From positions 32,001 to 96,000 of IMG/VR virus record IMGVR_UViG_3300025168_000032: a DNA stretch of 64,000 nt. One strand, 5' to 3'. This document shows, piece by piece, positions 1 through 64,000 of the stretch. Under the pieces are notes generated by a model. The model was given only the letters and a program-made list of their open reading frames with translations, was not told the origin of the DNA and ran no database searches. The position numbers were made by a program, and so were the translations under genes. Source of the DNA: a virus. Position 1 is the stretch's first letter; each line of letters begins with the position of its first letter.

Positions 1-1
1 A

Positions 2-3000
2 ATGAGGGCTTACATGAACCAACTTGAAATAGACTGGTTTGATTATGGCGGTATCAAGACAATGACCGCTTGGCAGAAAGTGGAGGTGAAAGATCTCCAA
101 GACAAAATAGACGAAGCACTACAGGCAACGGCCAAATTGGAACAAGATTATAATAAGATGTTGCCCGGTATCGAGTATTTGGAAAAGAGAATTCTAAAAA
201 AAGCCGCAGCCGTAAAAGCAGCATACGAAAAAAGAACAGAATCATATGATACTGCTATGAATTTAGAGAAAATGGTAGACGACAAGATAAAAGAATTACA
301 AGGAGAGTGGTTTACGAAGAGAACTGAGTTGCAATTGGCGATGGCTGAACAGGCTAAAAAGTATTCAGCCAATGATACAACGTTAAATGAAGAATCTGGG
401 CCGTATGCTAACTGGAATGATCTCTCGGAAGATGAAAGGACGTCCCTAACCGCAAGAGAGAGAAACAAACACGACGACAGAATCATGAAAGGTGTAAGTC
501 CAGACGATCCTGATTTCGAGCAAGGCACCTATGGTAAAGCCTTGGGGGATATCCAATCAGCAGTAACATCGGCATATGTGGAAGCAATAATGGAGACTGC
601 GGAATTACAACAACTTATGGGTATACTTAACAAACTCCCCGGAGTTAAGCTTATTGGTTCTTTCCTTGCGGGTTTGAAGTGCCCCTTGCCAAGTTTTATC
701 TACCCTCCATTATCAAGTTTTCTTGGAACGTTGACTCTTGATCCTTGTGGCCCCGGCAAAACAAGGATATCCTTTGGTGAGCTTCCAAAACTGCGAAGCT
801 TTAACGGTTGGAATTTTTTAAATATATTAAAAAATGCTTTTGTAGATGCTCTTTTGCAGGTAGTAACCGAGATAATGTTTGCTATAATTTTTAAGCTGGC
901 TTCTATTGTGTTTGACGTAACATGCCAGACTTTAGCAGCCGCAGGTCAAGCCGCTTTTAAAGGAATAGTTGGTGACAGCGGATGGAGAAACGCGGTAGAC
1001 GATTTCTTTTGTGGCAAAGACAAGCCTGAAGACGAGCGTGATGATCACGCTGCGCTGGTTTTAAAAACAGCCGTCCCTCAAATACCCGGAGATGCCAAAG
1101 ATCTGGCTAAGACGATGTCTGTTATCGGTACTAAATCTGAATATGCAAGAGCAATCACTTCCCTACCAGAAGACCAAGATATGGGTTTTATGAAAAATCT
1201 ATCTTCACTTATAGTTGCAAACCACCCAGAGTACGCACTGACTATGGGAACTCCTGAAATGCTCGTTATGTTCTTTTCGCAGGTAGGAAACCTTTTAACA
1301 GCAGACCAGATTGTCCAACTGAGAGATTCTTTAGATTTTGAGTCGGAAATTCCTCTAGATGACAGTATATGTTTGACAGACGATGAACTTGACCAATGGG
1401 CTCAGGATAGAGAAGACGCATTAACAAACGCAGGATTAGATCCTCAAATAGCAAAAGATTTTGTTGCGAGGCAAGATGAAAGAAGGAAATCGGATTTGGC
1501 AGATATAGCAGATATTCTATCACAATCACCAGAGGGAATGCTAGAGAACGCCTTGAACGAAGCGCTTGGTGCAAGTGATCCTGATCCGGGTTGTGACGTC
1601 TCCAAGTCAGCAGTACAATTAGAGAAAATAGAGCAGGTCAAAGATGCTGTCGGTAAAGCTACCAAGGGCATGTTCAAGAGGTTAGAAAAGGCCTTTTTCG
1701 ATGATATAATTCTGTGGCGCTGGCCAATGGACCCAAGGTCATGGAATGACACACCGGGAATTCTAAGCACCATATTGGCAGATACACAGGGGTATACTTT
1801 AAATTTCCACAATATAGCAAGAAACAATATCTTTTTTAAAACATCTAACTTTGTTACTTTTGGTTTTTATCCTAAGTACGAAGAGTACCCCGAGACAGTC
1901 GGGATAAAGTTCAGAGAAGCCCTTTTGGAAACCAGCTTTAAGTCAGAAGGCACTAAGACCAAAATACCAATTAAGTATGATATTACTGATGACTATTCTT
2001 GGAAAAGTGTGATCACGTTGACGGACGAATTCAAAGAGACAAACGACCTTGGTCAAGAAGTCTACCCTCGTGCGTTCGATTACAAATTCAAACAAAAATC
2101 ACCAGAAAACATACTAGGTACGTTTAGGGTTGAAAAACCTTTGGGCCCCGATAATAAAGACTATCAAAAATATAAACTGTTGCCTTCTAACGGACAACTT
2201 GGAAAAAGTGATTTCAGAGGTTTGGTGATGAAGAACCTGTTGAACAACTGGGTCTATAAAGATTTTAACAATGTAGATATTGATGAGTCCGAGGCAAGGT
2301 CTCTGATGTCTAAATTGCAGAACATTGTAAATACAAAATTTGTAGCTTCTCTAATGAGCGTTGATGGGAATATCCCATCTGGTTTCCTCCACGGTAGTAA
2401 AAACCAAGAAATAAAAGCAGAACACCTTGAATATGTTGCCCCGGATGGGGCAGAATACGATTTTGAAGAAACAGACGCAGTTTTCGGAAGAGCAAAGTCT
2501 GGAAACGGTAGGGTCAAGTTCCTAGACCCTGCTAAGTATGGTGGAGACTATACTTCACCAAGTATTTATATTTCACCCCCTAAAGACGAAGGTTTGATGC
2601 AAATTGCGAGGGTTTTTGTTCCGCATATTTCGGAGGGGTGTAACCCAGATTTGTCAAAGTCTCATTTTTTAAAATTGGATCAAATAAAAGAAATTATAGA
2701 TGCTGCGAGAGCCGGTATGAAACCCCATAAGAAGTTGGAATTTTCCCCTGAGTGTGTAAGAGAATTCCCATTTGATAAAATAGCTTCTCCTGCCACTCTT
2801 GCTTCACTAGAAGGGGTCGTTATAGCCACCATAAGAGTATATCTGGCAGACTTTTTTGCCAAAACGATGCCTATTTGGTCAAGCATTTCTTTGGTTTCTT
2901 TGGTCAACAACGCTGAGAACTATGATGAATTGCTACCAGAGTATATTGTCATGCTTATGAAGCGAGGTCTTTCTAGCGAGAAGTCCATCTTTTCTCGTGC

Positions 3001-4792
3001 TACTTATGAGGCTTACCCGTATTGGCTTTTATTCTTGGAGCAAGCGGCTCAAGTTGTGCAAAGGAGAGTGAAGAACGGCTCCATAGAAGAGACAACAGAT
3101 ATTAAAGAGGCCTTTGATACTATCAACGAACTACAAAATCAACATGTTGTTGCGAGTCCAAAAGATTTGATACTTGTGGCAAAATCATACGATGGAGATG
3201 TAAAGGTCAACAATTTCGCAAATGATTATTTGGCAGAATCGATTGTTAAGGGTGGGGCATTGATAGGTGGCGTTATGGAACGTGGAGAGTTGCCTTCTGG
3301 CACGAGTTCTTTTGGAAGTATCTTGTGGTCTGCTTTCGGCTTAAAAGAGGCCCGGTTTAGCGCTAAAATGTGGACTCTTCACCGTGGCCGCAAAGCTGCC
3401 ATGACTTTGTTAAAATACCTTGTGATCGGTGAAATCAATGAATATCAGTTAACGATGGCAAAGAAATTGCATGAAATGAATAATATGCCGCATTTTAATG
3501 ATTTGGGTTTGTCCTTGATAGGGAAGCATGGCGCAGCGGTAGGTAAAGCTCCAGAGAGTGGAATCTGGGCGACTACACCAGATAGTGAAGGGTTCAAAGT
3601 GCCACCAGAAACAAGAAGAAAATATGGTGATGTAAATTCTGTGTCGTCCAACCCGCTTGAGAGACACAGCATAGAGAGTGCAAAGGGAAAGTTGCCCAAA
3701 GTTAAACAAGAAGATTTTGACTTTATGAAAGAAAACGGAGCACTTTTTCTAGAAAAATATATAAGACTATTCGATCGTACAGAGGAAAGCAGCACAAAAC
3801 CAATCCCAGATTTTATCAAAAACAGACCAAACCACCTCAAGGGTGTAGTTAACATATCTGATTTCAAGAAGTTTCTTAATGACAACAAAGATTCGATTCC
3901 GGCAGATATAAGAATATCAGATTGGTTTATGGCAAAAGAGATTGCCGAGTCTGAAGAAAATAAGCCTGCTGAGTATGAGGACATAGTTGGTATAAAATAC
4001 GGTGTTAGGCTATGCTATATACCCGACGAAGATTTCCGGCCTTTTAGCTTGCCAAACACAGAGGACAACAATAAGGCAATTTTAGAAAAATCTTTTAAGT
4101 GCAAGCCAATATCATTCGAGGTAGAAAGGGAATCTACGGTACCCGGCTCCTTATCTGGTCCGACTTATCAGGTTAGTGTGCTAGAAGGTTCCAAAAATAC
4201 TTTTCCCATAGAGGAGATAGAACAGGAAATACCTGATACTGAGTTAATTAAATTAATTGAATTTGATGATGATTTAAATCAAGAATTAAGGTGTTATGTC
4301 GATAGGTTGACCCTTGGCACAAGATTTGATTTAATATTTCATAAGACTCTGCACCTAAAAAGAATAACCTCCCTGCTTATGATATCATCTTATGACAGTT
4401 GGGTGCCTTCGATAGGCGCGAAAGGCAGCAAAGAAAGGATAGAACCAGAAATCCCCGAAGCTTACGAGGACATGGAAGACGATCCACCATCCTATTCAGA
4501 CCCCGGTGGAACGCCATATTTTAACGATAGCAGAAAAGAATGTAGAAAATTGTTTATAGCCAATTACAAGAGAAGCGATTATGACCCAAAGGACGAAGAA
4601 GAAGATTTCGACCCAATCAAGGACAACGTACAACAAATGATGTCAAATACATTTAGCGCTGTTTCATACGGCTCAGATGTTCCTTTCTGGATGAAATGGA
4701 GAGTTCTTAAGGAAAACCCTGACGATAAAGAGGGTAACGCTTGTGGTAATCAGTTCACTAAACTATTTAAGAAAACAGAGGAAGAAGAATAA
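2..4792 (+). CDS. large hypothetical protein, probably virion-associated; may be 5'-truncated by the window edge
   Basis: 1596-aa ORF whose stop overlaps the start of the gp25-like gene; no recognisable catalytic motif. Confidence 0.6.
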   Translation: MRAYMNQLEIDWFDYGGIKTMTAWQKVEVKDLQDKIDEALQATAKLEQDYNKMLPGIEYLEKRILKKAAAVKAAYEKRTESYDTAMNLEKMVDDKIKELQGEWFTKRTELQLAMAEQAKKYSANDTTLNEESGPYANWNDLSEDERTSLTARERNKHDDRIMKGVSPDDPDFEQGTYGKALGDIQSAVTSAYVEAIMETAELQQLMGILNKLPGVKLIGSFLAGLKCPLPSFIYPPLSSFLGTLTLDPCGPGKTRISFGELPKLRSFNGWNFLNILKNAFVDALLQVVTEIMFAIIFKLASIVFDVTCQTLAAAGQAAFKGIVGDSGWRNAVDDFFCGKDKPEDERDDHAALVLKTAVPQIPGDAKDLAKTMSVIGTKSEYARAITSLPEDQDMGFMKNLSSLIVANHPEYALTMGTPEMLVMFFSQVGNLLTADQIVQLRDSLDFESEIPLDDSICLTDDELDQWAQDREDALTNAGLDPQIAKDFVARQDERRKSDLADIADILSQSPEGMLENALNEALGASDPDPGCDVSKSAVQLEKIEQVKDAVGKATKGMFKRLEKAFFDDIILWRWPMDPRSWNDTPGILSTILADTQGYTLNFHNIARNNIFFKTSNFVTFGFYPKYEEYPETVGIKFREALLETSFKSEGTKTKIPIKYDITDDYSWKSVITLTDEFKETNDLGQEVYPRAFDYKFKQKSPENILGTFRVEKPLGPDNKDYQKYKLLPSNGQLGKSDFRGLVMKNLLNNWVYKDFNNVDIDESEARSLMSKLQNIVNTKFVASLMSVDGNIPSGFLHGSKNQEIKAEHLEYVAPDGAEYDFEETDAVFGRAKSGNGRVKFLDPAKYGGDYTSPSIYISPPKDEGLMQIARVFVPHISEGCNPDLSKSHFLKLDQIKEIIDAARAGMKPHKKLEFSPECVREFPFDKIASPATLASLEGVVIATIRVYLADFFAKTMPIWSSISLVSLVNNAENYDELLPEYIVMLMKRGLSSEKSIFSRATYEAYPYWLLFLEQAAQVVQRRVKNGSIEETTDIKEAFDTINELQNQHVVASPKDLILVAKSYDGDVKVNNFANDYLAESIVKGGALIGGVMERGELPSGTSSFGSILWSAFGLKEARFSAKMWTLHRGRKAAMTLLKYLVIGEINEYQLTMAKKLHEMNNMPHFNDLGLSLIGKHGAAVGKAPESGIWATTPDSEGFKVPPETRRKYGDVNSVSSNPLERHSIESAKGKLPKVKQEDFDFMKENGALFLEKYIRLFDRTEESSTKPIPDFIKNRPNHLKGVVNISDFKKFLNDNKDSIPADIRISDWFMAKEIAESEENKPAEYEDIVGIKYGVRLCYIPDEDFRPFSLPNTEDNNKAILEKSFKCKPISFEVERESTVPGSLSGPTYQVSVLEGSKNTFPIEEIEQEIPDTELIKLIEFDDDLNQELRCYVDRLTLGTRFDLIFHKTLHLKRITSLLMISSYDSWVPSIGAKGSKERIEPEIPEAYEDMEDDPPSYSDPGGTPYFNDSRKECRKLFIANYKRSDYDPKDEEEDFDPIKDNVQQMMSNTFSAVSYGSDVPFWMKWRVLKENPDDKEGNACGNQFTKLFKKTEEEE

Positions 4793-5172
4793 TGGCCAAT
4801 TTAACAGTAAGATTCCCGTTAGAACAAACAGGAAAAAACACAGGCTTTGATTTACTTTCTAGTGAAGATATAAGGGATTTGGTCAAATTTAATATCAAAA
4901 ACACCCTCTTGACATGTCCGGGCGAACGCACATTTGACAGCGAGGACTTTGGGGCTTGTTTGAGAAAAATATTATTTGAATACCCAACTGCATCTGTTTT
5001 AGACACAGCAGCTTCAGCGATAAGAAAGCAATTGGGGATATTCGTTCCGTATATTGTTTTAGAGGATGTTGATATCACAAACCCGGACAATATGGTAGCA
5101 CATGTCAGGCTACTATACTATATAAATGAAATAGAGGCTAGAGACGAACTGTTAATTAGAGTCAGAGTATAA
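4792..5172 (+). CDS. baseplate wedge protein, T4 gp25/GPW-like
   Basis: 126 aa with NIKNTLLTCPGER and DFGACLRKILFE, typical of the gp25 family; directly upstream of the gp6-like gene. Confidence 0.85.
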   Translation: MANLTVRFPLEQTGKNTGFDLLSSEDIRDLVKFNIKNTLLTCPGERTFDSEDFGACLRKILFEYPTASVLDTAASAIRKQLGIFVPYIVLEDVDITNPDNMVAHVRLLYYINEIEARDELLIRVRV

Positions 5173-5192
5173 AGTATAAATTGATATAAAAC

Positions 5193-5200
5193 CTATTTAT
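5193..5200 (+). promoter_or_regulatory. candidate late-promoter motif CTATTTAT
   Basis: In the 51-nt gap, 23 nt before the ATG at 5224; same motif recurs in other structural-gene gaps. Confidence 0.55.
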
Positions 5201-5223
5201 TTTGTAAAAGAGGGTCCTTATAA

Positions 5224-7026
5224 ATGCCAAAAAGCAAAAATATTAATATAAAATACACCAGTAGAGAATTTGAATCTATCAAGGAAGACCTTATAGATCA
5301 TGCTAAACGATATTACCCAGATACCTATAGGGACTTCTCGAAGCCTTCATTCGGAGCAATGGTAATAGACAGTGTGGCTTACGTTGGCGATGTGTTGTCA
5401 TATTATTTAGACTATCATGTTAATGAATCCTTTATGGATACGTCGATAGAATTTGATAATATCAGGAAACATGCTAGATCCCTTGGTTATAACTACACTG
5501 GTGTTCCTACTACATACGGTATTTTAGATTTTTATGTTCTATGCCCAGCCAATGCAGAAGGAACAGCCCCAGATTTAACTTACTTACCAACGTTAAAAGC
5601 AGGATCGACCTTTACATCTGAAAACGGTGGAAATTTTATATTAACAGAGGACGTTATCTTCAATAGCGTAAACAACGAATTTAGAGCAGCTAGATTTAAT
5701 GGCGCGACAGGTGCTACAACCAATTTCGCTGTAAAAACTACAGGTCAAGTTCAATCTGGTATGCTGATGTCTGCTGAAGCAGACCTGACAGACGAAGCCT
5801 TCGAGAGATTCAGAAAAGTCAGAGTTGGTGCAGGAGAAGTTACGGATATAACAAGTGTTGTAGATTCCGAAGGAAATAAATACTATGAAGTTGATAACCT
5901 TGCTCAAGAAACCATATTAGTCGAAACCACAAACCCGGACGCCCTCACTGATGGTGTCAGATCTATAATCAAACCTTTTGTGGCCACTAGAAGATTTACT
6001 GTGGAGAGGGACGATACTGGAACATATCTACAATTTGGATTTGGTTCAGGGGAAGAAGACCCAACTGCTTTAGTCGACCCATCAAAAATTGCTTTAAAGA
6101 TGCACGGCAAAAATAATATAACTCTATCTTCTTTTGACCCTAGTAAATTATTAAAAAATGATAAACTTGGTGTCTCTCCTTACAACACAGTCCTCACGAT
6201 CATATACAAGTTGAATAACATTGGATCGATAAATGCAGGAGCGAATAGCGTCAGTGTTGTTTCGCGAGCAATTTATAATTTTAACAACTTAACTAGTTTG
6301 GATACCAGTCTTGTTTCCGGAGTAAAAAACTCTCTAGAATGTACAAATCCGCTTCCCATTACGTCTGTTATCGATAGCTCCGTAACCGTTCAAGAAATTA
6401 AACAAAGAGCAAAGGCATCCTTCGCAGCACAAAGTAGAGCGGTAACAAAGCAAGACTATGAGTCTTTAGTGTACAATATGCCTCCAAAATTTGGAGCAGT
6501 AAAGAGGGCGAATATAGTTAATGACCCTTCTTCAACGAATAGGCGGATTTCCTTATATGTGATATCAGAAGACGATAGCGGCAATTTAGAATCTCCGGGT
6601 CAGGTGACCAAAAACAATATTAAAAATTGGCTTGTATCTTACAAGTCGTTAAACGATGTTATCGACATTTACGATGCTATAGTGATTAATTTTAAAATTA
6701 ATTTTTTAGCTATTTCTGATAAAAGATATGACAATAAAGAGGTACTATTTGCATGTGCAGAGGCCCTTAGAGTATACTTTGAAGACATTCTTTATATCGG
6801 TGAGCCACTATATTTGACTAGATTATACGAGGTCTTGAATAGAGTAGAAGGCGTCGTAGACATAAAAAATGTCTCAATTGATGAGGCCGTTGGCGGATTG
6901 TATTCAGGCGCCAGTTTAAATTTCAAAAAAATTCTATCTAAAGATGGAACATATTATAAAGTTCCTAGAAACGTGGTTCTTGAATTAAAATATCCATCTC
7001 TAGACATAAAAGGTACAGTAAAATAA
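5224..7026 (+). CDS. baseplate wedge subunit, T4 gp6/baseplate J-like
   Basis: YTSREFESIKEDL...AYVGDVLSYYLD...RSLGY N-terminus and QSRAVTKQDYE motif. Confidence 0.85.
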   Translation: MPKSKNINIKYTSREFESIKEDLIDHAKRYYPDTYRDFSKPSFGAMVIDSVAYVGDVLSYYLDYHVNESFMDTSIEFDNIRKHARSLGYNYTGVPTTYGILDFYVLCPANAEGTAPDLTYLPTLKAGSTFTSENGGNFILTEDVIFNSVNNEFRAARFNGATGATTNFAVKTTGQVQSGMLMSAEADLTDEAFERFRKVRVGAGEVTDITSVVDSEGNKYYEVDNLAQETILVETTNPDALTDGVRSIIKPFVATRRFTVERDDTGTYLQFGFGSGEEDPTALVDPSKIALKMHGKNNITLSSFDPSKLLKNDKLGVSPYNTVLTIIYKLNNIGSINAGANSVSVVSRAIYNFNNLTSLDTSLVSGVKNSLECTNPLPITSVIDSSVTVQEIKQRAKASFAAQSRAVTKQDYESLVYNMPPKFGAVKRANIVNDPSSTNRRISLYVISEDDSGNLESPGQVTKNNIKNWLVSYKSLNDVIDIYDAIVINFKINFLAISDKRYDNKEVLFACAEALRVYFEDILYIGEPLYLTRLYEVLNRVEGVVDIKNVSIDEAVGGLYSGASLNFKKILSKDGTYYKVPRNVVLELKYPSLDIKGTVK

Positions 7027-8552
7027 TGTCAATAAAAAAATACTTTGCAATCGCAGACAACACCATAACAAACGCATTTGAGGAGAATCTTTCGACAAGA
7101 GGCACGGGGTCCAACATGGGCCAGTCCGACATTCTCGAAGTGTTTTCTATATATGCTCAACAGAGCACAGGATCATCAGAATTAGCAAGATCCTTAATAC
7201 AATTTGATATATCTTCTATCACATCCGATAGAACAGCGGGTACGACACCAGCATCTGGAAGTGTTAGTTTTTATTTAAAACTCTATAATGCAGAACACTC
7301 TCTGACTTTGCCAAGGAATTATCATCTTGAGGTCAATTCTATTTCTGCCAATTGGGAAGAGGGCAACGGTCTTGACATGGATAACTATACAGATCTAACT
7401 TACGATTTCACAGGCTCTAATTGGATTAAGAGAGCAAGCTCGACTTCGTGGACCACAGCAGGTGGAGATTACCACACAGATACAAGTTCTTCCTTTAAGC
7501 AGTATTTTGAAATTGGCGATGAAAATTTAGAAATAGATGTAACCACATTGGTCGAGCAATGGTTGAATAGCGGTGGTAACGTGCTGGGTAGCAAGACTAA
7601 CTATGGTGTGCTCGTTAGGTTATCAGGGTCACAAGAGGCTACTAGTTCTCTGAGCCCTGCTGGTGGTGGCGCTACAAAATCGTATTATACAAAGAAGTTC
7701 TTTGGCAGAGGTACAGAATTCTTTTTCGAAAAACCATCTATTGAAGCTCGATGGGACTCCTCAAGGAGAGACAATAGAGGTACATTTTATTTTAGTAGCT
7801 CGATTGCCCCAGCTTCAGAGAATTTAAATACTCTTTTCTTATATAATTATGTTAGGGGTAGGTTGAGAGACATCGCAGGTGCGACAACCCAGCTTCCAGT
7901 TTTAAATTTGCATTACGCTTCTGGGTCAGCACCAGAAGGCTCAGCCCAATATCTTAGAGATTCTTCAAATGCAGCAGCAAATTTTTTAAGCTCATCAAGA
8001 GTCTCAGAGGGTGTTTATAAAGCGCAGTTTTCAGTGACCAGTAGTGTTGTCACTGCAACGTATCCTTACTTGGTAGATGTTTGGACGTACAGTGGTTCCC
8101 AAATACAGACAGGCTCGGCATTTACTCCAACTGATTTTGGCATGGAAAACTATGATGTATCTAATACTCATGTACTAACAATGCCAAAGCTACTAAAAAA
8201 ATATTCAAATAAAGAAACGGAAAGATTTAGACTCTTTGTGAGAGATAAAGGTTGGTCTCCTAATGTTTATACTAAGGCGGTCTCTACTATCGATAGCAAG
8301 ATTATTGAAAGTGCCTCATTCCAAATTATGAGAACTGTAGACCAAAAAGTTGTTATTCCATACGGAACAGGATCTGACAATTATAGTATGCTATCTTATG
8401 ATGTGTCGGGAAATTATTTTGATTTTGATATGAGTTTGCTTGAATCTGGATACACTTACGCATTCAAGTATTCTTTCTATGATGATGCTGTTGGTGTATA
8501 TCGAGAGCAACCATATTTATTTAAATTCAAGGTAGAAAACGATGAGTATTAG
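7026..8552 (+). CDS. virion structural protein with DNRLRE-like domain
   Basis: ADNTI...RSLIQFDISSI...FYLKLY...WEEG...W...GGDY...IDVTTLVEQW...NYGVLVR pattern; Ser/Thr/Gly-rich. Confidence 0.65.
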   Translation: MSIKKYFAIADNTITNAFEENLSTRGTGSNMGQSDILEVFSIYAQQSTGSSELARSLIQFDISSITSDRTAGTTPASGSVSFYLKLYNAEHSLTLPRNYHLEVNSISANWEEGNGLDMDNYTDLTYDFTGSNWIKRASSTSWTTAGGDYHTDTSSSFKQYFEIGDENLEIDVTTLVEQWLNSGGNVLGSKTNYGVLVRLSGSQEATSSLSPAGGGATKSYYTKKFFGRGTEFFFEKPSIEARWDSSRRDNRGTFYFSSSIAPASENLNTLFLYNYVRGRLRDIAGATTQLPVLNLHYASGSAPEGSAQYLRDSSNAAANFLSSSRVSEGVYKAQFSVTSSVVTATYPYLVDVWTYSGSQIQTGSAFTPTDFGMENYDVSNTHVLTMPKLLKKYSNKETERFRLFVRDKGWSPNVYTKAVSTIDSKIIESASFQIMRTVDQKVVIPYGTGSDNYSMLSYDVSGNYFDFDMSLLESGYTYAFKYSFYDDAVGVYREQPYLFKFKVENDEY

Positions 8553-11500
8553 AGATCTTTTTGAAAAACCAGTTTCTATAGAAAACGTTTCAACTTCTAG
8601 TATGAAGGTTGAATCAAACGAGTATATTATAGAATCCACTAAAAGAGATAAAACATTTCAACCTTATGTGGATTTTAGCTCTGCTAGTAACTTTGCTAAA
8701 TTTGGCTCTGCTTACGAGTATTATACTAAGGCATTGGAGAGGATTTATGGTGATTATCCCTATGACGGATCAGAAAAAGAAAAAACCAAATTTGAAATAT
8801 CGTCTTCTTACTTAGACAAATATATTTTTGACAAGTTGTATCCCAAATCAACTGGGTATATTAATTTTTCATATGGCGGTTGGGGCTCCGGGTCTCCTGA
8901 CGCTCAGGGGTATGGTAGCACCGTTGCATCTTCAGATTATGAATATATTTTCATTAGGGGCGGAATACACACAGCATCTTCTGGGATGGAAAACTCACCA
9001 TTGTATAAAACTTTTGATAATTCAGTGGTTTATGATAGTGCTGCATCTCGAACTTCCACTTTCACACTAGATCCAGAAAAAGGATGGACTGTAGAGTTTT
9101 GGCTAAAGAAAGATGATTTTGATGCAACTAAGTCTTCTAGAGAAGTTATATTAGATTTATGGAACAACAACTCGACTGGTGGTTCTACATATGGTCGCTT
9201 CACTCTTTCTCTAAACGGCGGGTCGGCTCTAAACGGACTAAACAGCTTCCAAATGACATTCCGTAGCGGCTCATTAGCGTCTGGAAAGGGGATATTCGAA
9301 CAAACAGTATGTAGTAGTACATTTCACACTTCGTCATTAGCGACATGGGGCCATTACGCCCTATCGGTTGTCTCCGAATCTTCAGGCCTAATAACGAGGT
9401 TCTATACTAACGGCGACCTAAACCAAAAAACGACTCACAACGTTGGTGGCGCGATGGGCTCGGTAGGCGGAAGAATAAATGGGTACATTGGATCTTTGAT
9501 TGGTACAACTTCCCATCTATCTCCATCTAACCAATATGCTGGTAAACTAAGCGCTAGTTTAGATGACTTCCGTTTTTGGAAAGCAAGGAGAACCTCAGAA
9601 GAGGTTTATGATAATTGGTATGTACCTGCAAACGGCGGAACTAATACTGATGATGCTAATATTGATCTTGGTCTTTATTATAAATTTAATGAGGGCATAA
9701 CTGGATATTCTAGCAAAGACTCTGTTGTATTGGATTATTCTGGCCGAATCATCAACGGGTCTTGGACTGGTTACGCTGCGGGATCGAGAAACACAGGCTC
9801 AGCGTTTGTATCTTCTAGCTTGGTCACGACTGAAAAAGAAGACCCAATAGTGTATAGTACCCACCCAACCGTTGTTAACTTGTTGTCCGAATTGCAAACC
9901 TCTGGTAGTGATTGGGATGTTATCAACCCCTCTTTGTTATATAACACAATACCACAGTGGATAAGAGACGAAGACGAAGAGACGAACAGCAATGTCAAAT
10001 ACCTTTATCAAATAATAGCAAGCCATTTTGACACTTTGCATTCTCAAATAACAGCCCTACCATCTTTACAGAACAGAGTGTTTCCCAGTTCAAGCTATAA
10101 GGCACTTCCTTTTGCAAAAGATATGTTAGAGAGCAAGGGGCTGGTAACACCAAATCTTTTTGTTAATTCTAATCTTATTGAGATGTTCGGGGATAGAGAT
10201 GATAACCAAGTATTATTTGAAGAAAAACTGAGTGAGATAAAGAATCTGATCTATACTAACATTTACAATAACTTGGATTTTATTTATAAATCTAAAGGAA
10301 CAGAGAGATCAATTAGGAATATGCTTAGATGTTTTGGTATTGACGACGAAATCGTTAAGCTTAACGTTTATACTGATGGCGGAACTCACTATTTCAATGA
10401 CAAGCACAAGCAAACTTCGCAGACTACAAAGTATATAAACTTTAATAGTGGCTCTTTGATGAGCGCAACAATGTTCCTCACAGCCTCAGACAGTAATTCA
10501 CTATCTTACATATCAGGCTCAGAGGCGTCCAAAAGCGAGCAATTTTCGGCCTTTACGGCAGAGATCGACGTAGTAGTGCCATATAAGCTAAAGATGCACG
10601 AAAAGGGGCATTTTGACACTTCGTTTCTATCGAGTTCCATCTTTGGTATGCATAGGCCTGCTGACGGTGGTGCTGGTACTGATTATACTTGGAGACCGCT
10701 AACCGAAGACATAGGTAATTTTCAAATTTACCTACTTCGTGATGGAATAGAATCAGAAAACGCCCAATTTGTATTAACAAACAGAGATGGATCACTTTAT
10801 CTGACTTCTAGTGTTTATAATCAAATCTACAATAACCAAAGGTGGAATATAGCAGTCCGAGTAAAACCTGACAAGTATCCATTAATTGGTAATATTGTCT
10901 CCTCATCTAACCCCACATACAACGTAGAACTTTATGGTGTTACACACGACTATGATGATGTTCGAAGCGAATTCACTGTAACATCGAGTGTATCTTACGA
11001 TAGCGGATCAGCGTTTCTATCTGATAGCAAGCGTTTTTACTTCGGTTCTCATGTCGAGAACTTCACGGGCTCTGTACTACAACAGACTGATATGAAGATC
11101 GGTGCGTTTAGATTTTATATGGATTATTTAGAAGATTCTATCATTAAGCAACACAATTTAGATCCCTCAAACTATGGACTTAGAAAGAGTTATCAGAGTC
11201 CTACTTTATTTTCATTAAATTTGGACAAACAAGTCCCAAGTGCGGATTTGATAGCTGCTAATCATGATTTTTCAACTGTGACCGGCTCTAATGCAAGCGG
11301 CCAGTTCATAGTTGAGGATTTATCAAGCGGATCGTCAGATGTGATATACGGCTGGATTGACAACATCAACAGGAGGGAACACAGGGTCTTAGGACATGGA
11401 TTCCCAGCTTCTGTTTCTACGATGGTTGATAACGAACCTATATTCTCTTTTAAGAAAGAGTTGCCTGAAATTGCGTTTACAGCAAACAACGTTTTTATCA

Positions 11501-14500
11501 AAGGGGATAAAGAAGAATCAATCATCAAAGACGATGATGTTAGTGACAACCTGTACGCCCTTGAGAAGAGTATGGGCCAAGTAGTTTCAGAAGAAATGTT
11601 AAAGATGTTCTCCTCTGTTAAGGAAATGAATAATCTTGTTGGTAAGGCAATAGATAGATATAGGATAGAATACAAAAATTTGAACATCTTGAGAAGATTG
11701 TTTTTCGAAAAAAATGAGGGAGACCCAAATTTCGATCGATTTACTGAGTATTTTAAATGGATTGATGTAACTGTGTCTGAAATGGTAAACCAGTTGTTCC
11801 CAATCAGCACCAGACACTCAAAAGGTATTTCTAATATTATTGAAAGTCACATGTTGGAGCGTAACAAGTATCAAAATAAGTTCCCCCTTCTGGATATATA
11901 CTCAGCGACAGAGACCAGTATTAAAAGTTATTCTGAGTTAAATTATAATTGGAAATTCGGTCATGCTCCGTTGCCTGATTCTGAAAATGATAATTGCCTT
12001 TGGAACAAAGATCGGGAAGTAAGAACGGATATAGCAGATCGCGAATCAATAAGAAAAGTTATCCTTAACCACAATAATGCTACAGCGTTGAGTGCCTCAA
12101 CTGAGACAGGTGTTGTTTACGAGGCCTCGACTTACGCTATAAGGAAATTGGCCAAACCATACTCTATCGAGACAACGCTTGGTAGCAGAATACACGCTGG
12201 TATAAACCATCCCGAGAACAAAGACAGAGACTTTATCCACAATGCAGTAAGTCGCCATGGTGATAAAACAAACATTGGCATACCAAAAAATGTCGTTTTA
12301 GTTGGTGGTGGCACTGGCTCTGGTGTTATAACAAAACGAAGATGTGACGACATACACAGGCCGAACATTAAAGAAAATTTAAATGTTGATGCGTTCATAG
12401 GTAAATACGCTGGTGGTGGATCTACACCAACTCCCACAAACGCTAATGAAACTTACAATTACAGAACTGATGTTTCGAAGTTGCCATTGACAATTGTTTC
12501 TCAATCAGTACGTAGTGGTTATGGGGCTTCGGTTTTGAATGAATATCATGATGTCAGGATAACCAATCTCCACTCTGACACTACTGATTTTACAAACGAA
12601 ATCCCAATGCAGGGCCCTTTTACAAATACTTGGGTTGGCGGTCACCAATCTAGACACATCGAGGTTAATAGATACGATAACACCCTGAATGATGACGATT
12701 CAGGCGGTGCTCCCCCTAATAATATCCACAATCAGTACACCAGACCAGAGGCATGGCGTCTATTGTTCGGAGAAAGAGACTCGGGTGGATTCACTAAGTA
12801 TGATGGAGCCTTTGGATTCACAGGTTTCGATTATGGCGGCCCTTATCCCGACCCGGCAAGAAAAGGAGCAACTTTTTACCGTGGCGAAAGAGCCAAGCGA
12901 CCTGTTAATATCGAAAACATAAAAACCACGACAGGGAGCATCAGCCACGGAAGCTTTTACCAAAATTATGAGTTAGTTTCTGCTGTCGGGAAACAAGAAA
13001 ATAATCTTTATTTTAGGAAAAACCCGGTACAGTCAAATTACTTACCGACTTCTATAACAGCATCGTTGCCGACGACGACTCACCCGTTGACCCTTGTGGC
13101 GTATGCAGCAACAGCCAATGGTAATGTTTTTGGTAAACACTCGAACAATAGACAACCAGACATCCCGGCAGTCACGGGAGCCACAGCTAGCGCAGAGTTC
13201 AACGCTTATGGTACATCCGGATCGAATGAGTACTCCCTGATTAATACTTGGCTTGAGCAAGCGGGTAAAAACCATGGTATCTTGATTGAAGATGTGGGTA
13301 TCTCAATAGGGGTATCAGGCTCAGCAGCATATTCAGGCGATTTTGACACTGTTGCAAAACCAACAGGAAGCTCGGTTGAATACTGGAATGAATTAAATAG
13401 ACTTTTGACTGCTGTTCCTGCTATAACTTCAACTTATTCAATAGTAAACGCGGTCGATAATTATAGTCAAGGCTTTACCTGTCATTCAATTAACGGTCAG
13501 AACGTAGCCCTGAGCAGTAGCACGCTTGTAGGAGCCAGTGGTTCGGCAGCTTTTACTTTTTCATCATGGATAAATGTGTCCACCGCTTCGACTGGTCATG
13601 TCAAAAATCTGTTTTATACGGCAGCTTCTAAAGGCGGTCAAAGATCAGCAGAAATAAAAATTGATACAAATGGCCACTTATCTCTTACAAGGTATGGGGT
13701 TACTGGTGGTGGCGGATCTTCTAATTCGACAATTCAGATAAACGATTTTCAGGCTAGTTATAGCGGAAGCTGGATACACCTTGCATGTATATGTGGTGCA
13801 GACTACACTACAAGAGGCCAAACAGCATTTTATGTCAATGGGGTGTCTCAATCAGTAAATTCCGAGAGTCCCGGTGGCGGAACCGCACATGTAATTTCTG
13901 GGGCGGTATTTGTAATGAGCAACGGACATCAAGCAGATAGTCACTACTTCCCTTTTCAAGGAAAATATGATGAAGTATCGTATTGGAAAGCCCCATTGAC
14001 TGCCGTTCAGGTAATACAATTATACAATTGTGGTACAAAGTTTAATTTAACAGGCGCCTCCGCTGGAACTTATCTTCCAACTGGTGATTTGACTTCTTGG
14101 TGGACCTTTGATGATACTACAATTACAGGTAGTATGCACACCGGGTTTACAATCACAGACCATGCTGCCACATTTGGGGCTAATACGTTAACCGTTAAAG
14201 ACAAATATCAAGAAGCAGGGTCGGGCATCTTATTAACACCAGTAAGCGGAGTTATAAATGCAAAACCAATGGCGCTGTTTTCATTAAAAACGTCAACAAA
14301 CACCGCTGCTTACAACGGGGAAACAACACACGGAATAACAGCCGGGTTCGTTACTAGTTCTGCGATTACTATTGGTGTCGACCACTTTGCTTATCTGAAT
14401 TGTACAAGCTCCTTATCTGGAACTATTTCATTTACTGGTGGTATTAATGACTCTGTTGCTTCAAGGAACTTGCATTCGATCAATGACTCTCTTCTTGGCG

Positions 14501-15810
14501 AATCTAAAAACAGAACAATTATAACATCTCGCTTTTCAGCACCGGGTGGTATTGAAGTGCAAAGCAAGGGGTATTTAGATGCATACTCTCACGAATATTC
14601 TGTTCACAATGCACTGCCATATAGAAATCTGACAGTTAGAGGCTCTGGTTCAGGCGAGTCTGGTACGATTAGGGCTATAGATATACATGGCAACAGATCA
14701 GGCTTAAGAACACATCTACAAAGACATAGTGGTAAATTTGGAAGCGATTCAGGAGTGGGCTCCGTCACCTCGACAGAGTATGTCACTGTTCCCTCGTTTC
14801 ATAAAATACCAAGAAATGTTAGCAGAAAACCAACCAGTACTTCTCAATTATTATCTCCTGTTTTTAATGAGGACCATAACAACGCCTTTTTTCAGAGTCC
14901 AATTCCGCAAAGTGATTACCAATATAGTTGGGTTACCTCATCTTTAAACTATAACTATGGAATCAGAAGTGGAAAACAACGGGTTTATGGTTACCTCCCA
15001 AGGGATGGTGAATTAGTAAACACAGACTTGGATCAAAGTGCTAATTTTTCAAGTAACACTAGTTTTATCGAGATAGGCACGGATACTCTGTGGAACGGTA
15101 TTGTTGGCCAAGGAAGTTCCAATAGAACAATGGCTTGCGCTTTCTGGTTTAAAAGAACAACAGATACTGTCTCATACGACTATCAAAGAATTCTTTCCTT
15201 CTCATATAGAGATTTGCAATTATCTTTGTTCGAAAACAAATTTAGATTCGAGGCAGACTGGTCTACAACAGATGGGGTTTGGATTTCCAAGGAGACGTTT
15301 GAACTCAACAGGTGGTACCACATAGTTCTTATGTATGATGGTGGTGCAACTTCGAATGATCCGGTACTATATATTGATGGAGCCCTAGCGAATGGTTTCG
15401 ATGAAACGGCAACCCCAGTCGGAAGCCTTGTGCCCTTATCTGGACAAAATTGTTACATAGGAAATAGTTATTTTAAGAACGAAGCATTTAGGGGAAATTT
15501 GGATAACTTTGCAATCTTTAGCGATGGGTTATCGCAAGCGAATGTAACCACCCTATATAACGATGGTGATAGATTCAGGGAATACGCGTATAGGACAAAC
15601 ATGGAATTGTATTACAGAATGGGCGCAGGAAGCTACAAGGGGCTTACGCTGGAAAGTTTTAGTGAAGACACAACAAGTAACTTTTATGACATTTCAGGTA
15701 ACGGTAGAAATTCTACTGATGCTGCTAATTTATCATTTACAACTTTATTTTCGTACACTGTTTACGATGCGATAACCTTTCCCACAGCCTCAGAGATTTT
15801 TGGAGTATAA
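8542..15810 (+). CDS. very large baseplate/fibre protein with several LamG (ConA-like) domains
   Basis: 2422 aa; repeated WTVEFWLK/FTFSSWI/MACAFWFK, WxH(Y/L/I) and LDDFRFW/YDEVSYW/LDNFAIF...LYN signatures. Confidence 0.7.
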   Translation: MSIRDLFEKPVSIENVSTSSMKVESNEYIIESTKRDKTFQPYVDFSSASNFAKFGSAYEYYTKALERIYGDYPYDGSEKEKTKFEISSSYLDKYIFDKLYPKSTGYINFSYGGWGSGSPDAQGYGSTVASSDYEYIFIRGGIHTASSGMENSPLYKTFDNSVVYDSAASRTSTFTLDPEKGWTVEFWLKKDDFDATKSSREVILDLWNNNSTGGSTYGRFTLSLNGGSALNGLNSFQMTFRSGSLASGKGIFEQTVCSSTFHTSSLATWGHYALSVVSESSGLITRFYTNGDLNQKTTHNVGGAMGSVGGRINGYIGSLIGTTSHLSPSNQYAGKLSASLDDFRFWKARRTSEEVYDNWYVPANGGTNTDDANIDLGLYYKFNEGITGYSSKDSVVLDYSGRIINGSWTGYAAGSRNTGSAFVSSSLVTTEKEDPIVYSTHPTVVNLLSELQTSGSDWDVINPSLLYNTIPQWIRDEDEETNSNVKYLYQIIASHFDTLHSQITALPSLQNRVFPSSSYKALPFAKDMLESKGLVTPNLFVNSNLIEMFGDRDDNQVLFEEKLSEIKNLIYTNIYNNLDFIYKSKGTERSIRNMLRCFGIDDEIVKLNVYTDGGTHYFNDKHKQTSQTTKYINFNSGSLMSATMFLTASDSNSLSYISGSEASKSEQFSAFTAEIDVVVPYKLKMHEKGHFDTSFLSSSIFGMHRPADGGAGTDYTWRPLTEDIGNFQIYLLRDGIESENAQFVLTNRDGSLYLTSSVYNQIYNNQRWNIAVRVKPDKYPLIGNIVSSSNPTYNVELYGVTHDYDDVRSEFTVTSSVSYDSGSAFLSDSKRFYFGSHVENFTGSVLQQTDMKIGAFRFYMDYLEDSIIKQHNLDPSNYGLRKSYQSPTLFSLNLDKQVPSADLIAANHDFSTVTGSNASGQFIVEDLSSGSSDVIYGWIDNINRREHRVLGHGFPASVSTMVDNEPIFSFKKELPEIAFTANNVFIKGDKEESIIKDDDVSDNLYALEKSMGQVVSEEMLKMFSSVKEMNNLVGKAIDRYRIEYKNLNILRRLFFEKNEGDPNFDRFTEYFKWIDVTVSEMVNQLFPISTRHSKGISNIIESHMLERNKYQNKFPLLDIYSATETSIKSYSELNYNWKFGHAPLPDSENDNCLWNKDREVRTDIADRESIRKVILNHNNATALSASTETGVVYEASTYAIRKLAKPYSIETTLGSRIHAGINHPENKDRDFIHNAVSRHGDKTNIGIPKNVVLVGGGTGSGVITKRRCDDIHRPNIKENLNVDAFIGKYAGGGSTPTPTNANETYNYRTDVSKLPLTIVSQSVRSGYGASVLNEYHDVRITNLHSDTTDFTNEIPMQGPFTNTWVGGHQSRHIEVNRYDNTLNDDDSGGAPPNNIHNQYTRPEAWRLLFGERDSGGFTKYDGAFGFTGFDYGGPYPDPARKGATFYRGERAKRPVNIENIKTTTGSISHGSFYQNYELVSAVGKQENNLYFRKNPVQSNYLPTSITASLPTTTHPLTLVAYAATANGNVFGKHSNNRQPDIPAVTGATASAEFNAYGTSGSNEYSLINTWLEQAGKNHGILIEDVGISIGVSGSAAYSGDFDTVAKPTGSSVEYWNELNRLLTAVPAITSTYSIVNAVDNYSQGFTCHSINGQNVALSSSTLVGASGSAAFTFSSWINVSTASTGHVKNLFYTAASKGGQRSAEIKIDTNGHLSLTRYGVTGGGGSSNSTIQINDFQASYSGSWIHLACICGADYTTRGQTAFYVNGVSQSVNSESPGGGTAHVISGAVFVMSNGHQADSHYFPFQGKYDEVSYWKAPLTAVQVIQLYNCGTKFNLTGASAGTYLPTGDLTSWWTFDDTTITGSMHTGFTITDHAATFGANTLTVKDKYQEAGSGILLTPVSGVINAKPMALFSLKTSTNTAAYNGETTHGITAGFVTSSAITIGVDHFAYLNCTSSLSGTISFTGGINDSVASRNLHSINDSLLGESKNRTIITSRFSAPGGIEVQSKGYLDAYSHEYSVHNALPYRNLTVRGSGSGESGTIRAIDIHGNRSGLRTHLQRHSGKFGSDSGVGSVTSTEYVTVPSFHKIPRNVSRKPTSTSQLLSPVFNEDHNNAFFQSPIPQSDYQYSWVTSSLNYNYGIRSGKQRVYGYLPRDGELVNTDLDQSANFSSNTSFIEIGTDTLWNGIVGQGSSNRTMACAFWFKRTTDTVSYDYQRILSFSYRDLQLSLFENKFRFEADWSTTDGVWISKETFELNRWYHIVLMYDGGATSNDPVLYIDGALANGFDETATPVGSLVPLSGQNCYIGNSYFKNEAFRGNLDNFAIFSDGLSQANVTTLYNDGDRFREYAYRTNMELYYRMGAGSYKGLTLESFSEDTTSNFYDISGNGRNSTDAANLSFTTLFSYTVYDAITFPTASEIFGV

Positions 15811-15811
15811 A

Positions 15812-18800
15812 ATGGCGAATTATTATTTAGATTATGTAGGATTGAACACATTCATTTATGAACCGGTTGGTTATGACGAAGACGCTCAACTGGCACGGGA
15901 GTTTGTATCTTTCGGGTCATTTGTTCAGTTTAAACAAAACCATATTGGGTCGACGTTGGGCGGAACCACTCCAAACGATCTTAAATATGTTAAAAATTTT
16001 GATTTCCCAGCACACTTGGTCGACCCACAGACCGGAGCCCATGCAGCTAATGACGCTGGTCTCCTTCGGGCAACTGCATCGTTTTTTCCTGCTCTTATAC
16101 TCCATCGCAATGGTCCTTATGGTTTTCCAACGTGGAAACAAATCAGGGTTGGCGATAATCCCCTCACTCGTAGACAAAAGAAGAGCAACATTTTCACCTT
16201 TGTTCGAGAGCCCGGAGAAGAGTTTTCTTTCAAAATGGCAGGCAAACAACACACCTTAAGAAGCAAATATGGAGCAATTGAGGCGTACCACGAAAGTCCG
16301 GTTACATCAAAATATAAACCATTTGTGGTTTCTGTTGGGAGCATTCAGGGAGACTCGCTGAGTCGTTTTAGAATAAAAGCCTCATACGGAAATGCAATAG
16401 CTGGCTTTACAAATCCAGAAATAAATAATTATTATGACTTTAATGACAAGGAAAGCGATGAGTTTAATCAAATTAAAAAAGAATACCTCAATGGTGGATT
16501 AGATAGCGATGGCAGCTTAGTTGATTCATTTGAATCATTTACCTATAGGGAGGTAGTGTTTCCACAAAAGCAATACACATATAGGCATTTCAAGAGACAA
16601 AGAACCACTTTCTCTTTCCCGTGGAGATATGAGAGAACAAACAGAAATTCTAATGGGCAAATATCCAATGGGTTTGGTACCGCCCCTGTATCCCAAAGCG
16701 TATGGCCCTTGGACGTAACGGAAAATTGGGCGACAACGATAGTAGGTGCATCTAGGCTTGCCCTCGGCAGCGCCCCGAACGAAGTTTATTTTGGTCTAAC
16801 AGAGGGCTCCAATACTAATCCCGGTATCTTGTGGAATAGATATAGTAGTTTTAATAAAAACAATACCTCTTATTTGACCTTTGGCCTTATAAATACTCAT
16901 TTCGCCCCTGCTCCAATATATGCCCGAAGACATACATTAATACAATCAGAGTCAGTAGTTTCTCCATGTGGTATGCCTATAGAGGGAATTAGATATGGAA
17001 CAACGCTTGGTGATATAGCGATGGAACATATACCACAGGGCGAAGCAGCATGGGACACCCCATCACAATCTGGTCGTGCTCCATTTTATGACACATATAA
17101 TTTGTACCACGTAGATCTCAAAAGCAAATACAAAGATTATTCTATAATTCCAGAATTTAGAATGTCCAATCACGTAAAAGCTTACCAGTCAACTGGTTCT
17201 ATTGAACAAAACTTGAGTATTTTTGAGCTAACAGGAGGCCTTGCTTCTACCACAGGCTCAGCAGAGGCTAATTTCTATAAAATCTTTACAAATACTGACT
17301 TTATGGAACATTTTGAATTTGTCAAAGAAGAACATAAGGATTTTGTTAAACCAAGCAGGCTTATGTTAAAGTGCAAAGCGGTTAAAAAGTTCTTACCTTA
17401 TGACGGTTTTTATCCCGTTCAGCGATCTGTCGAGGTAGCAAAGCAGTTTTTCCAATCATATTCGGGATCTTTCACGGTTACCGCTAGTAGCACCTCTTGG
17501 GGTACGGGCAACAAACCAGAATTTGCAATGCAAAATGTTCTTGCTCCGATGTTTGCTCCCGGAGTATTATACAATTCAATAAAATCCGGGGTAGCAGTTG
17601 ATTACCCCATCGTAACGGGGTCCTATATGGCATCGGGAACCGAGGGGTCAAATGAAAATCTAAATGCGATTTTGTCGCACCCAACTCTAGATGCTGACCA
17701 ATACATGATAAGACTCAAATACGATGCGTCGACTGACGGGATAGTCAACTGGGATAAGAGAGTTCCCTTTAAAGCGCTGATCGAGCCTGCAAGACACTTG
17801 TCAAGTTATTCAATCCCCACCCAAGAACCACATGCCAGCGGAAACGTATCAGCTTCTGTTTTCTTTTCTCCTAAGTCCGGGCCACTATACAAGCTAATGA
17901 TACATAATTATTTGGCAGAAATCCCAGAGTTCTTTTTGAAAGGGAAAGAATTTTCTAGAATTGCATCTAAAAAATCAAGCGATCCAACAGTGGGGAACGC
18001 TAGAAAGGATCACACATATATGATGAGAGTGAAGATGTTTAAATCGACATTGTCTGGTACTTTTGCTCAGGGTCCACTCGCTGTTGCAACTGATATCGGG
18101 GTAGAAACTCCGCAGATTACGGATGTCAACAACTTCGAAACTTTTACAATGTATTCTAGGCCTAGCGCCTTTGGTCCTCCAAGTATTTGGAGACACGCAA
18201 ACGGAGTGAATGTCAAAACAGTTCAGGATTCGAGAGAAGGTTATAATTATCCTTTTACTCCTCCTTATTATCATGGTGAGGGATGGGCTGATATCAGATT
18301 CCAGCCAAGCGAAACTAAAAAATATACTATAAATGAGATAGTAAACCAATCCACTGTTGAGTATTTTCGGTGGATTGACGAAAACTCTTTGGCTGGCTTA
18401 TCGCCCAGCTATGGAAACAAAGAAACCATTGGGGACAAAGCAAATGATACATTTCTTCAACTTTCTGCCTCGCTAAACCTCTTCACGAAAGCCTCCGTCA
18501 GTACTACTGGGCAAGGCGCAAATGAGCAAACAATCGTGGTCTCTACAACGGCAAACGATGACCAACACTGGGTTATACAACCACACTTTGAATCACCAAT
18601 GTTAAACTTTAATCATTTGTCTGCTTCGACTTCTATCACTTTGCCGTTAAACGGCTCCGAGTCCGTGCCAAGAGGAATGTGGCACCAATATGGAAGAATC
18701 GAGGAAGATCCATCCAAAGGAATATTTATGCAAGTCACGGATGTTCCAGACAGACATATTGAAATTATAAATGGAGGAGTTCCAGAGTCTTCTGCTAAAG

Positions 18801-19765
18801 ACCCCACCACTTCCACAACAGGCTCGCTAATGGACCTATGCGGATTCAATAGTGCCCCAGTTAAAATGGGACAGTTGGCTGACACCAAAGAAGTAAGAGA
18901 AGCAGTGGTTGCTGTTCCTTTTATCGAAGAAGAAGGCAGAAGAAAATTTTTCAAATTAGATGAAAAGGAAGTCCGAGTCGCGATACAGCGCTCGAAAGGG
19001 AAAAGTGCTTTAGCCTTAATCAACCAAGGCTTTCCTGAAGAAATACCAGAAAGTGTCCAAAACATGGTTGATAAGATGAAGCATTATGTTTTTCCACCCC
19101 CAATGGACTTCTATAACGATTTAAGGTCAGTTGACCCGATTGCGATGTATATTTTTGAATTTAAACATAAATTTGGAAAACAAGACTTGGCAGATATGTG
19201 GCAAGGGGTTCAACCAAACATTGGAATTTCCCATGAAGAGGCAACGGCATATAGCAGTCATAGTCTGCTAGAGGAAGAGCTTCTCGGGCAAAACAGCGAC
19301 ATACCTGATCGTCTTCGGTGGATGATCTTTAAGGTAAAACAGAGAGCAAAGGTAAATTTTTACGACAAGAGTATTATTAAACAAGTGGGGAATGCTTCAC
19401 AAGGAGCGATAGCTAATGTTGACCAAGATATAGCGGATTCGTTCGAGAGTTTATTAAAGGCCGGCAACGACTCGGGTCCACCAATTTCATTCAATTGGCC
19501 TTATGATTTCTTTTCGTTGGTTGAACTAATTAAGTTGGAAGCTAATGTCAAGTTTAGTGAGGAGTCCAAACTTCCTCAAACTGGTGGTATAATGAAAAGC
19601 GCAACACAAGCTATAATGAGAAATATCCCGAAGAAAGCCGATCAAGATACATCGACTGAAGCTCTTATGGAGACCAATAGAACATATTATAGTGCCGCTG
19701 GGTCTACCAAGATCACATACAGCGATGGTTCTACAAAATGGGTAGCAGGAGATAAAACATCATGA
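15812..19765 (+). CDS. large hypothetical virion structural protein
   Basis: ATG at 15812 follows GGAG at 15802 and the upstream stop at 15810 (preferred over TTG 15800); about 1317 aa. Confidence 0.6.
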   Translation: MANYYLDYVGLNTFIYEPVGYDEDAQLAREFVSFGSFVQFKQNHIGSTLGGTTPNDLKYVKNFDFPAHLVDPQTGAHAANDAGLLRATASFFPALILHRNGPYGFPTWKQIRVGDNPLTRRQKKSNIFTFVREPGEEFSFKMAGKQHTLRSKYGAIEAYHESPVTSKYKPFVVSVGSIQGDSLSRFRIKASYGNAIAGFTNPEINNYYDFNDKESDEFNQIKKEYLNGGLDSDGSLVDSFESFTYREVVFPQKQYTYRHFKRQRTTFSFPWRYERTNRNSNGQISNGFGTAPVSQSVWPLDVTENWATTIVGASRLALGSAPNEVYFGLTEGSNTNPGILWNRYSSFNKNNTSYLTFGLINTHFAPAPIYARRHTLIQSESVVSPCGMPIEGIRYGTTLGDIAMEHIPQGEAAWDTPSQSGRAPFYDTYNLYHVDLKSKYKDYSIIPEFRMSNHVKAYQSTGSIEQNLSIFELTGGLASTTGSAEANFYKIFTNTDFMEHFEFVKEEHKDFVKPSRLMLKCKAVKKFLPYDGFYPVQRSVEVAKQFFQSYSGSFTVTASSTSWGTGNKPEFAMQNVLAPMFAPGVLYNSIKSGVAVDYPIVTGSYMASGTEGSNENLNAILSHPTLDADQYMIRLKYDASTDGIVNWDKRVPFKALIEPARHLSSYSIPTQEPHASGNVSASVFFSPKSGPLYKLMIHNYLAEIPEFFLKGKEFSRIASKKSSDPTVGNARKDHTYMMRVKMFKSTLSGTFAQGPLAVATDIGVETPQITDVNNFETFTMYSRPSAFGPPSIWRHANGVNVKTVQDSREGYNYPFTPPYYHGEGWADIRFQPSETKKYTINEIVNQSTVEYFRWIDENSLAGLSPSYGNKETIGDKANDTFLQLSASLNLFTKASVSTTGQGANEQTIVVSTTANDDQHWVIQPHFESPMLNFNHLSASTSITLPLNGSESVPRGMWHQYGRIEEDPSKGIFMQVTDVPDRHIEIINGGVPESSAKDPTTSTTGSLMDLCGFNSAPVKMGQLADTKEVREAVVAVPFIEEEGRRKFFKLDEKEVRVAIQRSKGKSALALINQGFPEEIPESVQNMVDKMKHYVFPPPMDFYNDLRSVDPIAMYIFEFKHKFGKQDLADMWQGVQPNIGISHEEATAYSSHSLLEEELLGQNSDIPDRLRWMIFKVKQRAKVNFYDKSIIKQVGNASQGAIANVDQDIADSFESLLKAGNDSGPPISFNWPYDFFSLVELIKLEANVKFSEESKLPQTGGIMKSATQAIMRNIPKKADQDTSTEALMETNRTYYSAAGSTKITYSDGSTKWVAGDKTS

Positions 19766-20733
19766 CTTTTTTTAATAAAAAGGAAGATGTTATTAAGATA
19801 GAGTTGACTCCTCACGGTAGAAAGTTACTGTCGCAAGGAAAACTAAAACCAGAGTTTTATGCTTTTTTTGATGATGATGTGATTTATGATTCAGAACGTG
19901 GAGGCTTTACGGAAACCAACTTACAATCAAAAACTAGAATTTTGTCAGAAACTCCGTCGCTAAGACCACAAACAACTCACCGTGGGGTAGATACTGGGCT
20001 TAAGAGTTCTTTGTCGATAGACAAGAACGATTCGATGACTTATGCGATTGGAACTAACAATTTTTCTGACCAAGATGCGGTTGGTTGGGAAGCCTACATA
20101 CTACAGGGTGAGGCTGATACTTTTTCTTATAATTACACAACCAACACAAACGAAAATATCAAAATTCCTCAAGTTAATAGTTTGTTGAACTTTACGATGT
20201 CAATTGGTGATGTTAGGCAAGGTGGCATGCCAACTTCAAATTACATTGATTATAGCCCGGATATGGGAGCAGACGATGCAAGCTTTATACGAGTAAAAGA
20301 GCAGGAAATGTTAATATATCTTAGTGAAAAGAACGGATTTAATACTAGTGACAATTACACAATGGATGTCTTTTTATACGAAGAGGATAAAGCTGAATAT
20401 AAAAAGCTTAAATTTCTTTCTAGGGATATTGATGAAAACGAAATAAAAAATGACATACTTAGATTAAGAACCCCCGGAAGTGAAGATGGCATTTTCGAAC
20501 AACCAGAAGAGAGTGTCGATGCTGACACGGTCGAGCAATACTTTGACCTCATGATTGATTCCGAGGTGTCAAGAATCAAAATATGTGAGGGTATAAGATC
20601 CTTGAGTGCAAAAGATATATTTGTTGATTTGCAAGATTACGATTGCGATGATTTGCTGGATAAAGAGGAAGCTTTAGATGTTAATATATATTCTACTGGA
20701 AACAATGACATAGAGGTATGCGAAGATGAGTGA
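19762..20733 (+). CDS. conserved hypothetical structural protein; N-terminus paralogous to 25873 ORF
   Basis: IELTPHGRKLLSQG...YAFFDDDVIYD matches DAVLTDHGRMVLAKG...FALGDEEIDY. Confidence 0.55.
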   Translation: MTFFNKKEDVIKIELTPHGRKLLSQGKLKPEFYAFFDDDVIYDSERGGFTETNLQSKTRILSETPSLRPQTTHRGVDTGLKSSLSIDKNDSMTYAIGTNNFSDQDAVGWEAYILQGEADTFSYNYTTNTNENIKIPQVNSLLNFTMSIGDVRQGGMPTSNYIDYSPDMGADDASFIRVKEQEMLIYLSEKNGFNTSDNYTMDVFLYEEDKAEYKKLKFLSRDIDENEIKNDILRLRTPGSEDGIFEQPEESVDADTVEQYFDLMIDSEVSRIKICEGIRSLSAKDIFVDLQDYDCDDLLDKEEALDVNIYSTGNNDIEVCEDE

Positions 20734-23700
20734 TTTTTTAGTTGGTAACGAGTTATTGCCCAATGTTTATATAAAGGGCATAGAAATCCTCGAAGGACAC
20801 AATGACGACAATGCATCTCTTAGGGCCCATGTCTGCATTGTTGATACCTCTTCTTTAGGGGTTAAAAAACTGTGGTCTGATAACGACCGACTTACAACCG
20901 CAATGTCTATTCTATTTGTAGCAAGTAGTGAAGAAGAAATCGGAGATTTGATAACAGATGGAAATATAGATTTTTCTGAAAGAGCAATCCGCGAAAGGGC
21001 AAACAGTTTGCAAAGCAACATTATAGATTTTGTCTTCCCAACAATAATTAACAAAACATTTAATTCGAAGGTGGAGACATCTATCGATGATGGTTATAAG
21101 TATTTCAATTTCACTTTCGATTTCAAACACAATTTGTTAAAATCAGAATTGAAAATTTTCAGCGCTGTTTACCTAGATGAGGCAAAAGCATCCGCGACTG
21201 GTGGTTCTATAAAAATTATCCCGGAAATGTCGTATTACGGCCCCGTATCATCAGAGACCGTATTTCAGAAATCAAACATAAACAGAACGACAACGGTATT
21301 CTTAAACTCTAACGGTACCCAATATATAGGACCAGTTCATATGCACGAAGGGGGATATATGGCAGGATCTTACCACAAGAATGTGCCTCACTCTAAACTT
21401 ACAACATTAGAGGTTTTTAACTATAAAATAAAAGATTATAGAGAAATGAAACCCGACAGTTACAACAGAGAAAGCCAAATTAAAAAAGACAACAATTATA
21501 CTCCTTTTACTGAGTTATACGATACGGTCACATATTCCGGTAATATTTCTGCATTGTTTGGAATCAACGTCAGGGACATGTTGTTAAGGAAAACTAAATT
21601 TGGTAGAACACTAGAAGGACTAAACCCCGTTGTATTAAACTCTATTATGTCTAATTTTAAAATAAACAACCTTACGATAATAAGAGACAGGATTAAATTA
21701 GCCTATGGAACTAACAAGATCGGAAGTCCGATAGAGACTTATCGAGATTCAGTTAGCAAAGAATATATTATAACCTCTTATGACGAAAACAAACTTATAA
21801 AGCCATTAACTAGATTATCGAAAAACAAAGATTTTTATTATGATATGGTTATAGAAGAGTTGCCAATTTTAACTGCCGGAGAGGAGCCATTGTCAGGTCA
21901 ATTTTATAGAAACAATTTACAAGATTATAATATTGATGGAAGCATCAAGGAGATGTTTCTAGGCGAAAATAATATAAGATTTTTTGAATTTGAAGATTTT
22001 CTCATTAACGATAACAGGGTAGGCGAATATATGTATGAGGTAGAGTTATCGTTTAAAGACCCAACAATACCATTTGTACAAAGTCTTTTTGATAACATTT
22101 TAGAAACGTTCAAGAGGGTCACGGATTATTGTGATATGTTGTCTTCTAAGAAAAATTACAACTATGACATGGACCAAACAAGAGACAACTTTTTTGATAA
22201 TCAAGATTTCGAATATCAAGAAAATTACTCATCTGCCCCATGGGTTCAGGGACCCTTGGTGCTGGCTAAAATGTATTCTTACATGTACAACATGGGACAG
22301 GCTGACTTGTCGACTATTCTACAAAGCAATACTTCAAAATTAAACCCTAGGTTTGCAACAACTAAAAGTGCTAGCTCTTTTTTGGAAGAGATGGATAGAA
22401 TGATTCACAAAATGATAAATTATTTTTCTTTTTCACCAAGCCAAATAAAAGAAAACAGTCTTAAGGTTTTTCCTAAGAACACTCCAAGATCAACTTTGGT
22501 TAAAATCAGCCACAGATTCGAAAAAATATTCTTGCCTTTTGAAAATAGGAAGCGCTACAACTTTATAGAACCAAATTACACCTCGGGTGTGCCGAAGATA
22601 CAACCCGAGGAATTTTTAAATAGACTGTCCCAAGAAAGAAGCAAGCTGTTTACAGACGGCCCTGCAATCTATAGTTCCCAAGAGCCTGTTGATCCTGACA
22701 CATTATCTGGTCTTGTACAAACTACTGGTTTTTCTTACGGCTATATAAGCCCAATGTCCGTTCGGGATAAAGGAGTCCGGTTTGACCTAAAAGAACCAGA
22801 ATCTATTGATGTAAACAAATTTAATAAATTATTTGATAATGTTCAGAGGATTCCACCAGAGAGGCCGACAAGAAGAAAAAAAACAAGAAAGTCAAGGACA
22901 AGAAAAAGAAAATTTTCAAATTTAAATTTGTCTCCTAAGTTTTCTATACTTAGCCCTATCCCTATGAACTTCGAGGACACCGCAGAAGAAGAAATAACTA
23001 TTAATTCGGAAGAATATCTAGGTAATGATTCTTCTTTCGTCGTGTATGACAAGGACCTTGTTTTTAAATTGGAGCCTATTCCGGAGCAAAGTATGTCTGC
23101 GATAAGTAGCCAACTTTCGATAGCCCCACCAAGCAGGGTGGTGTCAAAAAATACTTTTGATATTGATAACAAACAAAATATTTTAAATAAGATTAAGAAC
23201 AATTCAACCCCTGAAGCATTTTCGTCAAGAGTTGCAAACTTGCCAAACCATATGAAGGCCCTGTTTTTATCAAAAGGTAAATCATCAAAAATTAACCTGT
23301 TCAAGCGGAAAGATAGATTAGTAGCTAAAGACACTGAATTGCTTAGCAAGGTTTCGTATTTTACTATCGTTAAGGTCGAGGTTCTGGTAGGTTATGAAGC
23401 TATAAAAGAAACGGGAGAAATGCTATTAAACAAGCCCATTTGGGATATGTTGGACCCAGATAGTTTACTCGATATGACAGGCTATTATTTCTGTAAGATG
23501 GTTTATCACGTAGACAAAGAACTCGGAATTGGAACAGACGACAGGACCAATCTAGCATTTACAAATAAATACTTTTTTATTTCCAGAGGTGATTTATACG
23601 ATCCCTCTTTGGCAGATGGCCAAAGTGATGATCTTGATTCTGACTTAGTTATCAGTGAATATTCTAACAGTATTGATTTCAACATGTCACAGGCGACTAG

Positions 23701-23854
23701 TAATATAGTAACCCAAATCAACAACTTTGTTTCAGGCCGGCCACAGGCTACAACAATTTCCACAGCTATACCCACTTCAACAACCACAACAACCACAGCA
23801 ACTCCCACTTTAACTAGTGGCACGACGACAGCTACAACAGGAGGTTCGTACTAA
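20726..23854 (+). CDS. large hypothetical protein, probably structural
   Basis: 1042-aa ORF coupled on both sides; Thr-rich C-terminal tail. Confidence 0.55.
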   Translation: MSDFLVGNELLPNVYIKGIEILEGHNDDNASLRAHVCIVDTSSLGVKKLWSDNDRLTTAMSILFVASSEEEIGDLITDGNIDFSERAIRERANSLQSNIIDFVFPTIINKTFNSKVETSIDDGYKYFNFTFDFKHNLLKSELKIFSAVYLDEAKASATGGSIKIIPEMSYYGPVSSETVFQKSNINRTTTVFLNSNGTQYIGPVHMHEGGYMAGSYHKNVPHSKLTTLEVFNYKIKDYREMKPDSYNRESQIKKDNNYTPFTELYDTVTYSGNISALFGINVRDMLLRKTKFGRTLEGLNPVVLNSIMSNFKINNLTIIRDRIKLAYGTNKIGSPIETYRDSVSKEYIITSYDENKLIKPLTRLSKNKDFYYDMVIEELPILTAGEEPLSGQFYRNNLQDYNIDGSIKEMFLGENNIRFFEFEDFLINDNRVGEYMYEVELSFKDPTIPFVQSLFDNILETFKRVTDYCDMLSSKKNYNYDMDQTRDNFFDNQDFEYQENYSSAPWVQGPLVLAKMYSYMYNMGQADLSTILQSNTSKLNPRFATTKSASSFLEEMDRMIHKMINYFSFSPSQIKENSLKVFPKNTPRSTLVKISHRFEKIFLPFENRKRYNFIEPNYTSGVPKIQPEEFLNRLSQERSKLFTDGPAIYSSQEPVDPDTLSGLVQTTGFSYGYISPMSVRDKGVRFDLKEPESIDVNKFNKLFDNVQRIPPERPTRRKKTRKSRTRKRKFSNLNLSPKFSILSPIPMNFEDTAEEEITINSEEYLGNDSSFVVYDKDLVFKLEPIPEQSMSAISSQLSIAPPSRVVSKNTFDIDNKQNILNKIKNNSTPEAFSSRVANLPNHMKALFLSKGKSSKINLFKRKDRLVAKDTELLSKVSYFTIVKVEVLVGYEAIKETGEMLLNKPIWDMLDPDSLLDMTGYYFCKMVYHVDKELGIGTDDRTNLAFTNKYFFISRGDLYDPSLADGQSDDLDSDLVISEYSNSIDFNMSQATSNIVTQINNFVSGRPQATTISTAIPTSTTTTTTATPTLTSGTTTATTGGSY

Positions 23855-25833
23855 TGTCTACCAAACTAAGAATAGCAGATATGGGAATAGATGAGTTGAT
23901 GTTAAATGGCGGAGGCGATGCAATTCGTGAACTTAGCTTTCAAGAAGAAAAATATGACTTTGAAGAAAACACAGTTGTACAAAGAATCGTAGCAACAACA
24001 GTAAAAGGTTTCGACATAACAAGTATTATGGCTTTCGGGCCTACATATTATAACCATAATGCTACGTTTGACATGCCTACTGATATTTCTTTCTTGAGTG
24101 GTATGGAGCTTCATAAGCAAACTAATTTTTTTAAAATTAATAATGACTACCTCTACAGTTCTATTGAATACGATACGTTCATTGCAGATAAAGACCACAG
24201 GATGATACCAACGGTTTATTTATCTACTGTTAGCTCGCAGAACATGAAAGAAGTTGATAATTTTACCCCATTCTCAACTAGCATCAATTCTAAAAAGATA
24301 AAGAACTTCAATACAGACCTTGAGTCTCACTACGTCGGCTCTGACGGGGCTATTGTGCAAAAGCGCTCTAGAGTCTTCTTCGGTTCGGAATATAGCTTTG
24401 GGATCGGTAACTCATCATTATCTGAGTTTCCTTACCACAACAAAATTATTTTTTCTGCTGTAAAAGAACAAACAATTTTGAGCATACTGAAGGACCCAAG
24501 AATCGACCTTTACGACAAAATAGTAAATGATTACATAGAATATCCCAAATCAGGAACTACATTTGAAATAGGAGGAGTTGAAAGAGAGGCCCACTCGGTC
24601 GACCTATTTAATCTTATAGGCCAAGGTAACTCCTCTTTCTCGAACGACCAAATGCTTGTTATGCCACCCTACGAAGAAAAATCTACAATGGAAGAAGAAT
24701 CAGCAAGATGGGCCGCAAACCTTAATATAAAATCAGCGGCGCTACTCGCTACCAGAAACCTTGGAGAAATATATGATGAAGAGCTAGCGGAATACGAGTG
24801 GTTATTTTTTAAAATTGAAAAATACGCAGGTGATAATACAAATGTATCTCCTGTTCAAACTTATATAGTGGCGGATACCACTGGTGATGTTATTTTAGCA
24901 GATACCCAAATCAAGCCTATGGAGCAATATACTTATATTGTTATGGGCTACGCCTTAGTAAAAGGCTCGGAATATTCTTATAGATTAGCGGATAAAAGAG
25001 AATCAGAGGAAGAAGTGAGATTTGAAATTGATGTTGTAATCAAGCCATCTATGAAAATTCTAGAGCTTCCACTTTTTCGAAAGTCAGTGTTTGTTACTAA
25101 GAAACCCCCAATACCTCCGTATGTAAAATTTATTAATAAATCAAATTCGAAAAGTAAAATAAAAATATTATTGGATCTACAAAGAGGTGAGCAAGCTTCT
25201 AAATTCGTATCAGTGCACGAGAAAGATAGTCAAATAATGAATTTCATTCCGGGTATTAACGAAGATGAAGACATAGAGTTTGAATATTCTGAACATCCCG
25301 GAAAATTTGAAATATTCAAATCATTTAGTAAAATTACAAATTATAATAGGCATGACACTTCTTTCATAGCTGAGAATGCGGTAGGCATGCCGTATGTTGT
25401 AATAGACGAAAAGATAAGAGCAAACAGAAAATATTATTATTTTTTTAGAACTATAAACGATTTTGGTTTACCCTCAAATCCGTCTCCTATATACGAAGTT
25501 GAGTTATTAAAGGATTCAGATGATTCTAAAATAATTGTTAATATAATTAAAGTTAATAACGAAATAGATTTACGGTTCCAGCCTGATGTAAAGTTCGGGC
25601 AATTTCTTCATGTCCTTCCCGCGTTCGCCCAGTCGCAAATAGTATACCCTCCCGAGTACAGCGGTGAAACATATAAAAAATTACTACCAAAATTTGGTTT
25701 AGGATATGCAGCGGAACCAGTTTGGGGTAGAAAATTTAAATTTAGGATTACTTCCACGAATACTGGTCGTAAAATAGATTTTAATATAATTTTTGACATT
25801 GTAAAAAGAGAATCAGAAGAAAATTTGAAATAG
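23854..25833 (+). CDS. hypothetical protein, probably structural
   Basis: 659-aa ORF, TAATG overlap with upstream gene. Confidence 0.55.
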   Translation: MSTKLRIADMGIDELMLNGGGDAIRELSFQEEKYDFEENTVVQRIVATTVKGFDITSIMAFGPTYYNHNATFDMPTDISFLSGMELHKQTNFFKINNDYLYSSIEYDTFIADKDHRMIPTVYLSTVSSQNMKEVDNFTPFSTSINSKKIKNFNTDLESHYVGSDGAIVQKRSRVFFGSEYSFGIGNSSLSEFPYHNKIIFSAVKEQTILSILKDPRIDLYDKIVNDYIEYPKSGTTFEIGGVEREAHSVDLFNLIGQGNSSFSNDQMLVMPPYEEKSTMEEESARWAANLNIKSAALLATRNLGEIYDEELAEYEWLFFKIEKYAGDNTNVSPVQTYIVADTTGDVILADTQIKPMEQYTYIVMGYALVKGSEYSYRLADKRESEEEVRFEIDVVIKPSMKILELPLFRKSVFVTKKPPIPPYVKFINKSNSKSKIKILLDLQRGEQASKFVSVHEKDSQIMNFIPGINEDEDIEFEYSEHPGKFEIFKSFSKITNYNRHDTSFIAENAVGMPYVVIDEKIRANRKYYYFFRTINDFGLPSNPSPIYEVELLKDSDDSKIIVNIIKVNNEIDLRFQPDVKFGQFLHVLPAFAQSQIVYPPEYSGETYKKLLPKFGLGYAAEPVWGRKFKFRITSTNTGRKIDFNIIFDIVKRESEENLK

Positions 25834-25837
25834 TGTT

Positions 25838-25845
25838 CTAATTAT
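25838..25845 (+). promoter_or_regulatory. candidate late-promoter motif variant CTAATTAT
   Basis: In the 39-nt gap before ATG 25873, upstream of SD AGGAG. Confidence 0.45.
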
Positions 25846-25872
25846 AGAAGAAAACCTTTTTAGGAGAAAAAA

Positions 25873-26820
25873 ATGGCATTTTTAGACAATAGTGGGGATA
25901 TAATCCTCGATGCAGTATTAACAGACCACGGAAGGATGGTTTTGGCAAAGGGAGATGGGTCTTTCCAAATAACCAAGTTTGCTCTTGGGGATGAAGAAAT
26001 CGACTATTCTCTATATAATTCTTCCCACGCTAGCGGCTCGGCTTACTATGATTTGGAAATTTTACAAGTTCCGGTTCTTGAGGCATTCACAAATAATGCT
26101 TCATCAATGAAGTCAAAACTTGTTACGATGGGTAACAACAACCTGTTATACATGCCAGTTCTCAAGCTAAACACAAATTTAACAAACACGAAACAACACG
26201 GTTCAGGATCTCATATGGTTGCGGTTGATCGAGAAACAGAAGGAACAGATGCTGCCCAAACTGGTGCGGCTGTTGGCTATATCGGGACTGACGCAGTCCA
26301 AGGGATAATGTTTGGCCAAAGTCTAGAAGGCACAAATTATATAAGGATAGATCAAGGCCTTGATACTACTGAGGTCTCTCCTAAACAAAGAAGTTCGATT
26401 CGGGACATGATTGAGGCATCGTATATTATGCAAATTGATAATCGTCTTGGACGAATCGTAACGTCTGGCGGCGACAGGGTTTCTGAAGATTATATTGATG
26501 ATGACAATATCGCTTATTATACGGTAGACGCATCAGACGGGATTGTATTAGATAACACCGATGACTCTAATTCTACAACCCAAACTATTTCTGGTCCTCG
26601 TGGATCGATGCTTGAATTTAAAATTGAAGCATCACTTCAATTGCAAACGAGTACCTATTTATTTAACCAGCTTGGTGGAACAACCACCATGGTTCGAAAA
26701 GACGGCACAGCGGGAACTCAAAGTGTAAGATACATTGATTCCACTGTCAGAGTTACGGGCATGTCAACAGGTTATTCAATTGATGTACCTATCAGGTTTA
26801 TTAAAACAGTTACTAGCTAA
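25873..26820 (+). CDS. conserved virion structural protein (tail-collar-like N-terminus)
   Basis: MAFLDNSGDIILDAVLTDHGRMVLAKGDGSFQITKFALGDEEIDY; SD AGGAG. Confidence 0.6.
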   Translation: MAFLDNSGDIILDAVLTDHGRMVLAKGDGSFQITKFALGDEEIDYSLYNSSHASGSAYYDLEILQVPVLEAFTNNASSMKSKLVTMGNNNLLYMPVLKLNTNLTNTKQHGSGSHMVAVDRETEGTDAAQTGAAVGYIGTDAVQGIMFGQSLEGTNYIRIDQGLDTTEVSPKQRSSIRDMIEASYIMQIDNRLGRIVTSGGDRVSEDYIDDDNIAYYTVDASDGIVLDNTDDSNSTTQTISGPRGSMLEFKIEASLQLQTSTYLFNQLGGTTTMVRKDGTAGTQSVRYIDSTVRVTGMSTGYSIDVPIRFIKTVTS

Positions 26821-26837
26821 CAAAAGAGAGACAAAAT

Positions 26838-27947
26838 ATGGCTAATTTTTATAAAAATTTAAATTCTAGTGGAGATATCGTCAATACTAGAACATTGCTT
26901 CACGAAGCAATCCCTTTAACGGGTACAATCGTGAGTGGAACTTACAACGCAGGAACCACCGAACATAATATCAAAGACTATAGTCACGGTATGTTTCAGT
27001 CTGTATATGACTATCCATACTTAAGTTCTTCTGCTAATCACATATTCGATATAACGATTGGCGTCGGGGCGAACTCAGCGTTATATGGTTCAGTTACCAG
27101 TCAAAAATCAAAGAAGAAGAATATCTACAATCAAATGGCTCAAGTCCTTATGGGATACGATGCTACTGGCTCTATTCTTCGTTTTGACGCCGACGGTGAT
27201 CTTCTTGCCGGTGGCACAAAAATTGATGATGGGTTCTTCATGAACTTTTCTAGACTTTTGGTTAAAGACGAGATTAAGAAAGGTTCGTTTGAGATGGAAC
27301 TCGGAGTTATTTCAGCGTTTGCAGAAGCGGGAACACTCCATGCGGAGAGAGTAAAAATAACAGACTCTAGCGGGTCAGACGGCTATTTGGTAAATTCACC
27401 AGTTGGCGAGTACGGAATTCTCTATGCTACTGCCTCTGTTTTGAATACTGACACGCTAGCAGCAAATCAATCATATGCTGTTGGATTATTATTCTATCAA
27501 GCTGGTATAGCATTTATTTCTGGATCTGTTTTCACAGATGCTGCTGACGGTGGTATTCTCAACAATGCTACAGCCACCAGCGCCCTTGGCAAAACGTCAG
27601 GAGTAACTGGACTTAATTTTGTTACTGGTTCTGAAATTTCTGCTTCGGCAAATGCAATTAGAAGTAGAATTTATAATGTACAATTCAACAATACAGTAGA
27701 ATTAAATTCGACAGTTTATTTCTGTCGTGTAAATCACAATGAGTATAATTATTCTTCTAATCCGACTTATCTTTCTGGATCTAAGCTTCGAGTCAAAACC
27801 AAAACAACAGACTTGCCTGTTTCATATATTACAACTGTTGGTCTTTATAATGACAACAACGAATTGATGGCAGTTTCTAAGTTGAGTGAACCGCTCAAGA
27901 AGACCCCAGATAATGAATTTACGATTAGGGTTAGATTGGATTACTAA
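26838..27947 (+). CDS. conserved virion structural protein (tail-collar-like C-terminus)
   Basis: C-terminal NYSSNPTY...YITTVGLYNDNNELMAVSKLSEPLKK...RVRLDY, paralogous to 27950 ORF. Confidence 0.6.
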   Translation: MANFYKNLNSSGDIVNTRTLLHEAIPLTGTIVSGTYNAGTTEHNIKDYSHGMFQSVYDYPYLSSSANHIFDITIGVGANSALYGSVTSQKSKKKNIYNQMAQVLMGYDATGSILRFDADGDLLAGGTKIDDGFFMNFSRLLVKDEIKKGSFEMELGVISAFAEAGTLHAERVKITDSSGSDGYLVNSPVGEYGILYATASVLNTDTLAANQSYAVGLLFYQAGIAFISGSVFTDAADGGILNNATATSALGKTSGVTGLNFVTGSEISASANAIRSRIYNVQFNNTVELNSTVYFCRVNHNEYNYSSNPTYLSGSKLRVKTKTTDLPVSYITTVGLYNDNNELMAVSKLSEPLKKTPDNEFTIRVRLDY

Positions 27948-27949
27948 AA

Positions 27950-29110
27950 ATGTCTTTCTTCAAATTTCATGAAGACGATTTGTTTAACAATACGGTTGAA
28001 GCATATCCTGAGTATAAATTTTATATACAAAGTTCCTCAGTCTATATTGATGATACGCCAACACTTTCTGGTGCGTACTCTGATAATATAATTGGTGTAC
28101 CAAAGGGATTTGTGTCGCTGTATGAGTATAACATAGACAGGAGCACAACAGGTAAGATTTATCCGTTTGTTTTTAAAGACGGGGTCCGGAATACCTTCAA
28201 GAAAGAAACGAGAATAAATTATCAAGCTCGCAATTTACATGGCAACACGATAACTTCCTCATATAACATGTCAGCTAGTATAACAAGAATATATTATCCA
28301 ACAACTGTTGCGGAGGCAAGTAGGACATACTTAAAGCCCCTGAAAAACACGTTTAACCACTACGCTTATCTGAGCCCATTTTACCAATACTCTTCATCCT
28401 TTGGGGACAAGGCCACACAAGCAGCCAATTTAATTGCTATTCCATCTATTTTGTTTGGATCTTCAATAAAGAAAGGGTCGGTCAGATTAAGATATTATAT
28501 GACTGGTACTTTAATTGGCGAATTGCAAGATGAAAATCAAAATGGCGAGTTAATCCAGATAGGACCTGTAGGCTCAACAGGTTCCGGCTCTGTAGCAGGA
28601 GTGGTTTTATATAACGAAGGGTTTGTGGCACTGACCGGGTCATGGTCACTAAATACTGAAACACTGGTTTATGACGCATCTGACACTTCTAAGTGGATTT
28701 ATTTTGGTTACGGTGCAAATGATGGTAACACGACCCCAAGCCTAACATCCCTATCATCAAGTTTTTTAATGGAATATTCTGGTACCACCCACATACAGAC
28801 AATGACGATGTTAGCCCATGCGAAATACGGTGAATTAAATTACTCCAATAATCCGACTTATATAACCTCGTCTGACGCCTTCCAAATAGCGACTGGGTCT
28901 TTCTTATATATGGAGACTCCTCCGAAGATTAAAAATATTGTAAACACACAGTTTGCTGATGAAGTCCCGAAGTTTAAAAAGACAGTGTATATCAGTAAAA
29001 TTGGAATTTATGATAAAGACAAGAATTTGATTGGGATCGCCAAGATGGCAACCCCAGTAAGAAAACAAGAAGATCATGATTATACTTTTAAAATAAAACT
29101 TGACATTTAA
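27950..29110 (+). CDS. conserved virion structural protein, paralog of 26838 ORF
   Basis: C-terminal NYSNNPTY...YISKIGIYDKDKNLIGIAKMATPVRK...KIKLDI. Confidence 0.6.
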   Translation: MSFFKFHEDDLFNNTVEAYPEYKFYIQSSSVYIDDTPTLSGAYSDNIIGVPKGFVSLYEYNIDRSTTGKIYPFVFKDGVRNTFKKETRINYQARNLHGNTITSSYNMSASITRIYYPTTVAEASRTYLKPLKNTFNHYAYLSPFYQYSSSFGDKATQAANLIAIPSILFGSSIKKGSVRLRYYMTGTLIGELQDENQNGELIQIGPVGSTGSGSVAGVVLYNEGFVALTGSWSLNTETLVYDASDTSKWIYFGYGANDGNTTPSLTSLSSSFLMEYSGTTHIQTMTMLAHAKYGELNYSNNPTYITSSDAFQIATGSFLYMETPPKIKNIVNTQFADEVPKFKKTVYISKIGIYDKDKNLIGIAKMATPVRKQEDHDYTFKIKLDI

Positions 29111-29128
29111 TATATTATATGTTATAAT
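29100..29128 (+). promoter_or_regulatory. consensus sigma70 promoter
   Basis: TTGACA (29100-29105), 17-nt spacer, TATAAT (29123-29128), with TGn extended -10. Confidence 0.85.
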
Positions 29129-29136
29129 ATTATATT

Positions 29137-29661
29137 ATGAAACAAGTTATTTTAGGTTTAGATGTTAGCACAAGTAGGGTTGGTATAACTATTTTAGATT
29201 CTAACACAAGTTTGATTGATTGTCAAGTAATTAAGCTAAACTCTAAAGATAAATTAGAAGATAGATGTTATCAGATAGAAAGATACTTGCAAGTTAATTA
29301 TAATAAATATCATATAGAAGAAATATTTATTGAGGCCCCATTTATTATGTTCTCTGGTGGAAAGACAACTGCTATGACAATGGCGAAATTGCAGAGATTC
29401 AATGGTATGGTATGTTGGATGGTTCGCAACTTGTATGGCATTTGTGCTGTTTCAATCGCTGCGAATAAAGCTAGAGGCCTTGTAGGCCTCAAGATAAAAC
29501 GTGGAGAAAAAACAAAACTTAAGGCTATTGAGTGGGTTCAAAAAGAGTATCCAAAAGATTTTATTGTTGAGTACACAAGATATGGAAACCCCAAGCCGGG
29601 AACTGATGATAAAGCAGATTCAATCATAATTGCAAGAGCGGGACTACTTATTGAAAAATAG
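29137..29661 (+). CDS. RuvC-like Holliday junction resolvase
   Basis: ILGLDVSTSRVG, IFIEAPF and DDKADSIIIA acidic motifs of the RNase H/RuvC fold. Confidence 0.8.
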   Translation: MKQVILGLDVSTSRVGITILDSNTSLIDCQVIKLNSKDKLEDRCYQIERYLQVNYNKYHIEEIFIEAPFIMFSGGKTTAMTMAKLQRFNGMVCWMVRNLYGICAVSIAANKARGLVGLKIKRGEKTKLKAIEWVQKEYPKDFIVEYTRYGNPKPGTDDKADSIIIARAGLLIEK

Positions 29662-29669
29662 GAGTTGTT

Positions 29670-29810
29670 TTGAAAGCGATTTATTTTTTATGTTTTTGCT
29701 TGAACATATTGTTGTTTATGGTAGGTGTATCAATTGAATTGGGGTATGGTGCATTAGCGTTATCTTCGATTTCAGCAGGTCTTTGCTTGGCAGCTTATTT
29801 ACAAAAATAA
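29670..29810 (+). CDS. small two-helix membrane protein (46 aa), not in ORF track
   Basis: TTG start after AGGAG; MKAIYFLCFCLNILLFMVGVSIELGYGALALSSISAGLCLAAYLQK; fills the gap. Confidence 0.6.
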   Translation: MKAIYFLCFCLNILLFMVGVSIELGYGALALSSISAGLCLAAYLQK

Positions 29811-29811
29811 T

Positions 29812-29840
29812 TTGACAAAGAAATTAGAATGTATTATATT
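29812..29840 (+). promoter_or_regulatory. sigma70-type promoter
   Basis: TTGACA (29812-29817), 17 nt, TATATT (29835-29840). Confidence 0.7.
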
Positions 29841-29852
29841 AAAGAATGTCCA

Positions 29853-30029
29853 TTGAAAATAGGTGATCTTGTGTTAGATGTTAACCCCCATAAGGCCCCT
29901 GAAGTATTATATGGACATGGGGTTGTTGTTATAACATTAAATGAAAATTATGTTATGGTACACTGGACTCGATATGATATAGTGGAAGCGGTTGATATAG
30001 GAAATCTGGAAGTGTTAAACAGTCAATAA
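29853..30029 (+). CDS. small SH3/KOW-like beta-barrel protein (MKIGDLV family)
   Basis: TTG start gives MKIGDLV...VMVHW...NLEVLN, same pattern as the 33753-34261 genes; the ORF-track start 29829 lies inside the promoter. Confidence 0.6.
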   Translation: MKIGDLVLDVNPHKAPEVLYGHGVVVITLNENYVMVHWTRYDIVEAVDIGNLEVLNSQ

Positions 30030-30043
30030 AACGGGAGGGCAGT

Positions 30044-30364
30044 ATGCCGAAAAAAGGATTAGATAAAAAAGGTGACGTTGGTCTCATGGACAAACAAAAA
30101 AGCAAAGTTGAGCCACCAAAAAAATATAAAGTTGTTCTTTATAATGATGATTACACCCCAATGGAGTTTGTAACAGCGCTATTAATTGAGATCTTTCATA
30201 AAGACGCTGCAACTGCGAAAGCAATAACTGCTCATGTTCACAACAAACAACGCGGAATAGCTGGAATATATTCTAGGGAAATAGCAGAGACCAAGACCCA
30301 CCAAGTTGTTTCTCTTGCTAAAGCACATGAACACCCCCTACTTGCTGCATTTGAGCCGGAGTGA
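30044..30364 (+). CDS. clpS: ATP-dependent Clp protease adaptor ClpS
   Basis: YKVVLYNDDYTPMEFV, HVH, GIAGIYSREIAETK, HPL...EPE; SD GGAGG. Confidence 0.93.
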   Translation: MPKKGLDKKGDVGLMDKQKSKVEPPKKYKVVLYNDDYTPMEFVTALLIEIFHKDAATAKAITAHVHNKQRGIAGIYSREIAETKTHQVVSLAKAHEHPLLAAFEPE

Positions 30365-30372
30365 CTATTTAG
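30365..30372 (+). promoter_or_regulatory. candidate late-promoter motif CTATTTAG
   Basis: Directly after the clpS stop, 19 nt before ATG 30392. Confidence 0.5.
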
Positions 30373-30391
30373 TATAGCTTGAGGACTATAC

Positions 30392-31651
30392 ATGAAAGTT
30401 AAAATAAAAAGAAAGGCCGATGAGGGGTTAGACGAGATGTATTCGACTGCCGGTTCTTTTGGTCACTCACACGCAAACATAAGCCCAGAAGACGAACACT
30501 GTGGCCACGTAGAAAGATCAAAACACCAAGGCTTACGAAATGTCACAGAGCAGCAAGGTATTTTAGGTAAGTATGTCTGGCCATCAGCCAACCCCATGTA
30601 CGCAAATGATTTGGATATATTTGGCGAACCAGACACTGAGATAGAAAGAAAGCTTTACCTACAACTCCACAAACACTTTAATACAACAAGTCACTGGGTT
30701 AAAGAAAATGAGCCCCCGCTTGACGAGGAGAGTATTAAAGCTTTGAAATCTATATTATCATCTGGTGCATATGCCGATGATTTTAAGAAATGTGGTAACC
30801 CGGAAGCCACAATGTTGCGCGGTATGTATGTTCCTTTGGAGTGGGTAAAGAAGAATGCATCCGGGGCCCTTGAGGCAATGTCACCAGACACGGAAATTCT
30901 TAATTATAACAAGCCCTTTCCAGTTAACTTTACATACAAATCACAAGGTAAATATGGTGGAGTTAGTTCTTGGACACCAACAGAGAGAATCGCAAAGACA
31001 TTTGCATCGACAGAGAATCCGGGTGGAGAGATATCTTGTATTGTATACGCCAAATGCAACAGTGGGTTGTTTATGAACACCCAGCCGTTTGCTAAGTATA
31101 AGGGTGGAGAATACAAAAAAGATAATGGAATCAAGAAACTGAACCCAGCCAGCGTTGAGTCAGAGTTTCTGCTTTTCGGAGAATGTCAGGTTGAAGCAAT
31201 TCAACTCCGAGGCCCGAGAATATCTCAAGATACAGAAATAACACTAGAAGATCTTGACAGGATCATCGGAGAGGAAATGCAACAAGCACTTTCTGAAAAG
31301 TGTTGGCCCGGATACGAAAGAAACCCGAAAGTCGCCAAAGGTGAAAGGGGTTCCTGTAGGAAGCAGACAAACGAACAAGAGTCTGAAGCATCCTTAGAAG
31401 AGAAGACTGATTATTCTAAAGAGAAGGACTCCGGTCTACACGGTTGGTTCTCTCGCCAAGGCGGTAAAGGAAAATCACAAGGGTGGGTTGATTGTAACAC
31501 TTGCCGAAAGGACAAAAAGACAGGTAAAAAAACTTGTAAGTCCTGTGGTAGAGAAGATGGTGAAAAAAGATCTAAGTATCCGTCATGCAGGCCTACGCCG
31601 GGAGCATGCGGAACAAAAGGTAAAGGTAAAAAATGGGGGAAGAAAAAATGA
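30392..31651 (+). CDS. mosaic protein with predicted ADP-ribosyltransferase domain (R-S-E type) and Cys-rich basic C-terminal modules
   Basis: MLRGM (R at 30818), VSSWT...IAKTFA (30962-30997), ESEFLLFG (ExE 31157-31165); C-terminal KCWPGY and GLHGWF...WVDC modules. Confidence 0.65.
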   Translation: MKVKIKRKADEGLDEMYSTAGSFGHSHANISPEDEHCGHVERSKHQGLRNVTEQQGILGKYVWPSANPMYANDLDIFGEPDTEIERKLYLQLHKHFNTTSHWVKENEPPLDEESIKALKSILSSGAYADDFKKCGNPEATMLRGMYVPLEWVKKNASGALEAMSPDTEILNYNKPFPVNFTYKSQGKYGGVSSWTPTERIAKTFASTENPGGEISCIVYAKCNSGLFMNTQPFAKYKGGEYKKDNGIKKLNPASVESEFLLFGECQVEAIQLRGPRISQDTEITLEDLDRIIGEEMQQALSEKCWPGYERNPKVAKGERGSCRKQTNEQESEASLEEKTDYSKEKDSGLHGWFSRQGGKGKSQGWVDCNTCRKDKKTGKKTCKSCGREDGEKRSKYPSCRPTPGACGTKGKGKKWGKKK

Positions 31652-32208
31652 ATCTTACAAGCGAAGAAGTAGCAAGAATTATAGAGCAAGAGATAAGCGC
31701 GGTCCTTTCCGAGAAGGATGATCGCTGTACTCGTATTGCTAAACGTAAATATGATGTGTGGCCTTCTGCCTACGCCTCTGGCGCCGTTGTTAGGTGCCGC
31801 AAGGGCGAAATCTGGAAAGATGTAAAGGAAGAGGTGACCGATGATGAGGAGGGCGAACTCGAAGATATTGAGGACGAGTTGAAGAATGCCTCGAAAATGC
31901 ATAAAGGCCAAGCCGATAGGATTGACAAGGTCCTAAAAGAAGACGAGCTTGATGAAGAAGAAAAGAAGGCTTGTAAACCTTCTAAGGGCAAACGTTTCGC
32001 AAAAAGGGTTGACGGTAAGTGTCGCTCATTCGGACAAAAAGGGCAAGCCAAAGGCGGGGGAGATAGAATCAGACCCGGCACAAAGAAGGGTGATGCCTAC
32101 TGTGCGAGATCCGCAAAAATTAAAAAATGTAAAAACCCACCTTGTGCCAATACCCTGTCCAGAAAGAAATGGAAGTGCCGTGGTTCTAAATCAGTAGCTG
32201 AGGAATAA
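31648..32208 (+). CDS. Cys/Lys-rich modular protein, putative internal head protein
   Basis: ATGA overlap; MNLTSEEVARIIEQEI N-terminus; YDVWPSAYASGAVVRCRK and GDAYCARS modules. Confidence 0.55.
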   Translation: MNLTSEEVARIIEQEISAVLSEKDDRCTRIAKRKYDVWPSAYASGAVVRCRKGEIWKDVKEEVTDDEEGELEDIEDELKNASKMHKGQADRIDKVLKEDELDEEEKKACKPSKGKRFAKRVDGKCRSFGQKGQAKGGGDRIRPGTKKGDAYCARSAKIKKCKNPPCANTLSRKKWKCRGSKSVAEE

Positions 32209-32211
32209 AAC

Positions 32212-32631
32212 ATGATAAGAGTTAAAATCATAAAAGCAATAAAAAAGATATTATGCCCGGAAGCAACCCAAGATCTTGAGTTGAATACTAAAAACAGAGA
32301 CGCAGCAATCAAAGCCGAGCACATACAGTACGGTCCTCTTAACGTTGACCAGCCCGGCAGCTACTGGAAAGAGATCGCGGATTATTGGAATACTGAAGAA
32401 GAAGCAGCAAAAAAGTCTCTTTGTGGCAACTGTGTCGCTTTCGACATCAGCCCAAGAATGGACAAGTGTATGCCCGGCCCTGTATCAGATGACGACGGTA
32501 GGCTGGGGTATTGTTGGATGCACCATTTCAAGTGCCATAGTGCTCGTGCTTGTAGAACGTGGGCGAAAGGCGGCCCAATCGCAAAAGACGAGATATCGCA
32601 TGAGTGGCAAGAGAAGAACAAAGGAAACTAA
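32212..32631 (+). CDS. Cys-rich putative metal-binding protein
   Basis: CGNCVAF...GYCW...FKC...CRTW. Confidence 0.6.
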   Translation: MIRVKIIKAIKKILCPEATQDLELNTKNRDAAIKAEHIQYGPLNVDQPGSYWKEIADYWNTEEEAAKKSLCGNCVAFDISPRMDKCMPGPVSDDDGRLGYCWMHHFKCHSARACRTWAKGGPIAKDEISHEWQEKNKGN

Positions 32632-32633
32632 AA

Positions 32634-33236
32634 ATGCTAACGGCAATGGGCGATGTGATGAGAACAGCGTATGAGAAGGGCTGGATAACCACGAGAGATG
32701 GCAACATCTCTCTTTGTCGTCATGGGAAAGACACCATGTACATTACACCATCAGGTTGGCGCAAAACGATTATACACCCAGAACACATGTTAAAGGTGGC
32801 GTTCGACAACACTGACCACTATGTTCTTGGAGAAAACAACTCTAAACCTTCCGGTGAATTGGAGATGCATTTGATGCTACAGAGAAGTTACAAAGCTACA
32901 AGGGCGGTTGTACATCTTCACCCAACAAATATCATTGCAGCAATGTATGCCGGCTGGGATCTTCAAATACTAGCAGCAGAGTTTCCTGAAGTCAGCAGGT
33001 ATACGAGGGTGGGTCCCTCAGTTCCTGTTTTGCCTGTAACGAGTTCCGAATTGGCTTTTGCAACGTATGGTGCCATGACTAAGGACCGCAAAATTATCTA
33101 TGATATTGTTGGACAAGCCGCTCACGGTGTGTGCTCAGTGGGAAAAAACCCATGGGATGCTTTTGAGCATATCGAGAGATTGGAGCATATTTGCGAGATC
33201 GCTCTTAGAAGCGGTGTTACCCCAAAGAGCAAATAA
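32634..33236 (+). CDS. class II aldolase/adducin family protein
   Basis: DGNIS, ITPSG, PSGE (catalytic Glu), HLH and AHG Zn ligands; start at ATG 32634 after upstream stop. Confidence 0.88.
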   Translation: MLTAMGDVMRTAYEKGWITTRDGNISLCRHGKDTMYITPSGWRKTIIHPEHMLKVAFDNTDHYVLGENNSKPSGELEMHLMLQRSYKATRAVVHLHPTNIIAAMYAGWDLQILAAEFPEVSRYTRVGPSVPVLPVTSSELAFATYGAMTKDRKIIYDIVGQAAHGVCSVGKNPWDAFEHIERLEHICEIALRSGVTPKSK

Positions 33237-33241
33237 GTTAT

Positions 33242-33269
33242 TTGACAAGTTTAACAAACGTGTTATATT
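33242..33269 (+). promoter_or_regulatory. sigma70-type promoter
   Basis: TTGACA (33242-33247), 16 nt, TATATT with TGn extension; SD GGAGG then ATG 33292. Confidence 0.7.
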
Positions 33270-33291
33270 CCAAGAGTACATCGGAGGTACC

Positions 33292-33756
33292 ATGAATATT
33301 TTTGTTTTACATACAGATCCAAGTATTGCAGCCCAAATGCAATGTGATAAGCACGTTGTCAAAATGATCCTTGAGACAGCACAAATGCTTTGCACCATTG
33401 CACATGCTAATGACTTCACCGCCCCATACAAAGCCACACACAAAAAACATCCTTGTACGCTGTGGGCTGCTAAGTCCAAGCAAAATTGGGATTGGCTTGT
33501 TAAACATGGTATGGCACTATGCCACGAATACACTAAACGCTATGGCAAGATTCATAAATCACAGCAACATATTGAGTGGTGCGGCTCTCTTACCATCAAC
33601 CTTCCAAGCACAGGTCTGTTGCCCTTCGCGCAAGCAATGCCAGTAGAGTACAAAAATCCTTGTGCTGTGACTGCGTATCGTGCCTATTATCATGGCGAGA
33701 AGGCTCGCTTTGCAAAGTGGAAAACACAGCCACCAAATTGGTGGAGGCCCCAGTGA
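33292..33756 (+). CDS. pyrimidine dimer DNA glycosylase/endonuclease V-like protein
   Basis: MNIFVL...CDKHVVKMILETAQML...HPCTLW...EYTKRYGKIHK...QAMP...AYRAYY; true start 33292 after GGAGG. Confidence 0.8.
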   Translation: MNIFVLHTDPSIAAQMQCDKHVVKMILETAQMLCTIAHANDFTAPYKATHKKHPCTLWAAKSKQNWDWLVKHGMALCHEYTKRYGKIHKSQQHIEWCGSLTINLPSTGLLPFAQAMPVEYKNPCAVTAYRAYYHGEKARFAKWKTQPPNWWRPQ

Positions 33757-33938
33757 AAATTGGTGATCTGGTTAAAGGTAAATATTCAGGAAGAATAGGG
33801 ATTATAGTCTCAGATCCCATTAGGTTTATTAGAGAGAGCAAAATTATAAAATCGTTTGTAGCTGTACTATGGTCAGACGGTGATTATTCACAAAGCTACG
33901 AATCAGAATACTTGGAGGTAATAAATGAAAATCGGTGA
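33753..33938 (+). CDS. small SH3/KOW-like protein (MKIGDLV family)
   Basis: GTG start in GTGA overlap; MKIGDLVK...GIIV...AVLW...YLEVINENR. Confidence 0.65.
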   Translation: MKIGDLVKGKYSGRIGIIVSDPIRFIRESKIIKSFVAVLWSDGDYSQSYESEYLEVINENR

Positions 33939-34092
33939 TAGTGTTATAAGAAAGTGGAAACCTGCGTTAGGCGAAGGAAAGATAGTACATCTATTAGGTG
34001 AAACGATCGTTGTCAAATGGTTTTGTGATGATATGCCAAGACTAGAATTCGAAGAAAAGAAATACTTGAAGGTGATAAATGAAAGTCGGTGA
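33925..34092 (+). CDS. small SH3/KOW-like protein (55 aa), not in ORF track
   Basis: MKIGDSVIRKWKPALGEGKIVHLLGETIVVKWFCDDMPRLEFEEKKYLKVINESR; SD GGAGGT. Confidence 0.7.
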   Translation: MKIGDSVIRKWKPALGEGKIVHLLGETIVVKWFCDDMPRLEFEEKKYLKVINESR

Positions 34093-34261
34093 TAGAGTTA
34101 GAATGTCCCCTATGTGGAAATACGATGAAGCATTTGGAACCATAAAGCAAATAAAAAAAACCGGGCATGTTGTGGTGGTGTGGGATGATATCAACGGACA
34201 ATGGTATTACACAACCACACAAGCAGAAAGACTGGAGGTGATAGATGGAAGAAAAGATTAA
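34079..34261 (+). CDS. small SH3/KOW-like protein (MKVGDRV)
   Basis: MKVGDRV...GTI...VVVW...RLEVID. Confidence 0.7.
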   Translation: MKVGDRVRMSPMWKYDEAFGTIKQIKKTGHVVVVWDDINGQWYYTTTQAERLEVIDGRKD

Positions 34262-35183
34262 AATAATGTCTGAAATCTTAGGAAGCCCAAGGCAAAGTAA
34301 TTCCGAATTTTTATATCATTGCCCGTATTGTAATCATCATAAGAAGAAGATGTCCCTGAATTATAAGAAGGGCTTTTTCAAATGTTGGATTTGTGATCGC
34401 ACTGGTAAAAGTATTTATCGTATCGTCCGCAAGTTCGGAACCTACCAACAAAGACAGAAGTGGCTTGAGCTTGAAGGCAGACTCGACCTATCAGAGTTTG
34501 ACCAAATCTTCAATGAAATCAACAACATAGAAGAAGAGCAGGTGATCTCCTTACCAGAGGAATTCATTTCGCTCTGCAACAAGCATCTGCCTCGGTCTTC
34601 GAAGAAAGCTCTCGATTACCTCAAAAGCAGAGATATCGGTAAGAAAGAGATTCTGCGATGGAAGATTGGCTACTGTCCCGAGGGTCGTTACGGGGGTCGC
34701 ACTATCATACCTTCCTTCAATAACAAAGGGGACATAAATTATTTTATCGCCAGATCTTACGTCGGCCACAAATGGAGGTACCTCAACCCTCCGGCAGAAA
34801 GGGACATAATTTTCAACGAATTATATGTAGACTGGGATGAACCGATAGTCTTAGTAGAAGGGGTTTTTGATGCTATTTCGGCCGGGGAAAACGCCATCCC
34901 TGTGTTGGGCTCTACTCTCCGAGACAAAGCAAAGCTATTCCAAGCAATCGCTCTCAACGACACCCCGGTTTATCTAGCTTTTGATCAAGATGTTGAAAAA
35001 AAGACTGGACAAATCATTAAAAATATGCTATACTATGATATTGAGTTATACAAGATTGATACGAGTGGCTTTGAGGACATTGCCGAAATGCCGCCACGGA
35101 TTTTTGCATCTCGAAAGCAAATGGCACAAGCGATTGACCATGATGATTATTTTTTGATGGATGAGCTTAGGAGGATAATGTGA
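34245..35183 (+). CDS. DNA primase (Zn finger + TOPRIM)
   Basis: CPYC...CWIC Zn finger; VEGVFDA and LAFDQD TOPRIM motifs; EDIAEM. Confidence 0.9.
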   Translation: MEEKIKIMSEILGSPRQSNSEFLYHCPYCNHHKKKMSLNYKKGFFKCWICDRTGKSIYRIVRKFGTYQQRQKWLELEGRLDLSEFDQIFNEINNIEEEQVISLPEEFISLCNKHLPRSSKKALDYLKSRDIGKKEILRWKIGYCPEGRYGGRTIIPSFNNKGDINYFIARSYVGHKWRYLNPPAERDIIFNELYVDWDEPIVLVEGVFDAISAGENAIPVLGSTLRDKAKLFQAIALNDTPVYLAFDQDVEKKTGQIIKNMLYYDIELYKIDTSGFEDIAEMPPRIFASRKQMAQAIDHDDYFLMDELRRIM

Positions 35184-35392
35184 GAGAATTAGATTTACAT
35201 GGAGCGAATTATGAAGAAGTTGTCATCAAATGTCACCGGTTTATAAACGAGAACTGGGGCAAACGGATGACAATTGTAACAGGCAAGTCAGATGAGATGA
35301 AAAGACTTGTAGCGAAAATCATAGACACGTATAGGCTTGAATACCATATTGGTGGAGCATCAGGTACTGACGGTCGCATAACAATCCGATAG
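35180..35392 (+). CDS. stand-alone Smr-domain protein
   Basis: LDLHG and IVTGK motifs in a 70-aa ORF; GTG start after GGAGG. Confidence 0.7.
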   Translation: MRELDLHGANYEEVVIKCHRFINENWGKRMTIVTGKSDEMKRLVAKIIDTYRLEYHIGGASGTDGRITIR

Positions 35393-35400
35393 GAGGATAA

Positions 35401-38400
35401 ATGTTTAAAATTGCACATATGGCGGATATTCATATCCGGAACTTAAAATATCATGATGAATACAGGGCGGTCTTTGACAAAATGTATGAATCTCTACTCG
35501 AACAGCAAGTAGATTATATTACGGTCTGTGGCGATATCGCCCATACGAAGACCCAACTTAGCCCAGAGTATTTTCAACTCTGCACTGAATATTTGCTTGG
35601 TCTTGCTAATATAGCACCAACAATTGTTATTGCCGGCAACCATGATGGTAACCTTAAGAATGCAGACCGCCAAGATGCAATAACACCTATTGTTAACGCA
35701 CTTAAGCATCCGAACCTTCATTACTTAAAAGATTCTGGTGAGTTTAAACCAGCCGCTGGTATTATTTTCAACGTACTTTCGATTTTTGATCGAGATAATT
35801 GGGTCAAACCCTCAAGCTCAGATGATATCAACATCGCTTTATATCACGGTGCGATGGTTGGTAGTATGACTGGTGCGAATTGGGCGATGGACCACGGCGA
35901 CGATGACATAAGTATATTCCAAGATTTTGACTTTGCTATGCTTGGTGATATCCATCGGGAGCAAAAATTAGATCCTGAAGGGAGGGTTCGTTACTCTGGG
36001 AGTTTAGTGCAACAAAAGTTCAGCGAAAGTCCACTGAAAGGTTATTTGTTGTGGAACATAACCTCAAAAGACGACTTTGAGGTTAAAAAGGTACACCTAT
36101 CTAACCCAAGGCCTTTTATTACAATACGCCTAAATAAAGATGGGACTATTCCAAAAGAGGTACACGTTCCAAGAAATTGCCGCCTTCGTCTCGTCTCGTC
36201 TACCAACTTGCCGTCGGATAAACTCCGTAAAGCAAGAGCAATAGCAGAAGCAAATTGGAGACCTTTTTCTATTACTACATTAAATGGAAAAGAATCTTTT
36301 TCCTCAAACGATGGTACATATGCCAATGTAGTTCTTAAGGAAAACTTAAGAGATATTAGAGTTCAAGAAACATATATAAAAGACTATTTATCAGGGATGG
36401 AACTGGACAATTCGGTAATTGACAAAGTTCTAGATCACAATAAAAAGTACGATATTATAGCACAGAAAAACGAGGAGGTATCAAGAAATGTTGTTTGGAA
36501 AATCAAAGAAGTCGAGTGGGATAACTTGTTTAATTACGGAGAAAAAAATAAAATCAATTTTGAGAGACTCAACGGGCTTGTTGGTGTCTTCGGCCGTAAT
36601 TATTCCGGTAAGTCTAGTATTGTTGACAGCCTTTTATTCACGTTGTTTAATTCAACCTCGAAAGGCGAGCGAAAGAACGTACACATAATTAACCAAAACA
36701 AACAGAAAGCCAATGGCAAAATTCAAATTCAAATTGGGGAAAACACATACCAGATATGTCGTAATATAGAAAAATACACAAAACGACTAAAGGGTAAAGA
36801 AACGCAAGAGGCCAAGGTTGATTTGGACTTTTCTCTAATTTCCAGCAACGAGAGTTTGAACGGAACTACCCGAAATGAAACAGATGCCAATATCCGTAAG
36901 AGGTTTGGTACCATTGAAGATTTCCTCCTAACGTCAATGTCATCTCAACTTGACTCTCTCTCTTTTGTTAAAGAGGGCTCAACAAAGCGAAAAGAGATTC
37001 TTGCTAAGTTTCTTGATCTTGAGATTTTTGACAAAAAGTTTAAGATGGCCAAGAAAGATGCCGCAGAGATGCGTGGTGTCATGAAGAGAATGCAAGAGAA
37101 ACAATGGGACCGACAGATTGCCAAAAATCAAGAAATAATAAAAGAGATTGAAGAAGATCGACAAACCCAGAATAGTTTGTGTGATAAATTGTCAGAACAA
37201 TCCAACAATTTAAATGCTAGCTTTTTGGCGTTGACAAGCCAGATTGACAAAATCCCGGCAGAAATTATTGATATCAATAAAGTTAACCGCCTTATAATTC
37301 AAAAGAACAAGAACAAAGAGACTTTACTAGAAAATAATTTAGATATTTCTAGTAAAATAGAGCAAGCTAAAAAAGCAATAAAAAATTGCGAGACGATTAT
37401 CAAGAGCACAAACATAGAGGCTTTAAAGTATGCGAAAGCACAACAAGCAAGTATGGATTTGGAATTGAACAATGTTAAGGCTAAGGCCACCTCATTAACG
37501 AAAGAACGTAACAATTTGCAAAAGAAGATAAAGATGCTTCATAATCACAAATACGATCCGGACTGCGAATACTGCTCTGATAACAAATTTGTTAAAGATG
37601 CTAAAATTGCTGCAAAAAACCTTCCTGACCTTGAAGGGCGTATATCGCGCCTAGACACTGTGAGGGGCGATTTACTGAGCGAAATAGGCGATCTAGATAT
37701 ATCCTCGGTAGAAGATCAAATGGAGAAGTATAATGTTTTTATCTCCAAACATAGAGAGTCCAATAGGGTGGTCGAGACTCAAAGTCTGACCTTGGTTTCA
37801 AACAAAAATAAAATTAAATTGTTAATCAACGAAGTTTCAGCACTAGATGTAAAAGTTACAGAGTATGAAGATAATCGTGAGGCTATTGAAAATCTTGAAG
37901 CCCTGATAGAAGAAAAGCAGGGTCTAGTTGATTCTTTACAAAATAAAAAAGTTAGACTCAATAAGTGTAAGAAGAAACTTCAGGATCTCCTTGTAGAAGA
38001 GAGCGCTACCAAGCAGATACTCAAAACCCTGAAGGAAGGAAAGGCAGAGATGGAAGATGTGGAGAAGGACTGGACAGCATATGATTTGTTCATCCAGTGT
38101 ATGCACCCCAATGGTATTCCGTATGCAATTATCAAAAAGCGCCTTCCCCTCTTAAATGAGGAGATCAGTAAAATACTTGAAAATATTGTTGATTTCGAGG
38201 TGTTCTTTATTAACAGCGACAAGACATTGGACATTATGATTAAGCACCCGTCTTATGATCCTCGCCCCCTGTCTATGGGCTCCGGAGCAGAGAAAACTCT
38301 AGCCTCAATGGCTATAAGACTCGCACTGATATCTGTTACGAATTTGCCAAAGAGTGAACTATTTATTCTTGATGAACCAGCAACTGCTTTAGATCAAGAT

Positions 38401-38550
38401 CACATGGAAGGTTTTACAAATCTTTTAAGATTAATTAAAAATCAATTTAAGACTGTAATATTAATCTCGCATCTTGATTCTTTAAAAGACGTTGTTGATA
38501 CCACAATCGACATATCAAAGGTTGATGGTTACGCGAAAGTCAATACATAA
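35401..38550 (+). CDS. fused SbcD/Mre11 nuclease - SbcC/Rad50 ATPase (gp47-gp46-like)
   Basis: ADIH, GDIAH, GNHD, LGDIH phosphoesterase motifs; GRNYSGKSS Walker A, coiled coil with CEYC hook, SGAE signature, LDEP Walker B, ISH. Confidence 0.92.
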   Translation: MFKIAHMADIHIRNLKYHDEYRAVFDKMYESLLEQQVDYITVCGDIAHTKTQLSPEYFQLCTEYLLGLANIAPTIVIAGNHDGNLKNADRQDAITPIVNALKHPNLHYLKDSGEFKPAAGIIFNVLSIFDRDNWVKPSSSDDINIALYHGAMVGSMTGANWAMDHGDDDISIFQDFDFAMLGDIHREQKLDPEGRVRYSGSLVQQKFSESPLKGYLLWNITSKDDFEVKKVHLSNPRPFITIRLNKDGTIPKEVHVPRNCRLRLVSSTNLPSDKLRKARAIAEANWRPFSITTLNGKESFSSNDGTYANVVLKENLRDIRVQETYIKDYLSGMELDNSVIDKVLDHNKKYDIIAQKNEEVSRNVVWKIKEVEWDNLFNYGEKNKINFERLNGLVGVFGRNYSGKSSIVDSLLFTLFNSTSKGERKNVHIINQNKQKANGKIQIQIGENTYQICRNIEKYTKRLKGKETQEAKVDLDFSLISSNESLNGTTRNETDANIRKRFGTIEDFLLTSMSSQLDSLSFVKEGSTKRKEILAKFLDLEIFDKKFKMAKKDAAEMRGVMKRMQEKQWDRQIAKNQEIIKEIEEDRQTQNSLCDKLSEQSNNLNASFLALTSQIDKIPAEIIDINKVNRLIIQKNKNKETLLENNLDISSKIEQAKKAIKNCETIIKSTNIEALKYAKAQQASMDLELNNVKAKATSLTKERNNLQKKIKMLHNHKYDPDCEYCSDNKFVKDAKIAAKNLPDLEGRISRLDTVRGDLLSEIGDLDISSVEDQMEKYNVFISKHRESNRVVETQSLTLVSNKNKIKLLINEVSALDVKVTEYEDNREAIENLEALIEEKQGLVDSLQNKKVRLNKCKKKLQDLLVEESATKQILKTLKEGKAEMEDVEKDWTAYDLFIQCMHPNGIPYAIIKKRLPLLNEEISKILENIVDFEVFFINSDKTLDIMIKHPSYDPRPLSMGSGAEKTLASMAIRLALISVTNLPKSELFILDEPATALDQDHMEGFTNLLRLIKNQFKTVILISHLDSLKDVVDTTIDISKVDGYAKVNT

Positions 38551-38563
38551 AAGGAGAGTGCTG

Positions 38564-38980
38564 ATGAGGTTAACAAAAGAAATATTAACGCGAATTATTA
38601 AAGAAGAGCTAGAAGCTGTTCTCGATCAACAATCCCCGTTCGTTATCGAAGAGGGAAGATTCGAAGAAGATCCTAAATTTGCTGAAGATATGAAACTTCT
38701 TGGAAAAGACCTAGGGAGGCTTATACCAATGCTAAAAACTAGAGACCCGAAGGAGTCAGACAGGCTAAACCTACCCAGCTTGGGATTAGAGTTCAGAGGA
38801 GTTGCTGGTGGTGCAATGAGGCCTTGTGATTTTTCCAATCGGTTGCAAAGCATTTTTAATTCCTTTGGTATGATGCCCGGACAAGCACAGGCCGGTGTCA
38901 CGAATTGGCTTAAAAAATATCCGATGTGTGGAACTAATTTGCCACAATCTGAAGAAATACAAAGGGAGGTTAAGGAATAA
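38564..38980 (+). CDS. hypothetical protein with MxLTxxxLxxIIxEE N-terminus
   Basis: ATG 38564 after AGGAG; MRLTKEILTRIIKEELEAVL. Confidence 0.65.
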   Translation: MRLTKEILTRIIKEELEAVLDQQSPFVIEEGRFEEDPKFAEDMKLLGKDLGRLIPMLKTRDPKESDRLNLPSLGLEFRGVAGGAMRPCDFSNRLQSIFNSFGMMPGQAQAGVTNWLKKYPMCGTNLPQSEEIQREVKE

Positions 38981-39297
38981 TGAGTGAACAAAATGATATT
39001 GAAAAAAAAGAATTATGCTGTGATGCAGATTGCTGCAAAGAAGATTGCCGCTGTAAAGAGGTCTGTTGTAATAAAGATTGCCAAGGCGACAATAAAGTCG
39101 AGAACAAATTGGGTTGGGCTGACAGGTTTATGGGAAAGTTTATGTCTCGTAAGCTTCTTGTGTTTTCAACAGCGACAGTATTACTATACCTTTCTGAGCT
39201 AGACGCTGAGACGTGGGGACTAATCGCAGTTATTTATGTCGGTGGCCAGTCGGTTATCGATGCAGTTAAGACATACAAGTATGGCGATAGGGCGTGA
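38980..39297 (+). CDS. holin-like membrane protein with Cys-rich N-terminus
   Basis: SRKLLVFSTATVLLYL and WGLIAVIYVGGQSVID hydrophobic segments; 8 Cys in N-terminal ~35 aa. Confidence 0.5.
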   Translation: MSEQNDIEKKELCCDADCCKEDCRCKEVCCNKDCQGDNKVENKLGWADRFMGKFMSRKLLVFSTATVLLYLSELDAETWGLIAVIYVGGQSVIDAVKTYKYGDRA

Positions 39298-39701
39298 TTT
39301 GGCTTACTCTTTTAAAGTATCTTAAGATTACAGCCGTCTTCTGTCGTCAACATTGGCGATGGCTTGTCGCTGTTGTGGCTTTTGTAATCGTTTATACACT
39401 TGGTAAGCAGAGCGCTAATGGCATAATGTTACAGGCCAACCTTGCAAGACAGCAGTATAAAAAAGAGAAAGAAGCGATTGAAAGAGCGCACGAGTTGGAA
39501 ATTAAAAAAAGAGAAGAAGCCGAAAGAAACTACAGCGAAGCAGTAAAGAAGATTGAAGAGAAATATGAAAAAGAAAAAGAGAGTATGACAAAAAGCAAGA
39601 AAGAACAAATTAAAAAATTAGTTAAAAAAGCAGAAAACGATCCAAACGAGATCGATAGAATTTTACAACAAGAATTAGGAATAACCATGGAGGGTAAATG
39701 A
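39294..39701 (+). CDS. membrane-anchored coiled-coil protein (i-spanin-like)
   Basis: N-terminal TM (WLVAVVAFVIVYTLG) followed by a long E/K-rich helix; follows holin-like gene. Confidence 0.45.
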   Translation: MIWLTLLKYLKITAVFCRQHWRWLVAVVAFVIVYTLGKQSANGIMLQANLARQQYKKEKEAIERAHELEIKKREEAERNYSEAVKKIEEKYEKEKESMTKSKKEQIKKLVKKAENDPNEIDRILQQELGITMEGK

Positions 39702-39715
39702 AATATTTCTTATTA
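39698..39715 (+). repeat. 18-bp direct repeat copy 1 (ATGAAATATTTCTTATTA)
   Basis: Identical to 40858-40875. Confidence 0.9.
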
Positions 39716-40861
39716 AGCATGTTCTTGATGAACTATGCTAATGCCGATGATATGAGTCAGTCCGAAACCTCATATATAGGCGCTACGATGCTTGAAGGCG
39801 AAGTGGATGTAACTTTTGACGAAGTGAATGCATTTGATGCAGACCAAAATCCAAATGCATACGCATACTTTTCCGGTAATACAATGTATATTGGAAACTC
39901 AGATGAAGCTGGAAACTCCATCAATGCAATCGTTGAATTCTTTTGGTTTCAGTCTTCCATCGATCGCGGTTCCGACTTTTATGTAGCGATTGTTAAGGCT
40001 CGCGGGATACCTGCACAAGACGATGAGCTTTGGGTTACCGATTGGAACGATTGGAGTTGGAGTTCTCCACCAGTACTCTCCGTTGAGGCCCTCACCGATT
40101 TAACCCGTGAAAATGGTGCATTCCGCTGGGATTGGTCAGTGCCTTTTGAGAACTATGGAATTGATGCCTATGGCCAAGTAACCTTTACCAACAGCTACGG
40201 GCTTGGCCTTGATGCTGAGGGTGCTGTAATGGCTCATGGTGAATATCCCATCACGGAAGATGGGAGCGTTAAAGCTGCTGGCAATGTACAAACCAAGGGA
40301 TTTTTAAGCTCAGATTACCGTGTCCAAACCCAATATGAAGTCACTCTTTATGAATGGGATGTATATGTTAATGGTCAGGCTGGAATGATGGCTTGGGATA
40401 CCTATCTCAACTTAGAAGCAAGATCTGAAGAGAGTGTGTATCACGAGTATTTCATGAGTATCCAAGTTGAAGAAGGTCAAACCTTTACCATAGACGAACT
40501 CAACATCTCATCCGCTTTTGATTCTTCTTGGTGGCCTTGGAGTGGCGCTCACGAGATTGGGGTTACTCTTTCAAACATTGAAATTTCAGCCCCATTCTAC
40601 GAAGCTGAAGAAGAAGAAACTTGGACAGAAGAGGAAACGTGGACGGAAGAAGAGCAAGAAGAGTGGGACCCACAAACAGATGAAGAAGAGGAGTCCTCTG
40701 AGGGTACTTACAGTGAAGAGGAGACCGAAGAGCTTTCGCAACTACCACAGCTTAGCCAAGAAGTGACAGATCCAGTAAAGGGTGGGTGCAGTGTCGCACC
40801 GACTCCGTATAGTTTCTTTTTAATCCCGCTTATGGGAATTATTGCAAGGAGAAGAAGATGA
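39698..40861 (+). CDS. secreted acidic protein with MYXO-CTERM-like C-terminal sorting signal
   Basis: Signal peptide MKYFLLSMFLMNYANA; acidic linker EEETWTEEETWTEEE; C-terminus GGCSVAPTPYSFFLIPLMGIIARRRR. Confidence 0.7.
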   Translation: MKYFLLSMFLMNYANADDMSQSETSYIGATMLEGEVDVTFDEVNAFDADQNPNAYAYFSGNTMYIGNSDEAGNSINAIVEFFWFQSSIDRGSDFYVAIVKARGIPAQDDELWVTDWNDWSWSSPPVLSVEALTDLTRENGAFRWDWSVPFENYGIDAYGQVTFTNSYGLGLDAEGAVMAHGEYPITEDGSVKAAGNVQTKGFLSSDYRVQTQYEVTLYEWDVYVNGQAGMMAWDTYLNLEARSEESVYHEYFMSIQVEEGQTFTIDELNISSAFDSSWWPWSGAHEIGVTLSNIEISAPFYEAEEEETWTEEETWTEEEQEEWDPQTDEEEESSEGTYSEEETEELSQLPQLSQEVTDPVKGGCSVAPTPYSFFLIPLMGIIARRRR

Positions 40862-40875
40862 AATATTTCTTATTA
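40858..40875 (+). repeat. 18-bp direct repeat copy 2
   Basis: Identical to 39698-39715. Confidence 0.9.
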
Positions 40876-41277
40876 GGGTTTCTAATGACATGGTCTAATG
40901 CAGCCCACGCATTTGAGCAAAAACCAAAATTTACAAAATTAAACCAAGGCCAGAAGGCCCCATTCGAAGGTAGGCTATTTAACAATGCGGCTGTTTCAAA
41001 GTTGATTGTCGAAAACCGACTAATGGTAGAGCAGTGCGATATCCAAATAGAGTACCACGTTAGCAGAGCGGTAGAGAAGGAGAATTATAATTATAACCTT
41101 TTAACAGCCAAATGCGAGTCTGCTGACGAGCGTCTGACTGATTTGCTAACAATCAAACAAGATGAAATAGACAAGCTCAATGGACTTGTTAAGCCAAGCA
41201 AAAACTCTTGGTGGCTTGCAGGTGGATTTGTTGCAGGCGTTGGCACATCTATAGCAATTATGCATGCGGTGAAGTGA
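40858..41277 (+). CDS. exported coiled-coil protein with C-terminal TM (possible spanin partner)
   Basis: Signal peptide ...NAAHA; helical core; WWLAGGFVAGVGTSIAIM C-terminal hydrophobic segment. Confidence 0.45.
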   Translation: MKYFLLGFLMTWSNAAHAFEQKPKFTKLNQGQKAPFEGRLFNNAAVSKLIVENRLMVEQCDIQIEYHVSRAVEKENYNYNLLTAKCESADERLTDLLTIKQDEIDKLNGLVKPSKNSWWLAGGFVAGVGTSIAIMHAVK

Positions 41278-41283
41278 GGCTTT

Positions 41284-41661
41284 ATGAAAAACAAAGATCC
41301 CAATTACGCAATTAAGGTAGAAAAGGCAATTGCAGAAAAATATGGAGACGATGCAGTCCAAAGCCCAAAGGCCAACTGGACAAGCGAAAAAGAAAAAGAA
41401 TACCTTAAGCAATTAAAAACAGTTTACGATTCCACTAGTAACATAGACTACGGTGAGGAGCAAGTAAATGGAGTTTTTATATCCAAGAAACTACTTAAAA
41501 GAGAATCCAAGCGCTCTTGCCCGGTTTGTAATACATATTCATTTAAATCAAACGATGATCTCTATATGTCTAAATTTGAATGTTGTGAGAAGTGTTATAT
41601 ACAATGGGTTGAAGGACGCGAAGATAGATGGAAACAAGGATGGAGACCTAATAATGGCTGA
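41284..41661 (+). CDS. Zn-finger hypothetical protein
   Basis: CPVC...CCEKC; C-terminal WVEGREDRWKQGWRP. Confidence 0.65.
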   Translation: MKNKDPNYAIKVEKAIAEKYGDDAVQSPKANWTSEKEKEYLKQLKTVYDSTSNIDYGEEQVNGVFISKKLLKRESKRSCPVCNTYSFKSNDDLYMSKFECCEKCYIQWVEGREDRWKQGWRPNNG

Positions 41662-42202
41662 ATCAAATATTTTAGAAATCGTTCAAGGGCTTGCACAGGC
41701 AGCCTCAAACGCTTATGACGGTGCCCATGACGAGCGTTTTGTTCGTGATGGTGAGTCTAAAAAGGTAGGACTCAAAAGAGAAGAAGGTTGTCCGATTATG
41801 GACCAGAGGGTAAACGATGGTTTCAGTATAAAATTTATGGGAAACCAAATTGCTATCCATTACCAGTCTGATATAAGGCTTAAAGAGATATACGGTGGAG
41901 ACTTTGAAAACGAGATGTCACGTATGATAGGCGAAGTAAAAAAGTTTTTACAGAAAGAGTACAAATCCATAACTGGAAACAATGTGACTCTTACTAAAGA
42001 AGGTGATGTTTCCGTTCTTGCTTCGTCTGTATCTAGAGTTCGCAGTTTCGTACAAGCATACCAATATTTCAACATCTCAGGAATCAAAGTAGATCCTGAT
42101 GCGGGCGGATCAGAGAATAGAAAAATCGAAGATTCGTGGCGTAAGTTTATGGATTTAGATAACAAGAACAAAAGACCACGAAATGATACAAGGAAAAAAT
42201 GA
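41654..42202 (+). CDS. hypothetical protein upstream of terminase
   Basis: ATG 41654 after GGAG, overlapping upstream stop; ATGA overlap with terminase. Confidence 0.6.
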   Translation: MAESNILEIVQGLAQAASNAYDGAHDERFVRDGESKKVGLKREEGCPIMDQRVNDGFSIKFMGNQIAIHYQSDIRLKEIYGGDFENEMSRMIGEVKKFLQKEYKSITGNNVTLTKEGDVSVLASSVSRVRSFVQAYQYFNISGIKVDPDAGGSENRKIEDSWRKFMDLDNKNKRPRNDTRKK

Positions 42203-43785
42203 AACCATATCGTCTTTCCAAGCAAGACATTATAAAAGAGATCATCAAATCAGGTAAAGATTCTGCCTACTTTATTAACAACTATTGTCGTATTAGTCAC
42301 CCCATGAAGGGACTAATACAATTTAAGACATATCCGTATCAAGACGACTTGTTAGACGATTATAATGATTTTCGTTTTAACGTTATTTTAAAAGCAAGGC
42401 AGTTGGGGATCTCTACGATCACCGCTGCTTATTGCGTTTGGTTTATGCTTTTTCACAAAGAAAAGAATATTGTTGTGCTCGCTACTAAATTTAGCACAGC
42501 CTCGAACCTTGTTAAAAAAGTAAAAAGTATGATGAAGAACCTTCCGGATTGGATGAAGGTTTCTCGGATCTCCATTGACAACAGGACGTCCTTTGAGCTA
42601 TCTAACGGCTCCATTATCAAAGCGGTGCCAACATCAGAAGACGCAGGTCGTTCAGAGGCTCTGTCTCTGCTTGTCATCGACGAGGCTGCACATGTTGAAA
42701 AGATGACAGATATATGGACTTCTGTCTACTCTACGCTGGCGACAGGTGGTAGATGTATTGCCCTTTCCACCCCGAAGGGCACGGGAAACTGGTTTCACAA
42801 AACCTATGTTGGCGCTGTCGACGGCGAGAACGAGTTCAACCCTATCGATTTGATGTGGGACGTACACCCGGAGAGAGACCAAGCATGGTTTGAGAGAGAG
42901 ACCAAGAACATGTCCAAGAGACAAGTTGCACAGGAATTGTTGTGTAACTTTAATACTTCTGGTGACACTGTTATTCATCCGGACGATTTGACATGGCTCA
43001 GTAAATTACTGAAGGACCCAGAATATAGAACCGGGCACGATCGCAATCTTTGGCTTTGGGAGAAATATAATGAAAACAATACGTACTTGCTTGTTGCTGA
43101 TGTAGCAAGGGGTGACGGTGCAGATAATTCTGTTTTTCATATTATAAAATTAGAGACTATGGAGGTGATTGCTGAATACCAAGGAAAGCCAAGTTTGGAC
43201 ATGTACTCACAGATGTTGTTTTCTGCTGGTTCTGAATTTGGAAATTGCCTTTTGGTCGTAGAGAACAACGGTATTGGTATATCAATTTTGGAAAAACTAA
43301 TTAACTTGGGATATTCTAATTTGTATTATTCTGTTAAGTCAACACATGAGTTTGTTAGTCAAATTCAAGGCGAAAACATGAATAATGCAATCGCAGGATT
43401 TACAACGTCAACCAAGACAAGACCTTTAATTGTTGCTAAACTAGAGGAGTTCATACGAAACAAGTTGGTAAAGATTTATTCTAGTAGATCTTATCATGAA
43501 TTTAAAACTTTTATATGGGCTAACGGGAAACCACAATCTATGAGAAGCTACAACGATGACCTAGTTATGTCATTAGCAATTGCTTGTTGGGTTCGAGATA
43601 CGGCCCTGCAAGTTAATAAAAAAGAACAAGAATATAAAAAAGCAATGATGAACTCGATGTATATGAACACTACCAAACTAAATACAGCAATTAAAGGAAT
43701 GGACACTTTCTCTCAAACAACCCAAGACAAATACAGGGATGAAATTGAGCAAACAAAAGATTTTTTATGGATTTACAAAGGATAA
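42199..43785 (+). CDS. terminase large subunit, T4 gp17-like
   Basis: LKARQLGIST Walker A, LVIDEAAH Walker B, STPKG, ADVARGDGAD and NDDLVMS nuclease motifs. Confidence 0.95.
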   Translation: MKPYRLSKQDIIKEIIKSGKDSAYFINNYCRISHPMKGLIQFKTYPYQDDLLDDYNDFRFNVILKARQLGISTITAAYCVWFMLFHKEKNIVVLATKFSTASNLVKKVKSMMKNLPDWMKVSRISIDNRTSFELSNGSIIKAVPTSEDAGRSEALSLLVIDEAAHVEKMTDIWTSVYSTLATGGRCIALSTPKGTGNWFHKTYVGAVDGENEFNPIDLMWDVHPERDQAWFERETKNMSKRQVAQELLCNFNTSGDTVIHPDDLTWLSKLLKDPEYRTGHDRNLWLWEKYNENNTYLLVADVARGDGADNSVFHIIKLETMEVIAEYQGKPSLDMYSQMLFSAGSEFGNCLLVVENNGIGISILEKLINLGYSNLYYSVKSTHEFVSQIQGENMNNAIAGFTTSTKTRPLIVAKLEEFIRNKLVKIYSSRSYHEFKTFIWANGKPQSMRSYNDDLVMSLAIACWVRDTALQVNKKEQEYKKAMMNSMYMNTTKLNTAIKGMDTFSQTTQDKYRDEIEQTKDFLWIYKG

Positions 43786-43791
43786 TATAAT

Positions 43792-45699
43792 ATGGCTAAA
43801 AAATATGGAAGAAAAGGGAATAACCCCTATAATGAAACGAACAAGCTGTTCAAGTCACTTACAAGACTGTTTTCTGGACCAATAGTCAATCGCAGAACTC
43901 AGACGGGTAGGGAGATTCGGAGAAGACATCTCGATATATATGCTAATCGATTTAAGTCAGCCTCCGGTAAACAATTTAAAAAGACTGAATACAACCCCAT
44001 GAACGTTATGGCGGTCAATATGATTTCCAACAGAAACCGATCTGAGCGTTATGTCGACTTTGATCAAATGGAATACGAACCTATCATTGCTTCGGCATTA
44101 GATATTTACGCAGACGAGATGACGACCCACTCAAGTTTGAACCCAATGTTGCAAATCAAGTGTGCAAATGATGAAATCAAGTCAGTTCTTGAATCCTTGT
44201 ATTTTAATGTTCTTAACATCAACCACAATTTATTTGGTTGGTCTCGAACTATGTGTAAATACGGTGACCTCTTTCTTTATTTAGATATGGATGAAGACGC
44301 TGGGATTAGAAACTGTATTGGGCTGCCCCCTCAAGAAGTCGAAAGACTTGAGGGGGAAGACGAAAGTAATCCGAATTACGTTCAATACCAATGGAACTCT
44401 GCTGGTCTCACGCTTGAGAATTGGCAGGTTGCTCACTTTAGAGTGTTAGGGAACGATAAAAACGTTCCTTATGGAACCTCTGTGCTTGAGCCGGCTCGTC
44501 GTATTTGGAGACAACTCACCCTTCTTGAGGACGCAATGATGGCCTATCGTATCGTCAGGTCACCAGAAAGGAGAGTATTTAAAATTGATGTTGGCAATAT
44601 AGCCCCTCAAGATGTAGAGCAGTATATGCAGAAAGTCATGACCCAGATGAAGCGTCACCAAGTTGTCGATCCTAGTACTGGTCGTGTTGATCTTCGCTAC
44701 AACCCACTATCAATAGAAGAGGATTATTTTATTCCTGTTCGCGGTGGATCTGCGTCTGAGATCACTAATTTGCCCGGTGGACAATTCACGGGAACAGTAG
44801 AAGATGTTAAATATCTCAAAGACAAGCTTTTTGCTGCGATTAAAATTCCGCAAGCTTACCTTACAATGGGTGAGGGTGCCATGGAGGATAAGACGACCCT
44901 TGCACAGAAAGATATTCGCTTTTCAAGAACCATTCAACGTCTACAGCGTGTTATTATATCGGAGCTTGAAAAGATTGGTATTATACATCTATTCACTCTT
45001 GGGTTCAGGGGGGATGACCTTCTTTCATTCTCTCTTCATCTCAACAACCCTTCTAAGATTGCTGAACTGCAAGAGCTTGAGCACTGGAAAAGCAAGTTTG
45101 AAGCTGCGAGCGCAGCAACAGAAGGTTATTTTTCTAAACGTTGGGTGGCAGAGCACATGCTTGGTATATCAGAAGATGAATTCATCAGAAATCAAAGAGA
45201 GATGTTTCATGATATGAAATTCGCAACACAACTTCAAGGCGGAGAAGGACAAGGAGAAGGTGGTGGTCTGGGTGGAGACCTAGGTGGTGATCTTGGTGGT
45301 GACCTTGGTGGAGATGACCTTGGTGGTGACCTTGACTTGGGCGGCGAAGGAGACGCAGAACCAGCCGGTGGCGATGAAGAAGACGATGTTTTATTAGCAG
45401 AGCCACCAGCCAAGAGAGATGACGGCTCTCAATATAAACGAGGCAAGTATAAAAGACACCAGATGAATTATAATAAAGGCGGCAGAAAGAAGAATTTCAA
45501 AAACCAAGCCACCGGAGAATACGGCAACACAGCAAGGACTGCTTTGCCCATGGGCTCTACAGAGCTTAGACAATTATCAAAAGGTATTACGGAATCACAC
45601 AAAGTTGAAGAAAACAAACTATTTAATACAAAGTATGAAATTGATAAACTTTTAGAAGGCCTTATAAAAACGGAGAAAAAAGATCATGAAGCACAATAA
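43792..45699 (+). CDS. portal protein, T4 gp20-like
   Basis: LEDAMMAYRIVRSPERRVFKIDVGN, EEDYFIPVRGG, EITNLPGG, LFAAIKIP. Confidence 0.93.
   Translation: MAKKYGRKGNNPYNETNKLFKSLTRLFSGPIVNRRTQTGREIRRRHLDIYANRFKSASGKQFKKTEYNPMNVMAVNMISNRNRSERYVDFDQMEYEPIIASALDIYADEMTTHSSLNPMLQIKCANDEIKSVLESLYFNVLNINHNLFGWSRTMCKYGDLFLYLDMDEDAGIRNCIGLPPQEVERLEGEDESNPNYVQYQWNSAGLTLENWQVAHFRVLGNDKNVPYGTSVLEPARRIWRQLTLLEDAMMAYRIVRSPERRVFKIDVGNIAPQDVEQYMQKVMTQMKRHQVVDPSTGRVDLRYNPLSIEEDYFIPVRGGSASEITNLPGGQFTGTVEDVKYLKDKLFAAIKIPQAYLTMGEGAMEDKTTLAQKDIRFSRTIQRLQRVIISELEKIGIIHLFTLGFRGDDLLSFSLHLNNPSKIAELQELEHWKSKFEAASAATEGYFSKRWVAEHMLGISEDEFIRNQREMFHDMKFATQLQGGEGQGEGGGLGGDLGGDLGGDLGGDDLGGDLDLGGEGDAEPAGGDEEDDVLLAEPPAKRDDGSQYKRGKYKRHQMNYNKGGRKKNFKNQATGEYGNTARTALPMGSTELRQLSKGITESHKVEENKLFNTKYEIDKLLEGLIKTEKKDHEAQ
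45240..45350 (+). repeat. Gly-Asp-Leu coding tandem repeat (GGDL units) in portal C-terminal tail
   Basis: GGLGGDLGGDLGGDLGGDDLGGDLDLGG. Confidence 0.8.
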
Positions 45700-46507
45700 G
45701 AAAAGAAATACCGCTTTTCTTTATGAATGTCTTGTTAAAGAACTCACAAAAGCAATTGTTCGCAAGGACAAACAAAAGCGGCAAAACATTATTAAGATTA
45801 TAAAGGAGAGTTTTAAAAAAGACTCTGTCCTTAAGCAAGATTTGGATATTTACCGATCAATTCTTGAGGGTAAAAAAGTAAGCAAAGAATTCGCGATACG
45901 ACTTCTTGCTGAAACGAAGAAAGATTTCGAAAACATTGATAGAAAAATGGTCTTCAACCAGCAAACTGTATTAATTAAAGAGATTAACGAGACACTGTCG
46001 CCAACAGCATTTGCTAATTTTATCTCAAACTACAAAGATATGGCATCAATTGGGGCATATCTAAACTCCAAACTTAAAGCGAAGAATCGTATTCTTGTTG
46101 AAGGCCGCTTGATTCAATCGATGTCAACGGAGAAAAGCGAAAAACGCGATCTTTCTCATGTCGACAACCTCACATACAAGACATTTACTAATAAATTTAA
46201 TAAAACTTATGGCAATAGCCTAAGAAGAGAGCAGAAAGATCTTTTAATGAATTATATTATTTCATTCTCTGATAACGGCTTGGGTCTTAAATCGTTCTTA
46301 AACGAGGAAATTTCGCGTCTTAAGATTAACCTACACGAATGTACCAAAACGCAAAAAATAGCAAAAAATGAGGCGTTTTTAGCCAAAACAAAGCAAGTTT
46401 TGAATAAACTTGAGAATTTTAAAAACACTCCAATTACAGAAGAAGTAGTTAAGGATGTATTTTTAATTCAGAATCTTGTTGCGGAGGTATCAAACAATGC
46501 CAGTTAA
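45686..46507 (+). CDS. conserved hypothetical protein (possible prohead core component)
   Basis: MKHNKKRNTAFLYECLVKE; lies between portal and protease. Confidence 0.55.
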   Translation: MKHNKKRNTAFLYECLVKELTKAIVRKDKQKRQNIIKIIKESFKKDSVLKQDLDIYRSILEGKKVSKEFAIRLLAETKKDFENIDRKMVFNQQTVLIKEINETLSPTAFANFISNYKDMASIGAYLNSKLKAKNRILVEGRLIQSMSTEKSEKRDLSHVDNLTYKTFTNKFNKTYGNSLRREQKDLLMNYIISFSDNGLGLKSFLNEEISRLKINLHECTKTQKIAKNEAFLAKTKQVLNKLENFKNTPITEEVVKDVFLIQNLVAEVSNNAS

Positions 46508-47075
46508 GGTAAATATAAACTCTGATGATGTTAATATTAAAGTGAAAGAAACGATTAAAATTAATATACAAAATAGCAACAAACAAATGCTTGAATTTCA
46601 ATTGATGATGAGGGAAGCGTTAAATGGAGATCTTATGATCTTTGACCACTCTGACATCGATATCGTTGTTATGACTGAAAAGAAAAAAGTTGTGGCCTTT
46701 GCTAAAGACCTAATGACAGAAATCGTATATGGCGCAGAGAGTCGCTTATTTGACCACCTAAAAAAGACAGGGATTATCGCTTACGATTCTATACAAGGTG
46801 GAAACGTTTATGGTTCCCTTGAGGCGAAGATTCATGAGGCTAAAAAAGCTGACGGTATTAAAGCCACTTTATACGAAATAAGTCAATGGATTGATAGCGA
46901 AAGACCATACATGAAATCGTCCAAAGGCCATGATGATATGATGGACGATTTCGTTCTAGACCCGAATGACGAAAGGTCAACAGAGTTTGGCGAAGTGCCA
47001 CACGAAGAAGAGAAGGGCTCCATTAAGCAGCATGGCTTGTTTGCCCCTTACATGTACGGCAGATACATATATTAG
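46497..47075 (+). CDS. conserved hypothetical protein
   Basis: ATG 46497 after GGAGGT; C-terminal EFGEVPHEEEKGSI. Confidence 0.6.
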   Translation: MPVKVNINSDDVNIKVKETIKINIQNSNKQMLEFQLMMREALNGDLMIFDHSDIDIVVMTEKKKVVAFAKDLMTEIVYGAESRLFDHLKKTGIIAYDSIQGGNVYGSLEAKIHEAKKADGIKATLYEISQWIDSERPYMKSSKGHDDMMDDFVLDPNDERSTEFGEVPHEEEKGSIKQHGLFAPYMYGRYIY

Positions 47076-47083
47076 GAGACTAA

Positions 47084-47389
47084 GTGGACTTAATCTATTT
47101 TATTCTTGCTGCATACGGTATGACATTTATGTTGGTATACGGCAAGATATTTGAAGACATTCGACCCAAGAAAGATTACACAAAAAAGTGGAATACTTTG
47201 TGGCATTGCCCTTTATGTGTTTCTTTCCATGTGGGGTGGTTGTTAGTACTCTTGTCGCCGTACACGAGTCTTTGGAATTATGAAATTACTTTTGCTAATA
47301 TGTTCTTAATGGGTTGCTTGTCGGCAGGCACAAGCTATTTCCTATCTATGGTAGTTAAAGACGATGGAATACAAATAAAAAAGACTTGA
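47084..47389 (+). CDS. small membrane protein with CxxC (DUF1360-like)
   Basis: GTG start after AGGAG; hydrophobic helices around HCPLCVSFHVGW. Confidence 0.65.
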   Translation: MDLIYFILAAYGMTFMLVYGKIFEDIRPKKDYTKKWNTLWHCPLCVSFHVGWLLVLLSPYTSLWNYEITFANMFLMGCLSAGTSYFLSMVVKDDGIQIKKT

Positions 47390-48196
47390 GTAAAAACCCA
47401 ACCAAAGACTATTTACTATTGTGAGGGTTTGAGAATGAAGTCTGGTATTTATATTATTAAAAATTTGCTAAATGGTAAAGTTTATGTAGGAAGTGCTGTT
47501 TCCATCAAGAAGCGGTGGACAAGGCACAAACACCAACTCAACAAAAACAAACACCACTCAGAGCATTTACAGAGATCTTGGAACAAGTATGGAAAAGATA
47601 ACTTTTCTTTTGAAGTGCTACAAGTGGTAGCAAATAAGAAAGATTTAATTTTTGAAGAGCAAAGGCATATAGATAGGCTCAAATCATATGATAGAAAATT
47701 TGGATACAACATTAGTCCCACAGCAGGCTCTTCGTTGGGAGTAAAACACACGGATGAAATGAAAAGAAAGGTCTCAATGGCCAACAAGGGCAAAAAGATT
47801 TCCTCAGAAACAAGGAGAAAGATGTCTTTATCAAAAATGGGAGAAAGAAATCCCATGCATAAGTATGTTTACTCAAAAGAACAAAAGAAGAAAATGTCCG
47901 AAAGGAATTCTGGGAAAGGAAATCCATTTTATGGCAAGAGGCATTCTGCTGAAACAAGAAAGAAAATATCTGAAACACCCAGAAAAAAATATAAACCAAA
48001 AACAAAACAACATATCGATAAAATAACAGAAGCCAGTATCGAAACAAGAAGAAACAAGTCTAAACTAAATGAAGAGGCTGTCATCGAGATAAGAAGACTG
48101 AGAGAGGAAGAGAAAATGAAAATAAAAGATATAGCACAAAAATTTAACCTTCAAACGGGCCACGTTGGTAAAATATGCCGTTATGAAATTTGGAAA
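47219..48196 (+). mobile_element. homing-endonuclease cassette carrying a replacement 3' end for the host gene
   Basis: Diverged duplicate of the gene 3' half + promoter motif + GIY-YIG ORF; orphaned 3' half resumes at ~48197. Confidence 0.7.
47409..47416 (+). promoter_or_regulatory. candidate late-promoter motif CTATTTAC for the endonuclease
   Basis: In the 45-nt gap before ATG 47435, upstream of GAGG. Confidence 0.5.
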
Positions 48197-48202
48197 GTTT
48201 AG
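47435..48202 (+). CDS. GIY-YIG homing endonuclease with NUMOD3 repeats and C-terminal HTH
   Basis: SGIYIIKNLLNGKVYVGS; HSAETRKKIS, NPFYGK and GERNPM repeats; KLNEEAVIEIR...IAQKFN HTH. Confidence 0.92.
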   Translation: MKSGIYIIKNLLNGKVYVGSAVSIKKRWTRHKHQLNKNKHHSEHLQRSWNKYGKDNFSFEVLQVVANKKDLIFEEQRHIDRLKSYDRKFGYNISPTAGSSLGVKHTDEMKRKVSMANKGKKISSETRRKMSLSKMGERNPMHKYVYSKEQKKKMSERNSGKGNPFYGKRHSAETRKKISETPRKKYKPKTKQHIDKITEASIETRRNKSKLNEEAVIEIRRLREEEKMKIKDIAQKFNLQTGHVGKICRYEIWKV

Positions 48203-48384
48203 GTTTTTGGGTTGGGTGTTTCTTATTTTTGATAAATGGTTTCACTGAACTATTTACTTTCGAGTATTCAATCGCAAATATGTTTATATGCGGATGCATC
48301 TCAGCCGGAACCTCCTACTTTCTATCAATGACTGTAAAAGATGAAGGCATAAATATTAACCATATAGGAGTTGGTCATGACTAA
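48197..48384 (+). pseudogene. displaced original 3' half of the DUF1360-like gene
   Basis: LGFWVG...ANMFICGCISAGTSYFLSMTVKDEG aligns with VSFHVG...ANMFLMGCLSAGTSYFLSMVVKDDG of 47084 ORF; no convincing start or SD. Confidence 0.75.
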
Positions 48385-48430
48385 GAAATGGATGCTTCAA
48401 CCAGTAAGACGTTGCTGTAGCGGAAGCTGA
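48377..48430 (+). CDS. 17-aa micro-ORF MTKKWMLQPVRRCCSGS
   Basis: AGGAG 6 nt before ATG; overlaps upstream stop; followed at once by a terminator. Confidence 0.5.
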   Translation: MTKKWMLQPVRRCCSGS

Positions 48431-48433
48431 CTC

Positions 48434-48457
48434 GTGGGGGTAGCGCCCCCACTTTTT
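48434..48457 (+). terminator. rho-independent terminator
   Basis: GTGGGGG-TAGCG-CCCCCAC then TTTTT. Confidence 0.85.
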
Positions 48458-48476
48458 ACTTTTAAGGAACCCCAAA

Positions 48477-48848
48477 ATGAAACTAACAGCAAAATTATTG
48501 AGAGAAATGATTAAAAAAGAATTAAAAGAGGCATATCAACAAGGCCTTTTCGGTGGCGAAACCAAGGTACAGCCAGTATCTCCCTCCCCCGAGAGTCCCC
48601 CGGTAGTCGTAGAACCTTGGCAAAAGCTTGAGAATCTAGCAAGAATGACAAATAAAGAGTTTATGGATTTGAACCTTGGCTTGAAAATGGTTCGCAAACT
48701 TTATAAACTTCACCCGAACTGGAATATCGGTGATGATGTGCCAAAAATAACACAAATTATTCCAATGCACGGTGGTACAATTGAAGTCGTATTTTCAGAT
48801 GGAAAGCAAGAGGTGTTGAGCCCACAAACCTATTATCGTGGCAATTAG
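48477..48848 (+). CDS. hypothetical protein with MKLTxxLLxEMIKKEL N-terminus
   Basis: Same N-terminal helix pattern as 31648 and 38564 ORFs. Confidence 0.65.
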   Translation: MKLTAKLLREMIKKELKEAYQQGLFGGETKVQPVSPSPESPPVVVEPWQKLENLARMTNKEFMDLNLGLKMVRKLYKLHPNWNIGDDVPKITQIIPMHGGTIEVVFSDGKQEVLSPQTYYRGN

Positions 48849-48857
48849 GAGAATACT

Positions 48858-49481
48858 ATGGCTAAAAAACTTTTAACAGAATTTTACGAACTTTGCAAAG
48901 ATGGTATATGCCAAGATCTTTTAACTGAGCGAGAAAAGAGAGAAGTGTCCAATGGTACCGTTTATCTATCAGGGAGAATGCAAACCTGTGAAATGAAAAA
49001 CGGTAATGGGAGAATTTATCCTTGCGATGTTCTTAGAAAAGAAGTGCAAAATTATCAAAATGTTATTAAAGACAACAGGGCCTTGGGAGAATTAGACCAC
49101 CCAGATGATTCCATAATCAACCTCAGAAACGTATCCCACGTTATAACAGACATGTGGTGGGAAGGAAAAGATGTAATGGGTAAGATAAAGATCCTTGATA
49201 CACCATCTGGTAATATTCTAAAAGGACTTGTCGAGTCTGGTATAAAGCTTGGTATATCAAGTCGGGGCCTCGGCTCTGTAAAGGAAAGCCGTGAAGGCAC
49301 CATTGTTCAAGAAGATTTTGAACTAATTTGTTTCGACATTGTATCCGAACCTTCAACACCTGACGCTTATATGTATCCTAAAAACCAACAAAGTGAGTCA
49401 CCAAAGATGTACGAAAGCAAAATAAAGCGGAAGAGTGATCTAATTATTGATGATTTGTTTAACAAAATTTTGAGAGACTAA
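48858..49481 (+). CDS. prohead (head maturation) protease, T4 gp21-like
   Basis: NGRIYP, ALGELDHP (His), GISSRGLGSV (Ser), FDIVSEPS. Confidence 0.93.
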   Translation: MAKKLLTEFYELCKDGICQDLLTEREKREVSNGTVYLSGRMQTCEMKNGNGRIYPCDVLRKEVQNYQNVIKDNRALGELDHPDDSIINLRNVSHVITDMWWEGKDVMGKIKILDTPSGNILKGLVESGIKLGISSRGLGSVKESREGTIVQEDFELICFDIVSEPSTPDAYMYPKNQQSESPKMYESKIKRKSDLIIDDLFNKILRD

Positions 49482-49909
49482 TGAATAAAAACGAAATTAA
49501 AAAAATACTAAAGCCTTTAATCAAAGAATGCATAAAAGAAGTTGTATTCGAAGAAAAGGGAGCCTTATCACATATAATAAGTGAAGTTGTTGACGGCTTA
49601 CATTTAACTAAAAAACAAGTGGTAACAGAATCACTGCCGGAAAAGAACCTACAGCCGGAATACACTTCACGGAAGAAAGTCAATCACGCTCTCAAAGAGC
49701 ATAAGAAGAAACTTTTAGACGCAATTGGCGCTGAAGCATACGGTGGAATCAACATTTTTGAAGGTACAACTCCTGCGCCTTCTCCTGCTGGAAATGGTAA
49801 TCAGGGGGCATTATCTGGTTTAGACCCAAAAGATCCGGGGGTTGATATATCAAATATATTTGGAAACAAATCTTCTACAATATTTAACAAAATGATGGGA
49901 AAGAAATAA
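49481..49909 (+). CDS. conserved hypothetical protein
   Basis: MNKNEIKKILKPLIKECIKEV; coupled between protease and bS21. Confidence 0.65.
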   Translation: MNKNEIKKILKPLIKECIKEVVFEEKGALSHIISEVVDGLHLTKKQVVTESLPEKNLQPEYTSRKKVNHALKEHKKKLLDAIGAEAYGGINIFEGTTPAPSPAGNGNQGALSGLDPKDPGVDISNIFGNKSSTIFNKMMGKK

Positions 49910-50115
49910 TGGCTACAAATCTAGTCGTCTATCCAAGGCGAAATGAAAATATAGAACGAGTTATCAAGCGATTTAGCAAGAAAATAAAAAAACTTGGTAT
50001 TCTCGACGATTACAGAGATAAGCAAAGTTACATGAAGCCCTCTGAAAAAAGAAGGAGAGCCAAAAAGCGCTCCGACAGAAGACGAGCAAAAGAACTCGCA
50101 AAACAAAAAAGATAA
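49909..50115 (+). CDS. rpsU: 30S ribosomal protein bS21 (phage-encoded)
   Basis: 68 aa; ENIERVIKRFSKK...YMKPSEKRRRAKKR. Confidence 0.88.
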   Translation: MATNLVVYPRRNENIERVIKRFSKKIKKLGILDDYRDKQSYMKPSEKRRRAKKRSDRRRAKELAKQKR

Positions 50116-50123
50116 CTATTTAT
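50116..50123 (+). promoter_or_regulatory. candidate late-promoter motif CTATTTAT
   Basis: Immediately after the bS21 stop, before SD GGAG and ATG 50158. Confidence 0.55.
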
Positions 50124-50157
50124 ATAAGAATTTCAAAAGAATTGGAGAAAATGATCA

Positions 50158-50601
50158 ATGTCATCAAATTTTAAATACACAAGCGGGCTAAGAAATGTTG
50201 GGTCCTATCAAATTTCAGGCCACCCTTTTATGAGTGGCTCAACCATCGGAGCAAACAAATGCCAACTAATTGAGTTCCCATATGTTTGTAGATCAATAAC
50301 AGTAATCAATACTGGTGCGACTAACGATATGAGAATACATTTTCAAAGTGGATCTGGGACAACGGCAATTACCGTTCCCGGTGCTACTGGTGAGCAAACT
50401 ATTGATTCTGCCTGTGATGTTTTTGCAACATTTCACTTCGTAACTGTTCCAAAAGGTGATGGTTCTGTTACACTAGATGTAAAATCAAAGAACGTGTACC
50501 TTTCATCCGTTGATGGTTCGACATATGAAATTTTCGCTGAATTAACATCAATCCCGGTAGGGTCAATGTATCATTTGACTGGATCTGGGGTAACGGAGTA
50601 A
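50158..50601 (+). CDS. conserved hypothetical, probably virion beta-sandwich protein
   Basis: 147 aa; GLRNVGSYQISG...FPYVCRSITVIN...FAELTSIP. Confidence 0.55.
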   Translation: MSSNFKYTSGLRNVGSYQISGHPFMSGSTIGANKCQLIEFPYVCRSITVINTGATNDMRIHFQSGSGTTAITVPGATGEQTIDSACDVFATFHFVTVPKGDGSVTLDVKSKNVYLSSVDGSTYEIFAELTSIPVGSMYHLTGSGVTE

Positions 50602-50605
50602 GACT

Positions 50606-53600
50606 ATGGGAAATTTTAAAGCATCACCATCGGCATTAGGCGCTAGCGCAACAGTTACCAATATTACTGTTGACGGAGACGTAACATTAGATGACGGTGG
50701 ATCAATAAAAGAAGCCGGAGGTGTTGCTGCAATCACAGTCGATGGCTCTGGTCACGTTACTAAGCTAGGCCAATCGACCTCAACAAGCGGCTATTTCCTT
50801 AAATGGGATGGCTCAAAGAGCGTCTGGGCTAGTGTTTCATCTGGTGGTGGAGCCGACACGGGCACTGCCAACACCTTTACAGAAGGACAGGTAGTCTCTA
50901 AAGATACAGATGGAGAACTTATTGCCCTCAAGCTTGTGAATCAGAGTGACGCTAATAACACTACTGGTATTGTCTCTATACAATTTGATCTTGAAGACAC
51001 TGGTGGAACCGCTGTTGACGCTGCTAAAATAGCCGTAAAGAAAGAAGCGGCATTTACAGCAACAGCAGGAACGCAAGATTCCAATATGGTGTTTTCAACC
51101 TCCCTTAACGGGACCTTGACGGAGCAAATGACATTAGATAGTGCTGGTACTCTCACATGTGATGCTGGTGTAACAGTTGGATCAACAGTTATAACTGATG
51201 ATTCGATTGTGATGACTCCTTCTTCTGGCGATACAGCAACAATTGCTGCCGGGGCGAATGGAACACTCACAGTGACAACTGTCGATGCAGGTGGAACCGC
51301 TGCGAATGTTGGTTTTGTTGTAGATGGGGCTTTTGATATTGATGCTGCGGGAGCGGTAACAATAGACGGCTCAGCAATTACAATTGGTGGCGACTCTGAT
51401 GTCGCACTCGACATTGATTCTTCAACTCTTGATATTGATGCTTCTGGGTTGGTCACCATTGATTCTGTTGGTTTGTCTATTGACTCGGCAGGGATCGCAG
51501 CAAACATAACATCTACAACAGACGGCGCCGCTGAGGACTTTACTATTTCTTTAGCAGGTGCCACAGACTCAAGCCTGATCCTATCCTCAACTGGTACAGG
51601 TGCAGACGCTTTACAGATTAGCACTTCTGCTGGTGGAATTGATATTACAGCAACGGGGAATGCAGCAGGAGAGGATATTGATATATCTTCAGCAGCTTCA
51701 ATTAACCTTACAGCTACAGAGGATGCCGCGAACGCAATTTATTTAAGAGCAAATGGCGGCTCATCCGAAACAATTAATATTCATTCCGATCAAGGAACGG
51801 GCGAAGGAGAAAGTGCTTCAATCGTGGTTCAGTCTGATGATGGTGGTATCGCAATTGTTGGTAATGACGCCAAGGATGTATCCATCGATGGTGGTCAACT
51901 TCTTCTTACAAGTGCCCACAATGTCACTAATTCAATTTATTTAAGAGCGAACGCTGGTACTGACGAAACAATCGTAATTCATTCAGATCAGGGAACTGGT
52001 GAAGGTAATGCAAATGCCTCAGTTGAGTTAGTATCAGATGTGGGTGGTATTTGCCTTACAGCCACTGGGTTGACGGGTGTAATGACTGACGGAAATTCCG
52101 ATGCAGCCATTCAGATGCATGCTGCTGCTGGTGGTGTTGGTATCAGATCAACCGCAAACTTAGAAGGGGCTATTCAGATCGAAGCTGATGGTGGAGCTAA
52201 TGAAACGATTTCAATCCACTCAGATCAGGGAACTGGTGTAAACGCAAAGGCTGGATCGACAGACGCATCAATCAATCTAATTTCTGATGCTGGTGGTATA
52301 GGTCTTTATTCTGGAATCAACGCTGACAACGCTATTGCCCTTGAAGCTAATGGTGGTGCGAATGAGACAATTCAAATTCGCTCCAATCAGGGAACCGGTG
52401 TTGCAACCGCAGATATTGCCAATGTCGTAAATGCCTCAATCGCGCTAGTATCTGACGTTGGTGGGGTTGGCTTGGGCTCTGCTTTTAATGGCGATAACGC
52501 TATAAGACTTGAAGCAGATGGCGGAGTTAACGAAACAATCGTAATTCACTCTAACCAAGGAACTGGTGAAGATCACCAAAACTCCTCTATCTTATTAGTT
52601 TCTGATGTCGGCGGTGTTGGTATCACGGCAACTGGCCTTACTGGCGTAATGACTGATACCAACTCTGACGCAGCAGTTCAATTGACAGCATTGGCTGGTG
52701 GTATCGGTCTCCGAACTACATCAAATCTTGCTGGTGCTATCCAGATTGAAGCTGACGGTGGAGCTAACGAAACGATTATTATTAAAGCAGATCAAAGTAC
52801 AGTTGATGGCGCAGCGGCTGCTGGTGCTATACAACTTCTCTCAGACGTTGGAGGGATAGGTCTTTCATGGAATGATTCCAAAGATCTCTGGGCCGAGGGC
52901 GGTAGAGCAATTGTAGTTGCAAACGAAGATGCAGCAGATTGTATTTTGTTACACGCAGATGCTGGGACCTCGCAAACAATTAGAATGCTTAACGATGCTG
53001 GCACAAACGCTGCTGCCATTGGTATAACGTCTACCGCTGGTGGAATTACTCTTGCCTCTGGGGCTGATACTACTGTTAACGGGATTACCGTATCTGCATC
53101 TCAAACAACCAAAAAAGCAATGGTGTTGACAGCAGACAGTGTGACTACTGGTAAAGGATTAGAAATCAGCACAGATGCTTTGACAACTGGCAAGTCGGTT
53201 GAAGTTAAAAGTTCGAGCAATAACCTTGACGGTGCAAAACTTTTAGATATTGAAGCAGATAGCACTTCAACAGACGATTACACCATGGTAAGAATCAAAA
53301 AGTCAACTTCTAACGCTTCTGACTCAAATGCAATCATTGGTTTGGATGTTGATTTTAACGCAACGGCTGGTACTGCCGCTCGCGCAGTTAAAATTGATTC
53401 AGAACAAACAACAGGAGTTGTAGTCGAATTAAATGCAGACGGAGTTACCACTGGTAAGGCTTTGGAGCTTAGCGCAGATGCTCTAACAAGCGGTACCGCT
53501 TTAGACATTACTTGTACTGGTACTGCTTTAGATGATGGAACACTTGTCAGCGTAAATGCCAGTGGAAACACAGGTAGCGATGTGAATAATCTTGTTCATA

Positions 53601-54103
53601 TTAAAAACGACCATGCTAGCTCGACTGGTACTGTTCCGCTTCTAGTTCACCAAGATTCAACTGGTGACATTATTAAAGCACTATATGGTGCTAACGGGGC
53701 TGGATGGTCACTAAAAATGAAAGAAGTGTCTATAACACTAGCCACTGACGCTACTACTACAGATTCAAGCGGCTTTTTCCCAGCAAATGCTATTCCTTTA
53801 GCAATATCAATTTTGGTTACTACTCAAATTGATAGTAACAAACATATTATTAAAATTGGAACAAGTACTTTCCCCGGCCTCGTCGGTAACACTGGCGGTT
53901 CGGATTTGGGAGATAATGTTTTAGAGCAGCAAAACGACGTTCTTACATTTGCGGTTCACGGGTCAAACGACAACTTTAGTGGGGCTGCTGGAATCGGCAC
54001 CGCACAACATCTTCGTTTAACTTTAAATGGCACCCCCAGTGCTGGGGTAGTCAGGGCAACATTGTGGTATTGGCAGCTATTTGTTGACACGACACACGAC
54101 TAA
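50606..54103 (+). CDS. fibre/appendage protein with internal repeats
   Basis: 1165 aa, A/G/S/T/D-rich; repeated ETIxIHSDQGTG...SDxGGI units. Confidence 0.6.
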   Translation: MGNFKASPSALGASATVTNITVDGDVTLDDGGSIKEAGGVAAITVDGSGHVTKLGQSTSTSGYFLKWDGSKSVWASVSSGGGADTGTANTFTEGQVVSKDTDGELIALKLVNQSDANNTTGIVSIQFDLEDTGGTAVDAAKIAVKKEAAFTATAGTQDSNMVFSTSLNGTLTEQMTLDSAGTLTCDAGVTVGSTVITDDSIVMTPSSGDTATIAAGANGTLTVTTVDAGGTAANVGFVVDGAFDIDAAGAVTIDGSAITIGGDSDVALDIDSSTLDIDASGLVTIDSVGLSIDSAGIAANITSTTDGAAEDFTISLAGATDSSLILSSTGTGADALQISTSAGGIDITATGNAAGEDIDISSAASINLTATEDAANAIYLRANGGSSETINIHSDQGTGEGESASIVVQSDDGGIAIVGNDAKDVSIDGGQLLLTSAHNVTNSIYLRANAGTDETIVIHSDQGTGEGNANASVELVSDVGGICLTATGLTGVMTDGNSDAAIQMHAAAGGVGIRSTANLEGAIQIEADGGANETISIHSDQGTGVNAKAGSTDASINLISDAGGIGLYSGINADNAIALEANGGANETIQIRSNQGTGVATADIANVVNASIALVSDVGGVGLGSAFNGDNAIRLEADGGVNETIVIHSNQGTGEDHQNSSILLVSDVGGVGITATGLTGVMTDTNSDAAVQLTALAGGIGLRTTSNLAGAIQIEADGGANETIIIKADQSTVDGAAAAGAIQLLSDVGGIGLSWNDSKDLWAEGGRAIVVANEDAADCILLHADAGTSQTIRMLNDAGTNAAAIGITSTAGGITLASGADTTVNGITVSASQTTKKAMVLTADSVTTGKGLEISTDALTTGKSVEVKSSSNNLDGAKLLDIEADSTSTDDYTMVRIKKSTSNASDSNAIIGLDVDFNATAGTAARAVKIDSEQTTGVVVELNADGVTTGKALELSADALTSGTALDITCTGTALDDGTLVSVNASGNTGSDVNNLVHIKNDHASSTGTVPLLVHQDSTGDIIKALYGANGAGWSLKMKEVSITLATDATTTDSSGFFPANAIPLAISILVTTQIDSNKHIIKIGTSTFPGLVGNTGGSDLGDNVLEQQNDVLTFAVHGSNDNFSGAAGIGTAQHLRLTLNGTPSAGVVRATLWYWQLFVDTTHD
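51730..53050 (+). repeat. 6-7 imperfect protein repeats within 50606 ORF
   Basis: AIxLxAxGGxxETIxIxSxQGTG...L(V/I)SDxGG(I/V) units. Confidence 0.8.
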
Positions 54104-54118
54104 TAATAGGATTTAATA

Positions 54119-54727
54119 ATGGCAGAATTTGGATGGGCATATTTATCAGGAGCAGTGACAGGTCAAGGACCTAGAGAGTCAATACAGTATCTCAAGACTG
54201 AAAATGGCGAGCTTAGTGGTAGTAATACTTTTACTTTTGCGACTGGCTCTAATACCTTGTTTGTTTCTGGGTCTGTTATAGTAAGTGGTACAATATCCGC
54301 ACATACCCTTGATGTGATCCAAACAACGAAAGTTGAAATTTCATCTAGTGGTGGTACGAACTTTGGTGATGACGCTACAGACACTCATGTCTTCACAGGG
54401 TCAGTATCGATTGTATCTGGTGGTCTTAGGCAACATTATTACAAACTTACCGGAGCAACCCATACAGTTGCGGCTTATGATTCGATTATAGGTGTCAGTT
54501 CTAGTGCATACGTAGCGATACAATTACCATCGGCTGCTGCTGCTGGTTTTGGGCGGGTACTGATTATTAAAGACGAGTGGAGTTCGACTAGATCTAGCGC
54601 CAACGAAATAGCAGTATCAGCATCTGGTGGAGAAACAATAGACCATACTGCTACTTACTGTATAAGTGGAGATAGTGCCGCGTTAACTCTTTATAGTGAC
54701 GGCACGTCAAAGTGGTTCATCTATTAG
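54119..54727 (+). CDS. fibre-associated protein, shared C-terminal domain family
   Basis: LPSAA...IIKDE...ETID...LYSDGTSKWFIY. Confidence 0.6.
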   Translation: MAEFGWAYLSGAVTGQGPRESIQYLKTENGELSGSNTFTFATGSNTLFVSGSVIVSGTISAHTLDVIQTTKVEISSSGGTNFGDDATDTHVFTGSVSIVSGGLRQHYYKLTGATHTVAAYDSIIGVSSSAYVAIQLPSAAAAGFGRVLIIKDEWSSTRSSANEIAVSASGGETIDHTATYCISGDSAALTLYSDGTSKWFIY

Positions 54728-54740
54728 GGAGGCTTCATGA

Positions 54741-56393
54741 ATGGGTTACAATGTCTTAAGCGGAAGTGTCTCGTCAACCAGTGTAATATCTAGTGGATCT
54801 TTCATTGGAGATGGAGCAGGCCTTGAAAATGTAAAGCAGTTTGAGCTTTTTAATGAAGCGGTAGCTTTAATTCCATTCTACAAAACACACGAAGGCGACT
54901 ATGCCTTAGATTCAAATAGTGGTTTTAATTTCCAAAATGGTGCCTTAGCTGTTCCTGCTCTGACTTCTTCATCTGGGATAAAATTATCTAATCCTATTTC
55001 TGGTACCCTTGCTGGTGTTGGAAGTTTTTTGGGTATAGACAGCAGTGGTAATATGGTGATAACCTCATCTGCTGCCGGTGCGGGCCCCGTCAACTCTCTA
55101 CAATTCAACACCGGTGGAGGGGAAATCAGTGGGTCCTCTGTTGTAACACTGGTTGGGACAGAGCTAAGGATAACTGGCTCGATTGCTATAACTGGATCAA
55201 TCTATCCGTCTGGTTCTGCTATTTATGATTTAGGGTCACCGACTCGAAGATGGAACGAACTGTATCTTGGGACTGGGTCTGTGCATCTGGGGCCCAATTG
55301 CAAGATCGAAACTAGTGAAGCTTCAGGCACGATCATTGTTAACAAGCCTTTTTCTATCGAGGGGGGTTTAATCCTCTCTTCTAGTTCATATATAAACTGG
55401 GGGATTACGACTGGTAGTAGTGGTTATGGGTTTAGGGACAACTCAGGGGCTTTACAATTCAAAAATAATGGAGGTTCATGGGGGAACGTTTCAGACGTTG
55501 GAATTGGGTCTAGCAACGCGATACAGTTCCACTCAGGCTCCGGTGTCCTTAGTGGCTCTGACAACCTTACGTTTGACGGTTCTACATTAAATTTATCAGG
55601 AACTATGACAATAACTGGCTCCATTTACCCATCTGGCTCTGCTATTTATTCTCTTGGTTCGCCAACAAATCGGTGGGATTCCATCCATGTAGGGACAGGG
55701 TCTGTGCATCTGGGGGAGCACTGTACTATATCTACTTCGGAACCGGTGGGTGGACACCACTCTATAACACTTAATAAGTGGACAGAAATATCCGGTAGCG
55801 GTAGTAGTGGGGAAGGACTAACTGTGACGGGCTCGTTGTTACCGGGTGCCGATAGTCTGTACGATTTAGGTTCCCCAACTAAACAATGGAGATCACTCTA
55901 TGTATCAAGTAGCACTGTTTATTTTGGTGGAGAGGCACTAAGTGTTGCAGAAGGAAGTTTAAAGTTCGGCTCTGGTAGCGCTACAAAGGGCTTCCATATC
56001 GGGCATATGCATCTGCTTGATCGTGGGATCGTGATGGACCCCAACAGAATATTTCAAATGAAAGCTTTCCAAATGCAGTTTCATGGTGGTGTGGCTTATA
56101 AACGAAAAGTTGTTTCTTGGGATTATCAAGTTCTAAAAACAGATTATATGATAGGAGTGCAGAGCGATACCTTAACAGCTTCAGTTAAGTTGACTTTACC
56201 AGATGCTACTGCTTGTATAGCCGGTCAAACATTTATTTTTAAGGATGAGGGTGGAAATTGTCACACCCACAATATTGTAATAAGTGCGTCGAATGGTGAC
56301 CAAATTGATGGAAACGGAATTATTACATTAGAAAGTCCGTATTCGTCAGTTAATATCTACACAAATGGAGATAATAAGTACTTCATATATTGA
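54741..56393 (+). CDS. fibre protein with 3 internal repeats and shared C-terminal domain
   Basis: TGS(I/L)xPxxxxxYxLGSPxxxW x3; LPDA...FKDE...QIDG...ESPYSSV...KYFIY. Confidence 0.6.
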   Translation: MGYNVLSGSVSSTSVISSGSFIGDGAGLENVKQFELFNEAVALIPFYKTHEGDYALDSNSGFNFQNGALAVPALTSSSGIKLSNPISGTLAGVGSFLGIDSSGNMVITSSAAGAGPVNSLQFNTGGGEISGSSVVTLVGTELRITGSIAITGSIYPSGSAIYDLGSPTRRWNELYLGTGSVHLGPNCKIETSEASGTIIVNKPFSIEGGLILSSSSYINWGITTGSSGYGFRDNSGALQFKNNGGSWGNVSDVGIGSSNAIQFHSGSGVLSGSDNLTFDGSTLNLSGTMTITGSIYPSGSAIYSLGSPTNRWDSIHVGTGSVHLGEHCTISTSEPVGGHHSITLNKWTEISGSGSSGEGLTVTGSLLPGADSLYDLGSPTKQWRSLYVSSSTVYFGGEALSVAEGSLKFGSGSATKGFHIGHMHLLDRGIVMDPNRIFQMKAFQMQFHGGVAYKRKVVSWDYQVLKTDYMIGVQSDTLTASVKLTLPDATACIAGQTFIFKDEGGNCHTHNIVISASNGDQIDGNGIITLESPYSSVNIYTNGDNKYFIY

Positions 56394-56412
56394 TCGATTA
56401 GATCTTTTCTAT

Positions 56413-56420
56413 CTATTTAT
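56413..56420 (+). promoter_or_regulatory. candidate late-promoter motif CTATTTAT
   Basis: In the 72-nt gap before ATG 56466 (SD GGAGG). Confidence 0.55.
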
Positions 56421-56465
56421 AAACGGGTGCCTGCGGGCTCCCAGTCTATATTGGAGGAATAAAAT

Positions 56466-58322
56466 ATGGCTTATAAATTTCAATTAGGTGCAATGATTGC
56501 ATCTGGTTCATTCAAAGCAGAGGATGGTATCGTCGGAACTGACGTCGATGATGCGACCGCTGCTAATGTTGTAGCTCAAATCGATGCGGGTGAAATCCCA
56601 ATCGCTAAGTTAGCTGCTACTACAATTTCTGGAAAAGCTCTTGGTACAGCCCTTGATGCTCTTTCCGTTGATGACTCTTCTATCGAATTCAGCGCTGGTT
56701 CTGCATTCAATGGATCTGCTGCATCTGCTATTCGTATTAAAGCGTCTGGTATCACCAATGCTATGTTGTCTGGTTCTATCGCTAACGGAAAGCTTTCTAA
56801 CTCTACAATTTCTGGTAAGGCTCTTGGTGCAAACCTTGATGCTCTTAATGTTGCTAGCAACAAAGGTCTTGCTATGAGCGCTTATACTGGTGCTGCTGCT
56901 GTTTCAGATCTTCAGGTTGTTCTTGACGGCGCTGGTGGTCTTGAATTTAATGGCGGATCTGGTATTCGTCTTGAAGCTGCTGTTGCTGGTGCTGGTTTAA
57001 CTCACAGTGCTGGTGTTCTTGCTGTTGTTGGTGCCGCTAATGGTGGTATCGATGTTCAAGCTAACGATGTTAAGCTTGATTTTGGCGGATTGACTGGTGC
57101 TGATGTTGCTGTTGCTAGCGACTCTTTTGCTTTCTGGGATAATGATGCAACTGCCGTTAGAAAAGAATCTATGGCTGATTACGCTGCCGCTATCGCTGGT
57201 GCTGGTATTGCTGCTTCTGCTGGTGTTCTTGCTGTTGGAGTTGACGCTTCATCAATCGAAATCAATTCTGATGCTCTTAGAGTAAAAGCTGCTGGTATTA
57301 CCAACGCTATGCTTTCTGGTTCTATTGCTGATAGCAAAATGTTGAAAATCTCAACTGCTAACAAGGTTGATCTTGCTGCTCTTGATATGGACGGCGGAAC
57401 TGATATCGGTGCTGCTCTTGTAGACGCTGACTTGTTCATCGTTGACGATGGCGCAGACGGAACAAACAGAAAATCTGCTATGTCTCGTGTTGCAACTTAT
57501 GCAAAGAGTAAATTCAGTGCTGCTACCACTGGTGGTAAAGCTGAAGGTTCTATCGCTTATAACGATGGTGCTTATACCTTCACTCAAATGAGTGTTGCTG
57601 AATTAAGAGCGCATCTTAGTATTGCTGATAGTAACTCAATGGATATGAGTTATTCTGGCGGTCAGATTTCTGCTGCTCTTCGTTTAGGATCTGCTGGTGC
57701 TCTTGAAGTTGATGGCGATGGTCTTGATCTTAAGTCTACTATCTCTGGTAACAGAACTTTTTCTGGTGACTTAATTGTTAGTGGTGACTTGACTGTTAAC
57801 GGAACCAACACTATTCTTAACACTAGTACTCTTGAAGTAGAAGATTTGAATATTAAGGTTGCCAAAGGCGCTGCTAACTCTGCTGCTGCTGATGGTGCTG
57901 GTATGACAATTGAGATGGGAGCTGATGATGTGACCTTTTCTTGGAACCATGCTGGTGACCAAATGCAAATTAAAAAAGGTGCATCATTCTCTAATATCAA
58001 AGCTAACAAATTCATCGGTGATCTTGAAGGTGCTGTTGCACAGGCTATCACAGCGCATGGAGATGCAGATAGAACTTTAGTAGTTGGTTTCAACTACGGT
58101 AATGCTGATACTACTGCTCTTCGTACTTGGACTCTTCCAGCTTCTCCGGAGCTTGGGCAAGTTGTTCATGTTAAGGCGCCTGCTGCTGTTCATGCTGATG
58201 GTATTAAGATTCTGAAAGCTGGCTCTCAAACAGTTGATGGTGTTGATTTTATTACTCTTGAATCACCATTTGCTGCTGTTAACCTTATGTACGTAGCTAA
58301 CAATCTTTGGAGAGTATACTAA
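56466..58322 (+). CDS. probably abundant fibre/decoration protein
   Basis: 618 aa Ala/Gly-rich; strong T-ending codon bias; shared C-terminal domain; own promoter motif and terminator. Confidence 0.65.
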   Translation: MAYKFQLGAMIASGSFKAEDGIVGTDVDDATAANVVAQIDAGEIPIAKLAATTISGKALGTALDALSVDDSSIEFSAGSAFNGSAASAIRIKASGITNAMLSGSIANGKLSNSTISGKALGANLDALNVASNKGLAMSAYTGAAAVSDLQVVLDGAGGLEFNGGSGIRLEAAVAGAGLTHSAGVLAVVGAANGGIDVQANDVKLDFGGLTGADVAVASDSFAFWDNDATAVRKESMADYAAAIAGAGIAASAGVLAVGVDASSIEINSDALRVKAAGITNAMLSGSIADSKMLKISTANKVDLAALDMDGGTDIGAALVDADLFIVDDGADGTNRKSAMSRVATYAKSKFSAATTGGKAEGSIAYNDGAYTFTQMSVAELRAHLSIADSNSMDMSYSGGQISAALRLGSAGALEVDGDGLDLKSTISGNRTFSGDLIVSGDLTVNGTNTILNTSTLEVEDLNIKVAKGAANSAAADGAGMTIEMGADDVTFSWNHAGDQMQIKKGASFSNIKANKFIGDLEGAVAQAITAHGDADRTLVVGFNYGNADTTALRTWTLPASPELGQVVHVKAPAAVHADGIKILKAGSQTVDGVDFITLESPFAAVNLMYVANNLWRVY

Positions 58323-58364
58323 TCCCAACCTTGGTTGCGATATAGTTATTTTCTAATAATATTT

Positions 58365-58401
58365 GGTGGGCCCCTGTCGTTGGGGGCTCGCCTTTTTTTT
58401 T
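58365..58401 (+). terminator. rho-independent terminator
   Basis: GGTGGGCCCC...GGGGCTCGCC stem (two G-U pairs) then T9. Confidence 0.85.
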
Positions 58402-58442
58402 AAAATAAATGCTTTTTTAATTTTTATAGGAGGACAAATTAA

Positions 58443-59927
58443 ATGGCTTATAAATTTCAATTAGGGGATGCTCGCTTGAGTGGTTCCCTTATACAGGAGG
58501 GGTCGATCCAGTCATCTGGGGGGATCACACCTCTGAATGCTGATGGGGCTGCTCTTGGTAGTGCTACAAAAGAATGGGCAGATTTATATCTTGCCGATGG
58601 TGGACGGATTTTGTTTGGTAATGAACAAGATACTTGGATCACACAAACAGGCGGTGGCTTTAGAATCGAAGGTGGTTCTGAAACTAGCGGGCAACCTGTA
58701 TTATCTTTGGTAAACAGAGGTGATTTTGGTTCAGGGCCGGGTCTTAACCTTGTTATTGATAATGGTGCTGGTGAAAGTGATGGAGACATCATGGGGTTTC
58801 TTAACTTCTACGGTGACGATTCATCTGATGCACAAGTACAGTATGCTAGACTTGAAGTTCAATCTGTTGATGTTTCAAATGGAACAGAAGATGGAGCCTT
58901 CTTTTTTAATGCAATCGTTGGTGGTAGCGGAAATACCACTTTGTTAGACATCAATAGCACTATTTCTGGTGGTGTTGCTGTTGCAAACGATCTTGAAGTT
59001 GGGGATGACCTCTTCTTGAAGTCTGATGATTCTGCTATTCATTTCGGCGCAGATAGCGAGATCCGTATGGATCATCGACCTGATGCTGGTATTCGTATTG
59101 AACAGACAGGAACTGGCACTGCTTTGCCTTCTTTTTCTTTGGTAAATCGTGGTAACAACGCCAATGGCCCGATCATAAATATTGTTCAGGTCCAAGGGGA
59201 CGGCGAAGCTAGCGATAATGATGTTCTCGGGGCTTTACAGTTTTTTGGTCAGAATGTTAAGGCTGGTACTGATGAGCAGGTCAAATATGGAAAGATAGAG
59301 GTTCTCTCCAAGGATGTAACTGATGGTACTGAAGATGGGGGGATACGTTTTACTGCCTTTGTTGCAGGATCTGAAACCCAGATTATGGATATCAATGATA
59401 GCCTTGCTGGTGGTGTTCATGTTGCAAATGGCTTAAACATACAGGGTCATAATGGTTCTTCTGATGGTCTACGCTTAGGAGGAACTTTGGTTTCTGCTAC
59501 TGCTGCTGAATTTAATCTTCTTGACGGGGGAACCGCTGTTGGTTCTTCAATTGCGTTGGCAGATTCTGACGGTATTATTGTTGATGATGGTGGAGTAATG
59601 AAGAAAATTCCTGCTTCTGATATCAAAACGTTTCTTGCTGACAACAGCATGAACGTGGCTCTTAAAGATGATGGCAACACCCTTGTTAACGGTATCAATT
59701 ATTTTGCAGATCTTGACGGAAATGAAGCGGCAAATCTTCCAGCGTCTCCTGACGTTGGCGATACTGTTTATGTTAAGGCTCCAAACAACTGCTCTTCTTC
59801 TAGCACACTGACAATAAACAAGCAGGGGTCTCATACAATCGATGGTTTAACCTCGATTATTCTTGAATCTCCAAATGCTGCTGTTATGTTGGTATATGTT
59901 ACTACAAACACATGGAAAGTATTCTAG
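58443..59927 (+). CDS. fibre protein, paralog of 56466 ORF at both termini
   Basis: MAYKFQLG start; C-terminal LPASP...VKAP...TIDG...LESP...WKVF. Confidence 0.65.
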   Translation: MAYKFQLGDARLSGSLIQEGSIQSSGGITPLNADGAALGSATKEWADLYLADGGRILFGNEQDTWITQTGGGFRIEGGSETSGQPVLSLVNRGDFGSGPGLNLVIDNGAGESDGDIMGFLNFYGDDSSDAQVQYARLEVQSVDVSNGTEDGAFFFNAIVGGSGNTTLLDINSTISGGVAVANDLEVGDDLFLKSDDSAIHFGADSEIRMDHRPDAGIRIEQTGTGTALPSFSLVNRGNNANGPIINIVQVQGDGEASDNDVLGALQFFGQNVKAGTDEQVKYGKIEVLSKDVTDGTEDGGIRFTAFVAGSETQIMDINDSLAGGVHVANGLNIQGHNGSSDGLRLGGTLVSATAAEFNLLDGGTAVGSSIALADSDGIIVDDGGVMKKIPASDIKTFLADNSMNVALKDDGNTLVNGINYFADLDGNEAANLPASPDVGDTVYVKAPNNCSSSSTLTINKQGSHTIDGLTSIILESPNAAVMLVYVTTNTWKVF

Positions 59928-59957
59928 TCACAAAATAGTTTACATATATGTATTTGT

Positions 59958-59989
59958 GGCGGGTTCCCTTTTGGGTTCCCGCCCTTTTT
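59958..59989 (+). terminator. probable rho-independent terminator
   Basis: GGCGGG-TT-CCC-TTTT-GGG-TT-CCCGCC then CTTTTT. Confidence 0.7.
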
Positions 59990-60000
59990 CGTTTTGAAAT

Positions 60001-60008
60001 CTACTTAT
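60001..60008 (+). promoter_or_regulatory. candidate late-promoter motif variant CTACTTAT
   Basis: After the terminator, 22 nt before ATG 60031. Confidence 0.45.
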
Positions 60009-60030
60009 GTACAAAAGAAGAGGATTCTAA

Positions 60031-61485
60031 ATGTCATATAATATTCTTAATAAAAACGTCAATTTCCAAGGAGACACGTCTGGTAGCATAGAAAACATGG
60101 TCGACACCCACAGTAGCCAATCAATAACTGGTAGTAAAGACTTTCTTTCGTTATCCGCATCAGTTGGTAGAGTTGCCAACGATTTAACAGTATTGGGAAA
60201 TGTCAGTGCCTCTGTCAACATATCGGCTTCTTTCTTTTACGGAGATGGTAGCACTCTTGATAATGTCGGTAATATTAGTTTTGACGGCTCTACAGCAAAT
60301 GGCGTGTTAACATTTAAAGATGCAGATGAAGCAACGGTCGAATCCAACTTGACATTCGATGGTTCCACGCTAGATTTTAAAGGTAGTTCTATTTCTGGTT
60401 CTGGTAATATATCAGGTTCAGCATTTTATGGAGCAGGAACAGGGCTTTCTAGTGTTCCCGGAAGCGCAGTGGGCCTAGCTAGCGGCGGTGGTCTTGCTGA
60501 CTCTAGTGGCTTGACTCTATCAACTTCGGGAGTCACAGCCCAAAATTCACCGGGCGGATCTTCTAAAGTCTGGATTGATGAGAGCGGTGTCAAATATGCT
60601 ACTATTACTAACATACTGTCTAATAACGCTGCTGTTACTGCTTATGGAACTCAGGGTGCTAGCAAAGTGTTGATAGGAGCAGGGGGAACAGAAATAGCAG
60701 GAGCAGGAAATTTAAATTTCTTTGGAGGAAACTCTTTAGCAATCACTGGTGCCCTGTCGGCCTCGACAAACCTTCAAATTGGAGGCACAGTTCGCCTAGA
60801 TGGTGTTGCGGCTGCTTCTCCTGCCATAGGGGCTGATTCTGTTTACTTTTTAGACGCAGACGACTCTATCACTAAAAAGGTAACGTTCGCCAATTTTGCA
60901 GCCGCTATGGCCGGTGACGGACTTAATGGCACAGGTGGGGATTTTGACATTAATGTGTCCGGAGCGCTCAAAATCGCTTCAGACAAGCTTGGTATATCCG
61001 GTTCCTTTGCAGGTATTGGGTTGTCTTATAGTGGGTCTGTTGACGCTGTTGGTGGTGTTGCTCTAGATCTTAGTGAATTGACTGACGCCAACATGACATT
61101 GGCTAATGACCATATCACATTTTTGAAAAATTCTGATAGCACCACCAAAAGAGAGCAATGGGCAGATGTAGTTAGTAACATGGCAGGCACAGGCCTAACA
61201 GCAACCAACGGAACTCTTTCTGTATCCGGTGAAGCAATAACAGCTACAACCGTTTCTGCTTCTTCAACATTGCAAGCAGGATCAATTGAAACATCCGGCT
61301 CCTTACTTGCACATGGGTCGATATCTGGGATGGTTTTAAGCAATAACACAATTATTTCTAACGTATTAACTGTTCCTGCTAATAACAATTCTATTTTATA
61401 TGGACCGATAACAGTAAGCGCCAATGGTAGTTTTACCATAGCAGATACAGCGAAGGTAAAAATAAAAGATTTTGATGATGTGTAA
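60031..61485 (+). CDS. fibre/appendage protein
   Basis: 484 aa S/G/A/T-rich; internal similarity to 56466 ORF (D..FF.D.D...TKK...A..AG.GL). Confidence 0.6.
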   Translation: MSYNILNKNVNFQGDTSGSIENMVDTHSSQSITGSKDFLSLSASVGRVANDLTVLGNVSASVNISASFFYGDGSTLDNVGNISFDGSTANGVLTFKDADEATVESNLTFDGSTLDFKGSSISGSGNISGSAFYGAGTGLSSVPGSAVGLASGGGLADSSGLTLSTSGVTAQNSPGGSSKVWIDESGVKYATITNILSNNAAVTAYGTQGASKVLIGAGGTEIAGAGNLNFFGGNSLAITGALSASTNLQIGGTVRLDGVAAASPAIGADSVYFLDADDSITKKVTFANFAAAMAGDGLNGTGGDFDINVSGALKIASDKLGISGSFAGIGLSYSGSVDAVGGVALDLSELTDANMTLANDHITFLKNSDSTTKREQWADVVSNMAGTGLTATNGTLSVSGEAITATTVSASSTLQAGSIETSGSLLAHGSISGMVLSNNTIISNVLTVPANNNSILYGPITVSANGSFTIADTAKVKIKDFDDV

Positions 61486-61521
61486 ATTTATAAAATTATA
61501 ATCCATAATAAAACAAAAAGA

Positions 61522-61529
61522 CTATTTAT
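61522..61529 (+). promoter_or_regulatory. candidate late-promoter motif CTATTTAT
   Basis: In the 83-nt gap before ATG 61569. Confidence 0.55.
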
Positions 61530-61568
61530 CTGTAGTTAACAGCAACAAATTAAAGGAAAAGAAAACAT

Positions 61569-64000
61569 ATGAGTAACTTATACGTAAACAATATTAGTCC
61601 AGCAACAGGAAATACTGTAACGGTTTCTGGCTCGCAGGGCTTGATAGTCTCTGGTTCAGCCATAATAACAGGTGACTTAACCGTTACTGGTACTTTTGAT
61701 GCCAATGTATTAGATTTCAAGGTCACAGCAAACACAATGACTTTTGGAGATGCCGCATCAGACACTCTGACGTTTAACGCAGCAACAGCATCAGTTGCTA
61801 ATGGTTTAAATTTTGATTCCAACACATTAGTAATAGATTCCGCGAATAACCGAATAGGTATTGGCGCACAACACCCAGCAACGAAACTTCATGTCTCTGG
61901 TAATGTTACAGTCGAAGGAGCAGAAGGCGGAGCAGCTACAATATTACTAAAAGCGGATCAAAGCGACGACGCAGGGGATGATTGGACGGTTGTTGCAAAT
62001 GCTGACCATACTTTTACAATTGGAAACGATATTGCATCTGCTGGTTCTTCTGTCGCTCATGTGACTATAACTCCCAACAGTACTGTTACAAATTCGGTAA
62101 CTGCTTTGGCTGGTAAATTGAAAGTTGGCGGAAATGTAATTCAAGCATCTGACGGTGGCGCTACAATGACACTCGACACTAATGATAATGTTACATTTGC
62201 TGGTGGTATTATTGGGACAACTTTTTCTGGTTCTAGCACACTACATTCAGTAGGTGCTGCAACATTCGGCTCAACTATCGCATCTACAGGATCGATTACA
62301 GCAGGTGGTGGAGTTCTTTCAACAACTATTTCTGGTTCTGGTGCGTTAAACATTGTTGGAGCAGCCAACTTCGGTCCCGGAAATGCCACAGTAATTGCAG
62401 CAGACGGGGGTTTAACAATTGATCATTTCGATGCCAACTGGACCAATGCTGGTAATACTGTAGCAAACCTTGGTACTGTGACCACAGTAGATATTAATGG
62501 AGGCTCTGTTGACGGAGCTACTATCGGTGCTGCTGCCCAGTCAACAATTAAAGCCACAACTTTTTCTGGTTCTAGCACATTACATTCAGTAGGTGCTGCA
62601 ACATTCGGTTCTACCATTGCATCTACAGGATCTGTTACTGCTGGTGGTTTGCTGACTACGACTTTTTCTGGTTCTAGCACATTACAATCAGTTGGGGCCG
62701 CTGTATTTGGTGGCGCTCTAAACGTTAGTGGCGCTGTAACAGTTGGTGTTAATGATGTAGGTTCTGATGTCAGGATATTCAGTGCCACTAATAACGAAGG
62801 TGTACTTTATGATGCTTCTGAGGACGAGCTAGCTTTGTTGTTAACAACCAAGCTGAAATTTCATGATGTTGGTGGAGGGGAAGAAATCTTTGCTTCTTCG
62901 AACGGACACTTGGAAGTCAATTCTGGTACAACTCTGGATATGACTGCGCCCACTATTGATATCAATGCATCAACCGCTGTTACTATTGACGGACCAGCGG
63001 TAACTATTGCTGATAGTGCCGAAGGCAAACCAGTATTGACTTTGAAAACTACTCACACAACTGAAGGTTCATCTGGAGAATTACAATTCTTAAAAGATGC
63101 TGCCGATACGGAGGACGGCGAAGTCCTCGGTCAGATCACATTCTACGGAGAAGACGAAGGAAACAACAATACAATGTTTGCCAAAATTGTGGCTCAAATT
63201 TCTGAATCTGATGAGACCGATGAGGCTGGGAAATTATCATTCTTTGTTGCTGAGAGTGATGGAACTAACACAGCCCTTACAGCAGGGCTAGTACTGGAAG
63301 GTGAGCATGCTACTGACGGAGAAATTGATGTAACAATCGCTGCTGGGGCGAGTTCGACCACAACGGTCGCTGGGAGTATTCAAGTTACTACCGGCATTGA
63401 GCTTGGGCATGCTAGTGACACAACCATCACTCGTACAGGGTCTGGTGCTATTGCTGTTGAAGGTACAGCAGTTCTACTCGCTGGTGCTCAGACAGCAATT
63501 ACAACTGACTTTAATGCTGGAAGGAAAGTTGGTAGAGATGCCCACAATTTAATTGATTTTTCAACAGACGACAAGGTTACATTTAGAGTGGCCAATGTTG
63601 ACGAGATCGCACTAGAGGCAAATGAGTTTTCCCCAACTACCAATGACGGAATCGCTTTGGGTTCCAGCTCTAAAGGCTGGTCCGATTTGTTTCTTGCCGA
63701 TGCAGGAACCATTCAATTCGGTAATGATCAAGATATTACCCTGACGCATATACCTGATTCAGGGCTGGTTCTTGCGTCTACAGGATCTACATTTCCGTTG
63801 CTTCAGCTTAAGAATACTACTAATGATACAAACGGAGCTAGACTTCGGTTTGTCAAAGATAAAGGAGCAGCCGGTGCAGATAATGATGAGATTGGGATTA
63901 TTGAGTTTTATGGCGATGACGATAACCAAGATCAAGTTCTTTTTGCTGCAATTCAGGCTAGAGTCGCAGATGCGAGTAACTCCGAAGAAGGCGGCCAAAT
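61569..64000 (+). CDS. fibre protein, 3'-truncated by the window edge (not in ORF track)
   Basis: MSNLYVNNISPATG...; frame stays open to the end by my translation; shares ALGSxxKxWxDL(Y/F)LADxG and FYGDD modules with 58443 ORF. Confidence 0.7.
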   Translation, partial: MSNLYVNNISPATGNTVTVSGSQGLIVSGSAIITGDLTVTGTFDANVLDFKVTANTMTFGDAASDTLTFNAATASVANGLNFDSNTLVIDSANNRIGIGAQHPATKLHVSGNVTVEGAEGGAATILLKADQSDDAGDDWTVVANADHTFTIGNDIASAGSSVAHVTITPNSTVTNSVTALAGKLKVGGNVIQASDGGATMTLDTNDNVTFAGGIIGTTFSGSSTLHSVGAATFGSTIASTGSITAGGGVLSTTISGSGALNIVGAANFGPGNATVIAADGGLTIDHFDANWTNAGNTVANLGTVTTVDINGGSVDGATIGAAAQSTIKATTFSGSSTLHSVGAATFGSTIASTGSVTAGGLLTTTFSGSSTLQSVGAAVFGGALNVSGAVTVGVNDVGSDVRIFSATNNEGVLYDASEDELALLLTTKLKFHDVGGGEEIFASSNGHLEVNSGTTLDMTAPTIDINASTAVTIDGPAVTIADSAEGKPVLTLKTTHTTEGSSGELQFLKDAADTEDGEVLGQITFYGEDEGNNNTMFAKIVAQISESDETDEAGKLSFFVAESDGTNTALTAGLVLEGEHATDGEIDVTIAAGASSTTTVAGSIQVTTGIELGHASDTTITRTGSGAIAVEGTAVLLAGAQTAITTDFNAGRKVGRDAHNLIDFSTDDKVTFRVANVDEIALEANEFSPTTNDGIALGSSSKGWSDLFLADAGTIQFGNDQDITLTHIPDSGLVLASTGSTFPLLQLKNTTNDTNGARLRFVKDKGAAGADNDEIGIIEFYGDDDNQDQVLFAAIQARVADASNSEEGGQ
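62222..62700 (+). repeat. near-identical ~87-bp direct repeats plus a partial third copy
   Basis: TTTTTCTGGTTCTAGCACA... at 62222, 62561 and ~62663, encoding TTFSGSSTLHSVGAATFGSTIASTGS. Confidence 0.85.

Follow-up and report, generated by a model that had tools for sequence, protein, structure and literature searches.

A GIY-YIG endonuclease cassette of a marine T4-like phage that probably supplies a new 3' half to the gene it enters

INTRODUCTION

In phages, homing endonucleases reside in introns, in inteins or between genes, or split genes into working pieces. The window analyzed here is a 64,000-nucleotide stretch of viral DNA (positions 32,001 to 96,000 of IMG/VR record IMGVR_UViG_3300025168_000032) in which an endonuclease gene is flanked by two homologous versions of the 3' half of one small gene, X. 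This raises the question of how an endonuclease gene could have entered X and left it with a complete reading frame. The answer that we favor, with a probability of roughly 0.78, is that a mobile unit made up of a replacement C-terminal half (Ca), a spacer and the endonuclease gene (47219-48202) homes into X at the CxxC codon. The locus would then represent a further solution in phages, an endonuclease that travels with a spare gene end, previously known from fungal mitochondria.

RESULTS

Layout of the locus

The features of the locus, in window coordinates, are as follows.

47084-47389, plus strand: gene X, a chimeric ORF of 101 amino acids with a CPLC motif
47084..47218, plus strand: native N-half of X, starting at GTG and running through the codon for the second Cys of HCPLC
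47219..47389, plus strand: foreign replacement C-half (Ca), in frame with the native N-half and with its own stop
47390..47434, plus strand: cassette spacer of 45 nt, with a promoter-like motif and an SD-like GAGGG before the endonuclease ATG
47409-47416, plus strand: promoter-like motif CTATTTAC, in the cassette spacer
47435..48202, plus strand: GIY-YIG/NUMOD3 homing endonuclease gene, 255 amino acids, free-standing and I-TevI-like
48198..48384, plus strand: displaced native C-half (remnant), 62 codons, open to the native stop, no SD before it
48377..48430, plus strand: conserved 17-amino-acid micro-ORF (...QPVRRCCSGS), its SD and start lying in the 3' end of the remnant
48434..48457, plus strand: intrinsic terminator closing the X operon, with an 8-bp stem (6 GC pairs), a 3-nt loop and a T-run

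The initial annotation had described X with the end of HCPLC at 47218, a promoter motif, a GIY-YIG ORF and a second C-half, and each was recovered at the position given. It had also described the two halves as matching in protein and differing at synonymous sites. They are indeed homologous and align without a gap (BLASTP E 1e-20), but only 55% of the protein sequence is identical (30/55 residues), and the DNA is likewise about 55% identical.

The locus belongs to a T4-like genome of 185.6 kb, in which it is flanked by Portal_T4 and a Peptidase_S77 prohead protease; the host is a marine T4-like phage. Gene X may encode a small membrane protein that has a CxxC and weakly resembles DUF1360 (PF07098). 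Relative P0100 scored 27.3 bits against a cutoff of 21 and L002 scored weakly, at 14.1 bits; the X of the window had no hit at an E value of ≤0.1. All of the comparison sequences are metagenomic contigs.

The endonuclease gene and its spacer

Pfam analysis of the endonuclease revealed a GIY-YIG domain (PF01541; E 3.3e-10, above the cutoff) and NUMOD3 in three stretches (E 3.1e-18). The N-terminal domain resembles the catalytic domain of I-TevI (1mk0) over 95 residues (E 4e-18), and PHROG homing endonuclease families also match the protein. Nine residues are invariant in eight homologues (I5, Y6, Y17, G19, R27, H31, H40, E75 and N92), and these columns align with the GIY/YxG motifs and the catalytic residues of I-TevI. 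A C-terminal helix-turn-helix is only suggested, because the match to HTH_7 (E 0.0083) falls under the Pfam cutoff. The gene is single copy in its own genome, and the X-linked endonucleases form one clade (99/99).

The promoter-like motif of the spacer follows the pattern CTATTTAY, for which the 185.6-kb genome has 22 plus-strand and 3 minus-strand copies, many of them 20 to 40 nt upstream of an SD-ATG. Every related cassette has retained the motif in its spacer. The spacer as a whole is near-identical among the window, L121 and L127, and its core (AAAACCC...CTATTTA) is kept in L209, L217 and L216. A scan for sigma-70-type promoters found sites no more numerous than in shuffled sequence.

Source databases often label relatives of the endonuclease as group I intron endonucleases, a label that would favor a group I intron or intein, with X restored by splicing to the downstream half. 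The initial annotation saw no room for an intron core, and we agree: noncoding DNA around the ORF amounts to just 45 nt before it and 0 nt after it, and an Rfam search of 46400-49000 gave no match at an E value of ≤1. Furthermore, the endonuclease is out of frame with X, which is already completed by a C-half that is conserved, under selection and closed by a stop codon. An intron or intein is extremely improbable and, with no Rfam match at that threshold, was rejected.

Gene X joins a native N-half to a foreign C-half

The two parts of X have different relatives. The N-half shows 98 to 100% protein identity with intact alleles of the closest relatives, 44/44 and 43/44 residues being identical to the empty alleles L002/L001 and L010/L007, and at most 35/44 to the N-halves of other occupied alleles. 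Its DNA is 85 to 88% identical to that of L001, L002, L007 and L010, a value similar to that of the remnant. The same holds more widely: N-halves of occupied alleles are closer to intact alleles than to one another and are native right up to the CxxC in each occupied lineage. These four empty alleles, which also have the flanking genes closest to those of the window, read CPLC-LGFWVG without interruption; contiguous CPxC-LGFWVG is what the initial annotation had predicted for them.

Ca, by comparison, is about 54% identical to the C-halves of the intact alleles of the closest relatives and only 52 to 58% identical to any of 80 IMG/VR alleles. All nine Ca halves are linked to an endonuclease, and they make up a single clade with a UFboot of 99 and an SH-aLRT of 89 that was recovered in 98% of bootstrap trees. 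Wherever a Ca-type allele had downstream sequence, the endonuclease came next (8 lineages), and it lay downstream of X in 0 of the 80 other IMG/VR X loci. The Ca halves are under purifying selection, as illustrated by L121 and L219 (16 synonymous differences and 1 nonsynonymous), and the last ~55 nt of the Ca of the window are nearly identical to those of L121. At the level of sequence comparison, X is thus shown to be a chimera of a native N-half and a foreign Ca, and the mobile cassette would begin with Ca.

The downstream half has the opposite affinity. The remnant is 95 to 98% identical in amino acids and 89 to 93% identical in nucleotides to the C-halves of L001, L002, L007 and L010, with which it forms a 100/94 clade. 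The phylogeny called for by the initial annotation therefore came out as that annotation would have it, with the working halves in one clade and the remnants among local intact alleles. This bears on an origin in which X or its 3' half was duplicated in tandem within the genome, the copies diverged, and the endonuclease gene landed between them for reasons unconnected with its own activity. Although the two halves are homologous and adjacent, as such an origin would have them, the remnant is 98% identical to intact alleles of other phages and Ca groups with the Ca of other genomes. A duplicated X was found in 0 of 80 endonuclease-less loci, and an AU test rejected a sister relationship between the Ca and the remnant of the window (delta lnL 51.3, p 0.027). 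We consider duplication within the genome very improbable and rejected it on the AU test.

Both ends of the insertion map to one site in at least six lineages

The homology of the remnant to intact alleles sets in with the final two nucleotides of the codon for the second Cys (48197/48198). The stop codon of the endonuclease, TAG at 48200-48202, consequently falls within the opening codons of the remnant, at a position where relatives have TGG or GGG. No nucleotides (0 nt) separate the remnant from the endonuclease stop. The open frame of the remnant (48190-48384) opens only after a TGA at 48184-48186. With homology reaching the CxxC on the left and resuming from the second Cys on the right, the two ends of the foreign DNA coincide at a single point in the empty gene.

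At least six phage lineages from metagenomes share this layout, with endonucleases that are 50 to 97% identical and with differing flanks. The remnant adjoins the endonuclease stop in the window, L121-124, L209-215, L217/L220/L221, L218 and L216. In the tree, eight remnants sit among local intact alleles and need 6 changes. This pattern points to at least six separately invaded allele lineages with one common junction. The trees of Ca and endonuclease are incongruent (L121 and L219 have nearly identical Ca halves but ~60% identical endonucleases), so the cassette itself is a mosaic and not a fixed unit.

Some of these observations would also suit intronless homing of the type described for T4 SegF, in which the endonuclease downstream of X would cut the X of rivals ~215 bp upstream, Ca would be a co-converted flank and the remnant the inherited accident of a single imprecise repair, with no working role in a self-healing design. 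The endonuclease gene forms a cistron of its own after a complete X and has a promoter-like motif and an SD, L219 has exactly such a layout without a remnant, and the incongruence of the Ca and endonuclease trees is what variable co-conversion tracts would produce. SegF-type marker exclusion is established for T4 (PMC2988022, its ref. 35). However, the remnant is native to each of the six lineages and starts at the same nucleotide ±2, which requires repeated entry with right-hand exchange at the junction and not one inherited accident; the N-halves, too, are native up to the CxxC in each lineage. In the endonuclease tree, L219 falls within the lineages that carry a remnant, which makes loss of the remnant the simpler reading. 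SegF-type homing is, on balance, quite improbable as an account of this locus.

Proposed mechanism

We therefore return to homing of the cassette at the CxxC codon. In a mixed infection, the endonuclease would cut an empty X at or near the CxxC|(M/L)GF(W/H)VG junction. The left end would invade the conserved N-half of the donor and copy Ca, spacer and endonuclease, and the right end would pair with the remnant already in the donor, so that the recipient would keep its own N-half and its own C-half. The latter would be pushed downstream as an untranslated remnant, and X, now reading N-half plus Ca, would stay intact without splicing as a presumably functional chimera. The initial annotation had proposed a splicing-free cassette with a foreign 3' half, a proposal largely borne out by the chimera, the recurrent junctions in at least six lineages and the lack of a detectable intron.

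Site-specific cleavage of endonuclease-less alleles is inferred because both junctions coincide with one site of the empty gene. Mobility driven by cutting at the insertion point is supported indirectly, in that six invaded allele lineages share one junction. Since the insertion splits the target and Ca differs at the junction, occupied alleles should be immune. No fully consistent difference separates Ca from native alleles at the junction: a Gly-to-Ser change at +2 fails in L216, and FHVG is also read by some native alleles.

Fate of the displaced half

The remnants represent a series that runs from fresh, through point mutated at a near-invariant Gly and eroded at the 5' end, to deleted. 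In L220 this Gly has become Glu; in ~165 intact alleles the position is never Glu and is Gly in all but one. The L220 remnant carries three further replacements, and the rest of the locus differs by ≤0.7%. The 5'-eroded remnant is that of L216, from which the first ~10 codons are gone, and L219 has lost the remnant altogether but retains the micro-ORF, which has an SD of its own. The cassette hardly varies within lineages (≤0.6%), as against 2.4 to 5.5% for the remnant.

The micro-ORF is native context that lies outside the cassette; all lineages, the remnant-less L219 among them, have it on the downstream side of X or the remnant. A switch of Ser codon family between the window and L121 (AGC/TCT) points to selection at the protein level. 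The terminator of the X operon is also native context and is conserved in relatives.

In all six lineages the remnants are open frames of 55 to 62 codons, and relative to their nearest intact alleles they show dN/dS values of 0.01 to 0.08, equal to those of intact pairs, at a dS of 0.46 to 1.2. Either every insertion is therefore recent, or the remnants are refreshed or selected. The best reading is that the remnant is a relic, renewed with each homing event and otherwise decaying. It is unlikely, but deserves some weight, that the remnant is a selected part of the system, serving as a right-hand homology arm, as a carrier of the SD and start of the micro-ORF or as a translated mini-protein with two TM segments (2-TM). 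Selection would explain the open frames and the low dN/dS in all six lineages, and it would explain why frames stay intact despite the age of the cassette, whose endonucleases have diverged to 50% identity.

A broader version of this idea regards X, endonuclease and downstream half (X') as a stable operon. The downstream half would be a working gene, a 2-TM mini-protein translated from an (A/T)TG in the last codons of the endonuclease, or else DNA kept as SD/start carrier or homing arm. Besides the open frames and the constraint on them, such a gene could draw on an ATG or TTG that lies in frame within the conserved I-W-K/N codons of 5/6 lineages, a TAATG overlap in L218, polymorphisms in lineage 3 that comprise 3 third-position changes versus 1 replacement, and the SD and start of the conserved micro-ORF in the remnant 3' end. 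Yet the remnants form no family of their own, each nesting among local intact alleles; the L121 remnant is out of register with the embedded start, and that of the window has no SD in front. The replacements in L220, the truncation in L216 and the loss in L219, where the micro-ORF manages without a remnant, also speak against a working gene. We regard a stable operon as rather improbable.

DISCUSSION

The closest parallels to the cassette are the mORF gene hybrids of fungal mitochondria, described for atp6 of Allomyces macrogynus, atp9 of Rhizopus, cox2 of Mortierella and atp6, atp9, cox2 and nad3 of Glomus (PMC3630166). There, as here, a foreign C-terminal segment accompanies an endonuclease ORF and continues the reading frame of the resident gene, whose own C-terminal segment has been pushed downstream, and the inserted parts differ in phylogenetic origin. 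Relative to the intact gene of a relative, the native part is 91 to 98% identical in mORFs and 89 to 93% identical in nucleotides here, and the inserted part 64 to 81% and ~55% (PMC3630166 for the mORF values). By analogy the cassette would work like a mORF, yet it is no mitochondrial element. It lies in a bacteriophage genome instead of mtDNA, and its target is a putative small CxxC membrane protein gene. Its endonuclease is I-TevI-like GIY-YIG, whereas most fungal mORFs encode LAGLIDADG proteins, and it is a separate cistron with a promoter-like motif and SD, whereas several fungal ones are in phase with the gene. Finally, replacement halves from many lineages fall into a single clade linked to the endonuclease, with six separately invaded allele lineages.

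Within phages, the cassette resembles T4 SegF, SegG, SegB and SegE (PMC2988022, PMC2330249) as a free-standing GIY-YIG gene beside its presumed target in a T4-like phage. Like the Seg genes it is present or absent among relatives and has hybrid (co-converted) flanks, and it may likewise be expressed from a phage promoter, as its promoter-like motif suggests. The Seg genes, in contrast, lie between genes, and their homing replaces flanks without a displaced gene half (PMC2988022); the words duplication, remnant and pseudogene are absent from this T4 review. I-TevI, the T4 td intron endonuclease (PDB 1mk0/1ln0), shares the GIY-YIG domain, NUMOD3 linker repeats and HTH-like C-terminal end. It lies inside a self-splicing group I intron, whereas here a spare 3' half would mend the gene and there is no intron. 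Endonuclease genes also occur without introns in the phage coding regions Aeh1 nrdA (mobE) and T4 gene 39/60 (mobA), both cited in PMC2988022; both pieces of those genes work and assemble as subunits, whereas here one half would be replaced and the other discarded. No phage precedent for an endonuclease with a spare gene end was found, a weak negative in that most subscription journals lay outside the search.

The metagenomic relatives provide an unusually complete natural series of empty alleles, at least six invaded lineages, a Ca clade and remnants at different stages of decay. Synthetic substrates could therefore show directly where the target lies, whether occupied alleles are immune and how far co-conversion tracts extend. 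The locus also suggests one concrete route by which selfish nucleases could leave chimeras and fragments of genes in the structural-gene clusters of phages; such fragments are otherwise annotated as small hypothetical ORFs.

Beyond this family, the first scan of IMG/VR with the endonuclease returned nothing above 43% identity. A scan of metagenome contigs with generic GIY-YIG N-terminal word patterns, a weak query whose outcome is not evidence of absence, returned nothing above 46%. The GenBank phage collection gave no match by blastn of 46400-49000 or by tblastn of X. Ten representative ORFs from the variable inserts beside X in the 80 relatives contained no Pfam nuclease (one matched Laminin_G_3), so the neighborhood of X is not a general endonuclease hotspot.

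Three further arrangements were noted. Among the 80 relatives, only in L053 does a GIY-YIG gene, a distant one (38%), lie upstream of X. In L208, a member of the endonuclease family lies upstream of an intact X, and the gene table of P0129 lists a 105-amino-acid gene followed by the endonuclease.

Organization of the X locus

The window lies on a single contig of 185,652 bp, from a T4-like phage. Its locus for X, a small CxxC membrane-protein gene, is flanked by head genes and is arranged as follows (window coordinates).

Features of the X locus
43792-45699: T4-type portal gene, one flank of the locus (Portal_T4, E = 3e-79)
47084-47389, + strand: ORF X, 101 codons, GTG start behind AGGAG; the HCPLC codons end at 47218
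45 nt, + strand: spacer between X and the endonuclease ORF
47435-48202, + strand: endonuclease ORF, 255 codons
48198-48384, + strand: remnant (displaced native C-half of X); its frame opens after the TGA at 48184-48186 and ends with the TAA at 48382-48384
48377-48430, + strand: micro-ORF, 17 codons
48434-48452 plus T-run (to 48457), + strand: strong terminator
48858-49481: gp21-type prohead protease gene, other flank (Peptidase_S77, E = 4e-35)
49909-50115: ribosomal protein bS21 homologue in the head-gene cluster, just past the prohead protease (Pfam, E = 5.5e-14)

The bS21 homologue also is found in several related contigs (L208, L210, L212, and L217), and the portal protein has an acidic, Gly-rich C-terminal low-complexity run (GGDLGGDLGGDLGGDD...; window 45250-45400). 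X is only weakly DUF1360-like; the family to which it belongs is large and consists of ~100-aa proteins found in marine metagenomes and viromes. The homologue search gave 197 clusters and 126 IMG/VR loci; 80 of the loci were retained (L001 to L080), and the neighboring genes were the same at 80/80 of these. The comparisons rest entirely on metagenomic contigs, many of which are short. The gaps flanking X in L001 to L080 range from ~10 to 3,640 nt upstream and from ~100 to 1,644 nt downstream, and at least 19 clusters of ORFs within them match nothing in Pfam, including one large family (up to 464 aa) that lies upstream of X in many loci; one ORF has a Laminin_G_3 domain.

The cassette interrupts a native X allele at a single point

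The remnant frame aligns without gaps to X residues 46 to 100 (30/55 identical; E = 1e-20), and its DNA is ~55% identical to that of Ca, the working C-half now fused to the native N-half. Because identity is this low, Ca and the remnant must be old alleles of each other; the initial annotation had described them as matching in protein but differing at many synonymous sites, which does not hold. The same annotation predicted that uninterrupted alleles would exist. These were found in the relatives whose flanking genes are closest, L001, L002, L007, and L010, where X reads continuously ...HCPLC-LGFWVGCFLFLINGF... Segments were compared individually by tblastn and alignment.

Identity of window segments to the empty alleles L001, L002, L007, and L010
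N-half of X: 43-44/44 residues
Remnant: 95-98% (amino acid), 89-93% (nucleotide)
Ca: ~54% (amino acid)

Homology to the empty alleles extends on the left to the CxxC codons, and that of the remnant begins at the GT of the second Cys codon (48197/48198); therefore, both ends of the foreign DNA correspond to one point in the empty gene. The endonuclease stop codon (TAG, 48200-48202) occupies the position where relatives have TGG or GGG. No Rfam family matched 46400-49000 at E ≤ 1, consistent with the earlier observation that there is no room for an intron core.

The phylogeny of both halves agreed with the proposal that the 3' half is foreign. In a maximum-likelihood tree of C-halves (79 rows, only 64 columns), 9/9 endonuclease-linked Ca halves formed one clade (UFboot 99, SH-aLRT 89; 98% of bootstrap trees), and the eight remnants were placed with different intact alleles, requiring six label changes. 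The window remnant grouped with L002, L001, L010, L007, and the protein P0012 (100/94). Origin of the two halves by duplication within the genome was rejected, as constraining the window's Ca and remnant together cost 51.3 log-likelihood units (p-AU, 0.027). Except in the poorly sampled L216, N-halves of occupied alleles match intact alleles at 40-44/44 residues but one another at only 33-37/44; therefore, the foreign block begins at CxxC in each lineage.

The endonuclease and the recurrence of its cassette

The 255-aa product combines a GIY-YIG domain with three stretches of NUMOD3. Over residues 1 to 95 it aligns with the I-TevI catalytic domain (1mk0; E = 4e-18), and the columns aligned with the GIY/YxG motifs, R27, H31, H40, E75, and N92 are invariant across eight homologues. 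A search with the endonuclease returned a tight family (P0121 to P0131) at 50 to 97% identity, with the next matches falling to ~45%, and the X-linked enzymes group in a single clade (99/99). A distant GIY-YIG gene outside this clade (L053:2908-3627; 38% identical) lies between a homologue of the upstream 199-aa gene and an ordinary X allele.

The Ca type of the window is shared by few proteins (P0002 to P0005); when their contigs were traced, an endonuclease homologue was present 41 to 45 nt past X in every case. Contigs of the P0121 to P0131 family have the order X (native-like N-half plus Ca), spacer, endonuclease, remnant, with the remnant starting 0 to 5 nt past the endonuclease stop.

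Lineages with the full layout
1: the window (with P0121)
2: L121-L124
3: L209-L215 with L125
4: L217/L126/L220/L221
5: L218
6: L216

There were two exceptions. L219 (50-1400) has a Ca-type X and an endonuclease (60% identical), with ~70 nt of unrelated sequence in place of the remnant between the endonuclease stop and the micro-ORF. In L208 (242-1335), an endonuclease of the same clade (58% identical) is followed after 8 nt by a complete X, whose presumed target has CCLC in place of CPLC; the 241 nt of sequence that precede this region contained no detectable Ca half. Both look derived because of their places in the endonuclease tree, where L219 nests next to L209, and L217/L218 are the sister group of L208.

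The Ca halves evolve under purifying selection: L121 and L219 differ by 16 synonymous changes and 1 replacement, and L217 and L218 differ by 21.5 and 7.5, respectively. From this, and from the saturation of synonymous sites between lineages, it follows that Ca and the endonuclease have long been associated and that Ca is a working coding segment. The cassette itself is mosaic. In the alignment of the window with L121, identity is ~70% across the N-half and the initial ~110 nt of Ca, rises to 97 to 100% at ~47330 for the final ~55 nt of Ca, the spacer, and the 5' region of the endonuclease gene, and drops to ~80% in mid-gene. L121 and L219 have almost identical Ca halves but endonucleases only ~60% identical, so Ca and endonuclease are linked by type, not as one clonal block.

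Fate of the remnant

All remnants are open frames, and their dN/dS relative to the nearest intact allele (0.01 to 0.08 over dS of 0.46 to 1.2) is the same as that between intact alleles. These features point to recency or constraint, and the latter would suit a remnant with a selected role. We consider such a role improbable. Other features point to decay. Three contigs of lineage 4 that are nearly identical differ at 10/183 remnant sites (5.5%) but at ≤0.7% of sites in the N-half, Ca, spacer, and endonuclease; the corresponding counts for lineage 3 are 4/~165 sites in the remnant and 1/~1,000 in the cassette. The L220 remnant has a G-to-E change within the S(A/S)G(T/S)SY motif plus three further replacements; in ~165 intact alleles with this motif, that position is Gly with a single exception and never Glu. 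The first ~10 codons are gone from the L216 remnant, L219 no longer has a remnant at all, the L121 remnant is out of register with the (A/T)TG that is a possible start in other lineages, and no Shine-Dalgarno (SD) sequence precedes the remnant of the window. The remnant is best read as a relic, renewed with every entry of the cassette into a fresh allele; it also may be refreshed by recombination with intact alleles.

Proposed mechanism and relation to known elements

In the mechanism proposed, the endonuclease would cut empty X at or near the CxxC|(M/L)GF(W/H)VG junction, its putative target and the most conserved DNA of X. The left end would then invade the conserved N-half of the donor, copying Ca, spacer, and endonuclease, and the right end would pair with the donor's remnant. 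The recipient would retain its own N-half and its own C-half, the latter displaced, and X would remain whole as N plus Ca. The split target would confer putative immunity on occupied alleles, to which changed codons past CxxC perhaps contribute; codon +2 is changed from GGN to TCN in 8/9 Ca halves. The first endonuclease/remnant joint must have been formed illegitimately. Microhomology there is a speculative possibility, hinted at by short matches such as TTGTA that the endonuclease end (AAATTGTAG in L121) shares with the target (TTGTATGG).

The mORF gene hybrids of fungal mitochondria, first described in Allomyces macrogynus atp6 and later in Rhizopus atp9, Mortierella cox2, and Glomus atp6, atp9, cox2, and nad3, consist of an endonuclease ORF, an inserted C terminus, and a displaced native C* terminus (PMC3630166). 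The phage cassette has the same design and the same diagnostic, a native part close to a relative and an inserted part that is distant. Unlike the mORFs, it resides in a T4-like phage genome and not a mitochondrial one; its enzyme is I-TevI-like. The phage literature searched describes intron-encoded, intein-encoded, intergenic (Seg/Mob), and gene-splitting endonucleases. The words duplication, remnant, and pseudogene are absent from a T4 review (PMC2988022), and a replaced gene end is not described in PMC10448857. The phage element thus appears to work like a mitochondrial mORF, a known design in a new kind of genome.

Expression signals and the micro-ORF

The spacer contains CTATTTAC (window 47409-47416). 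Across the whole genome, the motif CTATTTAY has 22 copies on the + strand but 3 on the - strand, and about half of the + strand copies lie in intergenic DNA, 20 to 40 nt upstream of an SD-ATG. An AAAACCC...CTATTTA core is retained in all cassette spacers despite 50% endonuclease divergence. CTATTTAY is a plausible candidate for a (late-type) promoter core of this phage group, so the endonuclease probably is transcribed on its own. The motif with a downstream SD-ATG recurs in intergenic DNA of the structural region, and an additional copy is present within the remnant (TELFTF codons at 48250).

The 17-aa micro-ORF (MTKKWMLQPVRRCCSGS) overlaps the stop codon of either native X or the remnant. 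All lineages examined conserve its C-terminal (L/I)QPVRRCCSGS, and the Ser codon switches family between the window and L121 (AGC versus TCT), which points to selection on the peptide. In L219, the micro-ORF persists with its own SD despite the lost remnant.
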